DNA of 61,443 nt from a virus (lineage: Duplodnaviria; Caudoviricetes), in the IMG/VR virus record IMGVR_UViG_3300043399_000848, positions 1 to 61,443 of that record; one strand, given 5' to 3'. The notes beneath the pieces are model-generated. The model did no database searches and was not told the DNA's origin. It saw nothing but the letters and a program-made list of their open reading frames with translations. This document shows, in pieces, positions 1 through 61,443 of this stretch. Each line of letters starts with the position of its first letter. Positions within the stretch are counted from its first letter, which is position 1. The translations under genes and the position numbers were made by a program.

Positions 1-199
1 GGAAGAGCTTCCAGCACTGGATCTACTGGGGCGACCTCGACCGGAAGGACCTGGCCGCGGCCGGAGTCGAGGTGGGTGACGAGGACGACCCTCTGCTGTC
101 GATCAGCGGGTGCGTGGAGATGATCAACGACGTCGTCGTCCGCGCGTACTTGAACCCCCTCGAAGACGGGTCGATCCCGTACGACTTCTACCCCTGGGA
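1..199. repeat. Terminal direct repeat, left copy (circular overlap)
   Basis: 1-199 is identical to 61245-61443 except C128 vs T61372; the repeat lies inside the portal ORF. Confidence 0.97.
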
Positions 200-1247
200 G
201 AAGGTCACCAGTTCCGCACGCGGGTACGGCATTCCGTACCTGATGAAGTCTCAGCAGAGCGTGACCAACTCCGCCTGGCGGATGTTGATGGACAACCTGG
301 GGGTCACCTCGGGCCCTCAGATCGTGGTCAAGCGCGGCGCCGTGACGCCGGCCGACGGTCAGTGGACGCTGACCCCTCGCAAGTTCTGGTACCTGACGGA
401 CGACTCGATCGACGTCAACAAGGTCTTCGCCTCGTTCCAGTTCGACAACCACCAGGCGCAGCTGGCCGCGGTGATCGAGATGGCCGAGAAGATCGTCGAC
501 CAGGAGACGGCCACGCCGATGATGGCCCAGGGCCAGCAGGGCTCCGCTCCGGAGACGGTTGGCGGGATGCAGCTGCTGATGAACGGCGCGAACGTGGTCC
601 TGCGCCGGCTGGTCAAGCAGTTTGACGACTACGTCACGAAGCCCCACATCCGCCGCTACTACGACTACAACATGGCGTACAGCGAGAAGGACGAAATCAA
701 GGGCGACTTCCAGATCGACGCACGTGGATCCAGCGCACTGATCATCCGTGATATCCAGAACCAGGCATTCACCAACTTGTTGGCGATTGGCGGGAATCCT
801 GCATATGCGGAGATGATTGACAGGAAGAAGCTGTTCGAGAAGGCGCTTCGTGCTCAGCAGATCGACCCTCGGGACGTGATGCTGACCGACGAGCAGATCG
901 AAGAGAACCGCAAGGCCAACCCGCCCCAGCCGGATCCGAGGATCGCAGCGGCCCAGATCAACGCCGAGGCCCGGATGATGGAGGCCCAGGCGGTGGCCGC
1001 CGGCCGCGCTGCCGAGACCGAGGCCCGCACCGAGAGCGAGGTCGAGAACCGCCGCCTGCGGATGCTGGAGCTGCAGCTCAAGCACGACCTGGCCGTGATG
1101 CAGATGGCCACTCAGCAGCAGATCACCGTGCAGCAGGTCAAGGCCCAGCTGGCCCAGACGGCGCTGCACGACAGGACCAAGAAAGAACTCGCAGCGAGCG
1201 AGATGATCTTCAAAGAGAAGGACAGCCCCGACGGGCAGGGAATCTGA
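1..1247 (+). CDS. Portal protein, C-terminal part (continues from 60248 across the circular junction; about 747 aa in total)
   Basis: In frame with the ORF starting at ATG 60248; directly follows terL; portal-like motifs (GYGIPYLM, QETATPMMAQGQ, GDFQIDARGSS) and a coiled-coil C-terminus. Confidence 0.85.
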   Translation, partial: KSFQHWIYWGDLDRKDLAAAGVEVGDEDDPLLSISGCVEMINDVVVRAYLNPLEDGSIPYDFYPWEKVTSSARGYGIPYLMKSQQSVTNSAWRMLMDNLGVTSGPQIVVKRGAVTPADGQWTLTPRKFWYLTDDSIDVNKVFASFQFDNHQAQLAAVIEMAEKIVDQETATPMMAQGQQGSAPETVGGMQLLMNGANVVLRRLVKQFDDYVTKPHIRRYYDYNMAYSEKDEIKGDFQIDARGSSALIIRDIQNQAFTNLLAIGGNPAYAEMIDRKKLFEKALRAQQIDPRDVMLTDEQIEENRKANPPQPDPRIAAAQINAEARMMEAQAVAAGRAAETEARTESEVENRRLRMLELQLKHDLAVMQMATQQQITVQQVKAQLAQTALHDRTKKELAASEMIFKEKDSPDGQGI

Positions 1248-1249
1248 CC

Positions 1250-1549
1250 ATGCCGATCGACATCACCGAGTACAGCAGCCTGGCGATGGACGCCCAGGGG
1301 CGGATCATCCTCGTTGGCCAGGAGCCTTCGAGGACGAACCAGCAGCTCACCCCTGGCGTGAGTAGCACCCAGTCCGCGGCTTTCGATGACGCGACCCGTT
1401 TCGTGCGTCTGCACACGGACGCCAACTGCCGCTGGGCGATCGGCCCGAACCCGACCGCGTCTTCCACTTCACCGCGGCTTCCTGCCGGCGTCACCGAGTA
1501 CATCGGTGTTCGGCCGGGTCACAAGATCGCGGTCATCCAGTCGAGCTGA
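1250..1549 (+). CDS. Small hypothetical virion-module protein
   Basis: Starts 2 nt after the portal stop; GC3-rich codons. Confidence 0.7.
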   Translation: MPIDITEYSSLAMDAQGRIILVGQEPSRTNQQLTPGVSSTQSAAFDDATRFVRLHTDANCRWAIGPNPTASSTSPRLPAGVTEYIGVRPGHKIAVIQSS

Positions 1550-1560
1550 GGAGAACGACG

Positions 1561-2094
1561 ATGATGGGTTTCAACGTCTCGGCGGCCGCACCGGCAATCG
1601 ATTTTCTGAAGATCCTGGAGCTCGCCGCTGACCCGGCCAAGAGCCGCGCCGTCTTGGAGGAAATCCTCGCTGCATCGAAATCTCTGGACGAGAAATGGAG
1701 GCAGACCGACGCCGCCAGAATCGAAGCAGAGGCGTCGATTCAAAAGTCACTTGCCGAGGCCGAGGCCAACACGCTGACGGCTCGTCGTGCGGCGCAAGAG
1801 GTCGCCCGCGCACGGGACGAGCGCGACGGCCTGTTGGCCCAACTGGAGGGCGCCAAGAACAGTCTTTCGGCCACCAGCAGCGCTCTGGCTGCAGCCGCCT
1901 CTGATCTTTCTTCGGCAAAAGATTCCCTGGAAGCAGTCAAGTCCGAGGTGGAGGCCAAGACGCAGGAACTGGAAAAGGCGTCGGCTCAACTGGCAGAAGT
2001 AACTGAAAAAAATCGTCTTGCAGACGAAGAGGCGGCCGCCCTGGAAAAGCGAATCGAGAAGGCCCGCGCCCAGATCGCGAAGCTGTTGGGCTGA
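1561..2094 (+). CDS. Coiled-coil protein
   Basis: GAGGAG RBS; A/E/K/L-rich heptad pattern. Confidence 0.7.
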   Translation: MMGFNVSAAAPAIDFLKILELAADPAKSRAVLEEILAASKSLDEKWRQTDAARIEAEASIQKSLAEAEANTLTARRAAQEVARARDERDGLLAQLEGAKNSLSATSSALAAAASDLSSAKDSLEAVKSEVEAKTQELEKASAQLAEVTEKNRLADEEAAALEKRIEKARAQIAKLLG

Positions 2095-2116
2095 AGAATA
2101 GGAAAGGAATCAAGTC

Positions 2117-2623
2117 ATGCCTCTGGTCTCTGGTGATTTCGTCGTACGTCTTTCCGGCGGCGCGAGTAACTCGGACGGCAACGCCGCTTTGGGCGGAGCC
2201 AAGAGCAGCAACACGGCGTCCACGTCCACGGATGGACTGTTCGACACGGTCTCGTCCGCCGAGGCGTCCGCTGGCGACACCGAGTACCGGTGCGTGTACC
2301 TGCACAACGCAAACGCTTCGAGCTCGATGATCGACGCGGTCATTTGGGTGGGCGCGAACACGCCCAATGCCAGTACAACCCTGGACATCGGCGTTGGTAC
2401 GGCAGCCGTCAACGGCACCGAGCAGACGGTGGCGAACGAGTCGACCGCCCCGACGAGCGTGTCCTTCAGCGCGCCGTCGTCGCAAGGCGCCGGCCTGGCG
2501 TTGGGCACGATACCCGCCGGCCAGCACAAGGCGATCTGGCTGCGTCGTACGGTCAGCGCGTCTGCTCCTGCGAGTTCCAACGACACTTGGCAGCTCAACT
2601 TTGCCGCCGACTACACGTCGTGA
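2117..2623 (+). CDS. Putative virion structural protein (S/T/A/G-rich, beta-rich)
   Basis: AAGGA RBS; motifs EYRCVYLHN and AIWLRRTV. Confidence 0.65.
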   Translation: MPLVSGDFVVRLSGGASNSDGNAALGGAKSSNTASTSTDGLFDTVSSAEASAGDTEYRCVYLHNANASSSMIDAVIWVGANTPNASTTLDIGVGTAAVNGTEQTVANESTAPTSVSFSAPSSQGAGLALGTIPAGQHKAIWLRRTVSASAPASSNDTWQLNFAADYTS

Positions 2624-3051
2624 TCCGCGTAGGTTTTCGTTACGCCGACACGAGGTTGTTTGCTCGCGTGATCGGCTGGTGGCAGCGGCACGATAGCGCT
2701 CACTGCGAAGTTTCAGGAACATGGGACGGGAAGGCTCACGAATGCGTCGGGGCTTCCTTCCTTGACCGCGGCGTCCGGCTGAAGGTCATCGACATGCCGC
2801 CCGAGAAGTGGCGGATCTACGAAATCGACCGGCCCGCTGGCGTCGTTGCCAGCTGGTACGACCGGCACGCAGGCGACGACTACGACGTGCTCGGCCTGCT
2901 CGGCTTCTTGTGGCGCCCGATCCGCGGTCGGGGCCGACGGTGGTTCTGTTCCGAGCTGGTCGCCGACGTGCTTGGCCTGCAAGAGCCGCACCGGTACGAC
3001 GTGGCCGCGATCGAAAGCGTGTGCAATTTTGTCGGAAGGAGGGTGCAATGA
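2620..3051 (+). CDS. Permuted papain-like (YiiX/NlpC-P60-type) cysteine hydrolase
   Basis: His motif AHCEV precedes YDxxG and WFCSELVA (catalytic Cys); GTG start overlaps the upstream TGA. Confidence 0.65.
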   Translation: MIRVGFRYADTRLFARVIGWWQRHDSAHCEVSGTWDGKAHECVGASFLDRGVRLKVIDMPPEKWRIYEIDRPAGVVASWYDRHAGDDYDVLGLLGFLWRPIRGRGRRWFCSELVADVLGLQEPHRYDVAAIESVCNFVGRRVQ

Positions 3052-3509
3052 CTCCAGAAGAAATCCGCGCAGCCATCAAGGCCCGGCCAGATCTGGCGGG
3101 CATCACCAGTAGCGAAGTACTGGCCGCTGCGCTGTCGGTCGGCCGTACCGCTGTCAAGCCGCGCACGATGGTCAGTGCTCGCGGCCTGGCCGAGCATCTG
3201 GGGCCGATGGCGGCTGAGGTAGTGCTCATGAAGCTGGAAGCCGCGCGCGACGCGATGCTTGCTTCGCCGGACCAGCAGCAGCAGGTTCTGGGAAGCCTTC
3301 TGCGGCGGCAACTGCGATTCCTTGAGTCGGATGGACTGGACTTTAGCGCTCCCGCGCTGCGCTCGATGCTCGATCAGTTTGTCGCGCTTAACATTCTGTC
3401 GGCGGACGAGGTCGAAGCGTTGAAGCGCATTGCTTTGGTGCCGGACCCCGTGACCGAATACGAAGTCCGCGTCGCCTTGTGGCATGACGACGGCACCCCC
3501 AGGAGCTGA
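3048..3509 (+). CDS. Hypothetical protein
   Basis: GGAGG RBS and ATGA overlap at 3048. Confidence 0.7.
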   Translation: MTPEEIRAAIKARPDLAGITSSEVLAAALSVGRTAVKPRTMVSARGLAEHLGPMAAEVVLMKLEAARDAMLASPDQQQQVLGSLLRRQLRFLESDGLDFSAPALRSMLDQFVALNILSADEVEALKRIALVPDPVTEYEVRVALWHDDGTPRS

Positions 3510-3511
3510 AC

Positions 3512-4033
3512 ATGCCGGGCGACATCAAGGGCAAATACCTCGCAAGCGTCACGCTCGCCGACACCGGGCTCAACTCCCTCGCCGCGTCGAGCACGCGCCT
3601 TGCGGGTTACGAGACGAACGCCGTGGACGTGGGCGGTATCAGTGGTGGCCCTCCGGCCGACATCCTGCTGTCCGGGGTCTTCAAGGCTGCTGCCGCGAAC
3701 GGCCAGGCTGGCCAGATCGACGTGTGGGTCATCGGGGCCCTCACCGACAGCCCCATCTGGCCCGACGTGTTCGACGGCACGGCCAGCACCGAAACTGCCA
3801 CTAGCGCGAACGTGCTGAACGCCTGCGGGCGTCTGGCCGCGGTGATCACGGGCGACAACGTCAACGACCGCAGCTACCCCTTCTCGCCGGTCAGCATCGC
3901 GTCCCTTTTCGGCGGCGTGCTGCCGGACCAGTTCGTGGTGTTCGTGGCGCACAACATCCAGACCACGACCAACGCCTGGGCGACAAGCGGTCACGCGATC
4001 TACTACACGCCGGTCCTGGCTCAGTACACCTGA
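3512..4033 (+). CDS. Putative virion structural protein
   Basis: AGGAG RBS; beta-rich T/S/A/G composition. Confidence 0.65.
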   Translation: MPGDIKGKYLASVTLADTGLNSLAASSTRLAGYETNAVDVGGISGGPPADILLSGVFKAAAANGQAGQIDVWVIGALTDSPIWPDVFDGTASTETATSANVLNACGRLAAVITGDNVNDRSYPFSPVSIASLFGGVLPDQFVVFVAHNIQTTTNAWATSGHAIYYTPVLAQYT

Positions 4034-4044
4034 TCGGCTGACCC

Positions 4045-5577
4045 GTGATTCTGCAGCGCAGCACGCTGACCGCGCAGCCGCAGAGCCCGGTACAGCCCGA
4101 CTGGAACAACCCGCTGACGCGCGGGTTGATCACACTGGCGCTGCCGCGTGGCAACACGATGTGGTGCGCGGTCACGCGCCAGCTCTACACCGTCACGGCC
4201 ACGCCGCCGACCGTGGGCACGAGCGTATCTGGCATGGGCCTGCGCTCGGTCAACTCGACCATCTCGTTTGCGCATCTGCCGCTGACGTCGTTCGACCTGG
4301 GCGACGCCACGATCGCTGTGCGGCAACTGTGCGTCACGAACGTCGGGTCGGCGCGCCCCGCGGGTTTCTCGCGCAGCTCGTCGATCAACCCGTCGTTCCG
4401 CGTCGACCAGAACCCGTCGTCGCTGTTCCGGCCGCGCTTCGGCATCGGCAACAACTCGGGCACGAGCCTGGGCACGATCACGAGCGGGGCCGCGGACCCG
4501 GCGAGGTTCTCGGCTACCCAGGCGTTCACGATGGTGACCGCGACGGACTCGGCAGAAGTCCGGGCCATCTCGCAGGGCTTCGTCTACACGCCTGTCGCGC
4601 GCACCGCGGGCACCACGACCATCGATCGCTTCAGCGTCGGCGGCCAGTCCAGCTCAACAGACCGCCTGGGCTTTGAGGGTTTCATCTTCGTCGCTGCGGC
4701 ATGGAACCGCGCTCTCTCTGTGTCAGAGATGGCGGCGGTCGATGCAAACATCTGGCAGCTCTTCGCGCAGCCGCGTGGCCGATCATTCGTCGCGTTCGGC
4801 GCTGGAGCAGGCGGCACTACGACAAGCACCAGTTCAGGCGCGTGGACTGTCCGCAATTCGCAAAGCCAGACCAGTTCAGGCGCGTGGACTGTCCGCAATT
4901 CGCAAAGCCAGACCAGTTCAGGCGCGTGGACTGTCCGCAATTCGCAAAGCCAGACCAGTTCAGGCGCGTGGACTGTCCGCAATTCGCAAAGCCAAACCAG
5001 TCTTGGCTCGTGGACTGTCCGCAATTCGCAAAGCCAGACCAGTTCAGGCGCGTGGACTGTCCGCAATTCGCAAAGCCAGACCAGTTCAGGCGCGTGGACT
5101 GTCCGCAATTCGCAAAATCAAACTTTTGCTGGATCTTGGTCAGTTAACTCGTCAGTCACGACCGCGTTTGGCACTTGGTCTGGCGCGTGGACGGTCCGCA
5201 ACGGCTCGACCGACACTGAGTCCGGCTCGTGGACGATCCGCAATCAGATCAACACCGCCACCCTACCCGGTTCGTGGACGATCCGCGGGCAGAACAACGG
5301 GGCGACTTTCCCAGGCTCGTGGTCCATTCGCAACTCCGAAAGCCAAACGCAGCCCGGCGCTTGGACTGTCCGCAACACTCAGACCGCAACTTCTCCCGGC
5401 TCGTGGACGATTCGAGCTTCGATCAACACCGCCACGTTCCCGGGTTCGTGGGTCGTTCGCAACAACTCGATCGGCTCTTACCTCGGCTCGTGGTCGGTTC
5501 AGTCGGACATCCCTGAGCAGATCTCGATCCGCAAACTGCGGGGGTTCATCGCGAACGTCGGCTCGTTCATGGGCTGA
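4045..5577 (+). CDS. Putative fibre/adhesin: LamG/concanavalin-like N-domain plus 14-aa W-T-V-R-N repeat stalk
   Basis: LamG-like end motif (FEGFIFVAAAWNRALSVSEM), then 16 repeats of T-x-x-G-[AS]-W-[TS]-[VI]-R-N. Confidence 0.6.
   Translation: MILQRSTLTAQPQSPVQPDWNNPLTRGLITLALPRGNTMWCAVTRQLYTVTATPPTVGTSVSGMGLRSVNSTISFAHLPLTSFDLGDATIAVRQLCVTNVGSARPAGFSRSSSINPSFRVDQNPSSLFRPRFGIGNNSGTSLGTITSGAADPARFSATQAFTMVTATDSAEVRAISQGFVYTPVARTAGTTTIDRFSVGGQSSSTDRLGFEGFIFVAAAWNRALSVSEMAAVDANIWQLFAQPRGRSFVAFGAGAGGTTTSTSSGAWTVRNSQSQTSSGAWTVRNSQSQTSSGAWTVRNSQSQTSSGAWTVRNSQSQTSLGSWTVRNSQSQTSSGAWTVRNSQSQTSSGAWTVRNSQNQTFAGSWSVNSSVTTAFGTWSGAWTVRNGSTDTESGSWTIRNQINTATLPGSWTIRGQNNGATFPGSWSIRNSESQTQPGAWTVRNTQTATSPGSWTIRASINTATFPGSWVVRNNSIGSYLGSWSVQSDIPEQISIRKLRGFIANVGSFMG
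4828..5121 (+). repeat. Seven tandem 42-bp units (ACCAGTTCAGGCGCGTGGACTGTCCGCAATTCGCAAAGCCAG)
   Basis: Read directly; units 4, 5 and 7 carry substitutions; no spacers. Confidence 0.95.
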
Positions 5578-5588
5578 ATGATGCCGCC

Positions 5589-5617
5589 TTGCGAGGACAG
5601 TCTGGCTCACATATCAT
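5589..5617 (+). promoter_or_regulatory. Candidate sigma70 promoter for the scaffold/capsid operon
   Basis: TTGCGA-17 nt-TATCAT in an intergenic gap. Confidence 0.5.
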
Positions 5618-5667
5618 GGCTTCAGTCTCGATAGCACATCACTATTGCATCGAGAACCACTCCACCA

Positions 5668-5892
5668 GTGAACGATTTTTCGAACCTCGACTGGGCTCAT
5701 GTCCAGAAGTGGGCCAATGAAGAGATCGGTCGTTTGCGGCAACGCAACGATTCGATGGAGTTGGACCGCGATCAGACGTGCGCCCTGAGAGGCGAGATAC
5801 GTGCGCTGAAGAGGCTTCTCGCGTTACCTGAAGAGGTGGCCCGGAAGTCGCGAATGGGGCCCTCGGGCAATCCGACGGCTACCGATCTTTGA
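5668..5892 (+). CDS. Small head-module protein
   Basis: LRGEIRALKRLL motif; position before the scaffold gene. Confidence 0.6.
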   Translation: MNDFSNLDWAHVQKWANEEIGRLRQRNDSMELDRDQTCALRGEIRALKRLLALPEEVARKSRMGPSGNPTATDL

Positions 5893-5906
5893 CGCAAGGG
5901 TAGGAA

Positions 5907-6770
5907 ATGGCAGACCAGGAATTGGCTCAAGCGGCCGCCGAGTGGGAATCGGTACAGCGAGAGCGTGAGGGCAGCGACAACCCGCCGGAGACCCCGCCGG
6001 AGAAATTGCCCGAAGCGCCCGCAGTCGAGGCTCAAGTCGAGCAGCAGCCTGAGCAGAAACCGGTCGATCCATACGAGGGGTTGCACCCGGACGTCCGCGC
6101 CAGACTGGAGCGGTTCGACCAGATGGCAGCCTCTCAGCAGCAGCTGATCAACGAGCTCAAGGAAGCAAAGGGGCGCATCGGCGCACTGCAGTCCGAGTTT
6201 GCGAAAGCCCGCCAGGCGCAGCCTGCCGAGCAGCCGACTCAGAAGCAGATCGCAGCGGCCCAGGCGGACCCTGAGAAGTGGGCAGCTCTGAAGCAGGACT
6301 TCCCCGAGTGGGGCGAGGGCATCCAGTCCTATGTCGAGTCCAGGCTGGGCCAGCTCAGCGGCAGCGGTTTGTCGCAGGAGCAGGTCGAGCAACTGGTCTC
6401 GCAGAGAACCGGAGAGGCCGCAGCTCTGCTGGAGAAGCAGTACAACGAAGCCCTGGTCTCGGTGAAGCACAAGAACTGGAGGCAGGACGTGAACACGCCG
6501 GAGTTCTCGGCGTGGTTCGCAAACCAGCCAGCAGACGTGCAAGCACTGGCAGGGAGCCGAAACGGTCTCGACGCGATCGAGATGCTGGATCGGTTCCACG
6601 CGGACAAGGGCAAGCCGGTGGCAGACGTCAAGGCCGAGAGGCAGCAAAAGCTGCAGGCCGCCGTCACCACCAAGCCGGGGCCGGCGAAAGTCACGAAGAC
6701 ATTCGAAGACATGTCGCCGGCCGAACAATGGGAATACATGGCCCGTGAGCGCGAGAAAGCACCGGGCTAA
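5907..6770 (+). CDS. Capsid scaffolding protein (putative)
   Basis: Acidic Q/E/A/P-rich helical protein directly upstream of the major capsid gene. Confidence 0.7.
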   Translation: MADQELAQAAAEWESVQREREGSDNPPETPPEKLPEAPAVEAQVEQQPEQKPVDPYEGLHPDVRARLERFDQMAASQQQLINELKEAKGRIGALQSEFAKARQAQPAEQPTQKQIAAAQADPEKWAALKQDFPEWGEGIQSYVESRLGQLSGSGLSQEQVEQLVSQRTGEAAALLEKQYNEALVSVKHKNWRQDVNTPEFSAWFANQPADVQALAGSRNGLDAIEMLDRFHADKGKPVADVKAERQQKLQAAVTTKPGPAKVTKTFEDMSPAEQWEYMAREREKAPG

Positions 6771-6787
6771 ACAAGAGGTATCAAGAC

Positions 6788-7846
6788 ATGGCCATTCAAG
6801 GTTACAGCACCGTCGCATCGCGGAACCTGATCCGCGCTGCCCAGGACATGCTGGCTCACGCTCAGCCGATCACCGTCCTCGGTGACTTCGGCACCCAGCG
6901 CCAGATGCCGCAGAACGCGACCGACACGCTGGTCTTCCGTCGCACGCTGCCGTTCGCGGCCAGCACGACCGGCACGACCATCGAGAACTCGCAGCGGTAC
7001 ATCGGCACCCCCGTCGTCGCCCCGAACAACTTCGTTCTGGGTGAGGGCGCGACGCCGAACGCGAACACGCTGGCGTTCCAGGACGTCACCGTCCAGCTGC
7101 AGCAGTACGGTCTGCTGTTCAAGTTCTCGTCCAAGGTCGAGCTGCTCTACGAGGATGACATCCCCGGCGAGATGGTCAAGATCACGGGCGAGACGATGGC
7201 CGAGGTGCTGGAGCTGGTCCGCTACGGCGTGCTGAAGGCCGGCTCGACGATCGTCTACGCGAACGGCTCCAGCCGGTCGGCGGTCAACACCCCGATCAGC
7301 CTGAACGCCCTCCGTCGCGCGGCCCGTACGCTGGAGAGCAACCGCGCCAAGCGCGTGACCTCCCGCCTGGCCCCGGGCGTGAACTTCGGCACCCGCGCGG
7401 TCCAGCCGGCGTTCATCGTGTTCGTTCACACGGACGCGGTGGCCGACATCCGCAACCTGCCGGGCTTCACCCGCGTCGAGGAGTACGGCTCGTTCAAGCC
7501 GATCCACGAGATGGAAATCGGCGCCTGCGAGGACTTCCGGTTCCTGAAGTCGCCCCTGCTGGCTTCGTTCCAGGCGGCCGGCTCGTCGACCCTCAACGGC
7601 TGCCTGTCGCTGGGCGCCTCGAACGTGGACGTGTACCCGTTCCTGGTGATCGGCGAGGACTGCTGGGGCCAGGTCGCGCTGAAGGGCATGAACGCGATCA
7701 CGCCGCGTGTCCTGAAGTCGGGCGACATCAACCACGCCAACCCGCTGGGCCAGTTCGGCTACGTGGGCGCGAGCACCTGGTTCGCCGCCGTCCGCCTCAA
7801 CGAGGCCTGGATGGCGCGCATCGAGTGCGGCGTGACGGCGCTCTGA
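6788..7846 (+). CDS. Major capsid protein, N4-gp56 family
   Basis: Motifs MPQNATDTLVFRR, LGEGATP, QQYG, EIGACEDFRF, DVYPFLVIG, NPLGQFGYVG; GAGG RBS. Confidence 0.88.
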   Translation: MAIQGYSTVASRNLIRAAQDMLAHAQPITVLGDFGTQRQMPQNATDTLVFRRTLPFAASTTGTTIENSQRYIGTPVVAPNNFVLGEGATPNANTLAFQDVTVQLQQYGLLFKFSSKVELLYEDDIPGEMVKITGETMAEVLELVRYGVLKAGSTIVYANGSSRSAVNTPISLNALRRAARTLESNRAKRVTSRLAPGVNFGTRAVQPAFIVFVHTDAVADIRNLPGFTRVEEYGSFKPIHEMEIGACEDFRFLKSPLLASFQAAGSSTLNGCLSLGASNVDVYPFLVIGEDCWGQVALKGMNAITPRVLKSGDINHANPLGQFGYVGASTWFAAVRLNEAWMARIECGVTAL

Positions 7847-7853
7847 TGGACAT

Positions 7854-7880
7854 CCCCTCCCGGTGACGAGCCGGGAGGGG
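7854..7880 (+). promoter_or_regulatory. 10-bp GC stem-loop after the capsid gene, without a U-tract (mRNA stabiliser or weak terminator)
   Basis: CCCCTCCCGG-tgacgag-CCGGGAGGGG. Confidence 0.55.
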
Positions 7881-7903
7881 GCAACTGACAAGGAAGCGAC
7901 CAC

Positions 7904-8215
7904 ATGTCCAATCAAGCGTTCTACTCGCTGCTGAACAACGGCAGCCCTGTCGCTCGAACCCTCGCCGCGGTGGCCACGCTGGACTTTCCGTCCATCAACG
8001 CCGTGTCCACCCAGGCCCTGACGATCACGGTCCCCGGCGCGTCGGTCAACGACGTCGTCCTGCTGGGCCTGCCGGCCACGGTCAACGCGGGTGTCGTCTT
8101 CGACGCTCGTGTGTCCGCGGCTGACACCGTCACCGTTCGCGCGCTCAACATCACTGCCGGTGCAATCGACCCCGCCAGCGCTCAGTACGAAGTCATCGTG
8201 CTGAAGCTGGTCTGA
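7904..8215 (+). CDS. Putative capsid decoration protein
   Basis: Small beta-rich protein after the capsid gene (ITVPGASVNDVV...ADTVTVRALN). Confidence 0.55.
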   Translation: MSNQAFYSLLNNGSPVARTLAAVATLDFPSINAVSTQALTITVPGASVNDVVLLGLPATVNAGVVFDARVSAADTVTVRALNITAGAIDPASAQYEVIVLKLV

Positions 8216-8232
8216 CGAAAGGAACACATCTC

Positions 8233-8742
8233 ATGGCTTACAACATCGAACAAGGCTCGGGCTACACCGCCCAGTTCGGCAACGCCGTCTACGCCAACAG
8301 CGGCGGCGCGAACACGAACATCAGCACGACCAACGCCACGACCTACACGATCGGCGGTCTGCAGTACAACGTCGCCTCCATCAGCGCGGGCGCCGCTCCG
8401 ACGACCGACATCCGCACGGGCCTGGCCCCGGTGGCTCTGCTGGGCGCCCAGGCGTGCGTGTTCGTGATCGGTCTGAACGCCGCGGGCAACCTGCGCGTCG
8501 TGCAGGGCCCGGTCGTGGCCTTCCCGGTCGGCTCCGCGATCGGCGACGTGGTCCTGCCGCTGCCGCCGATCCCGGCCAACTTCTGCCCGATCGCGTACCA
8601 GGTCATCAAGAACAAGAACACGGCCGGCACGACCGCGTGGACCTTCGGCACGAGCAACTTCAACGTCTCGAACATCTCCTCGGAGACCGCGGTGCAGTTG
8701 CACACGCTGCCGAACGCCGCGGTCGCCAACGCCGCGGTCTGA
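8233..8742 (+). CDS. Putative capsid decoration/structural protein
   Basis: AAGGA RBS; strong codon bias; ends before a terminator. Confidence 0.6.
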   Translation: MAYNIEQGSGYTAQFGNAVYANSGGANTNISTTNATTYTIGGLQYNVASISAGAAPTTDIRTGLAPVALLGAQACVFVIGLNAAGNLRVVQGPVVAFPVGSAIGDVVLPLPPIPANFCPIAYQVIKNKNTAGTTAWTFGTSNFNVSNISSETAVQLHTLPNAAVANAAV

Positions 8743-8758
8743 CGACTCTCTCGTCATA

Positions 8759-8799
8759 AGGGCCTGAGCCATCGCTAAGGCGGCGGCCGGGCCCTTTTT
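8759..8799 (+). terminator. Rho-independent terminator
   Basis: AGGGCC...GGCCCT stem followed by a T run. Confidence 0.7.
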
Positions 8800-8826
8800 C
8801 ACATCACCACCAGAGGAACCACCATC

Positions 8827-9270
8827 ATGGCACGCAAGTCCGAACACATCGCAAGTCTTCTCGACGCGGGGGTCGACGTCATCGACGACCAGCCCGAGAT
8901 CCAGGTCGTGTCCGAGACCGACCTGGGCAAGCTCGCGGCCGACGAGTCGTTCATGAACGAGATCGTCACGATCGTCGTCCACCCGACGACCGACCCGAAC
9001 GCGGCTCCGTACTGCGTCCTGAACGTCAACGGCGAACGCGCGGTCGTGTTCCGCAACGCACCCGTCAAGCTGAAGCGCAAATTCGTGGAGGTCCTCTCGC
9101 GGATGAAGGAGACACGCTGGCTGCAGAGCGTCCCCGAAGGCTACGTCGGCCAGGTCGACATGGGCAGCCTGCGCGGCCACACGGGCCTCGTGTACCCGTT
9201 CTCCGTGACCGAGGACAAGAACCCGAAGGGCAGCACCTGGTTGGCCAACATCCTGGCGGAGCCTGCCTGA
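8827..9270 (+). CDS. Conserved hypothetical head-tail module protein
   Basis: GAGGA RBS; VNGE...YPFSV...NPKG motifs. Confidence 0.65.
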   Translation: MARKSEHIASLLDAGVDVIDDQPEIQVVSETDLGKLAADESFMNEIVTIVVHPTTDPNAAPYCVLNVNGERAVVFRNAPVKLKRKFVEVLSRMKETRWLQSVPEGYVGQVDMGSLRGHTGLVYPFSVTEDKNPKGSTWLANILAEPA

Positions 9271-9271
9271 C

Positions 9272-9982
9272 ATGGCGACCTTCCTGCAGCTCGTCAATCT
9301 GGCTCGTACCGAGGCGGGTGTCGCAGGCGGGGATCTGGTCACGCTTCAGTCCGGGCTGAGCACGGAATCGTCTCGGTTCAAGACCTGGGTCGCGAACGCC
9401 TGGAACGACATCCAGACCAGCCAGCCCGACTGGCAGTTCATGCGCTTCAGCGGGGAGTTCAACACCTCCCCGAACCAGGCCATGTACACGCCCCAGCAGG
9501 CCAAGGCCACGAACGACGGGACGGCCTCCGGGACGCCCATCCTGGGCGCCTGGAAGAGGGACAGCTTCCGGGTCTCGACCGCCGGCAACAACTACGCGGA
9601 CGAGATGCTGTGCGGGTACATGCCCTGGTGGCAGTACAGAAATCTGTACCAGTACGGGACCATGCGCGCACAGCGCAGCCGGCCTGTCGTGTTCAGCATC
9701 GACCCGCAGAAGAACCTCTACTTCGGGATCATCCCCGACGGCGCGTACACGATTGGGTACGAGTTCTACCGCACCCCGGTGGCGCTGAGCGCCGACGCTG
9801 ACGCACCGGTCATGCCGGACAGGTTCCACAACCTGATCGCGTACAAGGCCCTGCGCGCGTACGGCATCTTCATGTCCGCGCCCGAGGTCATCGGCCGCGC
9901 AGACGACAGGATCTCGCAGCTTGAGCCTGCGCTCCTGATCGACCAGCTCCTGCCCGTGGAGAGCGGACCCCCGCTGGCCTGA
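9272..9982 (+). CDS. Head-tail adaptor (tail tubular A-like)
   Basis: MATFLQLVN start, DWQFMR, PDGAYTI, PDRFHNLIAYKAL; gene position. Confidence 0.7.
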   Translation: MATFLQLVNLARTEAGVAGGDLVTLQSGLSTESSRFKTWVANAWNDIQTSQPDWQFMRFSGEFNTSPNQAMYTPQQAKATNDGTASGTPILGAWKRDSFRVSTAGNNYADEMLCGYMPWWQYRNLYQYGTMRAQRSRPVVFSIDPQKNLYFGIIPDGAYTIGYEFYRTPVALSADADAPVMPDRFHNLIAYKALRAYGIFMSAPEVIGRADDRISQLEPALLIDQLLPVESGPPLA

Positions 9983-9983
9983 T

Positions 9984-12029
9984 ATGGTCCCCATCCGCAC
10001 GTCGCCGGTACGATATGACACGTTCCAGCTGGCTGGCGGCCTGGACCTGATCACGCCCACCCTGAGCCTGCCTCCCGGCGTGGCGAGGGACGCGCAGAAC
10101 TTCGAGGTCAGCACGACCGGGGGCTACAGCCGCATCTCCGGATACGAGCGCTTCGACGGCCGCAAGAGCCCGAGCACGGCCTCGTTCACGATCATCTCGC
10201 TGAGCTCCGTGGCCGGGGTGTCCGTGGGCAGCACGATCAAGAACCTGGCCAACACGATCAACGGCGTGGTCGCCGCGGTCGAGGGCAACAACGTCATCTA
10301 CACGAAAGCCGTCGGCACGTTCACGGTCGGCACGAGCGTGTACATCGGCGCGACCCTGATCGGCACGGTCACGGCTGTCGGCGTGGCCCCGGCGAACTCG
10401 CTTGCGATTGCGACCTACACCGCGGCCGCGTCGGACATCTACCGTGCGGACATCGGCGCCGTGCCCGGCAGCGGCCCGATCCGCGGCGTCGCGTACCTCG
10501 GCAACACGGTCTACGCGTGGCGGGACAATGTCGGCGCCACGGCGATGGCGATCTACAAGTCGAGCGCCACCGGGTGGACCAGCGTCGCTCTGGGCTGGGA
10601 GCTGCCTTTTACTGGCGGCACCGGCACGGCGATCGTCGCCGGGGACACCGTCGTTGGTGCTACCAGCGGGGCGACGGGCATGGTCGCGAGGGTCGTTCTG
10701 GAAAACGGCACGACCTGGAACGGAGGCTCTGGCAGGCTGATCCTGTCGAGCACGACCGGGACCTTTGCCGCGGCGGAGCACCTGAACGTCACCACGAAGC
10801 GGGCCGACTGCGCTGGCGCTGCGACCGCGATTACCTTGCAGCCTGGCGGACGCGTGGAGACGGTCATTGCCAACATGGGCGGCGCTGGTGCAACCAACAG
10901 GCTCTACGGCGCCGACGGGGTGAATAGGGGCTTCGAGTTCGACGGCACGGTCTATGTGCCGATCAAGACGGGGATGGCTGTCGACACGCCCCTGCACGTC
11001 TCCGTCCACAAGAACTACCTCTTCTTCAGCTTCGGGTCGTCGGTCCAGTACAGCGGCCTGGGCACGCCTTACGTGTGGTCGATCGTCCTCGGGGCCGGCG
11101 AGCTGGTGATGCCGGAGACGGTCACTTGTTTCCAGTCAATGCCCGGAGACGAAACAACCGGGTCTCTCGCGATTTACGGAAAGAACAACACGTTCATCCT
11201 ATACGGCACCGTCGCATCCCAGTGGAATCTGGTGCAGTACGACAGGGGCACGGGCGCGGCCGCGTACACGGTTCAAACGGTCAGCGACGCATACGGGCTG
11301 GACGACAGAGGCGTGATGTCTCTGCGCACCTCTCGTGCGTTCGGCAACTTCAACACCTCTGCTTTGACTCTGCAACTGCGCCCGTTCATCCAGAGCCACC
11401 GCGGCCAGGCGACGGCCAGCGGTGTCAGCCGGGAGAAGAGCCAGTACCGGGTGTTCTATGGTGACGGTTTCGGTTTGTACGTGACGATCGCCAACGGCCG
11501 CCTGCTGGGCTCGATGCCTGTCTACTTCCCGAACGCTGTCGAGTGCTGGTGCGAGGGCGAGTCGTCGGCCGGCTCGGAGGTGAGTTTCTTCGGGTCGGAC
11601 AATGGCTACGTCTACCAGATGGAGACCGGTCCCGATTTCGACGGTGCTGCGATCAGCGCGTACCTGCGGCTCAACTACGCGTCCGAGGGCAACGCTCGTG
11701 TGCTGAAGAGGTACCGCAGGGCATCCCTGGAGATCACGGGCAGCGGATACGCCGCTTTCGACTTCGGGTACTCGCTGGGTTACGGCTCGTCTGCGATCGA
11801 CCAGCCTCCGGAGACTTCGTATGCGGTCCCGTTCTCGGGGTCGTTTTGGGACTCTTTCGTGTGGGACGCGTTCATCTGGGACGGGCAGACGCTGTTCCCT
11901 GCTGAGACACAGGTCGACGGCACGGCCGAGAACATCGCCATGATCGTCAACACGAACAGCAGGCTCAACCAGCCGTTCACTATCAACAGCATCACGCTGC
12001 ACTATTCGCCTCGTCGAGGAATCCGGTAA
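9984..12029 (+). CDS. Tail nozzle/DNA-stabilisation protein (tail tubular B-like)
   Basis: 681-aa beta-propeller-like composition (GGLDL, NFE, GYSRISGYERFDG); follows the adaptor. Confidence 0.65.
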   Translation: MVPIRTSPVRYDTFQLAGGLDLITPTLSLPPGVARDAQNFEVSTTGGYSRISGYERFDGRKSPSTASFTIISLSSVAGVSVGSTIKNLANTINGVVAAVEGNNVIYTKAVGTFTVGTSVYIGATLIGTVTAVGVAPANSLAIATYTAAASDIYRADIGAVPGSGPIRGVAYLGNTVYAWRDNVGATAMAIYKSSATGWTSVALGWELPFTGGTGTAIVAGDTVVGATSGATGMVARVVLENGTTWNGGSGRLILSSTTGTFAAAEHLNVTTKRADCAGAATAITLQPGGRVETVIANMGGAGATNRLYGADGVNRGFEFDGTVYVPIKTGMAVDTPLHVSVHKNYLFFSFGSSVQYSGLGTPYVWSIVLGAGELVMPETVTCFQSMPGDETTGSLAIYGKNNTFILYGTVASQWNLVQYDRGTGAAAYTVQTVSDAYGLDDRGVMSLRTSRAFGNFNTSALTLQLRPFIQSHRGQATASGVSREKSQYRVFYGDGFGLYVTIANGRLLGSMPVYFPNAVECWCEGESSAGSEVSFFGSDNGYVYQMETGPDFDGAAISAYLRLNYASEGNARVLKRYRRASLEITGSGYAAFDFGYSLGYGSSAIDQPPETSYAVPFSGSFWDSFVWDAFIWDGQTLFPAETQVDGTAENIAMIVNTNSRLNQPFTINSITLHYSPRRGIR

Positions 12030-14038
12030 TGGCAAATCCGTACTACACCCCGACTGGTTACCCCGCGACTGGAGCCTCCGGGTCGTCCGCTTCGATGCGC
12101 TCGGAGCTGGCGCTGGTGGAGGGCGGTTTCGACCTGTTGCCCACACTCTCCGGCAACGGCGGGAAGCACGTGACGGTGAACTCCGGTGGTACGGCGTTGG
12201 CGGCTTCCGCGGTTGTTTCGGAGTCCGGGTCGACCCTGACCGTCGCGGGCAACCTGACCGTCACCGGCAACACGACCCTCGGAGACGCGAGCGGCGACAC
12301 GCTCACCGTGGCCCCGAGCGCCGTGACCTGGTCCGGCAACCCGACCCACAGCGGCAACCACACGTTCAGTGGCAACGTCACCCTCAGCGCCGGCACCGCG
12401 AACCGGTTGCTGTACCTCGACGGCAGCAAGCTGGTCACGACCAACGCTGGTCTGACCTACGACGGGACGTACCTGGGCGCGACCTTCCGGGACAACGGTT
12501 TCACCCTGAAGGACAACACGGACGCGACGAAGACGGCCGTGTTCGAGCTCAGCGGGATCACGACCGGGCAGACCCGCACGTATACGCTGCCGGACGTCAG
12601 CGACTCTCTGGCCACGCTTGGCAACGTCAGCCAGACGTTCGCGGGTACGGTAACCGTCTCCGGCACGTTCAACACGACGGGCACGTTCTCGACGATCGGC
12701 AACACGACTGCCGCGACGACGATCGGCCTGGGCCCCGGCGCGACGGTCTCAGGCAGCACCAAGACCATCAACATCGGCACCGCTGGCGTCAGCGGCAGCA
12801 CGACCAATATCAACATCGGCTCCGCGGTGGCGGGGTCGACGACGAGCATCATCTTCAACTCGGGCGGCGCCGAGGCTGGGCGGTTCAGTGGGGGAAATCT
12901 TGGCGTCGGTACCTCCTCCCCCGCTCAGCTCATCGACGCCGTTCGGACGCACAACGCAGGCACGAGCATCACCGTCCGCAATGCGAACACGGAGGCTTCA
13001 GCCAACGCGCAGTTCATCGCCAACGCGGACACGACTGTGGGCCGCTTCTCGGTATATTCCTCCGGTGCGGGGGCGCTTGCCAACCTCGTTGCCATCGAGC
13101 AGTCGACCAACAACCCGATTGTTTTCTACCTGAACAGCACGGAGCGGGTTCGAATCGACGGGTCGGGCAACGTCGGCGTCAACACCAACAACCCCGGCGG
13201 TTACGGCGGCCGGCTCAACGTCTACGCTGGCGACATCGTCGTGGCGGATGTGGGCACCGCGTCCGGGGCCTCTGCTCCGCGCCTGGGCAGCTCGTCGCAA
13301 GCGCTGGTCTTCAAGACCAACAGCGGCGGCGGTTCGGCTTCGGAGGTGGCGCGCATCGACGGCAGCGGCAACCTCGGGATTGGGACGAGCAGTCCGACCC
13401 GAAAGCTCCAAGTCTCGTCGGCGGGCAGCAACTACATCGCATCTGTCAACATTTCTGGCAGCACTTCCGCGCTGCTGTTGGGGGCGGAAAGCGGTGTAAC
13501 TGCCCTCTACTCGTGGACGACCGTCGGCGGGTCAACGGGCGTTCCGATGACCTTCTACGCAGGCGCGTCGGAAGGGATGCGGCTGGATACGAACAGCTAC
13601 CTCCTCGTCGGCTACACCACCTCCAACGGCGCGTACAGACTTCAGGTCAACAGCCAGATCTACGCGACCAACGCGACCATCGCCACTTCGGACGGCCGGT
13701 ACAAGGAGGACGTGCAGCCGGTAGAGAACGCGCTGGACACGGTTGCCAAGCTGCGCCCGGTCTCGTTCAAATGGAAGCAGCACGAGGTCCACAACTTCCC
13801 CGTCGGCCAGACCGACGTTGGCTTCATCGCTCAGGAAGTCCAGACCGCGCTTGATGGCTCGGCGTACGCCGATCAGATCGTCAAGGCCAATACCTGCACC
13901 CTGCCCAGCGGCGAGGAGGAGACCTTCCTGGGTCTGGCCGACTCCAAGCTGATCCCGGTGTTGGTCAAGGCGATTCAGGAACAGCAATCCCTCATCGAAG
14001 AACTGCGCGCCCGCGTGGCCGCTCTGGAGGCCCAATGA
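12029..14038 (+). CDS. Tail fibre with C-terminal peptidase S74 intramolecular chaperone
   Basis: RIDGSGNxGIGTxxP repeats; SDGRYKEDV, LRPVSFKWK, GFIAQEV, LIPVLVKAIQE plus coiled coil. Confidence 0.88.
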   Translation: MANPYYTPTGYPATGASGSSASMRSELALVEGGFDLLPTLSGNGGKHVTVNSGGTALAASAVVSESGSTLTVAGNLTVTGNTTLGDASGDTLTVAPSAVTWSGNPTHSGNHTFSGNVTLSAGTANRLLYLDGSKLVTTNAGLTYDGTYLGATFRDNGFTLKDNTDATKTAVFELSGITTGQTRTYTLPDVSDSLATLGNVSQTFAGTVTVSGTFNTTGTFSTIGNTTAATTIGLGPGATVSGSTKTINIGTAGVSGSTTNINIGSAVAGSTTSIIFNSGGAEAGRFSGGNLGVGTSSPAQLIDAVRTHNAGTSITVRNANTEASANAQFIANADTTVGRFSVYSSGAGALANLVAIEQSTNNPIVFYLNSTERVRIDGSGNVGVNTNNPGGYGGRLNVYAGDIVVADVGTASGASAPRLGSSSQALVFKTNSGGGSASEVARIDGSGNLGIGTSSPTRKLQVSSAGSNYIASVNISGSTSALLLGAESGVTALYSWTTVGGSTGVPMTFYAGASEGMRLDTNSYLLVGYTTSNGAYRLQVNSQIYATNATIATSDGRYKEDVQPVENALDTVAKLRPVSFKWKQHEVHNFPVGQTDVGFIAQEVQTALDGSAYADQIVKANTCTLPSGEEETFLGLADSKLIPVLVKAIQEQQSLIEELRARVAALEAQ

Positions 14039-14289
14039 TCGACAAGGACAAGATCTTCCACGCCGCCGCTGGTGCGGTCACGGTCATCGGTGCGTTCGCC
14101 GTGATCATGCTCTATAGCGCCTTCGGCTGGGGCCCTGCCTTTGCCTTCGCCAGCACCGCGGTGGGCATCGGCTATGAGGTCGTGCAGAAGCTGCGCAACG
14201 AAGGGCACCCCGATCCTGTCGACGCTGCGTTCACCGCAGCCCCGGGCTGGCTGGCCTGGGCCCTGATCGAACTCACGAGGGTCGCATGA
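14035..14289 (+). CDS. Small membrane protein (DKxxH...E...D motif)
   Basis: Hydrophobic helices; ATGA coupling. Confidence 0.6.
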   Translation: MIDKDKIFHAAAGAVTVIGAFAVIMLYSAFGWGPAFAFASTAVGIGYEVVQKLRNEGHPDPVDAAFTAAPGWLAWALIELTRVA

Positions 14290-14645
14290 TCGGCGAATTC
14301 ATCGCCCTGCTGTTCCTCAGCCGCGAGGTGGCACATCGCGCCCACCTGGCCACGACGAGCTACTCGCAGCACATGGCCCTGGGCGCCTTCTACGAGGGCA
14401 TCGTCCCGCTGATCGACACCCTGGCCGAGGCTTACCAGGGCCGCAACGGACTCATCGACGACATCCCCATTCTCGATCGCGAGTCTCCGGCGGACATCCT
14501 CGACACCCTCACCGCCCACCTGGCGTGGGTCGAGGCGAACAGGTACGAGGCGGCCCCCAAGGAAGACAGCACGCTGCAGAACATCATCGACGAGATCATC
14601 TCTCTGTACCTGTCGACGCTGTACAAGTTGAAGAACCTGAAGTGA
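14286..14645 (+). CDS. Ferritin/Dps-like four-helix protein (DUF5856-like)
   Basis: HxAHLxTxSYxxHxALGxFY, DTLAEAYQG, LQNIIDEI, TLYKL. Confidence 0.6.
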   Translation: MIGEFIALLFLSREVAHRAHLATTSYSQHMALGAFYEGIVPLIDTLAEAYQGRNGLIDDIPILDRESPADILDTLTAHLAWVEANRYEAAPKEDSTLQNIIDEIISLYLSTLYKLKNLK

Positions 14646-14649
14646 GGAC

Positions 14650-14937
14650 ATGATGCCCGCGGACTTCGCCGACACCGGATCTCAGCGACGCAAGCTGACC
14701 TTCGACCCGACGATCAACCTCGGGCACATCCTCACCGCGGCCGCGATGTTGGCCAGCGGAATCGCAGCATACAACACGCTCGACAAGCGCGTGGCCGTGA
14801 TCGAGGTCCAGCACACCGCGGCCAAGGAGCACCAGGCGCTGAAAGACTCGTCCCAGGATCTGATGCTGCGAGAGTCCGTGCTGAGGATCCAGGAGACCCT
14901 GACCCGGCTCGATCAAGAACGAAGGAGCACCAAGTGA
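14650..14937 (+). CDS. Single-TM coiled-coil lysis-region protein (holin/XhlA-like candidate)
   Basis: One TM segment then coiled coil, immediately before the endolysin. Confidence 0.5.
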   Translation: MMPADFADTGSQRRKLTFDPTINLGHILTAAAMLASGIAAYNTLDKRVAVIEVQHTAAKEHQALKDSSQDLMLRESVLRIQETLTRLDQERRSTK

Positions 14938-15710
14938 TGCACCCGATCGTCGAAGAGGCCCGCCCGTCGCTGGTCAAGCTCCTCAAGCGTGAGGAGGGGC
15001 TGCGCCTCAAGCCGTACCTTTGCAGCGCTGGCGTGCCCACGATTGGCGTCGGCGCAACGACCTACCCTGACGGCACGCCCGTCCGGCTGAGCGATCCGCC
15101 GATCACCGAGAAGATGGCCATGCAGATGCTGGCCGTCGAGGCTGACCGTTACATGCAGTCGGTCCTGGAAGTGTGCAAGGTATGGCCGACCGTCAACCAG
15201 CTCTGCGCGATGGCGAGCCTGGCGTACAACATCGGCGTGGCCGGGTTCAAGGGTTCGAGCGTCGCTCGCCTGCACAACCGTGGCGACCACGAAGGCGCCG
15301 CTCGCGCATTCAACCTGTGGAACCAGGCCACGGTCAAAGGGCGTCGTCAGGTTCTTCCGGGTCTCGTCGCGCGTCGGGCCCGCGAGGCGGCCCTCTACCT
15401 GACCCCTTCCGACGACGAGCAGGTCGTCCCCGTTCCGCAGGCGGTGGCCTCTGAGTCGAGGCTGGCCGCGTCCCCGATCGCAGCCAGCGGAGCCTCGGTC
15501 ACGATCGGCGGCACCGCTCTCGGTTTCGCACCCGCACTGGACGGCCTGCAGCAGGCCTCGCAGGCGGTGGACACGAGCACCGGCATGCTGGCCAAGATCA
15601 AGGACACGACGATGATGCACCCGTCGGTGATCCTCGGCGTTCTCCTGGTGATCGCTGGCGCGGTCATCGTCTGGCAGCGCTACAAGCAGCGCTCTGGCGG
15701 GTGGGCGTGA
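14934..15710 (+). CDS. Endolysin, GH24 lysozyme with C-terminal membrane segments
   Basis: EEGLRLKPYLCSAGVPTIGVG (E-x8-C-x5-T), SLAYNIG, GLVARRAREAALY. Confidence 0.9.
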   Translation: MMHPIVEEARPSLVKLLKREEGLRLKPYLCSAGVPTIGVGATTYPDGTPVRLSDPPITEKMAMQMLAVEADRYMQSVLEVCKVWPTVNQLCAMASLAYNIGVAGFKGSSVARLHNRGDHEGAARAFNLWNQATVKGRRQVLPGLVARRAREAALYLTPSDDEQVVPVPQAVASESRLAASPIAASGASVTIGGTALGFAPALDGLQQASQAVDTSTGMLAKIKDTTMMHPSVILGVLLVIAGAVIVWQRYKQRSGGWA

Positions 15711-15901
15711 TGGAAGAGCGCCGATACGCGAGCAGAAAGTTCCTGATCGCAGTCGTCCTGGTCGTGGCCACGATGGCTCTTTTCGTCTTGGGCCGTATCG
15801 ACGCCGTGCTGTGGGCTGACGTGACCAAGTGGATCGTCGGTCTTTACTACGCTGGCAATGTCGGAACGTGGCTGACTGAAGCCATCCGGAGCAAGAATTG
15901 A
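15710..15901 (+). CDS. Putative holin (2 TM)
   Basis: SRKF motif followed by two hydrophobic helices. Confidence 0.55.
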   Translation: MEERRYASRKFLIAVVLVVATMALFVLGRIDAVLWADVTKWIVGLYYAGNVGTWLTEAIRSKN

Positions 15902-16263
15902 TACCCGCAGCAGCCCTGCCGTATTTCTTCGCCGCGGCTCTTGTTGCGGCGGGGATGGCTTACGTGCAGGGCCGAAGGGATGGCCGCGAGCTGGAGACCG
16001 CACGTGCAGCACGTGAGCACCAGATCGCGGTCATGGCCGTGGACAAGGCTTCGAGCGCTGCCGCGGCCGCGATCAGAGAGATCAAGGTCACCAACACCAC
16101 CATCAAGCAGAGGGTCGAGCGTGAGATTCAAACTCGTGTTGAGTACCGCGACTGCCGCCATGCTCCTGGGGTGCTCGACGACATCAACGAAACCCTCACC
16201 GGCAAACGGCCCAAGCCCCCTGGTGGTGGCGTCGTGCCCTCCGCTAACCCCACTGGACGATGA
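15898..16263 (+). CDS. i-spanin (Rz-like)
   Basis: N-terminal TM, helical periplasmic part, Cys near the C-terminus. Confidence 0.7.
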   Translation: MIPAAALPYFFAAALVAAGMAYVQGRRDGRELETARAAREHQIAVMAVDKASSAAAAAIREIKVTNTTIKQRVEREIQTRVEYRDCRHAPGVLDDINETLTGKRPKPPGGGVVPSANPTGR

Positions 16264-16348
16264 CACTTTCGGGGCCACCACGCGCAAGCTGATCGAGGTG
16301 GCGGGGATCTACAGGGAGTGCAGGGCATCGATCGGACTGAAGGACTGA
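16121..16348 (+). CDS. o-spanin lipoprotein (Rz1-like), overlapping Rz in another frame
   Basis: GTG start gives MRFKLVLSTATAAMLLGC (lipobox), Pro-rich, two more Cys. Confidence 0.75.
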   Translation: MRFKLVLSTATAAMLLGCSTTSTKPSPANGPSPLVVASCPPLTPLDDDTFGATTRKLIEVAGIYRECRASIGLKD

Positions 16349-16349
16349 A

Positions 16350-18770
16350 ATGGCAACGACGAACCCGTTCGACATCAAACCGACTTCGGTCCCCAGCGGG
16401 GGGATCCTGACCTCGGCCATGCAGAACGTGAACGCACCGAACACGACCGGCTCGGTGGCTCAGGTCAACACGGGCGCGTTCAACCCGTTCGCCCCGACCG
16501 CGGGTTCGATGACTGCGTCCGGGTACGGCGCGACCAAGGCCGGGGCCACCGGCTACGGCGCGACCTCGGCCGGCTCGCAGGGGTACAACGCCGCGACTCA
16601 GAGCGCGACCGTGTACGGTTCGAGGGACGCCGGGGCTCAGGGCTACAACGCGGCCAGCACCTACGGGACTGGCTACGGCGCCTCGACCGCCGGCTCGCAG
16701 GGCTATGGCGCGTCCAACGCCGGCTCGCAAGGCTACGGCGCGGCCACTACCGGGGCTCAGGGCTACGGCGCGGCCGGGGTCGGCTCGCAGGGGTACAACG
16801 CTGCGGCCGCCGGCTCGCAGGGCTACCGGGCCGCGGACGCGGCCTCGCGTGGGTTCGACGCCGTCAACCAGCGATTCCAGGGCTACAACGCCGACAACGC
16901 GGCTTCGCGTGGTTACGACGCGGCAAGCATGTCCGCGACCAACTGGAACCTGAACCCGCAGCAGACCGTCGCCGGCCAGGCGCGTGGTCTTCTGGACAGC
17001 AGCAACCCCCTTCTGCAGCGCGCCCAAGCTCTCGGCATGGAGCAGGCCGCGTCTCGTGGTCTCCTGAACAGCAGCATGGCTGCCCAGCTCGGGACCAACG
17101 CGATGCTCGATCGGGCGTTGCAGATCGCTGGCGCGGACGCGCAAGCCAACCTGGCCTCGGGGCAGTTCAACGCACAGGCGGCCAACGCCGCAGCCGCAGC
17201 GAACCAGGCCGCAGCGAACCAGGCGGCTCAGTTCGGAGCCGGCGCGTTCAATCAGGCCGCTCTCGCCAATGCTGCCGCACGCAACCAGGCCGCTCAGTTC
17301 GGCGCTGGGGCAGCCAATGCCGCATTCTCCGCGGACGCCGCAGCCGCCAATCGGGCCGCAGAGTTCGGTGCGGGCGCGTTCAACCAGGCCGCGCTGGCCA
17401 ACGCTGCAGCCCAGAACCGGGCGGGCGAGTTCAGCTCCGCGGCCGCCAACGCTGCCGCCCTGCAGAACGCCCAGCTGGCCTCGCGCGCGAGCGAGTTCGG
17501 CGCTGGCGCGGCCAACACGGCAGCGCTGTCTACCCAGGCCGCCCTGAACCGAGCGGCGGAGTTCGGAGCTTCTGCCCAGAACCAGGCTGCCCTGTCCAAC
17601 CAGGCTGCGTTCAACCAGGCGTCGCAGTTCGGAGCAAACGCGGCGAACACGGCAGCGCTGGCCAACGCCGCTGCGCAGAACCAGGCTGCTCAGTTCGGTG
17701 CGGCGTCCGCCAACACGGCGGCGCTGTCCAACCGAGACGCTCTTAACCAGGCCGCGCAGTTTGGTGCGGCCGCCCAGAACCAGGCCCTGCTGCAGAACGC
17801 GCAGCTGGCTTCGAGGGCTGGGGAGTTCGGCGCCGCGGCCCAGAACCAGGCCGCTCTCGCGAACGCTGCCGCGGCCAACGAGGCGGCCCAGTTCGGTGCT
17901 GCCGCTCAGAACCAGGCCGCGGCCGCGAACGCCGCTGCGATGAACCGCGCTGGCGAGTTCGGCGCAGGGGCGGCCAACACCGCAGCTCTGGCGAACGCTG
18001 CGGCGATGAATCAGGCCGGTCAGTTTGGTGCTGCAGCTCAGAACCAGGTCGCACTGGCGAACCAGGCCGCGTTCAACCAGGCCGCGCAGTTCGGTGCTGC
18101 CGCCCAGAACGCAGCTGCCTCGCAGAACGCTCAGGCGCAGAACGCCCTCCAGCAGCAGCAATACGGCCTGCTGGCGAACGCGATGTCTCAGAACGCCCAG
18201 GCTCAGAACCAGGCCGTGTCTCAAACTGCGCAGATGATGATGCAGGCCGGGCTGGCCAATCAGAACCAAGCCTTCCAGGCCGCTTCGATGCAGTACGACG
18301 CCGCGTTCAAGGCCTCGATGGCCAACGCAGACGCGAACAACCGGATGGCCCTGACCCAGCTCGACGGTCAGATCAAGTCCGGGCTGGCCAACATCGAGGC
18401 CCAGTTCAAGACTCAGATGCAGGCGAGCCAGTCGGCGTCCACGATGTACGCGCAGACGATCCAGGCGCTGGGCCAGATCATGAACAACAAGGACCTCGAC
18501 GCTGGCGCCCGCAACAACATGGTCAACCAGCAGATGTCCGTCCTCGCCAACGGACTGGCGCTGCAGGGATCGATCAGCAACATCGCCGGCCTGGACAGCT
18601 ACATCGAGGACATCCGCAACACGTTCGGCCAGGGGGCCGCTGCACCCGCTCCGGCTCCCGCCCCGGCGCCAGCTCCTGGGACTCCAGCGCCCGCCCCAGG
18701 GGGCGGCTACAACTACAACGTGGGCGGGTATGAATACAACCTGGGCCCTGAATCTTCTGGACCGTGGTGA
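16350..18770 (+). CDS. Putative ejection/internal virion protein with 10-aa GY and 22-aa NQAAQFG repeats
   Basis: A/N/Q/G-rich; ASRGLLNSSMAA motif; position after the tail and lysis genes. Confidence 0.65.
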   Translation: MATTNPFDIKPTSVPSGGILTSAMQNVNAPNTTGSVAQVNTGAFNPFAPTAGSMTASGYGATKAGATGYGATSAGSQGYNAATQSATVYGSRDAGAQGYNAASTYGTGYGASTAGSQGYGASNAGSQGYGAATTGAQGYGAAGVGSQGYNAAAAGSQGYRAADAASRGFDAVNQRFQGYNADNAASRGYDAASMSATNWNLNPQQTVAGQARGLLDSSNPLLQRAQALGMEQAASRGLLNSSMAAQLGTNAMLDRALQIAGADAQANLASGQFNAQAANAAAAANQAAANQAAQFGAGAFNQAALANAAARNQAAQFGAGAANAAFSADAAAANRAAEFGAGAFNQAALANAAAQNRAGEFSSAAANAAALQNAQLASRASEFGAGAANTAALSTQAALNRAAEFGASAQNQAALSNQAAFNQASQFGANAANTAALANAAAQNQAAQFGAASANTAALSNRDALNQAAQFGAAAQNQALLQNAQLASRAGEFGAAAQNQAALANAAAANEAAQFGAAAQNQAAAANAAAMNRAGEFGAGAANTAALANAAAMNQAGQFGAAAQNQVALANQAAFNQAAQFGAAAQNAAASQNAQAQNALQQQQYGLLANAMSQNAQAQNQAVSQTAQMMMQAGLANQNQAFQAASMQYDAAFKASMANADANNRMALTQLDGQIKSGLANIEAQFKTQMQASQSASTMYAQTIQALGQIMNNKDLDAGARNNMVNQQMSVLANGLALQGSISNIAGLDSYIEDIRNTFGQGAAAPAPAPAPAPAPGTPAPAPGGGYNYNVGGYEYNLGPESSGPW

Positions 18771-19096
18771 CGATGTTCGAGCCCGTCGCAGATCCCTGGC
18801 AGGAGACGTTCTACGAGAAGGACGGCCAACGCGTGGCCAGGCTCATGCACGTCGGCACGGAGGTCCACTTCGAGATCCTGCCCGAGTACCGTCACAAGGT
18901 CATTTTCAGGGACGTCACACGGGAATTCCTCAAGCCGGTCTTCGACAAGCAGGGGTTCCTCACGACCAAGGCCCCGGTCGATGACGTGGTCAACCAGAGG
19001 TTTGTGCGCAGGCTCGGCTTCGTCGAGACCTGGTCGGACGGGATCTATCGCTACTACATGATGACGGCCCTGCCGTTCGAGAAGAAGGAACACTGA
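18764..19096 (+). CDS. GNAT-fold virion assembly protein (P22 gp14/T7 gp13-like)
   Basis: EVHFEILPEYRHK, FVRRLGF; located in the ejection module. Confidence 0.6.
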   Translation: MVTMFEPVADPWQETFYEKDGQRVARLMHVGTEVHFEILPEYRHKVIFRDVTREFLKPVFDKQGFLTTKAPVDDVVNQRFVRRLGFVETWSDGIYRYYMMTALPFEKKEH

Positions 19097-19097
19097 C

Positions 19098-20066
19098 ATG
19101 CCAGCAGCAATACCACTCGTAGGGGCGGCGTTCAGCATCGGCGGCGGACTGGCTGCAGCGGGCACCGCCGCGGGACTGGGCGGCACCATCGCCGGGGGTC
19201 TTGCCGCGGTCAGCGCTGGCGGACTGACCGCGCTGGGGCTAACTGGCGGCCTGATGGTCGCAGGCGGGGCCCTGACCGCGATCGGCACGCTGACGGGCAA
19301 CAAGAAGCTGGCCACGATCGGGTCTGTTCTTGGCCTCGCGGGCGGCATCGGCAGCGCTCTCGGCAAGGGCGCGGAGACCGCCGCTGCCGACGTTGCTGGA
19401 AGCGCCGCCGGGGAGGCAGGGGCCAGCACGACGGCCAACGTGGGCGGTGAGATTGCTCGGGGGGCTGTTGCGGATACGGCAACGAGTGTTGCCGAATCAG
19501 CAGCGAAAACGGCCAGCGCCACTGGCGAAGCTCTGCGTGGCGGCGGACTGATCGAGACCGCGGCCAACCAGGGCCCCCTGGACGCTCTTGGCCAGGAGGC
19601 CGCCGCGGCGTCGTTCGCTCCGCCGGCTGCTCCGGCCGCGGAGGCGCTGACGGGCACCCCGATGGCCGCGCCGGGCGCCCCCGCCCCTGCGGTCGTGGCC
19701 CCGAGCGAGGCCGCGAAGAACTACGGCACGTACGCCACCGAGAGCCGCAACTTCGTCCCGAACATGGCCGGCGGCCCCGACACCGGAACCGGCTGGTGGG
19801 ACAAGATGAAGGACTTTGGGAAGGACTTCACCAAGTTCACCAAAGAGAATCCGACTCTGACCCAGGTCGGCGGCGGACTGATCTACGGCGTGGCGCAGGG
19901 AATCGGCCAGGATAACGCCGTCAAGAAGCAGGCCGCCGAGCGGAAGAAATACGACGAGTGGGTATCCCAGAGGTACAGTGACAGTGTCCGCAATCTTACG
20001 ATTGGTGCTGTAGGGGGCAGGAAGCCTGTCCCATCTGGAGGCATAATCGGGGGAGCGAGGGGTTGA
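19098..20066 (+). CDS. Putative ejection (pilot) protein
   Basis: Gly/Ala-rich hydrophobic N-terminus; AAGGA RBS. Confidence 0.6.
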   Translation: MPAAIPLVGAAFSIGGGLAAAGTAAGLGGTIAGGLAAVSAGGLTALGLTGGLMVAGGALTAIGTLTGNKKLATIGSVLGLAGGIGSALGKGAETAAADVAGSAAGEAGASTTANVGGEIARGAVADTATSVAESAAKTASATGEALRGGGLIETAANQGPLDALGQEAAAASFAPPAAPAAEALTGTPMAAPGAPAPAVVAPSEAAKNYGTYATESRNFVPNMAGGPDTGTGWWDKMKDFGKDFTKFTKENPTLTQVGGGLIYGVAQGIGQDNAVKKQAAERKKYDEWVSQRYSDSVRNLTIGAVGGRKPVPSGGIIGGARG

Positions 20067-20067
20067 C

Positions 20068-20643
20068 ATGGCTGGAATGATCGACGAAGCGCGCGGGCAG
20101 GAGAAACCTGAGGGCGAAACTACGCCTAAGGCGGATAGCCCGACTGTCACCCCCAAGAGCGTCCGCTCGAAAATGAGCATGCCCAAGGACATGGGCGCTG
20201 CCTATGACGCGGTCATCTCCGCGGCCAAGCGGATCATGTACAGCGAGGAGATGAAGCCCCAGATGGTGGAGCTCTTGCGCGGCCCGGGCGAGCTCGGGGA
20301 CAAGATCGGCCAGGGCGTTGTCGCTCTGATGGCGATCCTGTACACGCAGACCAACGGCACGATGCCGCCGCAGTTGATCATCCCTGCCGCCACGGAGCTG
20401 GTCGCTGAGGCTGGCGACTTCCTGAAGAAGGTCGGCGTCAAGGTCACCGACAACGACATCGCAGAGGGCATGGCCGCGGTCGTGGAGCAGATCCTCGGCA
20501 CGGCCGGCATCCAGCCCGAGCAGATCCCCGAGCTGATCGCCCAGCAGGGCCAGCAGCCCCAGCCCCAGCCCCAACAGGCCGCCCCCGGCGGCGCACCCGA
20601 GCTGTCGCCTGACGGCCGTCCGATGGGAGGCTTCGAGCCATGA
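20068..20643 (+). CDS. Hypothetical ejection-module protein
   Basis: Tightly packed; genome-like codon bias. Confidence 0.65.
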   Translation: MAGMIDEARGQEKPEGETTPKADSPTVTPKSVRSKMSMPKDMGAAYDAVISAAKRIMYSEEMKPQMVELLRGPGELGDKIGQGVVALMAILYTQTNGTMPPQLIIPAATELVAEAGDFLKKVGVKVTDNDIAEGMAAVVEQILGTAGIQPEQIPELIAQQGQQPQPQPQQAAPGGAPELSPDGRPMGGFEP

Positions 20644-21554
20644 GCCTGAGGGGAATCATTGCAGGGGCGCTCGGCGGCGTTGGGTCGGCGGTGGCCAAGA
20701 TCGGCGCCGAGGAGATGGCCCAGCAGAACCGGATGGCGGTCTACGACAAGCAGGCCGAGCTGGAGGAGCGCAAGATGCGCCTGGCCGACGAGCTGTCTCG
20801 CTCCCGCGCCGAGTGGGAGGTCAGCACCGACGGCCTCGGCGGCAAGAAGATCGAGTTCGAGACACAGCGGACAGCAAAGGTGGGCGCTGCTCAAACCGGG
20901 GTCGAGGTCGAACGTGAGAGGACTTTGGCCCCCGAGCGGCAGAAGAGCGCCGTCAACCAGGCGGTGGCGGTCAAGACCGCAGAGGGCAATCTGGAGCGCG
21001 AGCAGACAATCGCACGGGGTACGGACAAGCAGTACCTGGCCGCCTTCCGTGCGATGAACGACGCAAAGGAAAGCTCCGCGTCGCGTGCCTCGGCGGCCGC
21101 GGCCTTCTACGAGCTCACCCGCAAGAGAACGGCGGACAAGCTACGCGACCAAGCGGCGGATGCCCTCAAGGCCGGCGACAAGGAAAGCGCTGACAACCTG
21201 ATCCGTCAGGCGGACGTCGTGGTCGGCAAGGTCTCGGCGAAGAGCTACAGCGACGTCGTCGGGGCGATGAAGGTCCTCGAAGGCCAGGCCGCGGCACTGC
21301 TGGACCCGATGAAGGGTGGCGACCCGGACAAGCCCGAGAACGTGGCCGAGGCCAACGCGATCCGTCAGCAGATCCGCACGCTGGGCGAGAACATCGGCTC
21401 GGCCAAGGGTGTGGGCGCTGGCGGCGGGGCGCCCCCTCCGGCCCCGGCAGTGGTGCCATCGGCAGCAGTCGAAGCCCTTCGCAAGAACCCCTCCCGCGCT
21501 GCTGAGTTTGACGCCAAGTACGGCGCGGGCGCGTCCAAGCAATACCTGAAGTAG
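20640..21554 (+). CDS. Putative ejection protein
   Basis: N-terminal GxxAGALGG, helical body, C-terminal FDAKYGAGAS motif. Confidence 0.6.
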   Translation: MSLRGIIAGALGGVGSAVAKIGAEEMAQQNRMAVYDKQAELEERKMRLADELSRSRAEWEVSTDGLGGKKIEFETQRTAKVGAAQTGVEVERERTLAPERQKSAVNQAVAVKTAEGNLEREQTIARGTDKQYLAAFRAMNDAKESSASRASAAAAFYELTRKRTADKLRDQAADALKAGDKESADNLIRQADVVVGKVSAKSYSDVVGAMKVLEGQAAALLDPMKGGDPDKPENVAEANAIRQQIRTLGENIGSAKGVGAGGGAPPPAPAVVPSAAVEALRKNPSRAAEFDAKYGAGASKQYLK

Positions 21555-21558
21555 CTTA

Positions 21559-24500
21559 ATGGCCAACTTCTTCGATCAGTTCGACAAGCCCGCGAAGGGT
21601 AACTTCTTCGATCAGTTTGACGGCCCTGAAAAGAAAGAAGGCGCCTTCGAACGGGCTGCGCGTATTGCCCGCGACGAGGACGGCGGCGTTCTGCCCGCGG
21701 TGGGATCGCTCATCGCGTCGGCCCTGCCCGAGGGCGGCGACAAGAGAACCGCTGGCGGCTTCTTCAAGGACACCGCGGTCGACCTCACCCGTGGCGTGGT
21801 CGGTCTGGGCCAGAGCGCGGTCGGCTTGGGCAACCTTGCCCGGGGGGTGATCGGGACGGTCGCATTCGGCGGGCTTGTCAGCCCGGGCGCTCTCGGCAAA
21901 GACCTGGAGGACCTTGGGTACAGCGGCGAGCAGACCCAGAAATTCCTTAGCGGTCTGTACACGCAGGACCGCCAGGAGGCGGACCGGAACGTCGAAGAGG
22001 CGAAGGGCTTCTTCAACACGCTCGGCGCCCTGGCCGTCAACCCCAGCTCGCTGGTGGGCCAGGTCGTTCAGTCTGTCCCCCAGACGGTCGCTGCTGGTGC
22101 TGCTGGCGGGGCCATCGTCCGCGCGCTGCTGCCTGGGGCGACCCAGGCCGCGGCTGCTGCCGGCCTCGTTGGCGACGACGCCGCCAACTTCATCTCCAAC
22201 TACGTGTCCAAGCGGGCTCTCGCCGCCGCTGCGGGGAGCGAAGGCGCGCTGACCGCCGGCTCGATCGCAGAGTCCGGCCGAGAAGCCGGTCAGGAGTTCT
22301 CGACGTATGCGCCAGCGGCCGTAGTTGGCGGCGTTGGGACGGGCCTCATCGGCGCCGCAAGTGGCGCCATCGGACGTCGTCTCGGGATCGGAGACATCGA
22401 GGCCGACATCGCCATGCGGGGCGCGGGCGTTGTCCCGACCGCGGGCGCAGGCAGCAGGCTCAAGCAGATCGGCAAGGACGCCCTCAAAGAGGGTGTCCTG
22501 GAGGAGGCCCCGCAATCGTTCCAGGAGCAATTGGCCACGCAGTACGCGCAGGGCAGGCCTTTCGACCTGGAAGAGGCCGCCAGCGCGGCCGCTCAGGGTC
22601 TCGCTTCTGGCGCCGTCATGGGCGGCGCTGGCGCCCTGGTTCGCCCACGTGCGCCAGCTCAAGTCCCGGCGGCCCCCGCGGACCAGGACGCAGCCCTCAC
22701 CGGCCAGGCCGGCCGCCTGACCGCGGCCACGGACGCGTACCTGCGCGGCGGCCTGCAGTCGTCAGACCCGACCGACGTGCTGTCGTCTGTCGTGTCCGCT
22801 CCGACGCCGAACGGGGACATCGGCGCTGCGATCACCGCAGCCGACCAGGCCGCCGGCCCGTCGATCGAGGAGATGATGCGGCAGAAGCGGCAGGCAGCCG
22901 CCGACCGCGTGGCCCAGGAGCTGGGCTACCCGACGATTGACGTGAATGCCCCCGCTGACGGCGGCTTGATCGCCGACATCCAGGCCCGCAGCCAGGCCGC
23001 GGTGAGCGCAGCCCAGGCCGAGCTCGGTCTTCCCCCGGCCACCGCCCCCGTGGTCCAGCAGGACTTCGCAGCACGTCGCGAGTCGGCGGCTCGTGCTGCT
23101 CAGGGCGAGCTTGGGATCGAACTGCCGACCGCCCCGCCGGTTGTTGGCGATCAGCTCACGCCGACCCAGAAGCAGGAGCTCGTGCGTCAGCAGATGCAGG
23201 CCCCTGCTCGGGCCCCGGACCTCGTCACGCAGGTCCAGCAGCAAGTCCAGACCCAGCCCGCGACCACGGGCGAGGACGTGGCCAGGGTCCGCACGGAGGT
23301 CGAGGAGCAGGCCCTCCAGCGGTGGCAGGCTGAGTACGACCAGCAGACCGCGGCTCAGGCCGAGAAGCAGGGCGTCGAAGCGGCAAAGGCTGCCACCGAG
23401 ACCCAGGCTCGCATGCGCGAGTCCCAAGACGAAACGGCTCTTGCGGAGCTTGACCGGATCGCTCAAGGGGAGCGCCAGCGTGCTGTCGACTCTCTCGTGC
23501 GCGCGTACGGCGAGAGGACGCAGTTCAGCTCCGCTGCAACCGTCCTGCAGACCAACCAGCAACTGACCCGGCTGGGCCAGCAACCGCTGACCAAGTCCGA
23601 GCGCGACCGGGTCGTGACGCTTCTGGACAGCGCACGCACGTTCACCTCTCCTGCCCAGGAACAGGTTCAGGTCATCCCCGACCGTGGCGCGGACAACGCC
23701 GCCCTGGAGCAGCAGATCCCGGAGAAGAAGGACAACCTTCCCCGCCCGGCAAACATCGGCGGCCAGCCGGCGTCCAGCTACTCGGTGTCTCAGCTCACCG
23801 ATCTGATCGCCAACACCAGCATCCCTGCGATCACGAGGCGAGGCGCTCAGGTCGAGCTGCTTGCCCGTCAACAGGAGCAGGCGGCTCCGGCCCCCGCAGC
23901 GCCCGCCCTCCCCGCTGCCGTTACGCCTGCCGGACCCACGATCGTTCCGAGCGCCAAGCGCACCCCCGAGCAGGGCCTCCAGGTGGCCGCTGCCAAGAGG
24001 AGCGAGAAGACGGGCCAGCAGGTCACGTTCACCGTCGCTGACGTGGCCACGCTGCCGACGATGGCCAAGGCCGGGGGCGGGCTGTCGAAGCAGGCCCACA
24101 CGATCATCAACAACGTCTCCCGGGTGTTCGGGAAGAAGCTGGTCGTGTTCGACTCGGACGATGCCGGGGCGGCAGATGGCTTCGTGATTGACGACGATCC
24201 GGACACGATCTACCTGAATCGCAAGAGCGAGGTGCCGCACCTGGTCGTGTTCGGCCACGAGCTGCTGCACTCCCTTCGCCGCGACAACAAGGACGCGTAC
24301 GAGTCGATCGTCAAGTCGATCAAGATGGCCGAGGGTGTGGACATCTCCGAGACCCCGGGCATCCGGGGCGACATCGAGGAGTTCACCGCCGACCTTCTGG
24401 GCAACAGGTTCCGCGAGACGGAATTCTGGGTCGGTACGTTCCGCGACATCATCGCCAGCAAGGGTCAGGCGGAGGGCAAGAAGGTCGTCACCCGTCTGGC

Positions 24501-27500
24501 GGCCACGGCCACCCGGGCGATCAACGGCCTGATGAAGGCCCTCGGCCGCGCGCCTGGTTTCAACACCGACAAGATGGTCGCCAACCTGGGCGACGTCAAG
24601 ACGGCCCTCCGCGGCGCGCTGTCCAACTACGCCAACCAACGGTACGACGCCGCGGTGGCGCTGGAGCGTGAGCGGCTGTCCGGTCCTGCGCGAGGCGAAA
24701 CCGTGCCTGTGGCCGAGTCTGGTGGCGAGGTCGTCACCAGCGCCCGCCGCGGCGAGAAGCCTGGCCAGCTCGACGGGCTTGTCGGGTACCACTTCAGCAA
24801 CCAGGCCCGGCAGACGCTGAGCACGGGCTTCTACGGCACGGGCCTGCGCGGCAGCGACAGGGACGAGATCCAGTCCTACCCCGACAAGCGCGTCGGCAAG
24901 CGTCTGTCGTTCTACTTCGACAAGGGCACGGGCGTGCGGCCCGAGTCCGGTGTCGGAGGGGTTGCGCACCGCGTTGCGCTCGACAACATCTACGACTCGG
25001 ACTCCGATCCGCTCAAGCTGAAGAGGGGCGCCAACAAGAGGGCGTTCGAGGCGGCCGTCCTGGACGCCGGATTCGACGGGTACATGACCCGCCTGGAGGG
25101 CACCCAGCCCGGCCAGGTGGTCGTCCTCGGAGACCGCACGTACAAGCCCGAGGTGCTCGGCCCCCGCTCGCGTATCAACGACAGCGAGCCTGCCGTCGCG
25201 CAAGCAGCGCAAGAGCCGCAGTGGAAGAACGTCGCCACCGGCCCGACCCGCGAGGGCCTGCAGGACCGCATGGCCCGGATGGAGTCGTCCGGCAGCTGGT
25301 CCGGGTACGACATGCAGATCGTCGAGGCCGGGCGCGGGTTCTACGCGCTGCAGACGCGGCCGAAAGTGGTACCTTCTGAAAAGAGAGGTGAAAGTGGACG
25401 ACCCGAACAAGCCGGAGACCGAGCAGGACGGTATTCGATCGGAAGCCTTGCGCCGCTTGAAGGCGCGCCGAATGTTGCAGGGGCGTCAGGTCCCGACCCC
25501 CGGCTCGTCGCCGTGGCCGAAGAATACGCCCGAGAAACGGGGATCCCGCTCCGGCGCCAAGGCTCCTACGTCCAAGTAGACGAGGACCGCGCACGCCGCA
25601 TCGCCGCGGCGTACGACGCGATGCCCCACGCGCCGCTGGACCCTGCGGTCCGCGAGGCATACGACAACCTGGCCCGGCAGACGCTGGCCCAGTACCGGGC
25701 GTTGGAGCGCGCCGGCTACCAGTTCTATCTGGTTGACGAGACCAACGACCCGTACGGCGGCAACCCGTGGAACGCGATGCGCGATCTGCGGGCGAACCAG
25801 CGCATGGGTGTGTTCGCCACCGAGGCCGGGTTTGGAACCAGTGACTTCGACCCGGAGGGCAACCCCCTGCTGGCCGACACGGGACTTGAGTGGAGCTACG
25901 GCTCGCCCGACGGCCCGAAGAAGCGGGTGCTGTTCAACGACCTGTTCCGTGCTGTACACGACGCCTTCGGCCACGGTCTTGAGGGCGCTGGCTTCCGCGC
26001 TCAGGGCGAGGAGAACGCCTGGCAGGCCCACGTTCGCCTGTTCACCGGCAGCGCCGTGGGGGCGATCACGAGCGAGACGCGCGGTCAGAACTCCTGGCTG
26101 AACTACGGTCCCTACGGCGAGCAGAACCGCAACGCCAGGGTCGAGGACACCGTCTTTGCCGATCAGAAGACCGGGCTCATGCCCGAGTGGACCTGGACCG
26201 AAGGCCGGGCGGAAGACGAGATCCGGGAAAGCGCCAAGCGCGGCCCGCAGAAGATCGAGGTGGGCAAGACGATCCTGCAGTCGGAGCCCCTGACCCCCGA
26301 GCAGTGGGCTTCCGTCCGGGAAATTGGGCTGAAGCGAATGACGCCTGAGGAGCGCGCCGAGGTCGAGGCCGCGGAGCGCCGCGTGTCCGTCAACACCGAG
26401 ACTGCGGACAAGAAATCCGTCGAGTACGTCAGCATTGCCAAGGCCGCGCTGGACAGCATGCCTGTCCCGCAGCTGTCCACGGTTCCCATCTTGTCCGGTC
26501 GCGCGCCACTGAGGGTCATTCCGACGGGCAAGGTCGGAAAAGACGGGAAACGAAAGACCCGTGTCTTCGACGTGGCCCGTGCGCTTCGGAACCGCTTCCT
26601 CAAGCGGGCCGGCGACATCAACACGGAGCAGGGTCAAGAGGCCATCGCTCGGGCAATGGCGCACGAGGCTCTGTACGCCCTGTCCCAGGACGGCCACGCC
26701 GTGGGCTGGTACGACCGGAAGGTTGTCGAGGCGATCGCCAACGCCGCGATCGCGCATCCTCGGATCCTGACGGACCGTGAGTCAAACTTCATGTTCCGCG
26801 TGGTTCTGGCCGTGACGTCAAACGGCCAGGCCGTTCGGGACAACTTCAGCTTTGGTAACTCGATCCTGAAGACCTGGTTCGAGACGAATCGTCTGCCGGA
26901 GCAATTCGACGGGGGCGGCGCTCGTAGCCCCGCCATGAAGCTTGCATTCGCCAAGGTGAACCGGCTTGTTCAGGAGCACGGCTGGGAGAAGACCGAGCAG
27001 ATCCTGAGGCAACTCCGCCAGGTCGGGCAGATTGAAAAGGAGTTCGATCTCAAGATCAGCGGCGAGAACAAGAAGACTCTGGTGCCCGTTGCCGTCGGCA
27101 TGGGCGGCCCGAAGATCGGTAACTTCTTCGCCAACCTGTCCGGGTTCTTCGACAACCCGACGATGGACCTGTGGTTCATGCGGACGGTGGGGCGGATGGC
27201 CGGCAGCAACCTCGCCACGAAGCCGAGCCTGGTCAAGTTCCTGGACGACCTGAGCAAGCTGCTGCCGGAAACCGGCGAGGTCAACGGGATCGACGTCAAG
27301 GACATTCGGGAGGAAATCGCAGCGTACAAGGCACTGGAGCCTGACGAGCAGACGGACCCCGAGCTGACGATTCAGTATTTGCAGAAGACCGAGCAGTACG
27401 CCCGGAAGCAGTACCAGATCTTCTCCACGGGCACGGGCAAGGTTTACGAGAACGGCAAGACCCGGACCTTCGACGACAAATCCCCGCTCAACCTGAACGC

Positions 27501-30500
27501 GCGTTCCCTGGTCAACAACCTTTCGACCCTGGTCGAGGCTCCCGGCAGCGGCAACGAGCGCAACAACCTGCGCAAGATCGTCAACCGCGCCCTGGCCTTG
27601 CTGCGCCAGCGGGGGATACAATTGAACGCCGCCGATCTTCAGGCGGTCCTCTGGTACTACGAGAAGAACCTCTATGGAAAAGTCGGCAACATCTCGGAAA
27701 GCGCAAAGCCGTGGGACTACGCCTCAGCAGCGCGATGGGGAGTTGGCCGGGAGCTTGGACTCGTTGATGTCAAGCCTTCAGGTCGAGCAAGACCGGTTCG
27801 AGAGGGAGAATCAGGACAGCCGGACCTGGAACGACCCGGAAGCGTTCGCGAAGGCGGTGCGGTCAATGCTCCGCAGTCAGAGCAGCCCCTCAGCCCAGGA
27901 CCATTCACCCGCGCCCGAAGCCTGACCCAGCGCCAGGCGGGGGACGCCGGCCCGGCTGACGTCGTGGCCAGTGAGCCCCCGGCCGAACCGCGGGTCGTGC
28001 TGAGCGAGAAGCGCACCCCTCTCGGGTTCTACTCCGCCCTGGCTGCCGGCGTTGGTCAGATCAAGACCAATGCTGCCCCTGCTCAGGGGTGGAAGGACGC
28101 CATCAAGGGCTTGGTGAACAAGGGCCAGGTCAAGCAGGACGAGGTCGAGTGGTCGGGCGTCAACGATTGGCTCGACCTCCAGCAGGGCAAGGTCACGCGC
28201 GAGGAGGTGGCCGAGTACCTGAAGCAGGGTGGTGTGCAGGTTGAGGAGACGGTGTTAGGGGGCGCCGGTGGCTGGTCTGTAGTTGATCAGGCTACCGGCG
28301 GCGACCAATTTGTTGAGGCTTTTGCCACAGAGCAAGAGGCCGAGGCGCGAGCGCAAGAGCTTGGCGCCCGCGAATACGCGGCAATTCCAAGCGGGAACAC
28401 GCCGACGGCCGAAACCAAATACGCCAAATACACCCTCCCCGGCGGCACCAACTACCGCGAGGTGCTGCTGACGTTGCCGTTCAGGGGTCCAAATTTTGGG
28501 GATTGGGCCGCCGCACGCGGCATTCAACTGCAGGCCCTGTCTGCGAGCGAGGCAGATAGGCTTGGGGATGAGTTTGACGCGCAGGCGGAAAGGGGCATGT
28601 ACCGCTCCAAGCACTGGGACCCACCCAACGTCCTCGCCCACATCCGCGTCAACGACCGCACCGATGCCGATGGCAAGCGCGTGCTGTTCGTCGAGGAGCT
28701 TCAGTCTGACTGGGGGCAGGAGGGGAAGAAGAAGGGCTTCATTGGCGGCAAGGTGAAGGGCTACCAAGTCCAGTTCAACGGTCGCCCGGTCATGACCTAC
28801 GAGACGCGCCAGGAAGCCGACGCCCACGTCGAGCGCGCGAAGGGGTTCGACAAAGAAGCCCCCGTCTCCGTGGTCGAAGTGGAAACAACCCGGCACTCCG
28901 TCAACGAAAGGGCGGAAGGCAAAGTGCTCAACGCCCCCTTCGTCACCAAAACCGAAGGCTGGCTCAACCTCGCCCTCAAGCGCGTGATGATCATGGCCGC
29001 AGAGGGCGGCTACGACCGCGTGGCTTTCACCACGGGTGCGCAAAACGCGGAGCGATTCTCGCTCGACAAAACGCTGCGCGAGATTGCTTACGAGCCAACC
29101 GAAGATGGCAAGTACGAAATCACGGCGACCGATCTTGAAGGTACAGAGGTCATCAGCGAAGACGAAGTCCGCCTTGACCGGATTGAAGAGCTGGTCGGCA
29201 AGGAGATCGCGGAGAAGATTGCTCGCGACGAGGGCGAGCGCGATGACGACGGGTATCGCGAATGGCGCTACCTGCGAGGCGACAACCTCAAGGTCGAAGC
29301 CAAGGGCATGCGCGCCTTCTACGACACCATCGTGCCCACGGCGCTGAAGAAGCTGCTGCCGAAGGTGGGTGGGGGGCAGATGGCGGCAGTGAACATCATC
29401 GATGCCGCTCGTGAGCCCGAGATGGTGGGCGTCGATGAGGACGGCGACGCGATCTACGACGACGGCATTGGGGACTCGCTGCAGCAACCCGGCTTTGACG
29501 TCACCCCCGCCATGCGCGAGAAGGTGTCCGAGGGCCTGCCGCTGTTCAGCGAGAAGCGCAACATCCCCGACCTGAACGCGGCCCAGGAGCAGGCGCTGCG
29601 CAACGTGGGTGGTGTGGTCGTCGAGCAGACCGTCGGCGAGCGCGCGGCTGAGTTCAAGAACGCTTTCGCTCGCAACTGGATCGGGGGCATCTTCGACCAG
29701 TTCAACGAGCTGCGCAGCCTGGGCCCCAAGGCTTACATGCTGGCACGCATGTCCAAGGGTTCGGAAGGCACGCTCGAAGCGACCATGCTCTACGGCAAGC
29801 CGTTCCTCACCGCCGACGGTGTCGCAGACGTCAAGCTCGGTGGCGAAGGCTTCGCCAAGGTGCTGGGCAAGCTCGAAGGCGAGCACGACCGGTTCCTGTG
29901 GTGGGTCGCGGCACAGCGCGCAGACCAGCTCAAGGCGCAGGGCCTGGAGAACCTGTTCACCGACAAGGACATCAGCGCACTCAAGTCGCTGAACCAGGGC
30001 AATACCGCCCGCGGGACGGCTCGCGGCCGCCTGTACGCAGAGGCCCTGCGGGACATGAACGACTTCAACGACGCGATCCTCAAGATCGCCGAGCAGTCGG
30101 GGCTGGTCGACCCTGAGGCCAGGGCGCTGTTCAAGAACAACCCCTACGTCCCGTTCTACCGGGTCATGGAGGGCGATGGTGTTTCGGGCCCGACGTTCAG
30201 CTCCGGACTGACCAACCAATACGCGTGGAAGAAGCTCAAGGGGGGCTCGCAGAAGCTGAACAACGACCTGCTGGCCAACGTCCTGATGAACTGGTCCCAT
30301 CTTCTCTCGGCCTCCGCCAAGAACCGCGCCCTGACCGAGTCGCTGAAGGCGGGCGTTGCCGCGGGCGTGGCGCAGAAGGTCCCCTCCGGGACCAAGGAGT
30401 CCGTGCGCGTGCGGGTCAACGGCAAGGAAGAGCACTACCTGGTCAGCGACCCCGGCGTGATGTCGGCGATCTCTGCGATCGAGTACCGCACCCCTGGATT

Positions 30501-32043
30501 CTTCCGGCCGTTCAGCACGATGAAGCGGTGGCTGTCTGTGGGCGTGACCGCGAACCCGGCCTACAAGGTGAAGAACCTGATCCGGGACTCGGTCGCAGCG
30601 CCAGCGGTGTCGGATCTCAGCGGGAACGTGATCGGCAACGTCGCACAAGGTATCCGCCAGGGGGCCGAGGACTCGCAGACGTTCGCCTCGATGCTGGCCG
30701 GCGGCGGCGTTATCCGATTCGGCTCGATGCTCGACGGCGGCAACGCAGACCGCACTCGGACTTTGGTTCGAAAGGAAGGCGGGGTCCTGCTGGACGAGGC
30801 CGGTTGGAAGAAGGTGTCCAACTGGATGGGTGACCTCTGGGATGCGTACAACACCGTCGGCGACAAGTTCGAGAACGCCAACCGTGTGGCCCTGTACGAG
30901 CAGCTGAAGGCCAAGGGCTACAGCGACCTGGAAGCCAATTTCCTCGCGCGAGACCTGATGGACTTTTCCATGTCCGGTCGCTGGCCGCTGATCCGCTTCC
31001 TGGTCGAGACGGTGCCCTTCCTCAACGCGCGACTGCAGGGCCTGTTCAAGCTCGGCCGCGGCGCCAAGGAGAACCCGCGCAAGTTCGGCGCGGTGGTCGG
31101 GGCCGTGGCCCTGGCCAGCATCGCCCTGCTGGCCGCGTACGAGGACGACGAGGACTGGAAGCGTCGGGAAGACTGGGACCGAGACACGAACTGGTGGTTC
31201 AAGATCGGCGACATGTCCTTCCGCATCCCGAAGCCTTTCGAGGTTGGCGCGATCGGGACCATCGCCGAGCGCGGATGGGAGATGGCGTTCAACAAGGAGA
31301 TGGACATGAAGAGGTTCGGGCAGTCCCTGTCCCGGATGATCTTCTCCACCTTCGCGATGGACCCAACCCCGCAGATCGTGAAGCCAATCCTCGACGTGTA
31401 CATGAACAAGGGCGCGTTCACCAACCGCCCGATCGAGTCGATGACGATGGCCCGCCAGAGGCCCGAGGATAGGTACGACGAGAACACCAGCTACGCCGCC
31501 CGGTTCCTCGGACAGATGGGCATTCCCAGCCCTCTCGGCCTGGCCAGGGCGGAGTACACGAAACTGTCCCCGGTGCAGATCGACTACCTCATCCGGGGCT
31601 ACTTCGCCTGGCTGGGCACGGCCGCGACCACGGTCCTGGACTTCGGCATTCGCCCGATGATGGACGCTGGGGACCGTCCGGATCGGACCCTCAAGGACAC
31701 GTTCTTCGTTGGCAACTTTGTCGAGACGCTGCCCGCTGGCGGAAGCCGGTACGTCACGCAGTTGTACGAGCAGTCGAGGGAAATCGAGCAGGCTTACGCC
31801 AGCTATCGGGACGCTCTCAAGGAGAACGACCGAGCGCGGGCGCGCGAGCTGAGCGAGGACTACGCCGAAGAGTTCCGGGCCCGGCCGAGGGTCAACAAGG
31901 CCACGAAGGAGATCGCCGAGATCCGGCGGCAGATCAACATGATCGAGTCGTCGAAGTCCATCACCGGCGAGACGAAGCGGGTCCGGATCGACAACCTGCG
32001 GCAGAAGATGGCGCGCATCGCGGAGCGGGCCACCGCACCGTAA
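21559..32043 (+). CDS. Giant (3494 aa) polyvalent ejection protein: HExxH zincin, ART-like, HDxxGH, HhH-like, EELQSDW and LPD38-type domains
   Basis: VFGHELLH; YHFS...FYF...GFDGY; FRAVHDAFGH...GEENAW; GPKIGNFFANL...TMDLW; VLFVEELQSDW; C-terminal FRIPKPFEVG...SPVQIDYLIRGY. Confidence 0.8.
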   Translation: MANFFDQFDKPAKGNFFDQFDGPEKKEGAFERAARIARDEDGGVLPAVGSLIASALPEGGDKRTAGGFFKDTAVDLTRGVVGLGQSAVGLGNLARGVIGTVAFGGLVSPGALGKDLEDLGYSGEQTQKFLSGLYTQDRQEADRNVEEAKGFFNTLGALAVNPSSLVGQVVQSVPQTVAAGAAGGAIVRALLPGATQAAAAAGLVGDDAANFISNYVSKRALAAAAGSEGALTAGSIAESGREAGQEFSTYAPAAVVGGVGTGLIGAASGAIGRRLGIGDIEADIAMRGAGVVPTAGAGSRLKQIGKDALKEGVLEEAPQSFQEQLATQYAQGRPFDLEEAASAAAQGLASGAVMGGAGALVRPRAPAQVPAAPADQDAALTGQAGRLTAATDAYLRGGLQSSDPTDVLSSVVSAPTPNGDIGAAITAADQAAGPSIEEMMRQKRQAAADRVAQELGYPTIDVNAPADGGLIADIQARSQAAVSAAQAELGLPPATAPVVQQDFAARRESAARAAQGELGIELPTAPPVVGDQLTPTQKQELVRQQMQAPARAPDLVTQVQQQVQTQPATTGEDVARVRTEVEEQALQRWQAEYDQQTAAQAEKQGVEAAKAATETQARMRESQDETALAELDRIAQGERQRAVDSLVRAYGERTQFSSAATVLQTNQQLTRLGQQPLTKSERDRVVTLLDSARTFTSPAQEQVQVIPDRGADNAALEQQIPEKKDNLPRPANIGGQPASSYSVSQLTDLIANTSIPAITRRGAQVELLARQQEQAAPAPAAPALPAAVTPAGPTIVPSAKRTPEQGLQVAAAKRSEKTGQQVTFTVADVATLPTMAKAGGGLSKQAHTIINNVSRVFGKKLVVFDSDDAGAADGFVIDDDPDTIYLNRKSEVPHLVVFGHELLHSLRRDNKDAYESIVKSIKMAEGVDISETPGIRGDIEEFTADLLGNRFRETEFWVGTFRDIIASKGQAEGKKVVTRLAATATRAINGLMKALGRAPGFNTDKMVANLGDVKTALRGALSNYANQRYDAAVALERERLSGPARGETVPVAESGGEVVTSARRGEKPGQLDGLVGYHFSNQARQTLSTGFYGTGLRGSDRDEIQSYPDKRVGKRLSFYFDKGTGVRPESGVGGVAHRVALDNIYDSDSDPLKLKRGANKRAFEAAVLDAGFDGYMTRLEGTQPGQVVVLGDRTYKPEVLGPRSRINDSEPAVAQAAQEPQWKNVATGPTREGLQDRMARMESSGSWSGYDMQIVEAGRGFYALQTRPKVVPSEKRGESGRPEQAGDRAGRYSIGSLAPLEGAPNVAGASGPDPRLVAVAEEYARETGIPLRRQGSYVQVDEDRARRIAAAYDAMPHAPLDPAVREAYDNLARQTLAQYRALERAGYQFYLVDETNDPYGGNPWNAMRDLRANQRMGVFATEAGFGTSDFDPEGNPLLADTGLEWSYGSPDGPKKRVLFNDLFRAVHDAFGHGLEGAGFRAQGEENAWQAHVRLFTGSAVGAITSETRGQNSWLNYGPYGEQNRNARVEDTVFADQKTGLMPEWTWTEGRAEDEIRESAKRGPQKIEVGKTILQSEPLTPEQWASVREIGLKRMTPEERAEVEAAERRVSVNTETADKKSVEYVSIAKAALDSMPVPQLSTVPILSGRAPLRVIPTGKVGKDGKRKTRVFDVARALRNRFLKRAGDINTEQGQEAIARAMAHEALYALSQDGHAVGWYDRKVVEAIANAAIAHPRILTDRESNFMFRVVLAVTSNGQAVRDNFSFGNSILKTWFETNRLPEQFDGGGARSPAMKLAFAKVNRLVQEHGWEKTEQILRQLRQVGQIEKEFDLKISGENKKTLVPVAVGMGGPKIGNFFANLSGFFDNPTMDLWFMRTVGRMAGSNLATKPSLVKFLDDLSKLLPETGEVNGIDVKDIREEIAAYKALEPDEQTDPELTIQYLQKTEQYARKQYQIFSTGTGKVYENGKTRTFDDKSPLNLNARSLVNNLSTLVEAPGSGNERNNLRKIVNRALALLRQRGIQLNAADLQAVLWYYEKNLYGKVGNISESAKPWDYASAARWGVGRELGLVDVKPSGRARPVREGESGQPDLERPGSVREGGAVNAPQSEQPLSPGPFTRARSLTQRQAGDAGPADVVASEPPAEPRVVLSEKRTPLGFYSALAAGVGQIKTNAAPAQGWKDAIKGLVNKGQVKQDEVEWSGVNDWLDLQQGKVTREEVAEYLKQGGVQVEETVLGGAGGWSVVDQATGGDQFVEAFATEQEAEARAQELGAREYAAIPSGNTPTAETKYAKYTLPGGTNYREVLLTLPFRGPNFGDWAAARGIQLQALSASEADRLGDEFDAQAERGMYRSKHWDPPNVLAHIRVNDRTDADGKRVLFVEELQSDWGQEGKKKGFIGGKVKGYQVQFNGRPVMTYETRQEADAHVERAKGFDKEAPVSVVEVETTRHSVNERAEGKVLNAPFVTKTEGWLNLALKRVMIMAAEGGYDRVAFTTGAQNAERFSLDKTLREIAYEPTEDGKYEITATDLEGTEVISEDEVRLDRIEELVGKEIAEKIARDEGERDDDGYREWRYLRGDNLKVEAKGMRAFYDTIVPTALKKLLPKVGGGQMAAVNIIDAAREPEMVGVDEDGDAIYDDGIGDSLQQPGFDVTPAMREKVSEGLPLFSEKRNIPDLNAAQEQALRNVGGVVVEQTVGERAAEFKNAFARNWIGGIFDQFNELRSLGPKAYMLARMSKGSEGTLEATMLYGKPFLTADGVADVKLGGEGFAKVLGKLEGEHDRFLWWVAAQRADQLKAQGLENLFTDKDISALKSLNQGNTARGTARGRLYAEALRDMNDFNDAILKIAEQSGLVDPEARALFKNNPYVPFYRVMEGDGVSGPTFSSGLTNQYAWKKLKGGSQKLNNDLLANVLMNWSHLLSASAKNRALTESLKAGVAAGVAQKVPSGTKESVRVRVNGKEEHYLVSDPGVMSAISAIEYRTPGFFRPFSTMKRWLSVGVTANPAYKVKNLIRDSVAAPAVSDLSGNVIGNVAQGIRQGAEDSQTFASMLAGGGVIRFGSMLDGGNADRTRTLVRKEGGVLLDEAGWKKVSNWMGDLWDAYNTVGDKFENANRVALYEQLKAKGYSDLEANFLARDLMDFSMSGRWPLIRFLVETVPFLNARLQGLFKLGRGAKENPRKFGAVVGAVALASIALLAAYEDDEDWKRREDWDRDTNWWFKIGDMSFRIPKPFEVGAIGTIAERGWEMAFNKEMDMKRFGQSLSRMIFSTFAMDPTPQIVKPILDVYMNKGAFTNRPIESMTMARQRPEDRYDENTSYAARFLGQMGIPSPLGLARAEYTKLSPVQIDYLIRGYFAWLGTAATTVLDFGIRPMMDAGDRPDRTLKDTFFVGNFVETLPAGGSRYVTQLYEQSREIEQAYASYRDALKENDRARARELSEDYAEEFRARPRVNKATKEIAEIRRQINMIESSKSITGETKRVRIDNLRQKMARIAERATAP
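25394..25579 (+). CDS. Candidate nested +1-frame small protein inside the giant gene (61 aa)
   Basis: AGAGGTG SD before GTG; the +1 frame has genome-like GC3 where the main frame does not. Confidence 0.45.
   Translation: MDDPNKPETEQDGIRSEALRRLKARRMLQGRQVPTPGSSPWPKNTPEKRGSRSGAKAPTSK
27674..27925 (+). CDS. Candidate nested +1-frame small protein inside the giant gene (83 aa)
   Basis: ATG after GAGAAG; codon bias switches to the +1 frame over 27725-27874. Confidence 0.5.
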   Translation: MEKSATSRKAQSRGTTPQQRDGELAGSLDSLMSSLQVEQDRFERENQDSRTWNDPEAFAKAVRSMLRSQSSPSAQDHSPAPEA

Positions 32044-32202
32044 CCGTGCCGCGGTTACCGTGCGCCGCCAGCGTTCCGAACTGCAGGCAACGGCCCGGCA
32101 GTGCCGGCATTCTGGAACCATGCTGGCACACAACCAACGGAAAAACGTGTGTCAGTGTGCAACGTCATGCAAACCTAAGTGCATGATTCTCCGATAGAAA
32201 TT

Positions 32203-32218
32203 CCCCCGTCTGAGGGGG
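32203..32218 (-). terminator. Stem-loop just downstream of the tRNA-like att core (candidate replacement tRNA terminator)
   Basis: CCCCC-N6-GGGGG followed on the minus strand by AATTTCT. Confidence 0.4.
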
Positions 32219-32221
32219 CCT

Positions 32222-32239
32222 TGGTGCCGGCTGAGGGAC
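32222..32239 (-). mobile_element. attP core: 3' end of a tRNA (Thr-type)
   Basis: Minus strand GTCCCTCAGCCGGCACCA = T-stem 3' strand, acceptor strand AGCCGGC, discriminator A and CCA; about 95 nt upstream of the integrase. Confidence 0.7.
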
Positions 32240-32334
32240 CCGTACACCGGCCTGAAGCCCGCATGTTTGCTTGACCCCTTGTGGCCCGGTCACAGTTCTG
32301 GCACAGTACACGCTCCACCACCAAGGAGCAGTAG

Positions 32335-33351
32335 ATGGCCACCTTCGATCAGCGCCCGAACGGGAAGTGGCGGGCCCAGATCCGCCGGACCGGCTTCGCG
32401 GCGAAGGCAAAGACCTTCCGCACCAAGGCCGAGGCCGAGAAGTGGGCCAGGTCCCTGGAGACCCAGCTCGACAAGGGGTTCGAGATCGACGTCTCGGAGA
32501 TGCGCAAGACCAGGGTCTGCGACATCCTGAACCAGTTCCTGGAGAAGAAGGTCCCCTACCGCAAGGGCGGCAAGTGGGAGACCGTGCGGATCAACATGAT
32601 GCTGCGCGAGCCCTTCGCATCCCAGCGTCTGGACCAGCATCTATCGAACGCTATCTCCGGCTGGATAGACGATCGGATGAAGGTCTGCTCCGCGGCCACC
32701 GTCAACCGCGACCTGAACCTGCTCTCGTCTGTGTTCACGTTCGCGATCCGCGAGATGCGGATCCCGCTGCCGGTCAACCCGGTCCACAACGTCAAGCGGC
32801 CCAAGGTCGACGACAAGAGCCGGGGCAAGATCTGGTCCGAGGCAGACCTGGAGAAACTGCGCGCGGCAGCGGCCGCCGAGCGTCACCGCGAGGGGACGAC
32901 CTACGACTACGTCGTGCCCGCGGTAGAGCTCGCGCTGGCCACGGCCATGCGGCTGGGCGAGGTCTGCTCTCTGACCGTGGGCAACGTCCACCTGGACGAG
33001 CGCTACGCGTACCTGGCCGAGACCAAGAACGGAGACAGCCGCGAGGTGCCCCTGCCCACGCGTGCGCTCAAGGTGCTGGAGCCGCTGATCCAGGCCGCGA
33101 AGGACGCGGGCCGCGAGGATCTGTTCCCCGTGGGGAAGGACGTCCTCGGGCTACGATTCCGCCAGCTGCGCGCCAAGGCGGGGCTGGGCGACCTGCGGTT
33201 CCACGACACCCGGCACACCGCTGCGACTCGCGCGAGCAAGGTCCTGCACAACGTGCTGGAACTCGCGGCCTTCACCGGCCACCGCAGCCTGAAGTCCCTC
33301 CAGCGGTACTACCACGCCGACGCCAGCGAGCTGGCCCGCAGGCTCGGGTAG
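32335..33351 (+). CDS. int: Tyrosine recombinase (phage integrase)
   Basis: TAMRLGE, KNG, FHDTRH, TGHRS...RYYH catalytic motifs; AAGGAG RBS. Confidence 0.93.
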   Translation: MATFDQRPNGKWRAQIRRTGFAAKAKTFRTKAEAEKWARSLETQLDKGFEIDVSEMRKTRVCDILNQFLEKKVPYRKGGKWETVRINMMLREPFASQRLDQHLSNAISGWIDDRMKVCSAATVNRDLNLLSSVFTFAIREMRIPLPVNPVHNVKRPKVDDKSRGKIWSEADLEKLRAAAAAERHREGTTYDYVVPAVELALATAMRLGEVCSLTVGNVHLDERYAYLAETKNGDSREVPLPTRALKVLEPLIQAAKDAGREDLFPVGKDVLGLRFRQLRAKAGLGDLRFHDTRHTAATRASKVLHNVLELAAFTGHRSLKSLQRYYHADASELARRLG

Positions 33352-33377
33352 GCCCAGCTGCTCGCGGAAGTAGGGGC

Positions 33378-33578
33378 TCACTGGGGTCCCTCGGTCAGCA
33401 CCTTGATCGAGTCCGCGATCGAGCGGGAGGTCTCCTCCCACGAGTCCGAGTCGTAGAACTTGCAGTGCAGGTCGACCTGGACCACGCCTTCGTCGACCGC
33501 CGTGGCGGTGTAAACGATCTCGTTGTCCATCTCGGTGTCGTACCCGCAGATCTTGTTGACTTCGCTCTTGATGGTCAT
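33378..33578 (-). CDS. Hypothetical protein
   Basis: ATG 33578 coupled to the excisionase stop. Confidence 0.55.
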   Translation of the reverse strand: MTIKSEVNKICGYDTEMDNEIVYTATAVDEGVVQVDLHCKFYDSDSWEETSRSIADSIKVLTEGPQ

Positions 33579-33760
33579 CGCTGCACCTTGTCTTCCATCC
33601 ACCTCTCGACGTCGATCCGACGCCACAGCACCCGGCGGCTGCCGGGGATCTTCATCCGCGGGGGTAGAACGTGCGGCCGGCGGCTGACGTCTGCCTTGAC
33701 GGTGTTCACGGACATCCGCAGGAATTCAGCGAGTTCCTTGACGGTCAGAATGGGGGGCAT
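33575..33760 (-). CDS. Excisionase/AlpA-type HTH
   Basis: LTVKELAEFLRMSVNTV...VLWRRIDVERW; convergent with int. Confidence 0.8.
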   Translation of the reverse strand: MPPILTVKELAEFLRMSVNTVKADVSRRPHVLPPRMKIPGSRRVLWRRIDVERWMEDKVQR

Positions 33761-34055
33761 TGTCTTTCCTCCAACGAAGAACTGTTCGTTTGCTCACGTT
33801 CAAGAAGGACGAGACAGACAACGCGTCCCATCCAGTCCTCATCATGTCCAGGGCCTTGATCTTGGTGGCCTCTCTCTGCCTGGCTCGGACCCACTGCACA
33901 GCTCGATCGTGTGCTCGTCCTTGCCTGTTGATCGAGACCCACACCTCGATCGGTACCTCGATCGTGGTATAGCGGACCCCGTCACTGCGCTCGTACCTTC
34001 TGCGTACGAAACCGTCCTTTGACGACCTTGTCTGCAGGCACTTCGAATCCTTCAC
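33726..34055 (-). CDS. NrdR-N-like (Cys-degenerate) domain plus C-terminal HTH
   Basis: SKCLQTR...RRRYE...RYTTIE; LNVSKRTVLRW. Confidence 0.5.
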   Translation of the reverse strand: MKDSKCLQTRSSKDGFVRRRYERSDGVRYTTIEVPIEVWVSINRQGRAHDRAVQWVRARQREATKIKALDMMRTGWDALSVSSFLNVSKRTVLRWRKDNAPHSDRQGTR

Positions 34056-34684
34056 TCGACAACCTCTTCCCAGTCTTTCAGCTTCTCCGCGGCCCGGTCC
34101 CAGGTCTTATGCACCCTGGACATGTCGAACACGTCCACGGGTGCCGAGGCCACCGCGAGCTGAGCGAAGCTCCACTTCGAAATCTCGCACGCCGTCCGGG
34201 GCCTGACCCTGGTCAAGGCCAGCTCGCGGTTGTAGTGGTCGATGCTCTTCTGCGTGGGCACGAACAGCATGTCGTTGCCGAGGACGGTCACCTTCTTTCC
34301 CGCGGGGGCGATGTAATCGTTCTCGACCAAGTAGTCGACGGCTTCGATCATCCGCTCCCGGCCCATCCTCAAGCCCCAGCAGTCGATCGTCTGCAGGCAC
34401 AGAGGGTCCTTGCTGAGGACGAACTCGACGATCAGCTTTTCCCAGTCTGTGTGCTTTGCCTGTCTCTTTCCTCCTCGATGAGACCCAGCGCGAGCTCCCT
34501 CTTCTCCCTCCGGTACCTCGCAGCCAAAGCCTTCATCTGCTTCTGGGTCTCGTAGTGCCTGCCGGACTCGTCGGAAAGCCAACCGCGGAGGCTTCTGATC
34601 TCGTTCCTCTGAAAGAGGATGACGCCCAGGAGGGCGGCCACGACGGCGGCCGCCAGGAGGTAGAGAATGATTTCCATCAGACAC
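34052..34684 (-). CDS. Hypothetical protein (true start probably near 34435)
   Basis: The C-terminal half has coding-like composition; the N-terminal part overlaps the next gene. Confidence 0.4.
   Translation of the reverse strand: MSDGNHSLPPGGRRRGRPPGRHPLSEERDQKPPRLAFRRVRQALRDPEADEGFGCEVPEGEEGARAGSHRGGKRQAKHTDWEKLIVEFVLSKDPLCLQTIDCWGLRMGRERMIEAVDYLVENDYIAPAGKKVTVLGNDMLFVPTQKSIDHYNRELALTRVRPRTACEISKWSFAQLAVASAPVDVFDMSRVHKTWDRAAEKLKDWEEVVE
34432..34677 (-). CDS. Single-TM coiled-coil protein
   Basis: MEIILYLLAAAVVAALLGVILF; coupled start. Confidence 0.6.
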   Translation of the reverse strand: MEIILYLLAAAVVAALLGVILFQRNEIRSLRGWLSDESGRHYETQKQMKALAARYRREKRELALGLIEEERDRQSTQTGKS

Positions 34685-34991
34685 GTCCAGCCAACCGAAT
34701 TGACGCGGCGTGAAGCCGCTCTTGAAACCAGCGCCGAATGGCGTACTGGCGGAGGATGCTGATCGAAGTGTAGATCCACCCCATCCAGAAGTTCTGGACC
34801 AGGGTGATCTCCGCCTCGATCAGCGGGAGGATCAGAAGGTTCGCGATGAAGTTCACCGAGAACCCCAGGACGATGTTCGCCCACGCCTCGATGATAGCGG
34901 CCCGGGGGTCCTTCCCTCCGTGGTAGGTACTCCATGTGAACCACGCGACGAAGATGAACGAGGCCGTCCCGAGCACGGTGAGCAGAGTCAC
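34677..34991 (-). CDS. Conserved small phage membrane protein
   Basis: IEAWANIVLGF...SILRQYAIRRWF; GTGA coupling. Confidence 0.6.
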   Translation of the reverse strand: MTLLTVLGTASFIFVAWFTWSTYHGGKDPRAAIIEAWANIVLGFSVNFIANLLILPLIEAEITLVQNFWMGWIYTSISILRQYAIRRWFQERLHAASIRLAGRV

Positions 34992-35167
34992 GGCAGGTGC
35001 CTCCATGCGAGGACCAGCAGAGACGTGCAGATCATCATGACGCCCAGGATGAAAGACACGGCCCCGATCGTATCCGCGTGGTTCCACCGCATTGCGTTCG
35101 GTCCGCCGAAGAAGTTGACGATCAGCCAGCCGAAGGCCACCAGGATCGCTCCCGTGGTAAAGATCAT
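34988..35167 (-). CDS. Small 2-TM protein
   Basis: Hydrophobic; ATGA coupling. Confidence 0.55.
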   Translation of the reverse strand: MIFTTGAILVAFGWLIVNFFGGPNAMRWNHADTIGAVSFILGVMMICTSLLVLAWRHLP

Positions 35168-35811
35168 TGCTCGCCCCTCTCGTCGTAGGTCACGGTCGAC
35201 GTGTCGCCCAGGCGCCACTTGGACGTGTTCTCAACTCTGTACTCTTGTGTGCAGACCTTGAAGTCAGGGCGCAGGAGTTCGGAGTGCGTGAGGGCTGGGT
35301 CGAAGAACCGGCAACGGTTGTTCGGCTGCAGCGCGAACTGGCCATTGTCGAGCTTGATCAGGTTGAAGCTCTTGTGCTCCTCGGCCGTCTCGGTGAAGCC
35401 GTAGTCGGGGATCCTCGGGTCGGGGCTGCACGAGTCGATCGTGAGCATGTACTCGCCCGGGTGCAGCTTGCGGTCCTTGCCGAAGAACTCCGCACGCAGG
35501 CCCTTCAACAGGGGCTTCTCGACGACTTCCACGTGGTAGCTCATGCAGTCCCAGATCTGGAGCATGTCCAGGGGCAGCAGCTCGCCGGCAGGGGCGTCGC
35601 CGTGCCACAGGAATGCGCTGACCGGCAGCTTGTCGTACAGCGCGCCGTACTGGGGCAGGTACGTCTCGAACCGGAAAGCCTGGCCACGGATGGACTTCAG
35701 GCTGACCCAGATCCCCTCGACCGTCTGGCCGAGCTTGTCCGGGTCGTGTCCGTACAAGTACTCGCTGCGGACCTGCACCTTGACGGGCGGGAGAGGGGTA
35801 ACGAAACTCAT
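35164..35811 (-). CDS. Conserved hypothetical phage protein
   Basis: VRSEYLY, YDKLP, WDCMSY, EHKS, LDNGQFALQPNNR; GGAG RBS. Confidence 0.7.
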   Translation of the reverse strand: MSFVTPLPPVKVQVRSEYLYGHDPDKLGQTVEGIWVSLKSIRGQAFRFETYLPQYGALYDKLPVSAFLWHGDAPAGELLPLDMLQIWDCMSYHVEVVEKPLLKGLRAEFFGKDRKLHPGEYMLTIDSCSPDPRIPDYGFTETAEEHKSFNLIKLDNGQFALQPNNRCRFFDPALTHSELLRPDFKVCTQEYRVENTSKWRLGDTSTVTYDERGEQ

Positions 35812-36065
35812 CGTCTGGTCTCCATGAATTCGGTCTTGCACCACTGCTTGTCCACGAACAGGGACAGGTGGATCGTCTTCCCGTACTGAGCCTGCCACTC
35901 GACCACGCGCGTGCGCAGGTTCCTGGCGATCGCGGCCGCTGCGTCGTTCACGACGGCGTCAGCGACACGCTGCAGGCGCTGGCGGATCGTCTCCCGCAGC
36001 TGGGCCTCCAGGCCCTCCGCCACGAGGTCTGCGATCCTGTGCTCGCTCAGACGGACCTTGGCCAC
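35808..36065 (-). CDS. Hypothetical protein
   Basis: Fills the operon gap with overlapping ends. Confidence 0.55.
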   Translation of the reverse strand: MAKVRLSEHRIADLVAEGLEAQLRETIRQRLQRVADAVVNDAAAAIARNLRTRVVEWQAQYGKTIHLSLFVDKQWCKTEFMETRR

Positions 36066-36066
36066 G

Positions 36067-36369
36067 TCAGTCCTTCACGAACGTGCCGTCGGGCATGAGC
36101 TTGCCCTTGCGGTCCTTGATCTGCTCGTATGCGCCAGCGAAGCACCGGACAAGGTCGATGTCCTTCAAAGCGCAATAGTTCACGAGACAAACGACCACGT
36201 CACCGACGGCGTCCTTGATCGCGTCCAGGTCCCCCTTGCCCTCGGCATCACAGAGCTCGCCCATCTCGCTGACTGCCTTCAGCAGTTGACTCGCGGGCGA
36301 CGCGTTTGGGATGATCCCGCGGGCCTCGGCCCATCGGATGACTTCCAACTCGATCGTGCGGTAGTTCAT
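36067..36369 (-). CDS. MazG-like nucleotide pyrophosphohydrolase
   Basis: WAEARG, SEMGEL, DAVGD, AYEQIKDRKG, GTFVK. Confidence 0.85.
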   Translation of the reverse strand: MNYRTIELEVIRWAEARGIIPNASPASQLLKAVSEMGELCDAEGKGDLDAIKDAVGDVVVCLVNYCALKDIDLVRCFAGAYEQIKDRKGKLMPDGTFVKD

Positions 36370-36806
36370 TGGCCTACGGTGTCCTCGATCGTGAATGGCT
36401 TCTGTTCGATGTGCTTGTACTGCTCGCGCAGGACGGCCATCTGGTCCTCGACGAACTTGTACGTGCCACGCAGGCCCACGCTCGGCGGCCGGTCGTCGTT
36501 GAGCTTGTCCGCGGCCTGCGCGTCCAGAAGGATCGCTGCGCAGGCCATGATGTTGCCCAGGTGGTGCGTGCCGTCGACCGGGTCGTACTCCTCGCCGGAC
36601 ACGTACGCGTCCAGGTGGCGCTTCATGGCCGAGATATACGTGCTCGACCGCACCCCGGCGATGCGCCAGTTCCACGCCTGGTACTTGCACATGCCCGCGT
36701 ACTGGGCCAGCGACCAGTGCGCGTGCGCGATTGGCGAGCACAGGGCCAGCGGGACCTTCTTGTCCCCGATCGCGGTTTTTGGATTGGTGTCTTTTCCTTC
36801 GCTCAC
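36366..36806 (-). CDS. dATP/dGTP diphosphohydrolase-domain protein (DUF5664-like)
   Basis: NPK...KKVPL, GxxKYxxWNWR, AMKRHL, HHLGNIMAC. Confidence 0.75.
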   Translation of the reverse strand: MSEGKDTNPKTAIGDKKVPLALCSPIAHAHWSLAQYAGMCKYQAWNWRIAGVRSSTYISAMKRHLDAYVSGEEYDPVDGTHHLGNIMACAAILLDAQAADKLNDDRPPSVGLRGTYKFVEDQMAVLREQYKHIEQKPFTIEDTVGQ

Positions 36807-38905
36807 TTCTTAAACCTCCTCGAACGATATGCCTCGTAGCTCAGCGGAAGGTCCGCGTACCAGTCGGCAGGCTTGCACATCAGTCGCCCAAATTCTTCCT
36901 CGGATCCAAAGCCCTCGGGAACGTGGGCCATCAGCTCGTCGTGGGCCATCAGCACGATCGGGTACCCGGCGGCCTCGACGTTCATCGCGCCCTGGGCCAG
37001 GATGTCGCGAGCGGTGCCTTGCACAGCGCTCTGGTAGATGCTGCTGCCGATCAGCTTGTGCCGGCAGAACTTGCGCGTGTACGTGTCGACAGACTCGACC
37101 GCGACCACCGGCCGGCGGGCCTTGCGCTTCTCGGTGGCGCACGTCTCCGGGTTGTAGAAGTCCTCGAACCAGGGCGCGTCCTGAATCTCCACACGAGGCG
37201 ACGACCAGGCGATCACGCGGCCGCTCGGCAGACGCATCCAGAGGAAGTTCTTGTGGACCTTCAGGGCCAGCTTCTCGCCGGCCTTGAACCACTCGCCAGG
37301 GTTCTGCGTGGCCTTGATCGAGGCGTCGCCGCAGGCGTACCAAGAGTCGCGGATCTTCGACCACTTCTTGCGCAGCAGAGCGACCGCCTGCTCGCCCTGT
37401 TCGAGGGTCATCGTGACCCCGTACTGGATCGCGTAGTCCACCAGGCCCTTGCCGCCCAGAGAGAAGATCCCGCCAAGAATGGGCGCCTTACTGAACTGGC
37501 GCTGGTCCTTCGTGACCTTGTCGTAGGGAACCCTGAACAGGTCCACCGCGTACATCTTGTAGGGATCGAGCCCGCCCCTGAACGCCTCGACCAGGTCGTG
37601 CTGGCCGGACAGCCAGGCGGCCACCCGGACCTCGACGTTGGCATAGTCAGCGTCGATGAAATCGTGCCCGGGCTTGGCCTTGAGCACGCCGCGGATGCAG
37701 CTAACGGCCGCGTCCATGACATCGTCGCCCCACAACAGGATCGCGGCCTCGTGGTCGCCCGAGCCGAGGATCTCGTGCGCGTTGGCGATGTCGTCGAGGC
37801 CCTTCTTCTCGTTGACCATCAGCGTGGGCCGAGCGATGTTTTGCACGTTGAAGCCACCTCGGCTGGCCCACCGACCGGTGCCCGCGCCGTGGTACACGAA
37901 CAGGTTCTTCATCGTGCCGTCGTCGGCGGCGATCTTCAGGATCCGGTCGTACTTGGCCGTGCTCGTCTGGCACACCGCGGCGCGGATCTCCAGCGCCCGG
38001 CGAACCTCGGGCGTCAGGTCGGTCCTCTTGAGCACGGACTCGACCGTGTCTCCGGTCATGTCAGGCATCAGGTCGTCGGTGTCCTTCTCCTCGTCGAAGG
38101 TCACCGGCTCGGCGAGGCCATGCTGCTCGTTGACCCATGTCAGCAGCCCGTTGCGATCGGTGGCTCGCAACACCCGCCGGCCGGTGATCCCTCTAAGCTC
38201 CCGGTTCAGCCGCTCCTTCTCGGCCTCGACCAGGTTGCGAATGTTCTTCGCCTCGTCCAGTGCCACGGGCACGCCACGCAGGTTCATCCTCTGCGTGAGC
38301 AGCCACACCTCCTGCTCGAAGTCGGACAGCGGGCGTAGCTTGGCGGCTACAGCCTCCTCCGTGACCACGTCCTGGGCGTTGTACGAAACGAACTCTGCAA
38401 ACAGCTTCTCGTCCTCGACCCACTTCCCCGCGCGCTTGAGCGTGGGCGGATGCGGCACGCACAACCTCTGGATCAGGTACTTGCCCCGCTTGTCCTTCTG
38501 CTGGTCACTGGGCAGGCCCAGCGCCTCGGCGCACTTGCCCAGAGCCTGAGGCAGGTTCATCGCCGCTGCCTGCGCCATCGTGTCGACGCACTGCTCCAGC
38601 TTCAGCGGTGGCCAGCCGTACTTGGGCACGCAGACGTTGGCCCAGATGTTGTATTCGAACATCGCGTTCCAGGCCCGGATGCGGCCGCCCGAGGCAACGT
38701 GGTCGAGCAGCTGCTCCAGCTCCTGACGTCGGCACCAGTCGTCGGACAGGTGCGGCCCGCGGTGGGACACGACTGGCACGGCCATGTCCGGCATGCGGAA
38801 GGCCAGCATCAGAGCCTCGCACTCGGGATCCTTCGAGTAGCGCTCGACACCGAGCTTGATGTCGGTGGCACTGCGTGACTCGAAGTCGATCGGTACGATG
38901 CTCAT
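36803..38905 (-). CDS. DNA polymerase, family A, with 3'-5' exonuclease
   Basis: IDFES, WNAMFE, YNAQD; GTGRW, DYANVE (motif A), RQFSKAPILG (motif B), AHDEL (motif C). Confidence 0.93.
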   Translation of the reverse strand: MSIVPIDFESRSATDIKLGVERYSKDPECEALMLAFRMPDMAVPVVSHRGPHLSDDWCRRQELEQLLDHVASGGRIRAWNAMFEYNIWANVCVPKYGWPPLKLEQCVDTMAQAAAMNLPQALGKCAEALGLPSDQQKDKRGKYLIQRLCVPHPPTLKRAGKWVEDEKLFAEFVSYNAQDVVTEEAVAAKLRPLSDFEQEVWLLTQRMNLRGVPVALDEAKNIRNLVEAEKERLNRELRGITGRRVLRATDRNGLLTWVNEQHGLAEPVTFDEEKDTDDLMPDMTGDTVESVLKRTDLTPEVRRALEIRAAVCQTSTAKYDRILKIAADDGTMKNLFVYHGAGTGRWASRGGFNVQNIARPTLMVNEKKGLDDIANAHEILGSGDHEAAILLWGDDVMDAAVSCIRGVLKAKPGHDFIDADYANVEVRVAAWLSGQHDLVEAFRGGLDPYKMYAVDLFRVPYDKVTKDQRQFSKAPILGGIFSLGGKGLVDYAIQYGVTMTLEQGEQAVALLRKKWSKIRDSWYACGDASIKATQNPGEWFKAGEKLALKVHKNFLWMRLPSGRVIAWSSPRVEIQDAPWFEDFYNPETCATEKRKARRPVVAVESVDTYTRKFCRHKLIGSSIYQSAVQGTARDILAQGAMNVEAAGYPIVLMAHDELMAHVPEGFGSEEEFGRLMCKPADWYADLPLSYEAYRSRRFKK

Positions 38906-39741
38906 GCCCTGGCTAGCGCATGATCTCGGGGGACCTTGAAGCCGGCCGCCTTGGCGTGCCCGCCACCGCCGTACTGCTTCGCCACCTCGGACACGTCCAC
39001 GCCCTCGTCGGCGGCACGCAGGCCGAACACGCGGCCCTCGGCTGTGTCCCAGTAGCAGGCCGCGAACGGCTCGCCCTGCGCCATCAGGTGCGCGGCATCG
39101 CTCACCAGCGTGTAGGGCAAGCTGGCCACCGGCACGTCATAGGCGCCGATCACCATGCGCCGCTTGCACACCGCCACCAGTTCGGCCACGTCCTTGTGGT
39201 GCTTGCGCTCGATGGCCGCGCCGGCTGCGGTCATCTGCAACAGCTCGACCTGGTCCGCGCTCATCAGTCGGTCCCAGTTCTCGAACGTGTACTCGTGCGA
39301 AAACACGAGCGCCTGGATCTCGCGGGTGCCGGGCAGCTTGAACCGCCACAAATCCCGGTCTTCAATGTGCCCGAGCAGCAGCGGCCGGTCCTCGCCCGGG
39401 AACAGATAGTCCCAGGCCAGCGTGGAGCCGCTGCGGTTCAAATCGCAGAACCAACCGAAACGGTCGCCGTAATCCAAACTGCGCAGTGGCAGCAGGTCAT
39501 CCATGGCCGTCTTGTGGTGGTCGATCAGTGTGACGCGATTGGCCGTCGTCAACATCTGCTCCACGACGGCCCGCTTGTAGCTGAAGTCCACGAGGAACAC
39601 ATCCCGCCCACGCACGTCGGGTGGGTCCTGCTGGTACACGCCAGCGTGGTAGTCGGCGCCCGTGCCGTACTTGCGCCAAAAGCACCAGGCGGCGCTAAAA
39701 CCGTCGGCGCAATTTCCGTGGTAGATCACAAGAGGCTTCAT
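38902..39741 (-). CDS. DHH/DHHA1 phosphoesterase
   Basis: YHGNCADG, VDFSY, IDHH, EDRDLW, GGGGHAKAAGF; GGAG RBS before ATG 39741. Confidence 0.88.
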   Translation of the reverse strand: MKPLVIYHGNCADGFSAAWCFWRKYGTGADYHAGVYQQDPPDVRGRDVFLVDFSYKRAVVEQMLTTANRVTLIDHHKTAMDDLLPLRSLDYGDRFGWFCDLNRSGSTLAWDYLFPGEDRPLLLGHIEDRDLWRFKLPGTREIQALVFSHEYTFENWDRLMSADQVELLQMTAAGAAIERKHHKDVAELVAVCKRRMVIGAYDVPVASLPYTLVSDAAHLMAQGEPFAACYWDTAEGRVFGLRAADEGVDVSEVAKQYGGGGHAKAAGFKVPRDHALARA

Positions 39742-39755
39742 GACTTCTCCGTTGT

Positions 39756-39894
39756 TAAGCGACCAGATTGCCCGCCATCCTGCTGTTGTTGTTACCCCAG
39801 GGGAGCAGTTTGTGCATGCCGAGAAAGTTGAACTCGATCGGGACTTTCCGGCTAGCATGGCGGGCCTTGGCAGCACCGTGGTCAGCGGCGCTTA
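39756..39894. other. Intergenic nested inverted repeats (candidate structured RNA)
   Basis: TAAGCG/CGCTTA, GCCCGCCAT/ATGGCGGGC, CTGCT/AGCAG, GCCGaGAAAGT/ACTTTCCGGC. Confidence 0.4.
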
Positions 39895-39920
39895 GGAGAT
39901 CCCCCGGCCCGGTTGTTCCG

Positions 39921-40106
39921 TCAGTAGGTGGTGCCGCCCTCGCTGACCTCGTCGTGCAGCGTGGGGAAGTCGCCAGTGGGCGGGAGCTGCGCTTCGGCCT
40001 GGACCTTGATCGTGGTCAGCGCGTTGGCGGTGTTCTGCTGCAGGAGGTTCAGCGCGTTCAAAGCCGCGTTGACCGTTTCCAGCGAGAGTTCGAGCTTGAG
40101 GATCAT
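39921..40106 (-). CDS. Hypothetical protein
   Basis: AAGGA RBS; operon position. Confidence 0.6.
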   Translation of the reverse strand: MILKLELSLETVNAALNALNLLQQNTANALTTIKVQAEAQLPPTGDFPTLHDEVSEGGTTY

Positions 40107-40117
40107 GCTGGTTCCTT

Positions 40118-40735
40118 TCAGTTCAGGAGGTCGTCTTCGTCGTCGAAATCGTCGAACTCGTCAGCGGCGCTGCGTCGCGAACCGCCCAGCGCCTCGCCGT
40201 CGCGGACCTTCTGCAGGCTGTTCAGGTACACGCCGACGCCGCCCTTGCCCTTCGGGTAGAAGGCGAAGTTGATCGACGCGCGACCCCAGTCGCCGCTCTT
40301 GACCTGGGACTCGGTCAGGGTCTTCAGCTTCCCCTCGGAGTCGCGCTCCATGCCCACGACCTGGGGCGCCGGGAGGGCGTTGCCGTCCTTGTCCTCGGCG
40401 GCCGTCTTGGCGCTGACCACCCACACGCCGGGGATCGGCTTCGGGTTGCCCTTGCTGTCTGTCAGCTTGTCGCCGTCCTTGATCGGGCAGTGGAACTCGG
40501 GGCCAGGCTTGCCCTCGTGCTTGATGTACAGGTCGCGCTGCTCCTTGTAGGCGGCGTCGAGCGCGGCCTTGTCCTCGGAGTTGGCCTTCGGGATCAGCAG
40601 CTGGACGCTGTACTCCTCCTTGCTGTTCTGCGTGTTCAGGTGAGGGCGGAACACGTGGAGGTAGCTGAAGCGGACGGGCTTGCCCTTCTCGCCTCCCAGA
40701 CGCACGGTCGTTGCCTTCGGTTTCTCGGTTGCCAT
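40118..40735 (-). CDS. ssDNA-binding protein (DUF2815/T7 gp2.5-like)
   Basis: RFSYLHVFRP, YSVQLLIPK, PIKDGD, LNSLQKVRDGEALGG, acidic tail. Confidence 0.85.
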   Translation of the reverse strand: MATEKPKATTVRLGGEKGKPVRFSYLHVFRPHLNTQNSKEEYSVQLLIPKANSEDKAALDAAYKEQRDLYIKHEGKPGPEFHCPIKDGDKLTDSKGNPKPIPGVWVVSAKTAAEDKDGNALPAPQVVGMERDSEGKLKTLTESQVKSGDWGRASINFAFYPKGKGGVGVYLNSLQKVRDGEALGGSRRSAADEFDDFDDEDDLLN

Positions 40736-40780
40736 CGTTGACTTTCGGTTGACTGCCGGCGTCCGGCCGGCGGCGGGCGA

Positions 40781-41998
40781 TCAGTCGAGGTGACCGAACG
40801 CTTCGTCTGCGTCCCCCTTGGACGCGGACGTGACCTTCCTGCCGCTGCCCTTCGGGGCCAGGGTCGGGGCCCCCGGGGGCTTGTGCAGCAGGTCACCCAG
40901 GAGTTCGGTCAGGTTCTTCGCACCGACCAGCTTCTCCAGCTGGGTCAGGTTGACCAGCTCCGGGTCCTTGTAGATCTCGCCGGGCTTGTACCCGTTGTGG
41001 ATCAGCACGTGCGCGGCCTTGACGGGATCCCTGACGACACGGTTGCTGCGCCCCTCGACGACCTCGTACCTGCTCAACTCGATCAGCCCACGGCTGGCGC
41101 TCTTGACCAGGTACGACTTGACGTCGCCCATCCACTTGGTCGCGATCGCAGCCCTGTCGTAGACCCGCTCCAGCTGCTCGGGTGTCAGCTCCTCGGGGTC
41201 GCGCAGGCTCCACGGCTGCTCGGCCGCTTCCAACATGTACCGAGCCCTGGCCGCGCACTTGAACCGGGCCTTGCAGAACCCCGACGAGCAGTGCTCACCA
41301 GGCGAGAATCTGGCCTGGCTGAAGTCGCCGTGCAGCGCAGCCCACGCGATCGCTGCCCGCGGCACGACCAGCTCGTCGGCCCACGCCAGGATCCCCTCCG
41401 GGCCCTCGACGTCCAGCGTCTCCGCGGCGACGTTGCTCAGCCTGGGCTGGTGGATGACCACCTCGACCTGGCTGAAGTCGTACAGGAGGTGGTACGCGTG
41501 GTAGGCGCCCAGCCCGTACAGGCGCAGCTGTCCCTTGTCCGTGACGCGCACGCCCTGCCCGAACTTGAGGTCGATCACGATCACCCGGCCGGGCATGATG
41601 ATCACCACGTCGCCCGTGCCGAAACCCTCCGGCACCCACTGGCTGAAGTCGAGGCGCTGCTCCAGCATCACGACGACGTTCTTCGGGCCGTACTTCTTGC
41701 GGCACTCCTCGATCGTCTTGATCACGTACTCGACGTACGTGTCGATGTGGTCGCTGAACTCGCGGTTGTAGAACTCGCTGTAGTCGGGGACCAAAGACTC
41801 GTCGTCGTGCGGACCCTGGCCCAGGTAGTTCCTCAGCCGGGTCTCTGCGACAGCGTGTGCGCACGTCCCCTCGCGGCTGTAGTCGCTGTCCTCGTCCTCG
41901 ATGTCGCGCTCCATGTAGGCGCTCATCGTGCAAGCGGACCACTTCTTGAACCCGCTCGCGCTGAGCTTCGCATGCGCCCTCGGCGCGGCATCGGTCAC
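40781..41998 (-). CDS. DUF2800 / Cas4-like PD-(D/E)xK exonuclease
   Basis: HAKLSAS, EGTCAH, GFGTGD, IDLKFG, QLRLY, HQPR, C-terminal Cys cluster. Confidence 0.85.
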   Translation of the reverse strand: MTDAAPRAHAKLSASGFKKWSACTMSAYMERDIEDEDSDYSREGTCAHAVAETRLRNYLGQGPHDDESLVPDYSEFYNREFSDHIDTYVEYVIKTIEECRKKYGPKNVVVMLEQRLDFSQWVPEGFGTGDVVIIMPGRVIVIDLKFGQGVRVTDKGQLRLYGLGAYHAYHLLYDFSQVEVVIHQPRLSNVAAETLDVEGPEGILAWADELVVPRAAIAWAALHGDFSQARFSPGEHCSSGFCKARFKCAARARYMLEAAEQPWSLRDPEELTPEQLERVYDRAAIATKWMGDVKSYLVKSASRGLIELSRYEVVEGRSNRVVRDPVKAAHVLIHNGYKPGEIYKDPELVNLTQLEKLVGAKNLTELLGDLLHKPPGAPTLAPKGSGRKVTSASKGDADEAFGHLD

Positions 41999-42309
41999 TC
42001 GTCGCTCCCGGCCAGCAGGTCGCGGCGGCCGCTCTCGACCAGGATCGTCCGCTCACGGTCGGGACCGATGATCGACTCGCCCACGTCGGGACGGTTGACC
42101 GAGGCCTGGGACGCAGCGGCGGCCAGGATCTGGTCCATGTTCTCGGCCAGGAACTTGCCCACCACGTGGGCGGCGCTGCGCGGGTTGAACTCGAACGGCT
42201 TCTGCACGCCGCCGATCTCCAGCTCGCCCGTCTTGAGGTTGTCCTGCAGCACGATCACCACGCTCGGCGCGGCGAGGTCCATCGTCAGTTCGGTGCTCTC
42301 GTCAGACAT
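41995..42309 (-). CDS. Hypothetical protein
   Basis: AAGGAG RBS before ATG 42309. Confidence 0.6.
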   Translation of the reverse strand: MSDESTELTMDLAAPSVVIVLQDNLKTGELEIGGVQKPFEFNPRSAAHVVGKFLAENMDQILAAAASQASVNRPDVGESIIGPDRERTILVESGRRDLLAGSDE

Positions 42310-42721
42310 TGCAGAACTCCTTCGCAGCTGCCAAGAAGGCAGCCAGGCTGTCACTCGGGACCGACTTGAGGCCGTCGGGGCCGAAACGCTTGATCAGGGC
42401 GCGGGCCTCGGCCGATCGCTCGCCGCGCATGTGCGGGGTCAGCAGCGTTCGGATCTGCACACGGACCTCCTCCTCGTCAGCCGCGGGCGGGGGAGGGGGC
42501 GGTTCCACGCCGGCCATCTCGTCGACCAGGGCCACGTCCTCCGCGGCCAGCGTGACCGGGGCAGGCGGGGCAGGCGGGGCAGGCGGGGCAGGGGGGACGC
42601 GGACCAAGCCCGGCGCGGTCCACACGTCCTGCGTGACGGGCGCCCGCCACTCCTTGACCGCGCGCTCGGCGGCGGCCATCACCTCGTCCAGCGAGGCACC
42701 GCTGAATTCGATCTTGATCAC
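42302..42721 (-). CDS. Hypothetical protein with Pro-rich linker and helical C-domain
   Basis: GGAGG RBS; PPA repeats; position before DUF2800. Confidence 0.6.
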   Translation of the reverse strand: MIKIEFSGASLDEVMAAAERAVKEWRAPVTQDVWTAPGLVRVPPAPPAPPAPPAPVTLAAEDVALVDEMAGVEPPPPPPAADEEEVRVQIRTLLTPHMRGERSAEARALIKRFGPDGLKSVPSDSLAAFLAAAKEFCNV

Positions 42722-42912
42722 GGCAGCACCTCCAGCGCGGCCGCGCGGACACGCACCACCGCTCCGGTGTGCACGTCCTTGATCTCGAACCAGTAGCCGC
42801 GGCCGGTCCGCAGCACTCGGGCGATCTCGCCCAGTCCCTCCTGGACGCCTCGGGGGGTCCTGTACAGGACTCGCACTCCGGGCACCAGGTTCGCATACAG
42901 TTTGGTGGTCAA
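42718..42912 (-). CDS. Small SH3-like hypothetical protein
   Basis: GGAGG RBS before TTG 42912. Confidence 0.5.
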   Translation of the reverse strand: MTTKLYANLVPGVRVLYRTPRGVQEGLGEIARVLRTGRGYWFEIKDVHTGAVVRVRAAALEVLP

Positions 42913-42933
42913 GCTGTCCTCCGTTGGTGGCAC

Positions 42934-42970
42934 GCCAGTATAACTGTCATCTCCTGACAATGTGGTTGTA
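42934..42970 (-). promoter_or_regulatory. Leftward promoter region with two operator-like palindromes
   Basis: GCCAG-TATAA-CTGTC (42934-42948) overlapping a minus-strand TATACT, and GACAA-TGTGG-TTGTA (42956-42970). Confidence 0.5.
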
Positions 42971-42990
42971 TTCCCGACACGGGCGCTGGG

Positions 42991-43713
42991 TTACTCCAAC
43001 GAGATCAGGTACGCGGCCGCCTCCTCGGCGGTGCTGACCTGTCGGATCGAGACCCCGAACAGGTTCTTGGCCGTCTCCAGGGTGCCGTTGTAGTCGACCA
43101 CGTCTTTGGACCACACGACGAGGTGCTTCGAGAACGCCTGCGCCAGGGCTCGCTCATAGAGCAGGAGCCTGCCCATGTGGAAAGTGAGCGAGTCGATCGA
43201 CGAATTGCCCGTGTAGCAGCACATCGTCTTCCCGTGCTTATACCTCACCCGCATCGGGAACGGATGTGAGGACACCTCCACGTCGAAGCAGCCCTCGTGC
43301 TCAGGGTTGGTCTGCACCAGGTGGTACTCGACGGCACGCCAGAACGTCTCCTCGGCACGTGTCGGGCGGTCCGTTGCGCGACGCAGGGGGTGACCCAGGA
43401 AGGTGCCAGAGTGGCCTGCGTGAGTGGGCCCTAGAGCAGGCGCAGCCTGCGGGCCCGTGGACGACACGACTCCGATCTTCCACACGTCACCCGGGTCCGC
43501 GGCGTCGTTCATCAACCACTCGATCGGGACCCTCGTCAGGCGGGATACGGCCATCACCTGTTCGGCACTGGGGCGCGACCGGGAGTTGGGGTCCTTGGAC
43601 TCGAAGAAAGCGTAACCGCTGCGGGTGATCCCGCATGCGGCAGCGAGCTGGGCCTGGGTCATGTCAGCGAAACGCCTGGCGGCCCTCAGGCGCTCCCACA
43701 GTTGGCTTGCCAT
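42991..43713 (-). CDS. XRE-family HTH repressor (CI-like)
   Basis: RLRAARRFADMTQAQLAAACGITRSGYAFFE...VPIEWLM; at the divergence point. Confidence 0.8.
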   Translation of the reverse strand: MASQLWERLRAARRFADMTQAQLAAACGITRSGYAFFESKDPNSRSRPSAEQVMAVSRLTRVPIEWLMNDAADPGDVWKIGVVSSTGPQAAPALGPTHAGHSGTFLGHPLRRATDRPTRAEETFWRAVEYHLVQTNPEHEGCFDVEVSSHPFPMRVRYKHGKTMCCYTGNSSIDSLTFHMGRLLLYERALAQAFSKHLVVWSKDVVDYNGTLETAKNLFGVSIRQVSTAEEAAAYLISLE

Positions 43714-43761
43714 AGTTTGCACAAAGTAACACGCAGATTGTCCTACTGTCCAGCCCGGGCT

Positions 43762-43814
43762 TTGCTTGGCAACTCTTGTCGATTACATTCAGCTGCGACG
43801 ACAGCGAGGCTGTC
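43762..43814 (+). promoter_or_regulatory. Candidate rightward promoter plus operator
   Basis: TTGCTT-16 nt-TACATT followed by GACAG-CGAGG-CTGTC (43800-43814). Confidence 0.45.
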
Positions 43815-43836
43815 CTTCAACCGAACGGAGATCAAC

Positions 43837-44163
43837 TTGAGACCGAACTTCCTGGGGCCCAGCGCAGCCCCCAACCCCGACGTCGGCGAGGACGAAGAGT
43901 GGATGCCGGTCGAGTCCGGCGCCTACGCCATGCTGGTCCATTGCTACGGGACCGGCGGGGAGCTGCAGAACGTGATCCCCTGCCCGATCCTCGGGTTCGT
44001 GCTGCGGCCCTTCGGGGTCCACAGGGCTCTGAGCCTGCGCGGGTGGGTGCTGATGTCTGAGATCTCCGTCTGGACGCCCGACGGGTGCGTCATGGCCAAG
44101 GGCGGGGTCATGTTCCCCGACCTCGAAACGTACGTCGTGTGGGCCAAGGAGAACGTGTCGTGA
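43837..44163 (+). CDS. Hypothetical protein
   Basis: GGAG RBS before TTG 43837. Confidence 0.6.
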   Translation: MRPNFLGPSAAPNPDVGEDEEWMPVESGAYAMLVHCYGTGGELQNVIPCPILGFVLRPFGVHRALSLRGWVLMSEISVWTPDGCVMAKGGVMFPDLETYVVWAKENVS

Positions 44164-44558
44164 CTCCCTGGGGTGCGGTCGTCGAAAGCGTCATCCTGGC
44201 CCTGCAGACGCTTGGCAGGGGCACTCTCCACGACGTCGTCGAGGAGACCGGCCTGAGTCAAGAGGCCGTGCGCAAGCCTCTGAACAGGATGTGCCGAGAG
44301 CCGATCGAGAACCGGCGTCTGCACATCTGCGAGTGGACCAGGGTCGCGTTCCACGGGCGTGTCTACCCGCGGCCGGTGTACGCGCTCGGTGCCAAGCCGA
44401 ACGCCAGGAAGCCGAAGCCGAAGACCCACACCGAGCTCGCTCGTGAGTGGGCCAGGAAGAGCCAGGCGCTGGCCTCGGCGATCCGTTTCGGGCACGTGCC
44501 TCAGAAGGAGGCGATCAAGATCGTGGCCGCGGCGCGCAAGGCCGGGGCCCGCATTTAA
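44160..44558 (+). CDS. Winged-HTH DNA-binding protein
   Basis: TLHDVVEETGLSQEAVRKPLNRM...RPVYALG; GTGA coupling. Confidence 0.6.
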   Translation: MTPWGAVVESVILALQTLGRGTLHDVVEETGLSQEAVRKPLNRMCREPIENRRLHICEWTRVAFHGRVYPRPVYALGAKPNARKPKPKTHTELAREWARKSQALASAIRFGHVPQKEAIKIVAAARKAGARI

Positions 44559-44570
44559 AAGGAGTACGAG

Positions 44571-44717
44571 ATGAAGCGAATCGACCCCGAGCAGCCGCCC
44601 TATGTCGAGGACAGCACTCGCACGTGCGTGGGCCTGAGGATCGTCCTCGCGGCAGCGATCGTGTGGATGCTCGCCGTCGCTGCGGTGATCGTCGTCGCCA
44701 CGGGGAGCGGCGCGTGA
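44571..44717 (+). CDS. Small single-TM protein (48 aa, not in the ORF track)
   Basis: AAGGAG RBS; MKRIDPEQPP...IVLAAAIVWMLAVAAVIVV. Confidence 0.6.
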   Translation: MKRIDPEQPPYVEDSTRTCVGLRIVLAAAIVWMLAVAAVIVVATGSGA

Positions 44718-45337
44718 TCGCATCCGCGGCCCTCGCCGCAGCAGTGGCCACGTGCAGCTGGGACAGGCCCGGCCTAGACCCGTTCATGGGCGACGTCGTG
44801 TCCGCGGTTGACCGCTACACGGACATCCCCGCCGACGTCAGGGCCACGCTCAAGGCGCGCATGTTCGCTCGCCAGTACGACGAGGTGGCGGAGATCACGC
44901 GTGACGAGATCAGGGGCGAGTTCCTGTACGACAACCTACGCGACATGCACTTCGGGGACGGCCGCATCTGCCGGCGCGTCTCGCGCAACTGGCCCTCCGG
45001 GCTGGTCGAGCGCGGCCTCGTGTACTGCGAGGAGGGCCACTGCCTGATCGTGCCCACGGTCTGCCGCAACGTGTCCCGCATCACCCGCGTGAGCCGCGCG
45101 CAGCGCTCCGAGGAGCTGCCTGAGATCCGCATCGAGATCCCCGGTGGCCCCGGAGGTGGCGGGCAGAGCCTGACCTTCGCGCCCCTGGAGACCGATGAGA
45201 GGCACCAGCCGGTGCCGCCCCTGCCGCCCATGCGTGGCGGCTTCACAGAGCCGATCCCCGAGCCCAGCACCTGGGCGCTGTTCCTGATGGGGATCCTGAT
45301 GTTGATGATTTCAGTGAAGAAAGGATGGGAGAAGTGA
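44714..45337 (+). CDS. MHFG-family PEP-CTERM surface protein
   Basis: CSWDRPG, DMHFG, ERGLVYCE, VPTVCRNVSRI; C-terminal IPEPSTW, TM helix and basic tail. Confidence 0.85.
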   Translation: MIASAALAAAVATCSWDRPGLDPFMGDVVSAVDRYTDIPADVRATLKARMFARQYDEVAEITRDEIRGEFLYDNLRDMHFGDGRICRRVSRNWPSGLVERGLVYCEEGHCLIVPTVCRNVSRITRVSRAQRSEELPEIRIEIPGGPGGGGQSLTFAPLETDERHQPVPPLPPMRGGFTEPIPEPSTWALFLMGILMLMISVKKGWEK

Positions 45338-45846
45338 AGAACGTAACTGAAAACGCCAAGGTCTACGGCAACGCTCGGGTCTACGACGACGCTCGGGTCT
45401 ACGGCGACGCTCGGGTCTACGGCAACGCTCAGGTCTCCGGCAACGCTCAGGTCTACGGCGACGCTCTGGTCTACGGCGACGCTCTGGTCTACGGCGACGC
45501 TCTGGTCTACGGCGGCGCTGAGGTCTCCGGCAACGCTCAGGTCTACAACAACGCTCAGGTCTACGGCGACGCTCGGGTCTCCGGCAACGCTCTGGTCTAC
45601 GGCGACGCAGTGATCGAGAAGACCAGCGACTACCTCGTCATCGGCCCAGCCAAGTCGAGCGGGCGCTTCACCACGGCGCACCGCGACAGCAAGATCGGCG
45701 TGCGGGTCAACTGCGGGTGCTTCACAGGCACGGTGCGGGAGTTCAGCGCGGCAATCGAGGAGACGCACAAGAACAACCGCGAGGCGCTGGAGCAGTACCG
45801 TCTGTTCTGCCAACTGATCGCATTCAACTTTGGAGTGACGGAATGA
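45334..45846 (+). CDS. Left-handed beta-helix hexapeptide-repeat protein
   Basis: 14 x V[YS]G[ND]Ax followed by a CGCFxG domain. Confidence 0.8.
   Translation: MKNVTENAKVYGNARVYDDARVYGDARVYGNAQVSGNAQVYGDALVYGDALVYGDALVYGGAEVSGNAQVYNNAQVYGDARVSGNALVYGDAVIEKTSDYLVIGPAKSSGRFTTAHRDSKIGVRVNCGCFTGTVREFSAAIEETHKNNREALEQYRLFCQLIAFNFGVTE
45361..45612 (+). repeat. 14 tandem 18-bp units (GTCTACGGCGACGCTCNG consensus)
   Basis: Read directly. Confidence 0.93.
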
Positions 45847-46205
45847 AAGAACAACCCGAAGCCCTGTGGCTGGCCGATGCTCTTGAGGGCCGCGCCACGA
45901 GGGCGTGGACAAGAGAGCAAGTCGCAGCCAGACTGCGCCGGTTGCACGCCCTAGTCGCCGCATGCGAGCCGTACCTGAAGGAGGGCGAGACCCCCGCCGA
46001 ACGCATCGAGCGTGAGCGCCTAGACACGGAGGCTGTGTGTCGGCTGTACGCCAAGGAGCGGGAGAAGAATGTCAAGCTGCTGGAGGCGTTGCGCCCGTTC
46101 GCCTCGGCCACGCTCACGGATGGCGGCGCCATCGTCGGTCTGATGCGAGAAGATTTCGAGCGGGCCCGCGCCGCCATCGCCAAGGCGGAAGGAGAGAAGG
46201 AATGA
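45843..46205 (+). CDS. Hypothetical cassette protein (LLEAL...ARAAIAKAEG family)
   Basis: ATGA coupling; shares its C-terminus with the next gene. Confidence 0.65.
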   Translation: MKEQPEALWLADALEGRATRAWTREQVAARLRRLHALVAACEPYLKEGETPAERIERERLDTEAVCRLYAKEREKNVKLLEALRPFASATLTDGGAIVGLMREDFERARAAIAKAEGEKE

Positions 46206-46477
46206 GCAAGCACACACCGGGGCCGTGGAAACTAGAGCGTAAAAGCGTTCTTATTCCCGTTGCCCCCCACGAATGGGCAGAAGCATACGGAGGTTCAGAG
46301 GCCAACGCCCGCCTGATCGCGGCTGCGCCTGAACTGCTGGAGGCGTTGAAGAACTTGGAAAAAGAGTTCCGCAAGGTCTACCCGATTTACTACTACGCAG
46401 AGCCTTGGGGCCACGAAACCAATGTTCCGCTGCAAGCGGCACGCGCCGCCATCGCCAAGGCGGAGGGGCAAGCATGA
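46202..46477 (+). CDS. Hypothetical cassette protein (HTPGPW...ANARLIAAAPELLEAL family)
   Basis: Common phage motif; ATGA coupling. Confidence 0.7.
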   Translation: MSKHTPGPWKLERKSVLIPVAPHEWAEAYGGSEANARLIAAAPELLEALKNLEKEFRKVYPIYYYAEPWGHETNVPLQAARAAIAKAEGQA

Positions 46478-46728
46478 CCCCCGACGACATCACCCGCTTC
46501 GCGCGGGAGGCGGGCCTGCCGATGGCCTGGATAAGCAAAACGGGCTTGCTCAAGTGGTCGGAACTTGAGCGCTTCGCCGCCCTGGCCTACGAGGCCGGTG
46601 CCGCTGCGGAGCGTGAGGCGTGTGCGAAGGTGTGTGAACAGACTGACGAAGACGGAGAAGGTCCAGACTGCTGGGGCTGGCACGCAAAGGACTACGCGAA
46701 AGCGATCCGAGCAAGGAGCAAGGAATGA
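46474..46728 (+). CDS. Hypothetical cassette protein (DIIRxAREA...ERFAAL...EREACAKVC family), paralogue 1
   Basis: Motif sharing; ATGA coupling. Confidence 0.7.
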   Translation: MTPDDITRFAREAGLPMAWISKTGLLKWSELERFAALAYEAGAAAEREACAKVCEQTDEDGEGPDCWGWHAKDYAKAIRARSKE

Positions 46729-47009
46729 AAACCGAAGACATCATCCGCATGGCGCGGGAGGCGAACCTCGGCAACGTGCTGTGCCACAACAGCGTCGAGG
46801 GCGACCGCGTGTTCATCGAGGGCGCCGATTGGCACGACGAGGTAGAGCGCTTCGCTGCTCTCGTCGCCGCTGCGGAGAGTGAGCGTTGGAGCCGACTGCT
46901 GGAGGACCGAGCCGCCGCGTGCGAACGCGCTGCCGAGAACACCGGTGACCCGAAGTACGACTCTATCGCTCGCACGCTGATGAGCGTGCGTCAGGAGGGA
47001 CTGAAATGA
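46725..47009 (+). CDS. Same family, paralogue 2
   Basis: MKTEDIIRMAREA...ERFAALVAAAE. Confidence 0.7.
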   Translation: MKTEDIIRMAREANLGNVLCHNSVEGDRVFIEGADWHDEVERFAALVAAAESERWSRLLEDRAAACERAAENTGDPKYDSIARTLMSVRQEGLK

Positions 47010-47293
47010 CCCCCGAAGACATCATCCGCCTCGCGCGGGAGGCGCATCGCCGCGTTGTGACCGATGACTACCCGGGGCACACGGGTCAGCTTGACGCGTG
47101 GACGCTGGCGCTGCTTGAGCGCTTCGCCGCGCTCGTCGCCGCTGCGGAGCGCGAAGCGTGTGCGAAGGTGTGCGATGACATCAGCGAGGAATACTGCCAG
47201 CGCGAAGGGAAGCGCCTCCCAAGCCTGAGAACTGACGCAGAGAGTGGTGCTGGTGACTGCGCTGAAGCCATTCGCGCAAGGAGCAAAGAATGA
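47006..47293 (+). CDS. Same family, paralogue 3
   Basis: MTPEDIIRLAREA...ERFAALVAAAEREACAKVC...AIRARSKE. Confidence 0.7.
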   Translation: MTPEDIIRLAREAHRRVVTDDYPGHTGQLDAWTLALLERFAALVAAAEREACAKVCDDISEEYCQREGKRLPSLRTDAESGAGDCAEAIRARSKE

Positions 47294-47553
47294 CCGACAC
47301 ACGTACCGTCCCCGCCGCGCAGAAGACACACGACTACACGCGGCGCACATGGGGCCACGACTACGCCACGATGGCGGTGATTGACGGCGGTCGGCGGTTG
47401 CGCCTCAGCGGCTGGGGCCACGGCATCAAGGTTGGCGACTACCTGATTCTGCCGAACGGCAACGGGACGACACGCTACCGCGTGGACAGTATCGACTACC
47501 GCATGGACCCGCCGGACATGTGGTTTGCAGAGGCCACGTTCGCACCGCGATGA
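47290..47553 (+). CDS. Hypothetical protein
   Basis: AAGGAG RBS; ATGA coupling. Confidence 0.65.
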   Translation: MTDTRTVPAAQKTHDYTRRTWGHDYATMAVIDGGRRLRLSGWGHGIKVGDYLILPNGNGTTRYRVDSIDYRMDPPDMWFAEATFAPR

Positions 47554-47565
47554 AGGAGAAGAACC

Positions 47566-48030
47566 ATGAGTGACCTGAGAACCGTCCCCGTGGAGCTGCT
47601 GCAGCAGGCGCTGGAGGCGTTGGATAACTGCACCAGCGAACACGGTCACAGGTGTAATCGCTGCGACAGTGAAGTGGACGAAGGTGGTCGAGTCATCGCC
47701 GCCCTCCGCGTCGCGCTGGAGCAGCCCAGCCCCGTCTTTCAAGACCATTCGATCCCGCTCGGGCGCCGCACGCAGGAGCAGCCGATTCAGCCGGTGGCGT
47801 GGCTGACCGACAGACAAACGATGTACTTCGACAAGGAAGACGCGCGGCGCGATTGCGACGGGTTCATTCAACCTCTCGACACCCACCCACCCCGCCGCGA
47901 GTGGCAGGGGCTGACGGAGGAGGAGATTGATTCTTTCATGCCCTACTGCCACAACGAATTTGACTTGGCCGAATTCAAAGACTTCGCCCGCGCTATCGAG
48001 GCCGCGCTGAAGGAGAAGAACCATGAATGA
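47566..48030 (+). CDS. Hypothetical protein (QPVAW...WQGLTEEEI...FARAIEAALKEKN family)
   Basis: AAGGAG RBS; common phage motifs. Confidence 0.7.
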   Translation: MSDLRTVPVELLQQALEALDNCTSEHGHRCNRCDSEVDEGGRVIAALRVALEQPSPVFQDHSIPLGRRTQEQPIQPVAWLTDRQTMYFDKEDARRDCDGFIQPLDTHPPRREWQGLTEEEIDSFMPYCHNEFDLAEFKDFARAIEAALKEKNHE

Positions 48031-48370
48031 AAACCTCACCGTGAATTCAGACCGCGTACCTTTTGTCGCGGTTGCGAACGACGAAATCTGCCGGATCAAT
48101 GCGGACGGCACCGCAACCTACCAATGGGACCGCATCGAAACTGCGGCGCAGCGGTGGGAGCCGGGGTGCGAAAACATCGCGCTATGTCTGGCAAAGTTGC
48201 TGTTGCCGCTGCGCCCCCACGCCGAGCCCCCGCCCAAGCCGATCCACGGCACGAAAATCCACGCGGAATTCCAGGATCTCGACCGGCACACGTTGCCCGG
48301 TGAGATGACCATCGAAGACTGGTTCGAGGCCGGCGTGCGGTACGCGGAGCGACAGCATGCCCAACAGTGA
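48023..48370 (+). CDS. Hypothetical protein
   Basis: AAGGAG RBS. Confidence 0.6.
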   Translation: MNENLTVNSDRVPFVAVANDEICRINADGTATYQWDRIETAAQRWEPGCENIALCLAKLLLPLRPHAEPPPKPIHGTKIHAEFQDLDRHTLPGEMTIEDWFEAGVRYAERQHAQQ

Positions 48371-48695
48371 CTACACCCTACCCTCGTCCGACTGGGTCCC
48401 GTCCCGGTTCGAGTTCGAGCAGCAGCGACAGCGGGCCTGGCGCGAGCTGAGGACCGGCGGCGCGCAGCGGTGCGCGTCGGGGCGCGTCCTCCCGTGGCCA
48501 ATCCGCAACGGCCAGCGTCAGCGTCCGGTAGCGTCCGATGAAGAGCGGCAGCGTCCGAGGAGGGCCGCCTCGCTGATCCAGGTCGTGCGCCAGCGGGTCA
48601 ATTGGGACAGCCTGGCCGTGACAGCGATCGTCCTGTCGGCGATCATCTGGCTATGGGTAGTCGGCTCGCTCCTGTATCGATTCGCCAGCTTGTGA
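48357..48695 (+). CDS. Hypothetical protein with C-terminal TM
   Basis: GGAG RBS; hydrophobic C-terminus. Confidence 0.55.
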   Translation: MPNSDYTLPSSDWVPSRFEFEQQRQRAWRELRTGGAQRCASGRVLPWPIRNGQRQRPVASDEERQRPRRAASLIQVVRQRVNWDSLAVTAIVLSAIIWLWVVGSLLYRFASL

Positions 48696-48719
48696 CAGCT
48701 GGGCTGTCGCCCCCATAAT
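48690..48719 (+). promoter_or_regulatory. Candidate primase promoter containing the operator palindrome
   Basis: TTGTGA-18 nt-CATAAT with GACAG-CTGGG-CTGTC at 48694-48708. Confidence 0.5.
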
Positions 48720-48792
48720 CCCCACCCCCGCCGCAAGGGCCGCAGGAAATGAGGCCGCTGCGGCGGTTGCGTTTCAACACCGAAAGGTGAGC

Positions 48793-51273
48793 ATGACCAT
48801 CGAGTACACAACTCCACCGAAACCGGACACGATCAACCTTCGGATCGACAGCATCCCGAAGGACCTCCAGAACAAGAACAGGTGGATCCTCTGGCGGTAC
48901 GAGCTGAGGACCACGTCGAAGGGCGCGCAGAAGTGGGCCAAGGTGCCCAAGAACATCCGAGGCGGGCCGGCGTCCAGCACTGACCCGGCCACGTGGTCGT
49001 CTTTCGACGACGCTGTCGACGCATACATCGACTCGGGCGACCGTTTCGAAGGTGTCGGTTTCGTCCTCGACGCCAGCGACGGTGTCGTCGGTGTCGACCT
49101 CGACGACCACCGAGACCCGGCCACGGGCGAGCTCGACCAGCTGGCCAAGTCGGCGGTCGAGAGCATGCACGGCTACTGGGAGGTGTCCCCCAGCGGGACG
49201 GGCGTCAAGGGCCTCGTCTTCGCTCCGTCATCGGTGGACAGCCAGGCTGACCACAAGTCGGGGATCGAGATCTACACCAGCGGGCGGTACTTCGCGATCA
49301 CGGGACACGCGCTGCGGTCGGACATCGGCCCCGACCAGGGCCAGCAGCTGAAGGAATTCCTGTCCCAGCACGTGGGCCAGGTCAAGGAGGCGTCGACACG
49401 ATCGTCGAGGGTCGGGCCGTCAGCGGCCGACATGGACCCCGACGCGCTCGACTTCTTCGAGCAGGCCGAGCACCCGGTCGTCCGTGGGTGGGACCTGCAG
49501 CGGGTCGTGGACGAGGTCCTGCCCCACCTCGACGGGTCCGCATACCAGGACTGGATACGCGTCGGGCAGGTCCTCCACCATCAGTGCAACGGGTCCCAGG
49601 AGGCTCTCCAAGAGTGGGACATGTGGAGCCGTGAGTTCGCCGGTTTCCAGGAGGGAGCATGCTCTGACAAGTGGGACACGTTCGGCCTCAGCGGCCGCGT
49701 GACCACGCTCGCGGGGCTCCTGTCGGAGACACGCGACCAGCGGGAGAAGGTCGAGCAGGAGAAGAGGGATCAGAAGCGACAAGAGCGTAGCGAGCATGTC
49801 AAGACCCTCGTCGAGAGGGTCCTCGGATGCGGGGACGTGGAGTCGCTCAAGGATGTCGTGGCCGTCGTCAGGGAAGACACGACGATCGACGACACCGACC
49901 GCAACGGGTCGCTGACGGTCGCCGTCCAGCAGCGGTTCAAGGATCTCGGGTCGCCGCAGAAGCGGGATGACGTGCGCAAGATGCTGAAGCCGACCGGTGG
50001 CTGGTCGGCGGACTCGGGCAGCCCGTCCGGGCCCGAGTGGCTGTCGAGGTGGGTCTATGTCAAGTCCGAGGGCGTGTTCTTCAGCCTCGACCGCAAGGCC
50101 GCGCTCGACAGCAGGGCATTCGACGCCGAGCATACGGACAAGATGCCCCTGCGTAACGGCACGATCAGTCTTCGCGAGAGGGCCAGCGAGTACGCGGTTC
50201 ACGCGTGGGCCATCAGGACGGTAGACAGGACCATCTACGCGCCGCCCGAGGGCGAGATCTTCGAGCAGGACAAGGCCACGTACGTGAACCTGTACGACCC
50301 CGACAGCGCCCCCGCCTGCGAGCCAGGGGGCGAGGCCGCGGTGCGTATGGTCATGTCCCACCTTGAGCGGATGCTGCCGGACCAGCGAGAGCGTGAGCTT
50401 TTCCTGTCGTGGATGGCCCACGTCGTTCGCCACCCGGGGAAGAAGGTCAGGTGGGCGCCATACATCTACGGTGTCGAGGGGGCCGGCAAGAGCTTCCTGG
50501 CGGACCTCCTGGAGTGGGTCATGGGAGCGCCCAACATCCGACGGGTGGCCGGGCGTGACCTGGTGAGCGACTTCACAGGCTGGGCCGCGGGGAGAGCACT
50601 CACTGTGGTCGAGGAGGCCCACCAGACGGGCCACCGGTACGACGTCGGTGAGGTGCTCAAGGCACCCGTGACGAATGACCGAATCAGCGTCCACAAGAAA
50701 GGCGTCGACCCGTACGAGATCGTCAACTACGTCAGCTACCTGGTCCTGTCGAACCACGCCGACGGGATCCCGATCACCGAGACCGACAGGCGGTACTTCT
50801 TTCTTCAGTCTGCGATCGGGACGGAGGCCGCCCGGGCACTCAGCGAAGAGGGGTTCTACAACAACCTGTTCGCGGTCTGCAAGGCCAGCCGGGGCCAGCT
50901 TCGCCGTTGGCTGATCGAGGACGTCAAGATGCACCCGGAGTTCGACCCGAACGGCCGGGCGCCCGTCACGGAGGCCAGGGCGAGGGTCATCGAGCTGACC
51001 AAGACAGATGCCCAGGCGGCCGTCGAAGAGCTCTTGGCCGGGCGAAAAGCTGTCACTTCAAGCCACGTCCACGCGCACCTGGAGTCCCTCGGGACGGACA
51101 TCAGGACCTCCCGTCTGGGCAATCTGATCGGCTCTGCCGGGTTCGTCTTCTTCAAAAAGATGAGGATCGGAGAGGGGACGAGCAGGGTGTGGGTGAGGCC
51201 GGGAGAAATCCGCGGAGGGGACGAATCCGAAGTTCGGAACGCTCTTTCCTGGTGTCTCTCGGACGACTTCTGA
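48793..51273 (+). CDS. Primase-polymerase/helicase (NrS-1-like prim-pol, PriCT-2, SF3-like helicase)
   Basis: GVDLDD, EVSPSGTG, IEIYTSGRY; YQDWIRVG...WDMWS; YGVEGAGKS, VVEE, SNH, DRRY. Confidence 0.88.
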   Translation: MTIEYTTPPKPDTINLRIDSIPKDLQNKNRWILWRYELRTTSKGAQKWAKVPKNIRGGPASSTDPATWSSFDDAVDAYIDSGDRFEGVGFVLDASDGVVGVDLDDHRDPATGELDQLAKSAVESMHGYWEVSPSGTGVKGLVFAPSSVDSQADHKSGIEIYTSGRYFAITGHALRSDIGPDQGQQLKEFLSQHVGQVKEASTRSSRVGPSAADMDPDALDFFEQAEHPVVRGWDLQRVVDEVLPHLDGSAYQDWIRVGQVLHHQCNGSQEALQEWDMWSREFAGFQEGACSDKWDTFGLSGRVTTLAGLLSETRDQREKVEQEKRDQKRQERSEHVKTLVERVLGCGDVESLKDVVAVVREDTTIDDTDRNGSLTVAVQQRFKDLGSPQKRDDVRKMLKPTGGWSADSGSPSGPEWLSRWVYVKSEGVFFSLDRKAALDSRAFDAEHTDKMPLRNGTISLRERASEYAVHAWAIRTVDRTIYAPPEGEIFEQDKATYVNLYDPDSAPACEPGGEAAVRMVMSHLERMLPDQRERELFLSWMAHVVRHPGKKVRWAPYIYGVEGAGKSFLADLLEWVMGAPNIRRVAGRDLVSDFTGWAAGRALTVVEEAHQTGHRYDVGEVLKAPVTNDRISVHKKGVDPYEIVNYVSYLVLSNHADGIPITETDRRYFFLQSAIGTEAARALSEEGFYNNLFAVCKASRGQLRRWLIEDVKMHPEFDPNGRAPVTEARARVIELTKTDAQAAVEELLAGRKAVTSSHVHAHLESLGTDIRTSRLGNLIGSAGFVFFKKMRIGEGTSRVWVRPGEIRGGDESEVRNALSWCLSDDF

Positions 51274-51299
51274 GCCGGGCCGGGCCACGTCGGGGGTCT

Positions 51300-51516
51300 G
51301 TTCCGAAGAAGTTCGGAACAGATCAAACTTCGGAACACTGTAAGTCGTTGATTTTAAAGGAATGTTCCGAATGTTCCGAATGTTCCGAAGTTTTAGTGTC
51401 CGCACATGAGCTCCGCTCTGTTTTTTTCTGCGGGTGTCGTCATGCGGCGCAGAAAAAAATACGCATATAAGGCGGTCCAGCAACTTCGGAACTTCGGAAC
51501 ATTCGGAACAGGAACA
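51300..51516. repeat. Iteron-like direct and inverted TTCCGAA/TTCGGAA repeats (probable replication origin)
   Basis: AATGTTCCG x3 (51361-51387), inverted array 51482-51510, central T7CTGCG/CGCAGA7 hairpin, AT-rich patch. Confidence 0.7.
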
Positions 51517-51552
51517 AGACGTGACATGTAACCAATCGAGAAAGGTCCGCAC

Positions 51553-51873
51553 TTGAGGGAGTCCAAAGTCGAGTCGAGGCTGGTCCGGGATGTCTCCCGA
51601 TCGGGCGGTATCGCGGCCAAGCACGTCAGCCCCGGCCGAGCGGGAGACCCTGACCGCCTTGTGGTCATTCCGAGGAGGAGCCCGTGCCCCGTCTGCGGGT
51701 CGGCGTCGGTCGTCGGGCTGGTCGAGGTGAAGGCCCCCGGGCAGAGACCGAGGCCACTTCAGTCCCACCGGATTCGAGAATGGGAATCGGTTGGGATGCG
51801 GGTGGCTGTGGTCTCAGACTTTGAGCAGGTCGGACAGATTGTCAGACAATGGTCCGAGGAGGCTGCCCGATGA
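51553..51873 (+). CDS. VRR-NUC domain nuclease
   Basis: ESKVE, GDPDRLVV, VEVKAPG...PRPLQ. Confidence 0.85.
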   Translation: MRESKVESRLVRDVSRSGGIAAKHVSPGRAGDPDRLVVIPRRSPCPVCGSASVVGLVEVKAPGQRPRPLQSHRIREWESVGMRVAVVSDFEQVGQIVRQWSEEAAR

Positions 51874-53288
51874 CTGCGAGGGTGTGGACCCCACGCGAAG
51901 GCCAGGCAAAGGTCCTTGAGCGGATCAGGGGCGTCAGGAAGAAGGTCCTGACCCTGCCCACGGGAGAGGGCAAGACCGTCCTCGCGGCGACGTGGCTGGC
52001 AGAAGGCGTGCAGGACCTGACGGTGGGCCGGTGCCTGATCGTCGCGCCGAGGCTCGTGGCCACGAGCAGCTGGTCGGGACCGATATCGGTGTGGAACACG
52101 TGGGCCCACCTGGAATGGATGGCACCGGGCGTCAGGAGTATCCCTTTCGAGATGCTTGGCCTGAAACGCGGGACCGAAGGTCTCGAGTTTAGGGATAAGA
52201 GGCGGGCGAGGGGGGATATAGAGGGCCTCGGGGGATACATACACGTCTGCTCGTGGGAGGCTTTCCCGTGGGTCGTGAAGGCATTCGGCGGGAGCTGGCC
52301 GTACGACACACTGGTATTGGACGAGTCGTCTTTCATCAAGGACCACAAGAGCGAAAGGTCGAAAGCGGCGAGGCACGTGGTCAAGCGTTTGGGCAAGGTG
52401 GAGAATCTTCTGCTATTGACCGCGACACCGGCCTCTAATCATGAGGAGGCGATATATGCCCAGGTGGATCTGGTCGAGCCGGGAATACTCGGGAAGAGCC
52501 TGACCGAGTTCAGGAAGACCTGGTGCGAGGCGAAGGCCAAGGACTGGAGGAGCGGGCAGGTCTACAGCTGGCGGGTCAGGCCCGACCTCGCAGACGAGTT
52601 CGCAAAAGTCTGCGCGAGGGTCTGCGTGAGCCTCCCGAAGAGCCTGCGGGTGCCCCTGGTGGAGGTGCCGAGGTGGATCCAGCCCTCAGGACGCGCCAGG
52701 GAGGCCCTGGAGGCCCTGGAAAGGCATTCTTGCTGGGGTGACGTGGTCTGCCCGAATGCGGCCGTCGTGCATGCCCGCAAGAGGCAAGTCTGCACCGGCT
52801 TCGTCTACCGTGGCCAGGACGTCGATTCGGAGGCAGACCCGGTCGACGTGGACGAGGTCAAGATGGGAGAGCTTGAAGAGCTTCTGGAATCCATAGATAC
52901 CCCGGCCGTGATCGTGTATCAGTGGATTGAGGAGCTGAGGAGGCTGAAAGCCAAGCTGGGTAAGAGAATGGTCGAGATCAACCAGAAGGGTGCGATCGAG
53001 AGGTTTATATCGGGCGGGGTTAAGTATCTCGTTTTGAACCCTAAATCCGCCGGTCACGGGGTGGATGGTTTGCAGTTAGTCTCGAACGATATTGTCTGGG
53101 TCAGCGTCCCGGAAGACAGGGAATTGTATGACCAGACGAACGGGAGACTGCATCGCACCGGAACGAGGGCCAGCACGGTATATGTGCACGTGCTGATTGC
53201 GGCCGGCACCGTCGAGCAGGATATATGGGAGAGGGTATTACCGGCGAAGAAAGAAATGCAGGACAGGATTATCTCGGCAGCCCCATGA
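51870..53288 (+). CDS. SNF2-family helicase
   Basis: PTGEGKT, LDESS, LTATP, SAGHGVDGLQ, QTNGRLHRTG. Confidence 0.9.
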   Translation: MTARVWTPREGQAKVLERIRGVRKKVLTLPTGEGKTVLAATWLAEGVQDLTVGRCLIVAPRLVATSSWSGPISVWNTWAHLEWMAPGVRSIPFEMLGLKRGTEGLEFRDKRRARGDIEGLGGYIHVCSWEAFPWVVKAFGGSWPYDTLVLDESSFIKDHKSERSKAARHVVKRLGKVENLLLLTATPASNHEEAIYAQVDLVEPGILGKSLTEFRKTWCEAKAKDWRSGQVYSWRVRPDLADEFAKVCARVCVSLPKSLRVPLVEVPRWIQPSGRAREALEALERHSCWGDVVCPNAAVVHARKRQVCTGFVYRGQDVDSEADPVDVDEVKMGELEELLESIDTPAVIVYQWIEELRRLKAKLGKRMVEINQKGAIERFISGGVKYLVLNPKSAGHGVDGLQLVSNDIVWVSVPEDRELYDQTNGRLHRTGTRASTVYVHVLIAAGTVEQDIWERVLPAKKEMQDRIISAAP

Positions 53289-53830
53289 AACGGTGCCTGT
53301 CTTGCGGCCTGGAGAAGGCCCGACACGAGTTCCACGCCAGCACGTCCGCCAGTGACGGGCTCCAGTCATGGTGCAGGCAGTGCAAGTCCGAAGCCGCGGC
53401 TCGATACCGAGAGCAGGACCCGCAGAGGCACGCCGAGAGGGTCAGGGCCTGGAGGCAGAGAAACCCTGACGCGAACAGGGAAAGCGTCAAGAGGTGGGCC
53501 CAGGGCAACAGGGAGAAGGTGGCCGCGAACAATGCCGCCCAGCGGCGGATACGAAGGGCGGCGCAGGCAGGCTGGAGGTCCTCGGAACTTGTGGCCCGAG
53601 TGTACCGACTTGCGCGTGCTCTTCGGTCCTGGGGGCTGCGGGTTGTCGTGGACCATTGGCTGCCCCTCAAGGGCAAGGACGTGTGCGGGCTGCACGTGCA
53701 GGACAACCTCGTGCTGATCGACGCCAGCTGCAACGGCCGAAAGAAGAACCACCGGCCGCCGGACACGCAGCCGCCTGCGATCGCAGTCCCACGGTCATTC
53801 CGGATGAGCATGTTCGGCTGCGGCCGCTGA
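53285..53830 (+). CDS. Free-standing HNH endonuclease with N-terminal zinc finger
   Basis: CxxC...CxxC, VDHWLPLKG, CGLHVQDNL, N..KKN. Confidence 0.85.
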   Translation: MKRCLSCGLEKARHEFHASTSASDGLQSWCRQCKSEAAARYREQDPQRHAERVRAWRQRNPDANRESVKRWAQGNREKVAANNAAQRRIRRAAQAGWRSSELVARVYRLARALRSWGLRVVVDHWLPLKGKDVCGLHVQDNLVLIDASCNGRKKNHRPPDTQPPAIAVPRSFRMSMFGCGR

Positions 53831-53836
53831 CCGGGC

Positions 53837-53859
53837 AAAAGAAAAGCCCCCGTAGGGGC
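53837..53859 (-). terminator. Rho-independent terminator for the leftward 53.9-56.1 kb genes
   Basis: Minus strand GCCCC-TACG-GGGGC-TTTTCTTTT. Confidence 0.7.
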
Positions 53860-53882
53860 CCGCGGCAGACCGGGCGGCTGGT

Positions 53883-54206
53883 CTAGACAGGTCGGCCGGA
53901 GGCGATGTCGGAAATGTCCTTGTTGATCGACTGCATGAGCGCGAGCAGGTCGAGCTTCGGCACTTGGCAGATGCGGACCAGGATCACGTGACCCACTTGA
54001 GTCATGTAATCGCCGATCTTGCGCCCCCACTCGTCCTCGATGTCGTCGGCCGCCAGAGAGGCGCTGATGCCCGTCGAGCAGAGGGACACCATCAAGCCAA
54101 CCAGCTGCTTGGTCTGCTCGGCGTCGAGCTGCAGGCCCCCGTTGCGGGCCACGTAGGCGTCCAGGACCTCTTTGGCCCGGGGGAGGTCGTGATCGGTTAC
54201 TCGCAT
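53883..54206 (-). CDS. Hypothetical protein
   Basis: GGAG RBS before ATG 54206. Confidence 0.6.
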   Translation of the reverse strand: MRVTDHDLPRAKEVLDAYVARNGGLQLDAEQTKQLVGLMVSLCSTGISASLAADDIEDEWGRKIGDYMTQVGHVILVRICQVPKLDLLALMQSINKDISDIASGRPV

Positions 54207-54207
54207 G

Positions 54208-54519
54208 TCAGTTGCTCCAATGGACGATGATGGCGCGCGTGGCGCCGTCGGGGGTTTCGTAGGTGTCGAAATGCGTCGTCCGGGTGTCGCGGCGGGTGGC
54301 CCAGTCACTGGCGTACTCATACCGGCCGGCGAACTTGGGGGTGGTCAGCCATTCGCCCGTGGCGCGGTCCGCCGCTACTGCGTACACAGGCAACATCCCG
54401 AGAGCGTCAGTCAGCGCAGCACGTGCGGATGCGAGCGCCTGCTGATGCTCGGGGTCCGGGTCGTCGGGGATCTGGTCGAGGGCCCACTGCAGGGCGTTGA
54501 TGAGGGCTTGCATGGTCAC
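54208..54519 (-). CDS. Hypothetical protein
   Basis: Tight packing with neighbours. Confidence 0.55.
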   Translation of the reverse strand: MTMQALINALQWALDQIPDDPDPEHQQALASARAALTDALGMLPVYAVAADRATGEWLTTPKFAGRYEYASDWATRRDTRTTHFDTYETPDGATRAIIVHWSN

Positions 54520-54755
54520 GCCCCCACCGGGCCGAGCAGCTGGTGCGACTCGGTCGCGTACCCTTCCGGGTCAGCCGCGACCAGCCGGCGAAGGATGGCC
54601 AACCGCTCTTCGGCGCGGGCCATTGAGGCGTGCGTGCTGTAGTCGTAGATCCGCCCCTGGCGGGCACGGGCGATGACGTACGAGCCCGTCTCGCGGGCGG
54701 AGCGGATGCCAGAGAGCAGCTGCTCCCGGGTTGCGATTTGTGCGGACGTGGGCAT
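54516..54755 (-). CDS. Hypothetical protein
   Basis: GGAG RBS before ATG 54755. Confidence 0.55.
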   Translation of the reverse strand: MPTSAQIATREQLLSGIRSARETGSYVIARARQGRIYDYSTHASMARAEERLAILRRLVAADPEGYATESHQLLGPVGA

Positions 54756-54867
54756 TAGATGACTCCGGTGATCATGAGAAGAACTGCGGCAGCTGCAACG
54801 GCGAGCAGCCACATGTCGGGGTCCCGGGCCAGCTCGGCCCAGGCGCGGGGGCGGCGGTCGTAGTCCA

Positions 54868-55107
54868 TCACAGGGCCGCCTGAGGCAGGGTGTCGAGCTC
54901 GGCGACGGACAGGGCGGGCTCGGTCGGGCCCGGGGCGGGGGTCGGGTAAACCATCACGCCACGGGGGAAGGGCCAGCGGCCGCTGCGCTGCAGCGCGTTG
55001 ATTGCCATCAGGCGCGACTGCTCGTGCCGGTAGGCCTGGAGCGGGTCGAGGTTGAGCGTGGACTGCACGCGTTCGACGCGAGCGGGGTCGGGTACGGGGA
55101 GGAACAT
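54868..55107 (-). CDS. Hypothetical protein
   Basis: AGGAG RBS; downstream of a candidate promoter. Confidence 0.6.
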   Translation of the reverse strand: MFLPVPDPARVERVQSTLNLDPLQAYRHEQSRLMAINALQRSGRWPFPRGVMVYPTPAPGPTEPALSVAELDTLPQAAL

Positions 55108-55140
55108 GACTGATCTCCTGAGTGGCGTTGCGATGACTGG

Positions 55141-55169
55141 ATTATCGGCAGGACAGCCGGACTGGCCAG
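55141..55169 (-). promoter_or_regulatory. Leftward promoter copy 1
   Basis: CTGGCC-17 nt-GATAAT; near-duplicate of 56102-56130. Confidence 0.55.
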
Positions 55170-55212
55170 TTGATTGTTTGAATCACACTGGCCAGCCGAT
55201 AGGCGCGTGCTA

Positions 55213-55680
55213 TCAGGCAGCAGACGCGCCGAGCGCTGCCAGCTGGGCCAGGTTGAAGGGCTGCGCCCGGTCCTCGGACTGGTCCCGGGTCGCGCCGGCC
55301 CAGGTGGGGGCCTTGCGGGGCGGGCAGAGCGGGCGGCCCTCGATCGTCAGGAACTGGGTCGGGTCGAATTCGCCCCAGGCGGCCGCGTCAGGCCCGATCA
55401 GCTCGCCGTGCCCGCGGCGGGCCTCGAAAACCCCGATCGCCTGCTGGCCCAGCTGCACGGCCAGAGCGTAGACGGCCGTGGCCTGGAGGCTGTCGATGCC
55501 CCACGCCGACGGGGAGCTGACTTGCGCGATCACGGTGCGCTCGGTGCTCGATTGCGCCACGCGGAGGGCCAGCAGGTTAAAGCCAAAGCGCTCCAGCGCT
55601 TGGACCGTCTCGGTCACGGTGTTCTCGGCGCCAGACGTGCCGACGGCCAAGCCGATGTTGGGGGTGATGGTGGGGGTCAT
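55213..55680 (-). CDS. Hypothetical protein
   Basis: AGGAG RBS. Confidence 0.65.
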   Translation of the reverse strand: MTPTITPNIGLAVGTSGAENTVTETVQALERFGFNLLALRVAQSSTERTVIAQVSSPSAWGIDSLQATAVYALAVQLGQQAIGVFEARRGHGELIGPDAAAWGEFDPTQFLTIEGRPLCPPRKAPTWAGATRDQSEDRAQPFNLAQLAALGASAA

Positions 55681-55774
55681 CTCGATCTCCTGCCCGGGGG
55701 CCGCCGGGCGGCGGAGTGTGCGGGGGCGACACTGGCCTGCCTCTGGGGCAAGCCGCTGCCGCCGCAGCGGGGGG

Positions 55775-56074
55775 TCATGCCGGGCAGCCGGCCATCCACC
55801 AGCGGGCGACCGTGATGGCCTGCTCGCGGTCCTCGGTGTAGTGGACGCGGTCGCCGTCGATGGCGACTTCGTAGGCGCGGAATTCGTCGCACCACAGCTC
55901 GGTGACGACGACGCGGTAGCCGCCGCCGCTGGTCATGCGGCCGATGACCCTCTGCCCCTGGTCGGCGGGGCAGTCGTCATGCCGCCGGTCACCGCGATCG
56001 AACCCGTCCCAGCGGCTGGAGCAAGGGGCGCTGTGGGCAAGGTGTTCTTCGTACTGGCTGCTGAACATTTTCAA
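55775..56074 (-). CDS. Hypothetical protein
   Basis: GGAG RBS; first gene after a candidate promoter. Confidence 0.55.
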   Translation of the reverse strand: MKMFSSQYEEHLAHSAPCSSRWDGFDRGDRRHDDCPADQGQRVIGRMTSGGGYRVVVTELWCDEFRAYEVAIDGDRVHYTEDREQAITVARWWMAGCPA

Positions 56075-56101
56075 TCTCCGGTTGCGTGCTTGGGAGACCT
56101 G

Positions 56102-56130
56102 ATTATCGGTAGGGCAGCCAGACTGGCCAA
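56102..56130 (-). promoter_or_regulatory. Leftward promoter copy 2
   Basis: TTGGCC-17 nt-GATAAT. Confidence 0.55.
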
Positions 56131-56334
56131 TTGTTTGTGGCTATCGCAAAAGCCGAAATCGATAGCGTACGTCTATGCCAGACACGCAATGCCATGCGCT
56201 TTTCACATTGCGGAATGCACCAGCTCAAGTTGTCTCGCATAGCGAGACGGGCGTTTCACAGGTTGAAATGTCGTTGACGGGCGTATCCGGCGACAATCAG
56301 ACTGTCGCGGGTCAATTTGCAATAGACAGTCACA

Positions 56335-56562
56335 ATGGACAACACTCCGAAGATACAAATCACCCCCGATGGCAGCGGGGGCTACGCGATCCAGGCCGGC
56401 GAGCAGACGGCCCAGGCGGCCGACCTGGACCAGCTCCTGGACATGATTCGCGACATGCTCGGTGGCGAAGAGTCGGCCGAGGACAGCTGGGAGGCCGAGG
56501 CAGCCGACCGTGGCGATGACGGCTACCGGCGCCCGACAGCCGGGCCGATGCGAGCTCTCTGA
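56335..56562 (+). CDS. Acidic hypothetical protein
   Basis: First ORF of the rightward packaging region; GC3 bias. Confidence 0.55.
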   Translation: MDNTPKIQITPDGSGGYAIQAGEQTAQAADLDQLLDMIRDMLGGEESAEDSWEAEAADRGDDGYRRPTAGPMRAL

Positions 56563-56653
56563 GCCCGCGTGCCTGAGATAGGACCCGAACCTTCTTCCGT
56601 TTTCCCAGGTAAACAGGCCCTCAATCATCGGGCCTGACACAGTGAGGACACAC

Positions 56654-56860
56654 ATGGCATCGCAAACGTACGCAACCGCCCCTTCCCGCAATCCCCATGT
56701 CGCGGCCGAGGGTTTCGGCAGTGGCGCAAAGCCGGGCAAGGTGCCGGTGCCGCAGGGCGGCGCAGTGATGGGCAAGGCCCCGGCCGGTGGCGACGGCGCC
56801 AAGGCCGGCACGCCGCGGGGCTTCGCGGGTGGCCTGATCGATGGCAAGGTCAAGGTCTGA
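56654..56860 (+). CDS. Small Gly-rich protein
   Basis: GAGGA RBS before ATG 56654. Confidence 0.6.
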   Translation: MASQTYATAPSRNPHVAAEGFGSGAKPGKVPVPQGGAVMGKAPAGGDGAKAGTPRGFAGGLIDGKVKV

Positions 56861-57013
56861 CGAAGAAATGACCCCCCTCCCCCCTGTTCGATCGGGGCTG
56901 GCGGGTGGTTTCGGCCCCCCTATGCCCCCGCTTTGGGTCCCCGGCGCGCGGGTCCCATCCACTATGGGGGTGTGGCTCGGTCACAACACTCCGGAACTTA
57001 CTTCGGGGGCCTC

Positions 57014-57469
57014 ATGAGCGACATCGAGAACCGGCGCCGGCAGGGCTTTGCTGAGCTCGCGGGCGATGTCCCCCGCGAGTCGCGGCCGGAGGTCGATGGG
57101 TTCGAGCACATGTACGAGCCCCAGATCCGCCGGCCCAACAGGCAGGGCAAGCTCAACCTGCGGGCCGTTGTCGACGTGCTCGACAGCTACGGCCTGGACC
57201 CGATCGAAGAGCTGGCCAAGGTCCTCGTGGACAAGGAGCCGGCCCGGTCTCGCGATGGCGCACCGATCATCGACCCCGCGACGGGGCAGCCTGTGATGAA
57301 GCCGAAGCTCGACATCGAGACGCACGTCAAGCTGCTGACGGAGCTGGCCCAGTACACGCGGCCGAAGCTGAAGGCGGTGGAGATCACGAACAAGACGCCC
57401 GAGCTCAGTGACGAGCAGATCGAGCGTCGGCTGCAGGCGCTCATGGACCGGAATAAGGGAGCCAAGTGA
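57014..57469 (+). CDS. Terminase small subunit (putative)
   Basis: DPIEELAK, LTELAQYTRPKLKAVEI, LSDEQI; position upstream of terL. Confidence 0.6.
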   Translation: MSDIENRRRQGFAELAGDVPRESRPEVDGFEHMYEPQIRRPNRQGKLNLRAVVDVLDSYGLDPIEELAKVLVDKEPARSRDGAPIIDPATGQPVMKPKLDIETHVKLLTELAQYTRPKLKAVEITNKTPELSDEQIERRLQALMDRNKGAK

Positions 57470-57729
57470 TGGAAACGATCAAGAAGCTCTGGGATTACGC
57501 GTGCATCACGTGGCTGTCCCTGACGCCCAAGGCTCAGATCACGGTCCTCGTGGCCCTGTTCATCATGTTCTTCGCAGGCGCCGTGCTGGCCCAGGGCAAG
57601 ACCTGGCAAGTTCTGGAGCACGCGTGTGACAAGTCCGGCGCCGTGAACACGCTGGTCATTGCCGTGGCCGAGCCCGGCTTCGTGCAGATCAGCTGGGACA
57701 ATTCGTCGGTCTGCGGCAAGGCGTCGTGA
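57466..57729 (+). CDS. Small membrane/secreted protein
   Basis: TM/signal segment, two Cys in the exported part; overlaps both neighbours. Confidence 0.6.
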   Translation: MMETIKKLWDYACITWLSLTPKAQITVLVALFIMFFAGAVLAQGKTWQVLEHACDKSGAVNTLVIAVAEPGFVQISWDNSSVCGKAS

Positions 57730-60158
57730 CCGACCTGGCGTCACTGTCCACAGAAGAGAAGCTGGAACTTCTTCAGCTTCTGGAGATCCGCGACCGTCGC
57801 CAGCGCGAAAACATGCTGGCGTCGTACAAGCCGTACGCCAAGCAGAAGGAATTCCACAACGCAGGCGCCACGTACCGTGAACGCCTGTTCATGGCTGCTA
57901 ATCAGTGCTCAGGCCCGTGGACGTGGGTTGAAACGCCGGGCTCCAAGGCCCTGTCCGTAGATACGTTTTTCGAGCCAGGTGCACGTGTTCAAGCGTGGGA
58001 CGGTGAATCTCGATGTGTCGCTCCAGTGCGGCACGGATATCTGAAGGGCATTGAGAAAGCGTATCGTCTGGTCCTGGAGACGGGAGAGTTCTTTGACGTG
58101 ACGGCCAGTCACCAAGTGCTGACCGAACAAGGCTGGCTTTCGGTTTCCCGGATAGTGTCGCTTTCAAGTGGTCTGCGTTGCTGGCAAACAACCGAAGATT
58201 TTCTGGCCAGTTGTGTTGCGGGTGGCCGTCTACATGATCCACGACTTCCGCTGGATCCAGGTAGCGACCCAGCACGACTTCTAGAACGAGTCGGTGCTCG
58301 GGAACGTAGCCTGTGCTTCTCGCTTGAGGATGCAGAGGCGCGTACACGCTCACATACCAGCCTTTTGTCAGACAACGTCCTCCACCCCAACGCTGGCTGT
58401 GACCCGCGCCAGATCGAGGCCCTGTGCGCGCAGTTCGCAGGCCCAGCGATGAGCAGTAGCGTTCTACCGTTGACCGGTGAACACCAAGCCTTCTTGCAAC
58501 TTGCTCGTGTGTCTCACCTTCTTCCTCAATCAGGCGACGAACCTCGTCTCCTTTCTCTACCAGCAGACGTCCTGGTAGGAATTGTGGCTGGATGTTTCTC
58601 CTCTGAAGAAAAGACTGCACTACGTGAGTTTTCAGACCGAGTCGCTCGGCTATCTCTTGACGTGTCAGGCCCTGGGAGTTCCATTGAAGAACTTGGTCAA
58701 GATGCGGCTCGACTAGGGACGTTCTACCCATTTGATGGTCCTCGGCTGGTTGGTGGGAGGACGATCACTGCCGTCGTCCCGATTGGTTACCAGCCGATTC
58801 TAGACTGTCATGTGGACAGGGTCAATTGCTATTGGGCAGGCGGGGTGGTGCATCACAACAGCGGCAAGACGCTATCTGCTGCATACGAGATCGCGATCCA
58901 CGCCACCGGCCGCTACCCAGACTGGTGGCAAGGCCGCCGGTTCCACCGCCCGGTCAGCATCCTCGTCGGCTCGGAGTCTGGCGAACTGACCCGCAAGGGC
59001 CTGCAGCGCCTGATCGTGGGCTCGCCCCAGAAGCGGGAAGAGTGGGGCACTGGTGCGATCCCGAAGGAGTGCCTGGGCAACACGACGATGAAGCCCGGCG
59101 TGCCTGACGCGCTGGCCAGCGTGACTGTCAAGAACGAGTACGGCGGAGAGTCCGTCATCCAGTTCAACAGTTATGACCAAGGGCGCTCGAAGTGGCAGGC
59201 GGACACAATAGATATCGTTGCGATGGACGAAGAGCCTCCGATGGATATCTACACGGAGGCGCTGACTCGTACCAACGCGACGGGCGGTATCGTCTTCGTC
59301 ACGTTCACCCCGTTGCTGGGCATGTCCCAGGTGGTCAAGCGCTACCTGACGGAGAAGCCTGAGGGTACGACCGTCATCCGCATGACGATCGACGATGCGG
59401 AGCACTACACCCCCGAGGAGCGTGCGCGGATCATCGCCGCCTACCCCGAGCACGAGCGGGAGGCCCGGACGAAGGGCGTCCCGATGCTCGGCAGCGGCGC
59501 GGTGTTCCCCGTGGCCGAGTCCGCGATCAGCGTGGCACCGTTCGAGATCCCCGCCCATTGGGCACGGATCAACGGGATCGACTTCGGATGGGACCACCCG
59601 ACTGGCTTCGTCTGCATGGCCCACGACAGGGACACGGACACGGTCTACGTGTACGACGCCTGGAAGCTGAAGCAGACCCCCGTCATGACTCAGGCCGGGA
59701 TGGTCGTAGGCAAGGGGTACCAGAACATACCCTGGGCCTGGCCGCATGACGGCCTCCAGCATGACCGCAATTCCGGGGAGATCCTGAAGGACCAGTACCA
59801 GAAGTTCGGGATGAACATGATCTCGGAGAGGGCCCAGTTCGAGAACCGTCCCGACGGGAAGCCTGGTGGCAACAGCCTTGAGGCTGGTGTATCAATGATG
59901 CTGGAGAGAATGCAAACACGCAGACTACGCGTGTTTTCCAACTTGGAGGACTGGTTCTCGGAGTTCCGGCTGTACCACCGGAAGGAAGGGATCATCGTCA
60001 AGGAGGACGACGACATTCTGTCCGCGACGCGCTACGGGATCATGATGCTGCGCAAGGCGAAGACCTTGCTGGAGATGGAACCGAGCCGTGGCACTTTCAA
60101 CCGACCCGCTGCGAACCTGCCTGTTTTCCAGGTGTTCAACGCGGACTGTGCGTACTGA
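57726..60158 (+). CDS. terL: Terminase large subunit (P22-like), intein-containing precursor (810 aa; 492 aa after splicing)
   Basis: Spliced Walker A AANQ/SGKT, Walker B IVAMDEEP, TFTPLLG, nuclease GIDFGWDHP and DDILSATRY. Confidence 0.93.
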   Translation: MTDLASLSTEEKLELLQLLEIRDRRQRENMLASYKPYAKQKEFHNAGATYRERLFMAANQCSGPWTWVETPGSKALSVDTFFEPGARVQAWDGESRCVAPVRHGYLKGIEKAYRLVLETGEFFDVTASHQVLTEQGWLSVSRIVSLSSGLRCWQTTEDFLASCVAGGRLHDPRLPLDPGSDPARLLERVGARERSLCFSLEDAEARTRSHTSLLSDNVLHPNAGCDPRQIEALCAQFAGPAMSSSVLPLTGEHQAFLQLARVSHLLPQSGDEPRLLSLPADVLVGIVAGCFSSEEKTALREFSDRVARLSLDVSGPGSSIEELGQDAARLGTFYPFDGPRLVGGRTITAVVPIGYQPILDCHVDRVNCYWAGGVVHHNSGKTLSAAYEIAIHATGRYPDWWQGRRFHRPVSILVGSESGELTRKGLQRLIVGSPQKREEWGTGAIPKECLGNTTMKPGVPDALASVTVKNEYGGESVIQFNSYDQGRSKWQADTIDIVAMDEEPPMDIYTEALTRTNATGGIVFVTFTPLLGMSQVVKRYLTEKPEGTTVIRMTIDDAEHYTPEERARIIAAYPEHEREARTKGVPMLGSGAVFPVAESAISVAPFEIPAHWARINGIDFGWDHPTGFVCMAHDRDTDTVYVYDAWKLKQTPVMTQAGMVVGKGYQNIPWAWPHDGLQHDRNSGEILKDQYQKFGMNMISERAQFENRPDGKPGGNSLEAGVSMMLERMQTRRLRVFSNLEDWFSEFRLYHRKEGIIVKEDDDILSATRYGIMMLRKAKTLLEMEPSRGTFNRPAANLPVFQVFNADCAY
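57898..58731 (-). CDS. HTH-HTH-HNH homing endonuclease encoded antisense within the intein
   Basis: GLTRQEIAERLG and THEQVARRLGVHRSTV HTHs; GYVPEHRLV...VVDHVDGHPQHNWPENL HNH; GAGGA RBS 7 nt before ATG. Confidence 0.88.
   Translation of the reverse strand: MGRTSLVEPHLDQVLQWNSQGLTRQEIAERLGLKTHVVQSFLQRRNIQPQFLPGRLLVEKGDEVRRLIEEEGETHEQVARRLGVHRSTVERYCSSLGLRTARTGPRSGAGHSQRWGGGRCLTKGWYVSVYAPLHPQARSTGYVPEHRLVLEVVLGRYLDPAEVVDHVDGHPQHNWPENLRLFASNADHLKATLSGKPKASLVRSALGDWPSRQRTLPSPGPDDTLSQCPSDIRAALERHIEIHRPTLEHVHLARKTYLRTGPWSPAFQPTSTGLSTD
57906..58859 (+). mobile_element. Intein (318 aa) inserted in the terminase Walker A motif
   Basis: Block A C1-SGPWTWV, block B VTASHQVL, block F ILDCHVDRVNCYWAG, block G VVHHN, +1 Ser. 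Confidence 0.92.
58797..58825 (-). promoter_or_regulatory. Antisense sigma70 promoter inside the intein, for the HNH gene
   Basis: Minus strand TTGACC-17 nt-TAGAAT; the spacer holds a CTGTC-N5-GACAG palindrome. Confidence 0.7.
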
Positions 60159-60247
60159 ATCCGCTCGGTGGGGTGGAGACGCGAAGCCTTCAAGCGATGG
60201 TGGCGTGGCGCCGGCCCGCGTAAGAAGGCAGCCGGCACCTGACAAAC

Positions 60248-61443
60248 ATGGACCAAGACAAAGACGATGACGCAGTAGGACGCGAGGCCGCTCGACAGGA
60301 GCGGCTGCAGGCGTTCGGCCGCTCGCTTGCGTCCATGCGCGACAAGTGGATCCGGTCTCGGGCCGCGACCGGCTGGGACAAGCGGATCGTCGAGTCGCTC
60401 GACCAGTACCACGGCAAGGACCCGGCGACGCGGATGGCTGCGTCGATGATGGAGTCGGTCTACCAGGGATACCCGGTCACCGTCCGCGAGGCCCTGCCGA
60501 CGCGTTCGACGGTGTTCGTCGGTATCACCCGGCAGAAGACCAACAGCGCCGAGGCCCGGCTGGCGGACATCCTGTTGCCCACCGACGACCGCAACTGGGG
60601 CATCAAGCCGTCTCCGGACCCCGACCTGGCCAAGGCGATCACGGACGACGACGAGCTCGTCGACCCGGCCACGGGCGAGCCGATCCTGTTCGACATCCAG
60701 GGCAACGTCGTGGACAACCCTCAGGAGGGCCGCCCGGCGAAGAAGTCGCAGATCGCCCAGGCCGTCCAACAGGTGGCCAGGCAGGCCGCCGACGCGATGC
60801 TGATGGAGATCGACGACCAGCTGGTCGAGTGCGACTACAACGGCGAGATCCGCAAGGTGATCCACGACGCTGCCGTGATGGGCACGGGCGTGATCAAGGG
60901 TCCGATGGTGACCCGACGGACGCGCAAGGCCTGGCGGCAGAAGAAGGATCCGGTCACTGGCGAGAAGATGTACGTGATGGAGATCGTGGACGAGCTGCGC
61001 CCGGCCTCGTTCCGCGTCGACCCGCGCTTCGTCTGGGAGGACCCGACCTGCGGCGACGATGTGAAGAAGGGTCGCGGTGTGTTCGAGCTGGCCGAGATCA
61101 ACGACAAGCAGGTCCGAGACCTGGCCAAGCAGCCCGGGTACATCAAGGCCCAGCTGCGCGAGGTCATCGAGCAGGGGCCGATGCGAAGCGCTGCCCTGTA
61201 CGAGATCCAGCGCACGGAGATCGACAAGAACAACAGCGAGGACGGGAAGAGCTTCCAGCACTGGATCTACTGGGGCGACCTCGACCGGAAGGACCTGGCC
61301 GCGGCCGGAGTCGAGGTGGGTGACGAGGACGACCCTCTGCTGTCGATCAGCGGGTGCGTGGAGATGATCAATGACGTCGTCGTCCGCGCGTACTTGAACC
61401 CCCTCGAAGACGGGTCGATCCCGTACGACTTCTACCCCTGGGA
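60248..61443 (+). CDS. Portal protein, N-terminal part (wraps to 1-1247)
   Basis: ATG 60248, open to the window end; TRQKTNSAEARLADILLP, DAAVMGTGVIKGP. Confidence 0.85.
   Translation, partial: MDQDKDDDAVGREAARQERLQAFGRSLASMRDKWIRSRAATGWDKRIVESLDQYHGKDPATRMAASMMESVYQGYPVTVREALPTRSTVFVGITRQKTNSAEARLADILLPTDDRNWGIKPSPDPDLAKAITDDDELVDPATGEPILFDIQGNVVDNPQEGRPAKKSQIAQAVQQVARQAADAMLMEIDDQLVECDYNGEIRKVIHDAAVMGTGVIKGPMVTRRTRKAWRQKKDPVTGEKMYVMEIVDELRPASFRVDPRFVWEDPTCGDDVKKGRGVFELAEINDKQVRDLAKQPGYIKAQLREVIEQGPMRSAALYEIQRTEIDKNNSEDGKSFQHWIYWGDLDRKDLAAAGVEVGDEDDPLLSISGCVEMINDVVVRAYLNPLEDGSIPYDFYPW
61245..61443. repeat. Terminal direct repeat, right copy
   Basis: Matches 1-199 with one mismatch. Confidence 0.97.

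Follow-up and report, generated by a model that had tools for sequence, protein, structure and literature searches.

Does a small open reading frame (ORF) lying out of frame inside a giant phage gene encode a protein of its own? The question is raised by an 83-codon ORF in the window, by which we mean the whole stretch of 61,443 nucleotides of Caudoviricetes DNA that was analysed. An initial annotation, made from the sequence alone, took this ORF for an overprinted gene acting on the domain upstream of it, with the relic of a compensated frameshift as the alternative. The features discussed are collected in Table 1.

Table 1. Location of the giant gene, its module and spacer, and the ORFs nested in its +1 frame (window coordinates)
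Feature	Position	Strand	Basis
Giant polyvalent virion protein ORF, main frame, 3494 aa	21559..32043	+	ORF list, translation
Second nested +1 ORF (candidate), GTG start, 63 codons	25388..25579	+	Other GC3 dip; overlaps linker and start of next module
All-alpha module with QAVLWY motif near its end and conserved tail, main frame, aa 1563-2084	26245..27810	+	Homologue alignment, AF2
Nested ORF, 83 codons, ATG to TGA, offset +1 from giant ORF	27674..27925	+	ORF list, translation
Gene-wide minimum of main-frame GC3, 0.42	27721..27870	+	50-codon windows across the 3494-codon gene
Conserved core of nested ORF, 52 codons from internal ATG (TTG at 27764), possible alternative start	27767..27925	+	+1-specific conservation
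Variable G/A/P/R/S-rich main-frame linker	27811..28002	+	Homologue alignment diverges after about aa 2085

The giant ORF lies in a structural module that includes a major head protein (6788-7843) and a tail fibre (12029-14035). It carries the Pfam family LPD38 at aa 3197-3383 (E 1.5e-35), and its protein has 883 homologues at E ≤ 0.001, many of them with ART-PolyVal or LPD Pfam families. With its multiple modules, LPD38 and phage virion setting it is a member of the phage polyvalent proteins. It fits the polyvalent proteins of phages and conjugative elements as the main text of Iyer et al. 2017 (PMC5512222) describes them, being giant and multi-module and having LPD38. The gene has GC of 0.67/0.46/0.84 at the three codon positions (A/T at the third position, A/T3, 0.159 gene-wide), and its GC3 in 50-codon windows has a mean of 0.84 (sd 0.09). 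A blastn search against annotated phages gave a single, unrelated match of 103 nt, and a search of genome contigs gave four loci, all distant.

The module that precedes the nested ORF was modelled by AF2 with pLDDT 91 and pTM 0.88, and its residues G288, P289 and K290 are invariant in an alignment of 28 sequences. The module is widespread. We find no support for its earlier label of HhH-like effector, since it matches no Pfam family (DUF7178 is hit in only 2 of 28 members, best E 4.6e-4) and PDB searches gave neither a relative by sequence nor a fold match at E ≤ 0.001; no solved structure resembling it was found. Main-frame conservation continues to about 27810, some 45 codons past the WYYEK motif, in all 13 aligned homologues, and a module-border motif, S-E-K-R at 28003, is the downstream limit of the linker that follows. 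The ORF had been placed behind the last conserved motif; its 3′ half does overlap the variable linker, but its 5′ half overlaps the conserved tail, because conservation extends past WYYEK.

The ORF runs from ATG to TGA and translates to 83 aa as first described, wholly inside a longer ORF of the same strand in another frame, which is the containment expected of an embedded gene. Counts made by hand in the initial annotation were reproduced without change: A or T ends 29 of 50 codons of the main frame (from 27724) and 7 of 50 codons in the +1 frame (from 27725), and the main-frame count has a binomial p of 1.5e-11 given the gene-wide A/T3. In the frame-wise GC3 plot that had been suggested as a check, the global minimum of the main frame falls within the ORF, and over the same interval the +1 phase has GC of 0.62/0.42/0.86, the normal coding pattern of the gene. 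Three further readings of this dip were rejected: an antisense gene, as just one minus-strand ORF here reaches 60 codons (27717..28016) and its third positions coincide with the GC-poor third positions of the main frame; a recent arrival by transfer from a low-GC donor, as the total GC of the stretch is unchanged; and a rare-codon pause, as the spacer of low-GC relatives gains A rather than rare G/C-ending codons.

The strongest rival is that there is no gene, the +1 ORF being a by-product of the amino-acid make-up of the spacer and the A-ending codons having some other cause, such as a constant local base composition, or avoidance of G runs or of RNA structure where first and second positions are GC-rich. 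Codons with a second-position T are scarce in the spacer, and so, on this account, are +1 stops. Length is indeed no evidence for a gene, and we rejected it as such, because shuffles of synonymous codons that keep the protein and local codon use hold the +1 frame open equally long (mean 116 codons against 99 observed; 67% reach the observed length; p 0.67, 0.38 and 0.53); in the giant gene 17 of the 75 stop-free +1 stretches likewise reach at least 80 codons. Third positions of spacers shift in the way this rival would have it: in all GC classes A3 rises and G3 falls (at high GC A3 from 0.06 to 0.24 and G3 from 0.41 to 0.23, at low GC A3 from 0.31 to 0.43), overall base composition is nearly constant, and the largest fall is in G before a G-initial codon. 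Against it, disorder alone gives no such dip, because the low-complexity parts of the same giant gene at aa 330-800 hold a main-frame GC3 of at least 0.65.

Conservation of the +1 peptide bears more directly on the question. Both DNA-level relatives of the locus (L001 and L003) have the GC3 dip (0.32-0.46) and a +1 ORF of 72-79 codons in the same place with the same end point. Between the window and L001 the BLOSUM score is 49 in the +1 frame and 28 in the main frame, with a shuffle null of 4.3 (sd 11.6) and 0 of 1000 shuffles reaching 49; the +2 control has p 0.52. Between the window and L003 the scores are 35 and 24 (p 0.003), with p 0.078 for the +2 control. Measured against synonymous shuffles, z(+1) is about 3.4-3.9 for the two relatives, +2 not being significant. 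The peptide is thus conserved above both the main-frame linker and the shuffles, in line with what the initial annotation would predict; the two significant comparisons are not independent, because L001 and L003 are related to each other, and the DNA sequences available for the window clade number only three. Further members of the clade are protein records, among them P0004, 84% identical here. In a 1.6-kb scan z(+1) ranged from -1.7 to 2.1 over 20 upstream control windows and was 3.2 in both comparisons from 27760 onward (z(+2) 0.6 and 1.0). The first 30 codons (27674-27760) have no +1 constraint of their own against L003. Purifying selection beyond that of the outer frame, as expected of an embedded gene, is found here with n = 3 DNA sequences and with crude identity in optimised alignments not in its favour (+1 0.40, main 0.54, +2 0.33); residues that are identical show no rise in the share of identical codons.

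These results also bear on the alternative first offered, a compensated-frameshift relic. Strong conservation of the main frame leads us to reject it in the 5′ half; in the 3′ half it is disfavoured because the +1 peptide is conserved across lineages whose synonymous sites have largely diverged.

The window peptide has no Pfam or PHROG family, and an Atlas look-up gave 0.86-0.87, under the level that counts. A search of 1.84 billion representatives gave no free-standing relative; its short matches were two fragments of the same nested ORF (P0123 and P0124), which a gene finder had called on two contigs of 590-600 nt. Another match, P0125 (2201 aa, 10 stretches, E 2e-6), seems to be due to repetitive sequence. 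This lack of a family or free-standing relative fits the reading without a gene.

Sister clades carry the argument beyond the window. Among distinct loci with GC of at least 0.58, 28 of 30 lose at least 0.2 in GC3 within 300 nt after the motif, and the two exceptions (L098 and L099) have no spacer; loci sharing one 90-aa key around the motif were counted once, and those with short flanks were left out of the spacer counts. L059 was dropped, the regular expression having taken the wrong segment, and L018, L048 and L052 gave no match to it. Over the ORF region the mean z(+1) exceeds the mean z(+2) in clade A (7.1 versus 2.7, 43 pairs), clade B (3.0 versus 1.5, 62 pairs), the low-GC clade (4.5 versus 1.1, 26 pairs) and clade D (5.3 versus 1.0, 6 pairs), while controls 150 codons upstream have mean z(+1) of 0.04-0.34; pairs more than 60% identical in the control block were skipped. 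That +1 and not +2 is conserved above composition-keeping shuffles argues against a by-product of composition. So does clade A, where the start is aligned (ATG in 9 of 10 loci, GTG in the other), the stop is conserved, and identity is higher in the +1 frame (0.43) than in the main frame (0.34) or +2 (0.16). The same crude measure fails in clade B (+1 0.27, main 0.30, +2 0.33).

Small genes homologous to nested ones also stand free, which argues further against the no-gene account. At seven loci a small gene with its own Shine-Dalgarno (SD) sequence and ATG directly follows the same domain, and the nested peptides of clade D match such free-standing genes in hhalign (probability 94.9, E 4.3e-8; reversed control P 0.51). 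One small-gene family occurs free-standing, partly overlapping (L152) and fully nested. A G(K/R)(L/M)P...LL.AV family (clades D and F) stands free after the QAVLWY domain. The window clade gave P 0.09 with D and 0.065 with F of this family, no significant match, with reversed controls at 0.24-0.30; nor did the window peptide match the other nested families significantly by profile (best W versus W3, P 4.4e-4, probability 34%). Pfam and PHROG searches with the nested peptides and free-standing small genes gave nothing below E 0.019. We rejected two broader groupings: a superfamily of all nested peptides on a core seen by eye, DP(I/E)xxA, for which profile comparison gives no support, and an all-against-all clustering of stop-to-stop +1 stretches, where by-product similarity over the conserved motif acts as a confounder and 32 matches went to +2 decoys.

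The initial annotation had also suggested modelling the ORF product with its upstream domain. AF2 gives the core peptide helices at 3-14 and 19-38 (pLDDT 68). The complex of module and nested peptide was predicted with ipSAE 0.72 (runs 0.71, 0.72 and 0.72), against 0.00-0.01 for three controls, a result that the no-gene account does not anticipate. Of solved complexes, 58 of 80 come up to this ipSAE mark, as do 2 of 110 mismatched pairs; these counts hold only roughly here because the alignments for the complex model were self-made. The partner has pLDDT 71 in the complex, and at least 73% of contacts recur between runs. Among the residues at the modelled interface are G288-P289-K290, invariant in the module, and Q8, N15 and F27, invariant in the peptide. 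A two-helix peptide is predicted to clamp the G-P-K loop of the module; a model of this kind cannot show binding, nor can it separate binding in trans from the fold-back of a tail in cis.

On +1 conservation, the sister clades, the free-standing homology of clade D and the predicted complex, the first proposal is upheld in part: its core, an overprinted +1 gene whose product would act on the domain before it, is supported, and immunity against a toxic effector is a possible role. We consider that 27674-27925 is probably a genuine gene for a small protein, nested in the giant polyvalent gene at +1 and serving as partner gene to the module before it. That the ORF is no gene we consider unlikely; besides the points given, the weak ribosome-binding site in the window speaks for that reading.

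A decaying relic is improbable. Here a free-standing small gene would have been swallowed by read-through fusion in the other frame and have lost its expression, leaving a codon imprint. Such swallowing by fusion did happen, because free-standing, overlapping and nested forms coexist in one family, and the AGGAG-GTG of the relatives is lost in the window. Against decay, three lineages that share the same codon at identical residues only about 40-60% of the time have all kept the imprint (main-frame GC3 0.3-0.46) and the peptide, and the +1 frame is intact in all five known members.

Least probable of the three is an alternative C-terminal tail, some ribosomes shifting +1 near the module end to make a truncated product, beside the full-length protein, whose helical tail folds back and ends at the stop at 27925. 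Consistent with a tail are the start, which differs within the clade (ATG 27674 in the window, a GTG seven codons later in the relatives), the beginning of the conserved part only near 27760, and the complex model, which fits cis binding equally well. It is opposed by the start signals of the relatives: in L001 and L003 the +1 frame has a TAG four codons ahead of the GTG, with a canonical AGGAG, six bases and GTG coming after it, and sister clades have SD plus ATG, often directly after +1 stops. Free-standing homologues, moreover, take any of the three phases with respect to the gene upstream, and the region has neither stable RNA structure (fold z +1.35) nor any Rfam match, to a frameshift element or otherwise. 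The start in the window itself is uncertain, because what lies upstream is only a weak GAG before ATG 27674 or a GGGAG at a distance of 10-13 nt from TTG/ATG at 27764/27767. This second pair results from rare main-frame codons, GTT and GAT, within the conserved L-V-D-V motif.

The window may hold a second nested gene of this kind, at the other GC3 dip. Against seven loci its z(+1) is 3.4-5.4 and its z(+2) 2.6-4.6, with an adjacent control at -0.7 to 2.4. The +1 stop falls at the main-frame Y-x-x-V-D position in the window and in five of the seven (L007, L026, L075, L100 and L107); L108 and L111 have their +1 stop some ten codons before that position. Another +1 ORF, a third one at 28283-28471, was rejected as not coding-like (R/P/T-rich, GC 0.49/0.68/0.68).

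How might the nested gene work? We suggest that it is translated from its own start codon rather than by frameshifting, and that its two-helix product would bind the conserved G-P-K face of the upstream module as a module-specific partner. The partner could be an inhibitor that silences the module in the producing cell, or a chaperone for folding or packaging. Module and partner would move together as one cassette when polyvalent genes shuffle, and the floppy main-frame spacer would be largely the out-of-frame read-through of the partner gene. Extended to the whole class, the proposal becomes tentative: polyvalent virion proteins may be built from cassettes, each a module with its own partner gene hidden out of frame in the spacer behind it, so that 'floppy linkers' are largely partner-gene read-through, each injected module has a private inhibitor or chaperone, the pair is shuffled between phages as a unit, and the window has at least two cassettes (25388-25579 and 27674-27925).

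The main text of PMC5512222 has 0 occurrences of 'frameshift', 'overlapping' and 'linker', and both uses of 'nested' there refer to a hairpin; nested genes are therefore not described in that main text. We found none in print inside giant phage genes of such kind. Nested small genes are missed by standard annotation because gene finders discard ORFs inside longer ones. If the proposal is true, such annotation overlooks an entire class of small phage proteins, and inter-domain linkers may originate as read-through of a small gene in another frame. It would also offer a concrete rule, open to test, by which giant multi-enzyme proteins that are injected might be restrained or folded, with a partner in each module's spacer, and modules without an annotated function, such as the all-alpha QAVLWY module, would come with ready-made ligands in the partner peptides.

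Overprinted genes, in which one DNA stretch codes in two frames, are known from small phages and viruses such as phiX174, where B lies in A and E in D. The locus resembles those in that one partner frame reads as disordered, low-complexity protein. It differs in that the small gene here may be the older and the overprint may be the spacer of the giant gene, given that homologues of such small genes occur on their own in other phages. The embedded spanins Rz/Rz1 of phage lambda share the layout of our nested ORF, a small gene contained entirely within a longer phage gene of the same strand and read at +1, and the two products are thought to act together. Rz1, however, is a secreted lipoprotein from a lysis gene, whereas the peptide here is encoded in a spacer between modules of a 3494-aa virion protein; PHROG and representative searches found no sequence relation to Rz1, and because the 83-aa translation contains no cysteine, no lipobox of an Rz1-type o-spanin is possible. 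Effectors come with a cognate small partner in the toxin-immunity pairs of polymorphic toxin systems and in the case of effector chaperones. Our locus differs from such cassettes in that the putative partner lies out of frame inside the effector polyprotein gene and not downstream of it, and in that the larger partner, the module, has no toxic or enzymatic domain recognisable in the Pfam and PDB searches. It resembles toxin-immunity and chaperone cassettes in that a small gene comes directly after a module which its product is predicted to bind, and in that the pair seems to move together.

The giant gene has a composition of 0.67/0.46/0.84 (GC1/2/3), and its 50-codon windows average a GC3 of 0.84 (sd 0.09). 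The lowest of all these windows (0.42) is at 27721-27870, where it is the +1 phase that shows the gene's usual coding pattern (0.62/0.42/0.86); a second dip (0.46) lies at 25339-25525. The +1 ORF with odd codon phase described in the initial annotation is present and its codon-phase observation confirmed, the hand counts of A/T-ending codons (29 of 50 in the main frame, 7 of 50 in the +1 frame) being reproduced exactly (binomial p 1.5e-11). Its placement after the last conserved motif and over linker holds for the second half only, which overlaps a variable G/A/P/R-rich spacer; the main-frame protein is strongly conserved for ~45 codons past WYYEK, to about 27810 (13 of 13 aligned homologues), so the first half overlaps a conserved domain tail. 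We consider a real nested gene, encoding a predicted two-helix partner of the upstream module (the all-alpha domain ending in QAVLWY, with its tail), to be the likeliest reading, and a reasonably probable one.

Features of the window discussed in the text
Feature	Position	Strand	Remarks
Major head protein	6788-7843		upstream of giant ORF
Tail fibre	12029-14035		upstream of giant ORF
Giant ORF, 3494 codons	21559..32043	+	Pfam LPD38 C-terminal, E 1.5e-35
21-nt direct repeat	21565-21621		extreme start of giant gene
S-(A/E)-(K/R)-R copies	23950, 24739, 25375, 26230, 28003, 29548		main frame aa 798, 1061, 1273, 1558, 2149, 2664
H-E-x-x-H stretch	24300-24330		about aa 915-925 of main frame
Second nested +1 ORF, GTG, 63 codons	25388..25579	+	at the gene's other GC3 dip
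Nested +1 ORF, 83 codons	27674..27925	+	inside giant ORF
Third +1 ORF, TTG, 62 codons	28283-28471	+	milder GC3 dip

By itself the open +1 frame means little here. In the giant gene 17 of 75 stop-free +1 stretches reach at least 80 codons, and synonymous-codon shuffles readily give an open frame of the observed length (p 0.67 in the window, 0.38 and 0.53 in two relatives); spacers are poor in second-position-T codons, so +1 stops are rare there. The ORF would then be a by-product of composition, a rival that we judge unlikely, with the conservation tests weighing on the other side. Rfam has no family matching the region, whose RNA fold is less stable than shuffles (z +1.35). A minus-strand gene was rejected, the sole minus-strand ORF of at least 60 codons in this region being in the wrong phase.

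Same-clade DNA came from two records only, L003 and a single contig seen as L001, L002 and L074. The dip recurs in both (GC3 0.32-0.46), as does an open +1 ORF, 72-79 codons long and ending where the window's ORF does. Conservation was tested by synonymous shuffling within the region in each sequence, keeping the protein and local codon use, and comparing global BLOSUM scores. Window and L001 score 49 in the +1 frame and 28 in the main frame (null 4.3, sd 11.6, with 0 of 1000 shuffles as high; +2 control p 0.52), and window and L003 score 35 and 24 (p 0.003; +2 control p 0.078), the two tests not being independent because L001 and L003 are related to each other. In a 1.6-kb sliding scan z(+1) is -1.7 to 2.1 in control windows and 3.2 in both comparisons from 27760 onward, where z(+2) is 0.6 and 1.0; the scan window starting at 27685 has both frames raised, against L001 only. 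Two measures count against a gene: crude identity in optimised alignments (+1 0.40, main 0.54, +2 0.33), and the frequency with which identical residues use the same codon, which shows no rise in the window clade.

A profile of the window clade's three core peptides was searched against 1.84 billion representative proteins. Its short matches, P0123 (69 aa, E 5.8e-11) and P0124 (80 aa, E 1.1e-10), are gene-finder calls of the same nested ORF on contigs of 590-600 nt, starting at the relatives' GTG, and add two more intact clade members. A third match, of 2201 aa and in 10 stretches, is repetitive-looking, and no free-standing relative was found among these proteins.

L001 and L003 carry a +1 TAG and, after it, AGGAG, a six-base gap and GTG, a series created by CTA, GGA and AGT, all of them codons that are rare in the main frame. 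The AGGAG-GTG arrangement is absent from the window, where the ATG at 27674 lies seven codons upstream of the relatives' GTG position with only a weak GAG before it. Other candidate starts, TTG/ATG at 27764/27767 with GGGAG 10-13 nt upstream, arise from rare codons GTT and GAT in a conserved L-V-D-V; the start of the conserved core is near 27767. The absent signal could be read as the mark of a decaying relic, which we hold to be very unlikely, the ORF being intact in the other clade members.

The wider module family was sampled at ~110 distinct loci with the motif QAVLW(Y/F), from viral, metagenome and genome collections. Within 300 nt past the motif, main-frame GC3 drops by at least 0.2 in 28 of the 30 loci with GC of at least 0.58; the exceptions, high-GC loci L098 and L099, have no spacer, no dip and junk-like +1 frames, and act as natural negative controls. 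Third positions of the spacers gain A and lose G in all GC classes, and codon use is shifted for nearly every amino acid (24 loci; GGA 0.05 to 0.41, CGA 0.03 to 0.30, GAA 0.22 to 0.61).

The +1 translations after the motif form several families. The +1 ORF of clade A (10 loci) is 72 codons long, with an aligned start (ATG in 9, GTG in 1), a conserved stop and, in most loci, a purine-rich SD-like sequence upstream; identity in the ORF region is 0.43 for +1, 0.34 for main and 0.16 for +2, and the upstream domain gives, for comparison, the figures 0.58, 0.14 and 0.12. Mean z(+1)/z(+2) in the shuffle test is 7.1/2.7 for A (43 pairs), 3.0/1.5 for B (62 pairs), 4.5/1.1 for the low-GC clade (26 pairs) and 5.3/1.0 for D (6 pairs), with mean z(+1) of 0.04-0.34 in control blocks 150 codons upstream; as the locus pairs have ancestors in common, they do not count as independent trials. 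Crude identity in clade B speaks against a +1 gene (+1 0.27, main 0.30, +2 0.33).

Seven loci have a small free-standing gene of 56-84 codons, with SD and ATG, placed after the end of the domain ORF and occurring in all three phases. Homology links these free-standing genes to the clade D nested peptides (hhalign probability 94.9, E 4.3e-8; reversed control P 0.51), whose ORFs lie wholly inside the longer one in L148, L135 and L073 and overlap it partly in L152. The window-clade peptide has no significant profile match to the A, B, D, F or low-GC families, so the likeness claimed is one of arrangement, not family. At L113, L116, L117, L119, L121, L126, L130-L143, L149 and L151 the domain ORF stops ~100 codons after the motif, and a conserved ~75-codon +1 ORF covers almost the whole C-terminal stretch; these loci are close kin.

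AlphaFold gives the 52-residue core two helices (3-14, 19-38) and a disordered tail (pLDDT 68), and models the upstream module (aa 1563-2077) as all-alpha (pLDDT 91, pTM 0.88). The module matches nothing in PDB at E ≤ 0.001 and belongs to no Pfam family; a weak lead is DUF7178, seen in 2 of 28 module members and on 14-33% of look-alike clusters in the Atlas. The modelled complex supports, short of proof, binding of the peptide to the module, with ipSAE 0.72 (runs 0.71, 0.72, 0.72) and 0.01 for the best of three controls. In calibration 58 of 80 solved complexes came up to that mark, as did 2 of 110 mismatched pairs, figures that apply only roughly here since the alignments were our own. Partner pLDDT is 71, and at least 73% of contacts are common to the runs. 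The predicted interface involves invariant G288, P289 and K290 and neighbours of T306/D308/W310 on the module, and invariant Q8, N15 and F27 on the peptide. Trans binding and cis fold-back of a tail fit the model equally, and it cannot separate them; that the +1 segment is a frameshift tail, agreeable to fold-back and opposed by the relatives' start signals, is a very unlikely reading.

The second nested ORF overlaps a spacer and the beginning of the next module, which opens with L-A-P-L-E-G-A-P. Against seven loci it has z(+1) of 3.4-5.4 and z(+2) of 2.6-4.6 (adjacent control -0.7 to 2.4), so synonymous sites are constrained there. Its +1 stop comes from a rare GTA valine codon, and its place at Y-x-x-V-D is common to the window and five of the seven loci (L007, L026, L075, L100, L107); in L108 and L111 the counterpart ends about ten codons sooner. 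The third ORF is probably non-coding because its reading is R/P/T-rich and its GC by codon position is 0.49/0.68/0.68.

The window is phage DNA, and its LPD38 domain places the giant gene with the phage 'polyvalent proteins', the class described by Iyer et al. 2017 (PMC5512222). The six S-(A/E)-(K/R)-R copies stand at apparent module borders, mostly after V-V-x or similar, and the border-motif copies at 23926 and 27979 have 76% of 41 nt in common; the motif may be a processing site. The H-E-x-x-H stretch (…FGHELLHS…) suggests a zincin-like peptidase module, and has no Pfam match at E ≤ 0.01. The near-perfect direct repeat, with 36-nt spacing, encodes the peptide N-F-F-D-Q-F-D twice.

A term search of the main text of Iyer et al. 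2017 (PMC5512222) gave no genes nested in polyvalent-protein spacers. Full-text literature searches likewise found no description of such genes. Embedded +1 genes as such are known in phages, as with Rz1 in Rz.

Follow-up and report, generated by a model that had tools for sequence, protein, structure and literature searches.

An intein in a phage terminase gene with a predicted HNH homing endonuclease gene on the opposite strand

How can an intein with no recognisable endonuclease domain in its own frame be a homing element, and can an HNH gene running antisense through it fill that role? The question is raised by the large terminase subunit gene (terL) of a Caudoviricetes virus, IMG/VR record IMGVR_UViG_3300043399_000848, of which the whole stretch analysed, 61,443 nucleotides, is called the window here. 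An earlier note, made from the letters alone, had read the locus as a bidirectionally coded selfish element, with splicing on one strand and homing on the other. Our analysis leads to a similar reading, to which we give a probability of about 0.85: a class 1-type intein lies in the P-loop codons of terL, and in place of an in-frame domain for homing, the opposite strand carries its endonuclease as a separate HTH-HTH-HNH gene. Features are collected in Table 1.

Table 1. Features of the terL locus (positions in the window; pLDDT values are those of predicted structures)
Feature	Position	Strand	Description	Basis
terL precursor ORF	57726..60158	+	810 aa, P22-like Terminase_6 large subunit	HMM matches and RHph_N2 alignment
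N-extein	57726..57905	+	60 aa, ends ...FMAANQ, first half of Walker A / P-loop	Alignment to intein-less TerL
Intein	57906..58859	+	318 aa, C1 to HHN, +1 Ser	Invariant residues, predicted Hint fold
N-terminal splicing domain	57906..58190	+	Intein residues 1-95, blocks A and B; antisense to HNH protein tail	pLDDT 85-95
Intein interior, sense frame	58206..58730	+	Residues 101-275, stop-free, poorly conserved	Identity, stop counts
C-terminal splicing domain	58710..58859	+	About residues 269-318, blocks F and G (GYQPILD...GGVVHHN)	pLDDT 86-93
C-extein	58860..60158	+	Starts SGKT, second half of Walker A	Alignment to intein-less TerL
Empty site, R487/S488	59186..59187	+	For a second, canonical LAGLIDADG intein, present in 98%-identical relative L002	
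Antisense ORF	57898..58731	-	277 aa plus stop (57898-57900), predicted HTH-HTH-HNH homing-type endonuclease	
First HTH domain	58600..58710	-	HNH protein residues 8-44	GerE/HTH_24 at residues 13-42; helices, pLDDT 87-91
Second HTH domain	58444..58575	-	Residues 53-96	HTH_23 2.6e-9, Sigma70_r4_2 at residues 67-92; structure model
HNH nuclease core	58150..58377	-	Residues 119-194 (EHRLV...VDHVDG..HNWPENL...H)	HNH_3 at residues 146-182; pLDDT 85-95
HNH protein C-terminal tail	57901..58143	-	Residues 197-277, antisense to Hint N-domain	Stop counts, third-base identity, homologues
Shine-Dalgarno-like GAGGA	58739..58743	-	9-13 nt upstream of antisense ATG	
Predicted sigma-70-like promoter	58797..58825	-	TTGACC-17-TAGAAT, inside block F	Sole match in 57600-59200

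The terL insert and its splicing domain

Pfam matches to Terminase_6N (E = 2.1e-29, residues 379-599) and Terminase_6C (3.2e-17, residues 617-774) are found in the sequence flanking an insert of exactly 954 nt, or 318 aa, whose junctions read AANQ/C...HHN/SGKT; the splitting of terL within Walker A that the earlier note had described is borne out in its coordinates, its junctions and both ORFs. The TerL of Rhizobium phage RHph_N2, intein-less and 58% identical over the exteins, aligns on both sides of the insert with nothing between (...AGNQL/GKT...). This protein and a contig of run X10, described below, identify the insertion as in-frame and at a conserved host site, across which intein-less homologues are colinear. 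The insert is also present in 17 other TerL proteins, and the layout of the locus is common to 22 related loci and the window.

Removal from these 23 loci of L010, L013, L014 and L018, whose intein DNA is identical to that of another locus, leaves 19 distinct ones; from the locus alignment onward the window stands in for its 98% relative L002. The alignments of locus translations and of HNH residues have 18 rows, L024 being left out as a near-duplicate of L023, and the identity correlation and both third-base analyses have 18 rows with L023 left out. As to the site of the second intein of L002, one contig of run X3 has 1002 extra letters there (59186/59187).

The splicing blocks are intact, as had been claimed. 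The N-terminal nucleophile C1 is invariant (18/18 proteins, 18/18 locus translations, 23/23 loci); the TxxH histidine of block B, which lies within VTASHQVLT in the window, corresponds to the invariant H69, with T73 and L72 invariant or nearly so; and in block G both H317 and N318 are invariant, followed by a +1 residue that is S, C or T in 23/23 loci. The AF2 model of the intein has a pLDDT of about 90 for residues 1-95 and 269-318. Foldseek searches of the PDB match this model to mini-inteins, those of Ssp DnaB and Mtu RecA, at E 4e-6 to 3e-4; the alignments span both intein halves, target TM-scores are 0.65-0.79, and the N-terminal splicing domain as modelled aligns to DnaB, RecA and DnaE mini-inteins. 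The N- and C-terminal parts of the intein are predicted to form a Hint fold together.

Among curated intein and Hint models, no Pfam family matches the sense insert at E<=1 and NCBIfam gives no real match at E<=10, so the intein call rests on motifs, predicted fold and alignment. Of the profile hits foreseen for the two strands, those to HNH_3 and HTH on the minus strand were found and those to Hint on the plus strand were not. Two weak NCBIfam matches in the block-B area (E 0.017-0.042) are to intein-bearing DnaB and rSAM models. As for a group I or group II intron, Rfam models searched over 57500-59200 (E<=1) gave one chance-level lncRNA match (E 0.62) and no ribozyme family.

The antisense HTH-HTH-HNH gene

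The antisense protein had been described as carrying two HTH motifs and an HNH, and profile searches agree: besides the HTH families of Table 1, it matches HNH_3 of Pfam at 25.3 bits, against a cutoff of 24.8, and HNH families of PHROG at 4.1e-21, 6.4e-20 and 2.3e-18. Residues E145, H146, H166, H173, N174, N178 and H188 are invariant in 18/18 rows; they presumably include the catalytic residues of a beta-beta-alpha-metal motif. Foldseek searches of BFVD return HNH and homing endonucleases, with E down to 1.4e-9; the whole model finds nothing in the PDB at E<=0.001, and a profile search of PDB sequences finds HTH proteins only.

The ORF spans the whole N-terminal splicing region and its stop codon lies just outside the intein, which begins at 57906, both as first noticed. 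The part of the protein encoded there, the C-terminal tail, is modelled confidently (pLDDT 81-93, residues 221-265) and is present at full length in 87 of 114 database homologues; 27 of the 114 stop short of query residue 250. These 27 include about two dozen distant homologues for which the alignment ends near query residue 196, beyond which they have unrelated C-termini of 85-100 aa.

Signals for separate expression of this gene can be recognised. The GAGGA pointed out ahead of the antisense ATG is present at the spacing given in Table 1, and an SD-like 4-mer is found at -16..-5 in 14 of the 16 loci with an aligned ATG. The promoter rule gives its one match in 57600-59200 against a shuffle mean of 0.4. 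Read on the sense strand, the predicted -10 box gives the Ile-Leu codons ATT CTA; it is formed by the rare codons ATA/CTA within the Q-P-I-(I/L)-D motif, and only 9 of the 19 loci satisfy the full rule at this position in block F. That expression of the endonuclease would be uncoupled from late translation of terL is plausible, and gains indirect support from the position of the predicted promoter and RBS, antisense inside the intein. Run X20, the one run labelled RNA-Seq, is marked 'probably DNA' and has one 182-nt contig over 58238-58418; its contigs are without strand information, its joints are weak, with sides of 20-23 letters, and our reading takes nothing from it.

Constraint on the two reading frames

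None of the 23 loci has a sense stop, and the antisense ORF has a homologue in every one of them, set in an identical relative frame (phmmer 9e-58 to 1.6e-99); homologous inteins, the comparison of which had been proposed as a check, have both frames open in all distinct loci and share the layout. The earlier note was correct in distinguishing the antisense frame from the codon-aligned shadow frame: antisense position 1 lies over sense position 1, both 58731 and 57726 being 0 mod 3, in 23/23 loci alike.

To judge what open frames are worth we turned to synonymous shuffles. Over the whole overlap, 4-9 sense stops are expected and 0 are present in 19/19 distinct loci; for the interior only, the expectation is 1.7-5.5 and the probability of finding none has a median of 0.008 and a maximum of 0.129 over the 19 loci, these per-locus values not being independent because the loci are phylogenetically related. 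Antisense stops are likewise 0 in 19/19, where the N-splice part would be expected to hold 1-3 and the middle 2-5. As a control we took the C-exteins, in which this relative frame has 276 stops in 6297 codons against 289.7 expected, which shows the shuffle null to be calibrated. Since selection removes sense stops, the sense frame is read straight through as a single precursor.

The sense interior had been said to hold no recognisable motif, and searches of it found no Pfam family at E<=1, none in NCBIfam and no match among PDB sequences. Amino-acid identity in the interior is 0.11-0.49 for the sense frame and 0.22-0.74 for the antisense, the latter being 0.4-0.74 across the HNH core. Fourfold third-base identity of the sense frame is 0.664 in the N-splice part and 0.748 in the middle, as against 0.398 in the C-splice part and 0.321 in the extein, which serve as controls. 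The converse measure, third-base identity of the HNH gene, is 0.376 opposite the interior, which indicates no amino-acid-level constraint from the sense frame, and 0.645 opposite the Hint N-domain. In the interior, then, the HNH frame alone is constrained, and 175 sense codons only avoid stops—a passenger frame kept open. In the N-terminal splicing domain both frames are constrained, so that some 88 codons serve two products, the Hint N-domain and the conserved HNH tail. The antisense protein is under purifying selection over its whole length. Stop and third-base data thus uphold the proposed architecture, in which selection maintains both the splicing blocks of the one strand and the HNH gene of the other. 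Some of the sense interior is modelled by AF2 with moderate confidence (pLDDT up to 83).

We rate at somewhat better than even the chance that the 88 or so codons (57906 to ~58170) represent true bidirectional dual coding of two folded, functional parts, the Hint N-domain and a family-specific HNH tail, along with a promoter written into block F by rare ATA/CTA codons. If so, the splicing blocks and the expression signals of the homing gene would be mutually locked, and this would be the first case of an endonuclease gene overprinting, in antisense, the splicing domain of its own intein, as well as the first intein with an antisense HNH.

Mechanism, alternatives and related systems

The precursor would splice, restoring AANQSGKT; we infer this because the blocks are intact and terL is essential. 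The HNH gene would be transcribed from its own sigma-70-like promoter in block F, independently of late terL expression, and its product translated from its own RBS; the enzyme would cut intein-less terL alleles near the P-loop codons, and repair of the cut allele would copy the whole element in. The likeliest origin of the element is a mini-intein that was entered, at the point where endonucleases are usually inserted, by a free-standing HNH gene in the reverse orientation, after which only copies with an open sense frame would have survived.

An intein-less allele is seen in run X10, where one contig passes from 57898 to 58866 across just 13 letters, a net loss of exactly 954 nt; read by eye, the junction encodes the same amino acids. 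It stands alongside intein-bearing contigs of similar depth. Presence and absence at one exact site are thus observed, on the thin evidence of this short contig from one run (106 nt long, with 30 letters on its shorter side, at depth 3.5 and 88% likeness) and of one 58%-identical phage. Among the relatives, intein and extein identities correlate (r 0.68, 153 locus pairs) and no pair of the 153 has inteins clearly more similar than exteins, so most of the history looks vertical rather than the product of recent homing. In favour of mobility, L004 and L011 have exteins of 95% identity and inteins of only 62%.

This correlation and lack of transfer pairs would suit a mini-intein with a long linker, inherited only vertically, in which the antisense HNH ORF is a decaying relic; so would the HNH ORFs of L003, L016 and L022, which are truncated (N-terminal) or damaged with the sense frame still open, that of L016 having an additional 14-residue gap in the HNH core. 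We think a relic quite unlikely, given that the ORF is full-length with an aligned ATG in 16/19 distinct loci and in most database homologues (the 87 of 114 above), that the presumed catalytic residues are invariant in every row, that antisense identity across the core is at the level given above, that sense synonymous sites are constrained and that run X10 contains both the intein-less and the occupied allele. Decay of the HNH gene in some loci, with terL staying intact, argues against the gene serving the phage rather than the element, whether as a packaging-associated HNH acting with terminase, as a DNA-binding regulator or as an antisense RNA tuning terL. HNH endonuclease genes do adjoin terminase genes in many phages (PMC3592412, in the excerpt drawn on), the protein does have two HTH domains, and an antisense transcript would be complementary to terL mRNA; but the HNH gene is confined to the intein, intein-less relatives lacking it, and it is most closely related to phage HNH endonucleases with HTH modules that are free-standing or of intron type, which makes a role for the phage very unlikely.

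Lastly, terL might be a fractured gene, made as two trans-splicing polypeptides of a split intein with the endonuclease gene between the halves. Fractured genes do place a free-standing endonuclease gene between intein halves (PMC2677866), and the sense interior here is unconserved. In the excerpt of that account, however, the endonuclease keeps the orientation of its host gene, whereas the terL-intein HNH gene is antisense; moreover the sense frame has no stop and restart, all 23 loci lacking the 1.7-5.5 interior stops expected. A fractured terL seems to us barely credible, and an opposite-strand homing gene within a contiguous intein remains the reading we prefer.

The earlier note knew of no described example of such an arrangement, and in this it does not hold. 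Excerpts of the sources cited form the basis of the comparisons that follow. Gosselin, Arsenault & Gogarten (bioRxiv 10.1101/2025.01.02.630785) report actinobacteriophage inteins, including some in the terminase large subunit, with antisense LAGLIDADG or VSR-like ORFs, and cite earlier antisense LAGLIDADG cases (Gorbalenya 1998, Gogarten 2002). These share with the terL intein a contiguous intein, a stop-free but structureless sense interior, a separate antisense endonuclease ORF and a proposed origin by invasion of a free-standing endonuclease gene. The terL intein differs in its HNH with two HTH domains, HNH being only in-frame in the excerpt of that preprint; in its phages, which are not actinobacteriophages, the nearest TerL relatives being from Rhizobium and Achromobacter phages; and in the roughly 88 codons of splicing domain that are overlapped with both frames constrained. 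No antisense HNH in an intein turned up in the literature excerpts searched, those of that preprint included, and what appears to be new here is limited to the antisense HNH and the overlap with the splicing domain.

HNH would then be a fourth endonuclease type among inteins with a separate overlapping homing ORF, and the phenomenon would reach past actinobacteriophages and cyanobacteria into a phage lineage that is widespread in freshwater and soil. The locus lends support to the view that splicing came first and endonucleases invaded later, and offers a clean natural case of dual coding, in which opposite-strand frames have measurable, region-specific constraints, a long stretch has both products constrained, and expression signals would be made from rare codons inside a catalytic block. 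For annotation, gene callers will show the locus either as a hypothetical protein nested in terL or as a terminase that is too long.

Overlapping or separate endonuclease genes take other forms as well. The cyanobacterial (Synechocystis) DnaX intein, with its out-of-frame endonuclease (bioRxiv 10.64898/2026.09.14.751524; Gorbalenya 1998, as cited by the preprints), likewise has an interior that is free in the extein frame, an overlapping endonuclease frame under purifying selection, and intein-free and intein-bearing alleles coexisting in populations; unlike the terL intein it has a LAGLIDADG endonuclease, a cellular host and dnaX as host gene. Its endonuclease frame is called '+2ORF' in that preprint and antisense in bioRxiv 10.1101/2025.01.02.630785. 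Fractured genes (Dassa et al. 2009, PMC2677866) have a free-standing endonuclease gene at the insertion point between splicing halves and share the evolutionary model, but their host gene is in two ORFs, with a split intein and an endonuclease in the same orientation, where the terL intein has a continuous frame and an antisense endonuclease. The ShiLan insertion in a phage methylase (Arsenault et al. 2025, PMC11855218) also hides an HNH in an alternative frame of a stop-free host frame; that HNH is on the same strand and, in the excerpt, no splicing domain is detected, whereas the Hint blocks of the terL intein are intact.

The antisense protein itself resembles free-standing and intron-borne phage HNH_3 endonucleases, for example those of the Pectobacterium phage Sabo group and I-PfoP3I of Phormidium phage Pf-WMP3. 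In annotated phage records these relatives have intergenic or intron contexts, none being inside an intein, and they are without the conserved 80-residue tail of the intein-embedded family; they share its HNH core and HTH organisation, with 44% identity by tblastn over residues 77-196 and Foldseek matches in BFVD.

Organization of terL, its insert and the opposite-strand gene

In the window, a complete virus record of 61,443 bases, terL is indeed split within Walker A by a 318-aa intein, as proposed in the earlier note: TerL residues 61-378 are inserted, with the junctions ...AANQ/C...HHN/SGKT.... Rhizobium phage RHph_N2 has an intein-less TerL that aligns, at 58% identity, with the TerL parts on both sides of the insertion and whose P-loop is uninterrupted (...MAGNQL/GKT...); this alignment and the junction positions together define the limits of the insert. 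The opposite strand carries the expected 277-aa ORF with two HTH motifs and an HNH: a family search matched several HTH families twice over, HNH_3 was matched above its curated cutoff, PHROG HNH endonuclease families were matched too (best 4.1e-21), and tblastn matched free-standing phage HNH genes. This ORF stops just outside the intein, and position 1 of its codons lies on position 1 of the sense codons, which distinguishes it from the codon-aligned shadow frame. The factual statements of the earlier note were all correct, and the observation is robust.

Coordinates of features in the window and in related loci (designated L)
Feature	Position	Strand	Remarks
terL ORF	57726-60158	+	810 aa, close to the window's right end; residues 379-774 match Terminase_6N and Terminase_6C
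TerL insertion	57906-58859	+	954 nt
Sense interior	58206-58730	+	
Antisense HNH ORF	ATG at 58731, stop 57898-57900	-	277 aa; ends six bases beyond the insert
Candidate sigma-70-like site	58825-58797	-	
terL-flanking ORF	56933-57469		no Pfam match at E<=0.01; by position would be small terminase
terL-flanking ORF	57466-57729		no Pfam match at E<=0.01; by position would be small membrane-like protein
terL-flanking ORF	60248-61441		no Pfam match at E<=0.01; by position would be portal
Second terL insert	L002:4282-5280		window equivalent 59186/59187
Damaged HNH ORF	L003:2038-2628	-	
Damaged HNH ORF	L016:2783-3349	-	
Damaged HNH ORF	L022:3008-3790	-	
Extended antisense frame	L009:3008-4051	-	
Extended antisense frame	L012:3023-4234	-	

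Curated HMMs (Pfam, NCBIfam) and a PDB sequence search gave nothing useful with the sense insert. Of the HMM matches anticipated on the two strands, then, those to HNH_3 and HTH on the minus strand were obtained and a curated-intein match on the plus strand was not. The same insert is present in 17 other TerL proteins, at 31-49% identity, and no variation is seen at C1, the block-B H69 or the terminal HN (17 other TerL proteins and the window; 18 locus translations); all 23 loci have S, C or T as the +1 residue past the insert. An AlphaFold2 model of the intein, built on 18 sequences, has pLDDT values of ~90 at residues 1-95 and 269-318 and of 40-83 between them. Its two ends together match the Ssp DnaB, Mtu RecA and DnaE mini-inteins in Foldseek (E 4e-6 to 3e-4; target TM-scores up to 0.79), and Foldseek found no match for the middle, in keeping with the earlier description of a sense interior without recognisable motif. 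Rfam found no intron at the insert. On these grounds together we accept the sense insert as an intein, with an insertion of ~170 residues at the usual endonuclease site, and we infer that the precursor splices.

A second terL insert, of 333 aa, is found in L002, an IMG/VR locus 98% identical to the window. It follows R487 and starts with Met, not Cys or Ser; a LAGLIDADG_3 domain (9.5e-15) lies in frame within it, and Hint_2 is matched weakly. It is absent from the window and from a contig of metagenome run X4; a contig of run X3, at depth 287, is longer by 1002 letters at this position.

Coding constraint on the two strands

Pattern scans based on the intein alignment yielded 21 viral loci out of 78 pattern matches and 2 MAG contigs out of 56. 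In all 23 loci the sense frame is free of stops across the insert, and opposite it, in the same relative frame as in the window, lies an open antisense frame whose product is homologous to the HNH protein of the window (phmmer, 9e-58 to 1.6e-99). Removal of four identical copies left 19 distinct loci, with an intein GC content of 45-59%. As a null, synonymous codons of the HNH ORF were permuted within each gene, protein and codon usage being kept. Sense stops expected over the whole overlap number 4-9, and over the interior only 1.7-5.5 (probability of none: median 0.008, maximum 0.129), against none observed in 19 of 19 loci; antisense stops expected opposite the N-terminal splicing domain number 1-3 and opposite the middle 2-5, again against none in 19 of 19. 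Stops in the antisense frame of homologues, which the earlier note had named as counter-evidence, are not found in these two regions in any distinct locus. The same relative antisense frame in the C-exteins, taken as control, has 276 stops in 6297 codons where 289.7 are expected, and the shuffle null is therefore calibrated. Since the loci are related, a plain product of their individual probabilities would not be valid; at protein identities of 30-60%, synonymous sites will have turned over many times among them.

Mean pairwise protein identity of both frames was mapped to nucleotide bins. Over sense residues 91-270 it is 0.22-0.74 for the antisense protein versus 0.11-0.49 for the sense protein, and over residues 1-90 the two are comparable; the conserved sense interior that would have spoken against the proposal is not seen, sense identity there being low and the HNH frame better conserved. 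Third-base identity at fourfold-degenerate codons for the same residue provides a sharper test. In the sense frame it is 0.664 in the N-terminal splicing domain under the HNH tail, 0.748 in the interior, 0.398 in the C-terminal splicing block, where there is no antisense ORF, and 0.321 in the C-extein; in the HNH frame it is 0.376 opposite the interior and 0.645 opposite the Hint N-domain. The intein interior is therefore a passenger frame, merely kept stop-free, and the first ~88 intein codons are constrained from both strands. AlphaFold2 gives several helices at moderate confidence (10-residue block means 55-83) at intein residues 170-265, within the sense interior, in contrast with the lack of amino-acid-level constraint in the synonymous-site analysis; these helices may arise artefactually, from covariation that the antisense gene imposes.

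The HNH tail (residues 197-277), encoded opposite those ~88 codons, has a predicted structure with pLDDT 81-93 across residues 221-265. It is found in 87 of 114 database homologues and missing from more distant relatives; in most of the 27 short homologues the alignment ends near residue 196 and unrelated C-termini follow. One full-length homologue, the 260-aa P0045, annotated as a hypothetical protein (KFK14_12890), is encoded on a 4.8-Mb contig of Sphingobium phenoxybenzoativorans; it may represent a prophage carried by a cultured host.

Relation to described inteins

Sequence evolution supports an element in which one strand would specify splicing and the other a homing endonuclease that is expressed separately. 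The suggestion that no such example had been described does not stand: antisense-endonuclease inteins are in print. Their hosts in the preprint by Gosselin, Arsenault and Gogarten (bioRxiv 10.1101/2025.01.02.630785) include terminase large subunits, and that preprint traces antisense LAGLIDADG inteins back to Gorbalenya 1998 and Gogarten 2002. Selection specific to the reading frame is shown for the dnaX intein by Phillips et al. (bioRxiv 10.64898/2026.09.14.751524). The out-of-frame HNH insert of Arsenault et al. 2025 (PMC11855218) is without splicing domains, whereas the window intein has its splicing blocks, and the split-intein version of Dassa et al. 2009 (PMC2677866) has endonuclease genes in the same orientation, whereas the window has a contiguous intein with the endonuclease gene antisense. 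Full-text literature searches, which do not extend to the supplementary tables of bioRxiv 10.1101/2025.01.02.630785, found no antisense HNH in an intein. What appears to remain new is that the antisense endonuclease is of HNH type, that the element occurs in this phage lineage, that dual coding extends over the splicing domain, and that the candidate antisense promoter is built from codons.

Possible mobility and decay, and candidate antisense expression signals

Contigs of four metagenome runs were placed on 57400-60300. A 106-nt contig of run X10, a subsurface metagenome, extends from 57836 to 57898 and, after 13 other letters, picks up at 58866, a net difference of exactly 954 nt. Translated, its empty-site junction gives the residues expected after splicing; five codons around the site show five synonymous differences from the window, owing perhaps to a site that resists cleavage or simply to divergence between strains. 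Depths in this run are ~9 for flank contigs, ~3 for intein contigs and ~3 for the empty-site contig, so that occupied and empty terL alleles seem to coexist, on the basis of this one short contig. L004 and L011 share 95% identity in the C-extein and 62% in the intein, the largest mismatch among 153 locus pairs, which hints at intein replacement or may reflect very fast intein evolution. Over the 153 pairs intein and extein identity correlate (r 0.68), and in none is the intein clearly more similar than the extein. Set against these correlated identities, the X10 allele and the L004/L011 mismatch suggest recent homing but do not show it.

Three loci have damaged HNH ORFs beneath a sense frame that is still open. 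Those of L003 and L016 are without the first HTH, the HNH core of L016 additionally has a 14-residue gap, and L022 lacks the aligned start; the three appear to represent stages in the decay of the endonuclease.

The sole sigma-70-like candidate within 57600-59200, TTGACC-17-TAGAAT, precedes the antisense ATG by ~65 nt, and the Ile-Leu codons of block F (QPILD), read in reverse complement, form its -10 box. Codon usage at this position was compared over the 19 loci: among the 10 loci with Ile at the second of the two codons, 9 use ATA (background 103/587 Ile codons, 0.175), and among the 8 with Leu there, 6 use CTA or TTA (background 0.202). The block F hexamer reads TAnnAT in 13/19 loci, and the full two-hexamer promoter rule is satisfied there in 9/19, as compared with 3 matches in 17,322 nt on the antisense strand of the C-exteins; L003 and L022, with truncated HNH ORFs, are also without the -10 pattern. 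An aligned antisense ATG is present in 16/19 loci, 14 of which have an SD-like 4-mer at -16 to -5. Both signals are consensus matches and so putative. In L009 and L012 the open antisense frame continues upstream past the aligned ATG for 70-135 codons, spanning the C-terminal splicing block and reaching into the C-extein; L012 has no SD-like motif.
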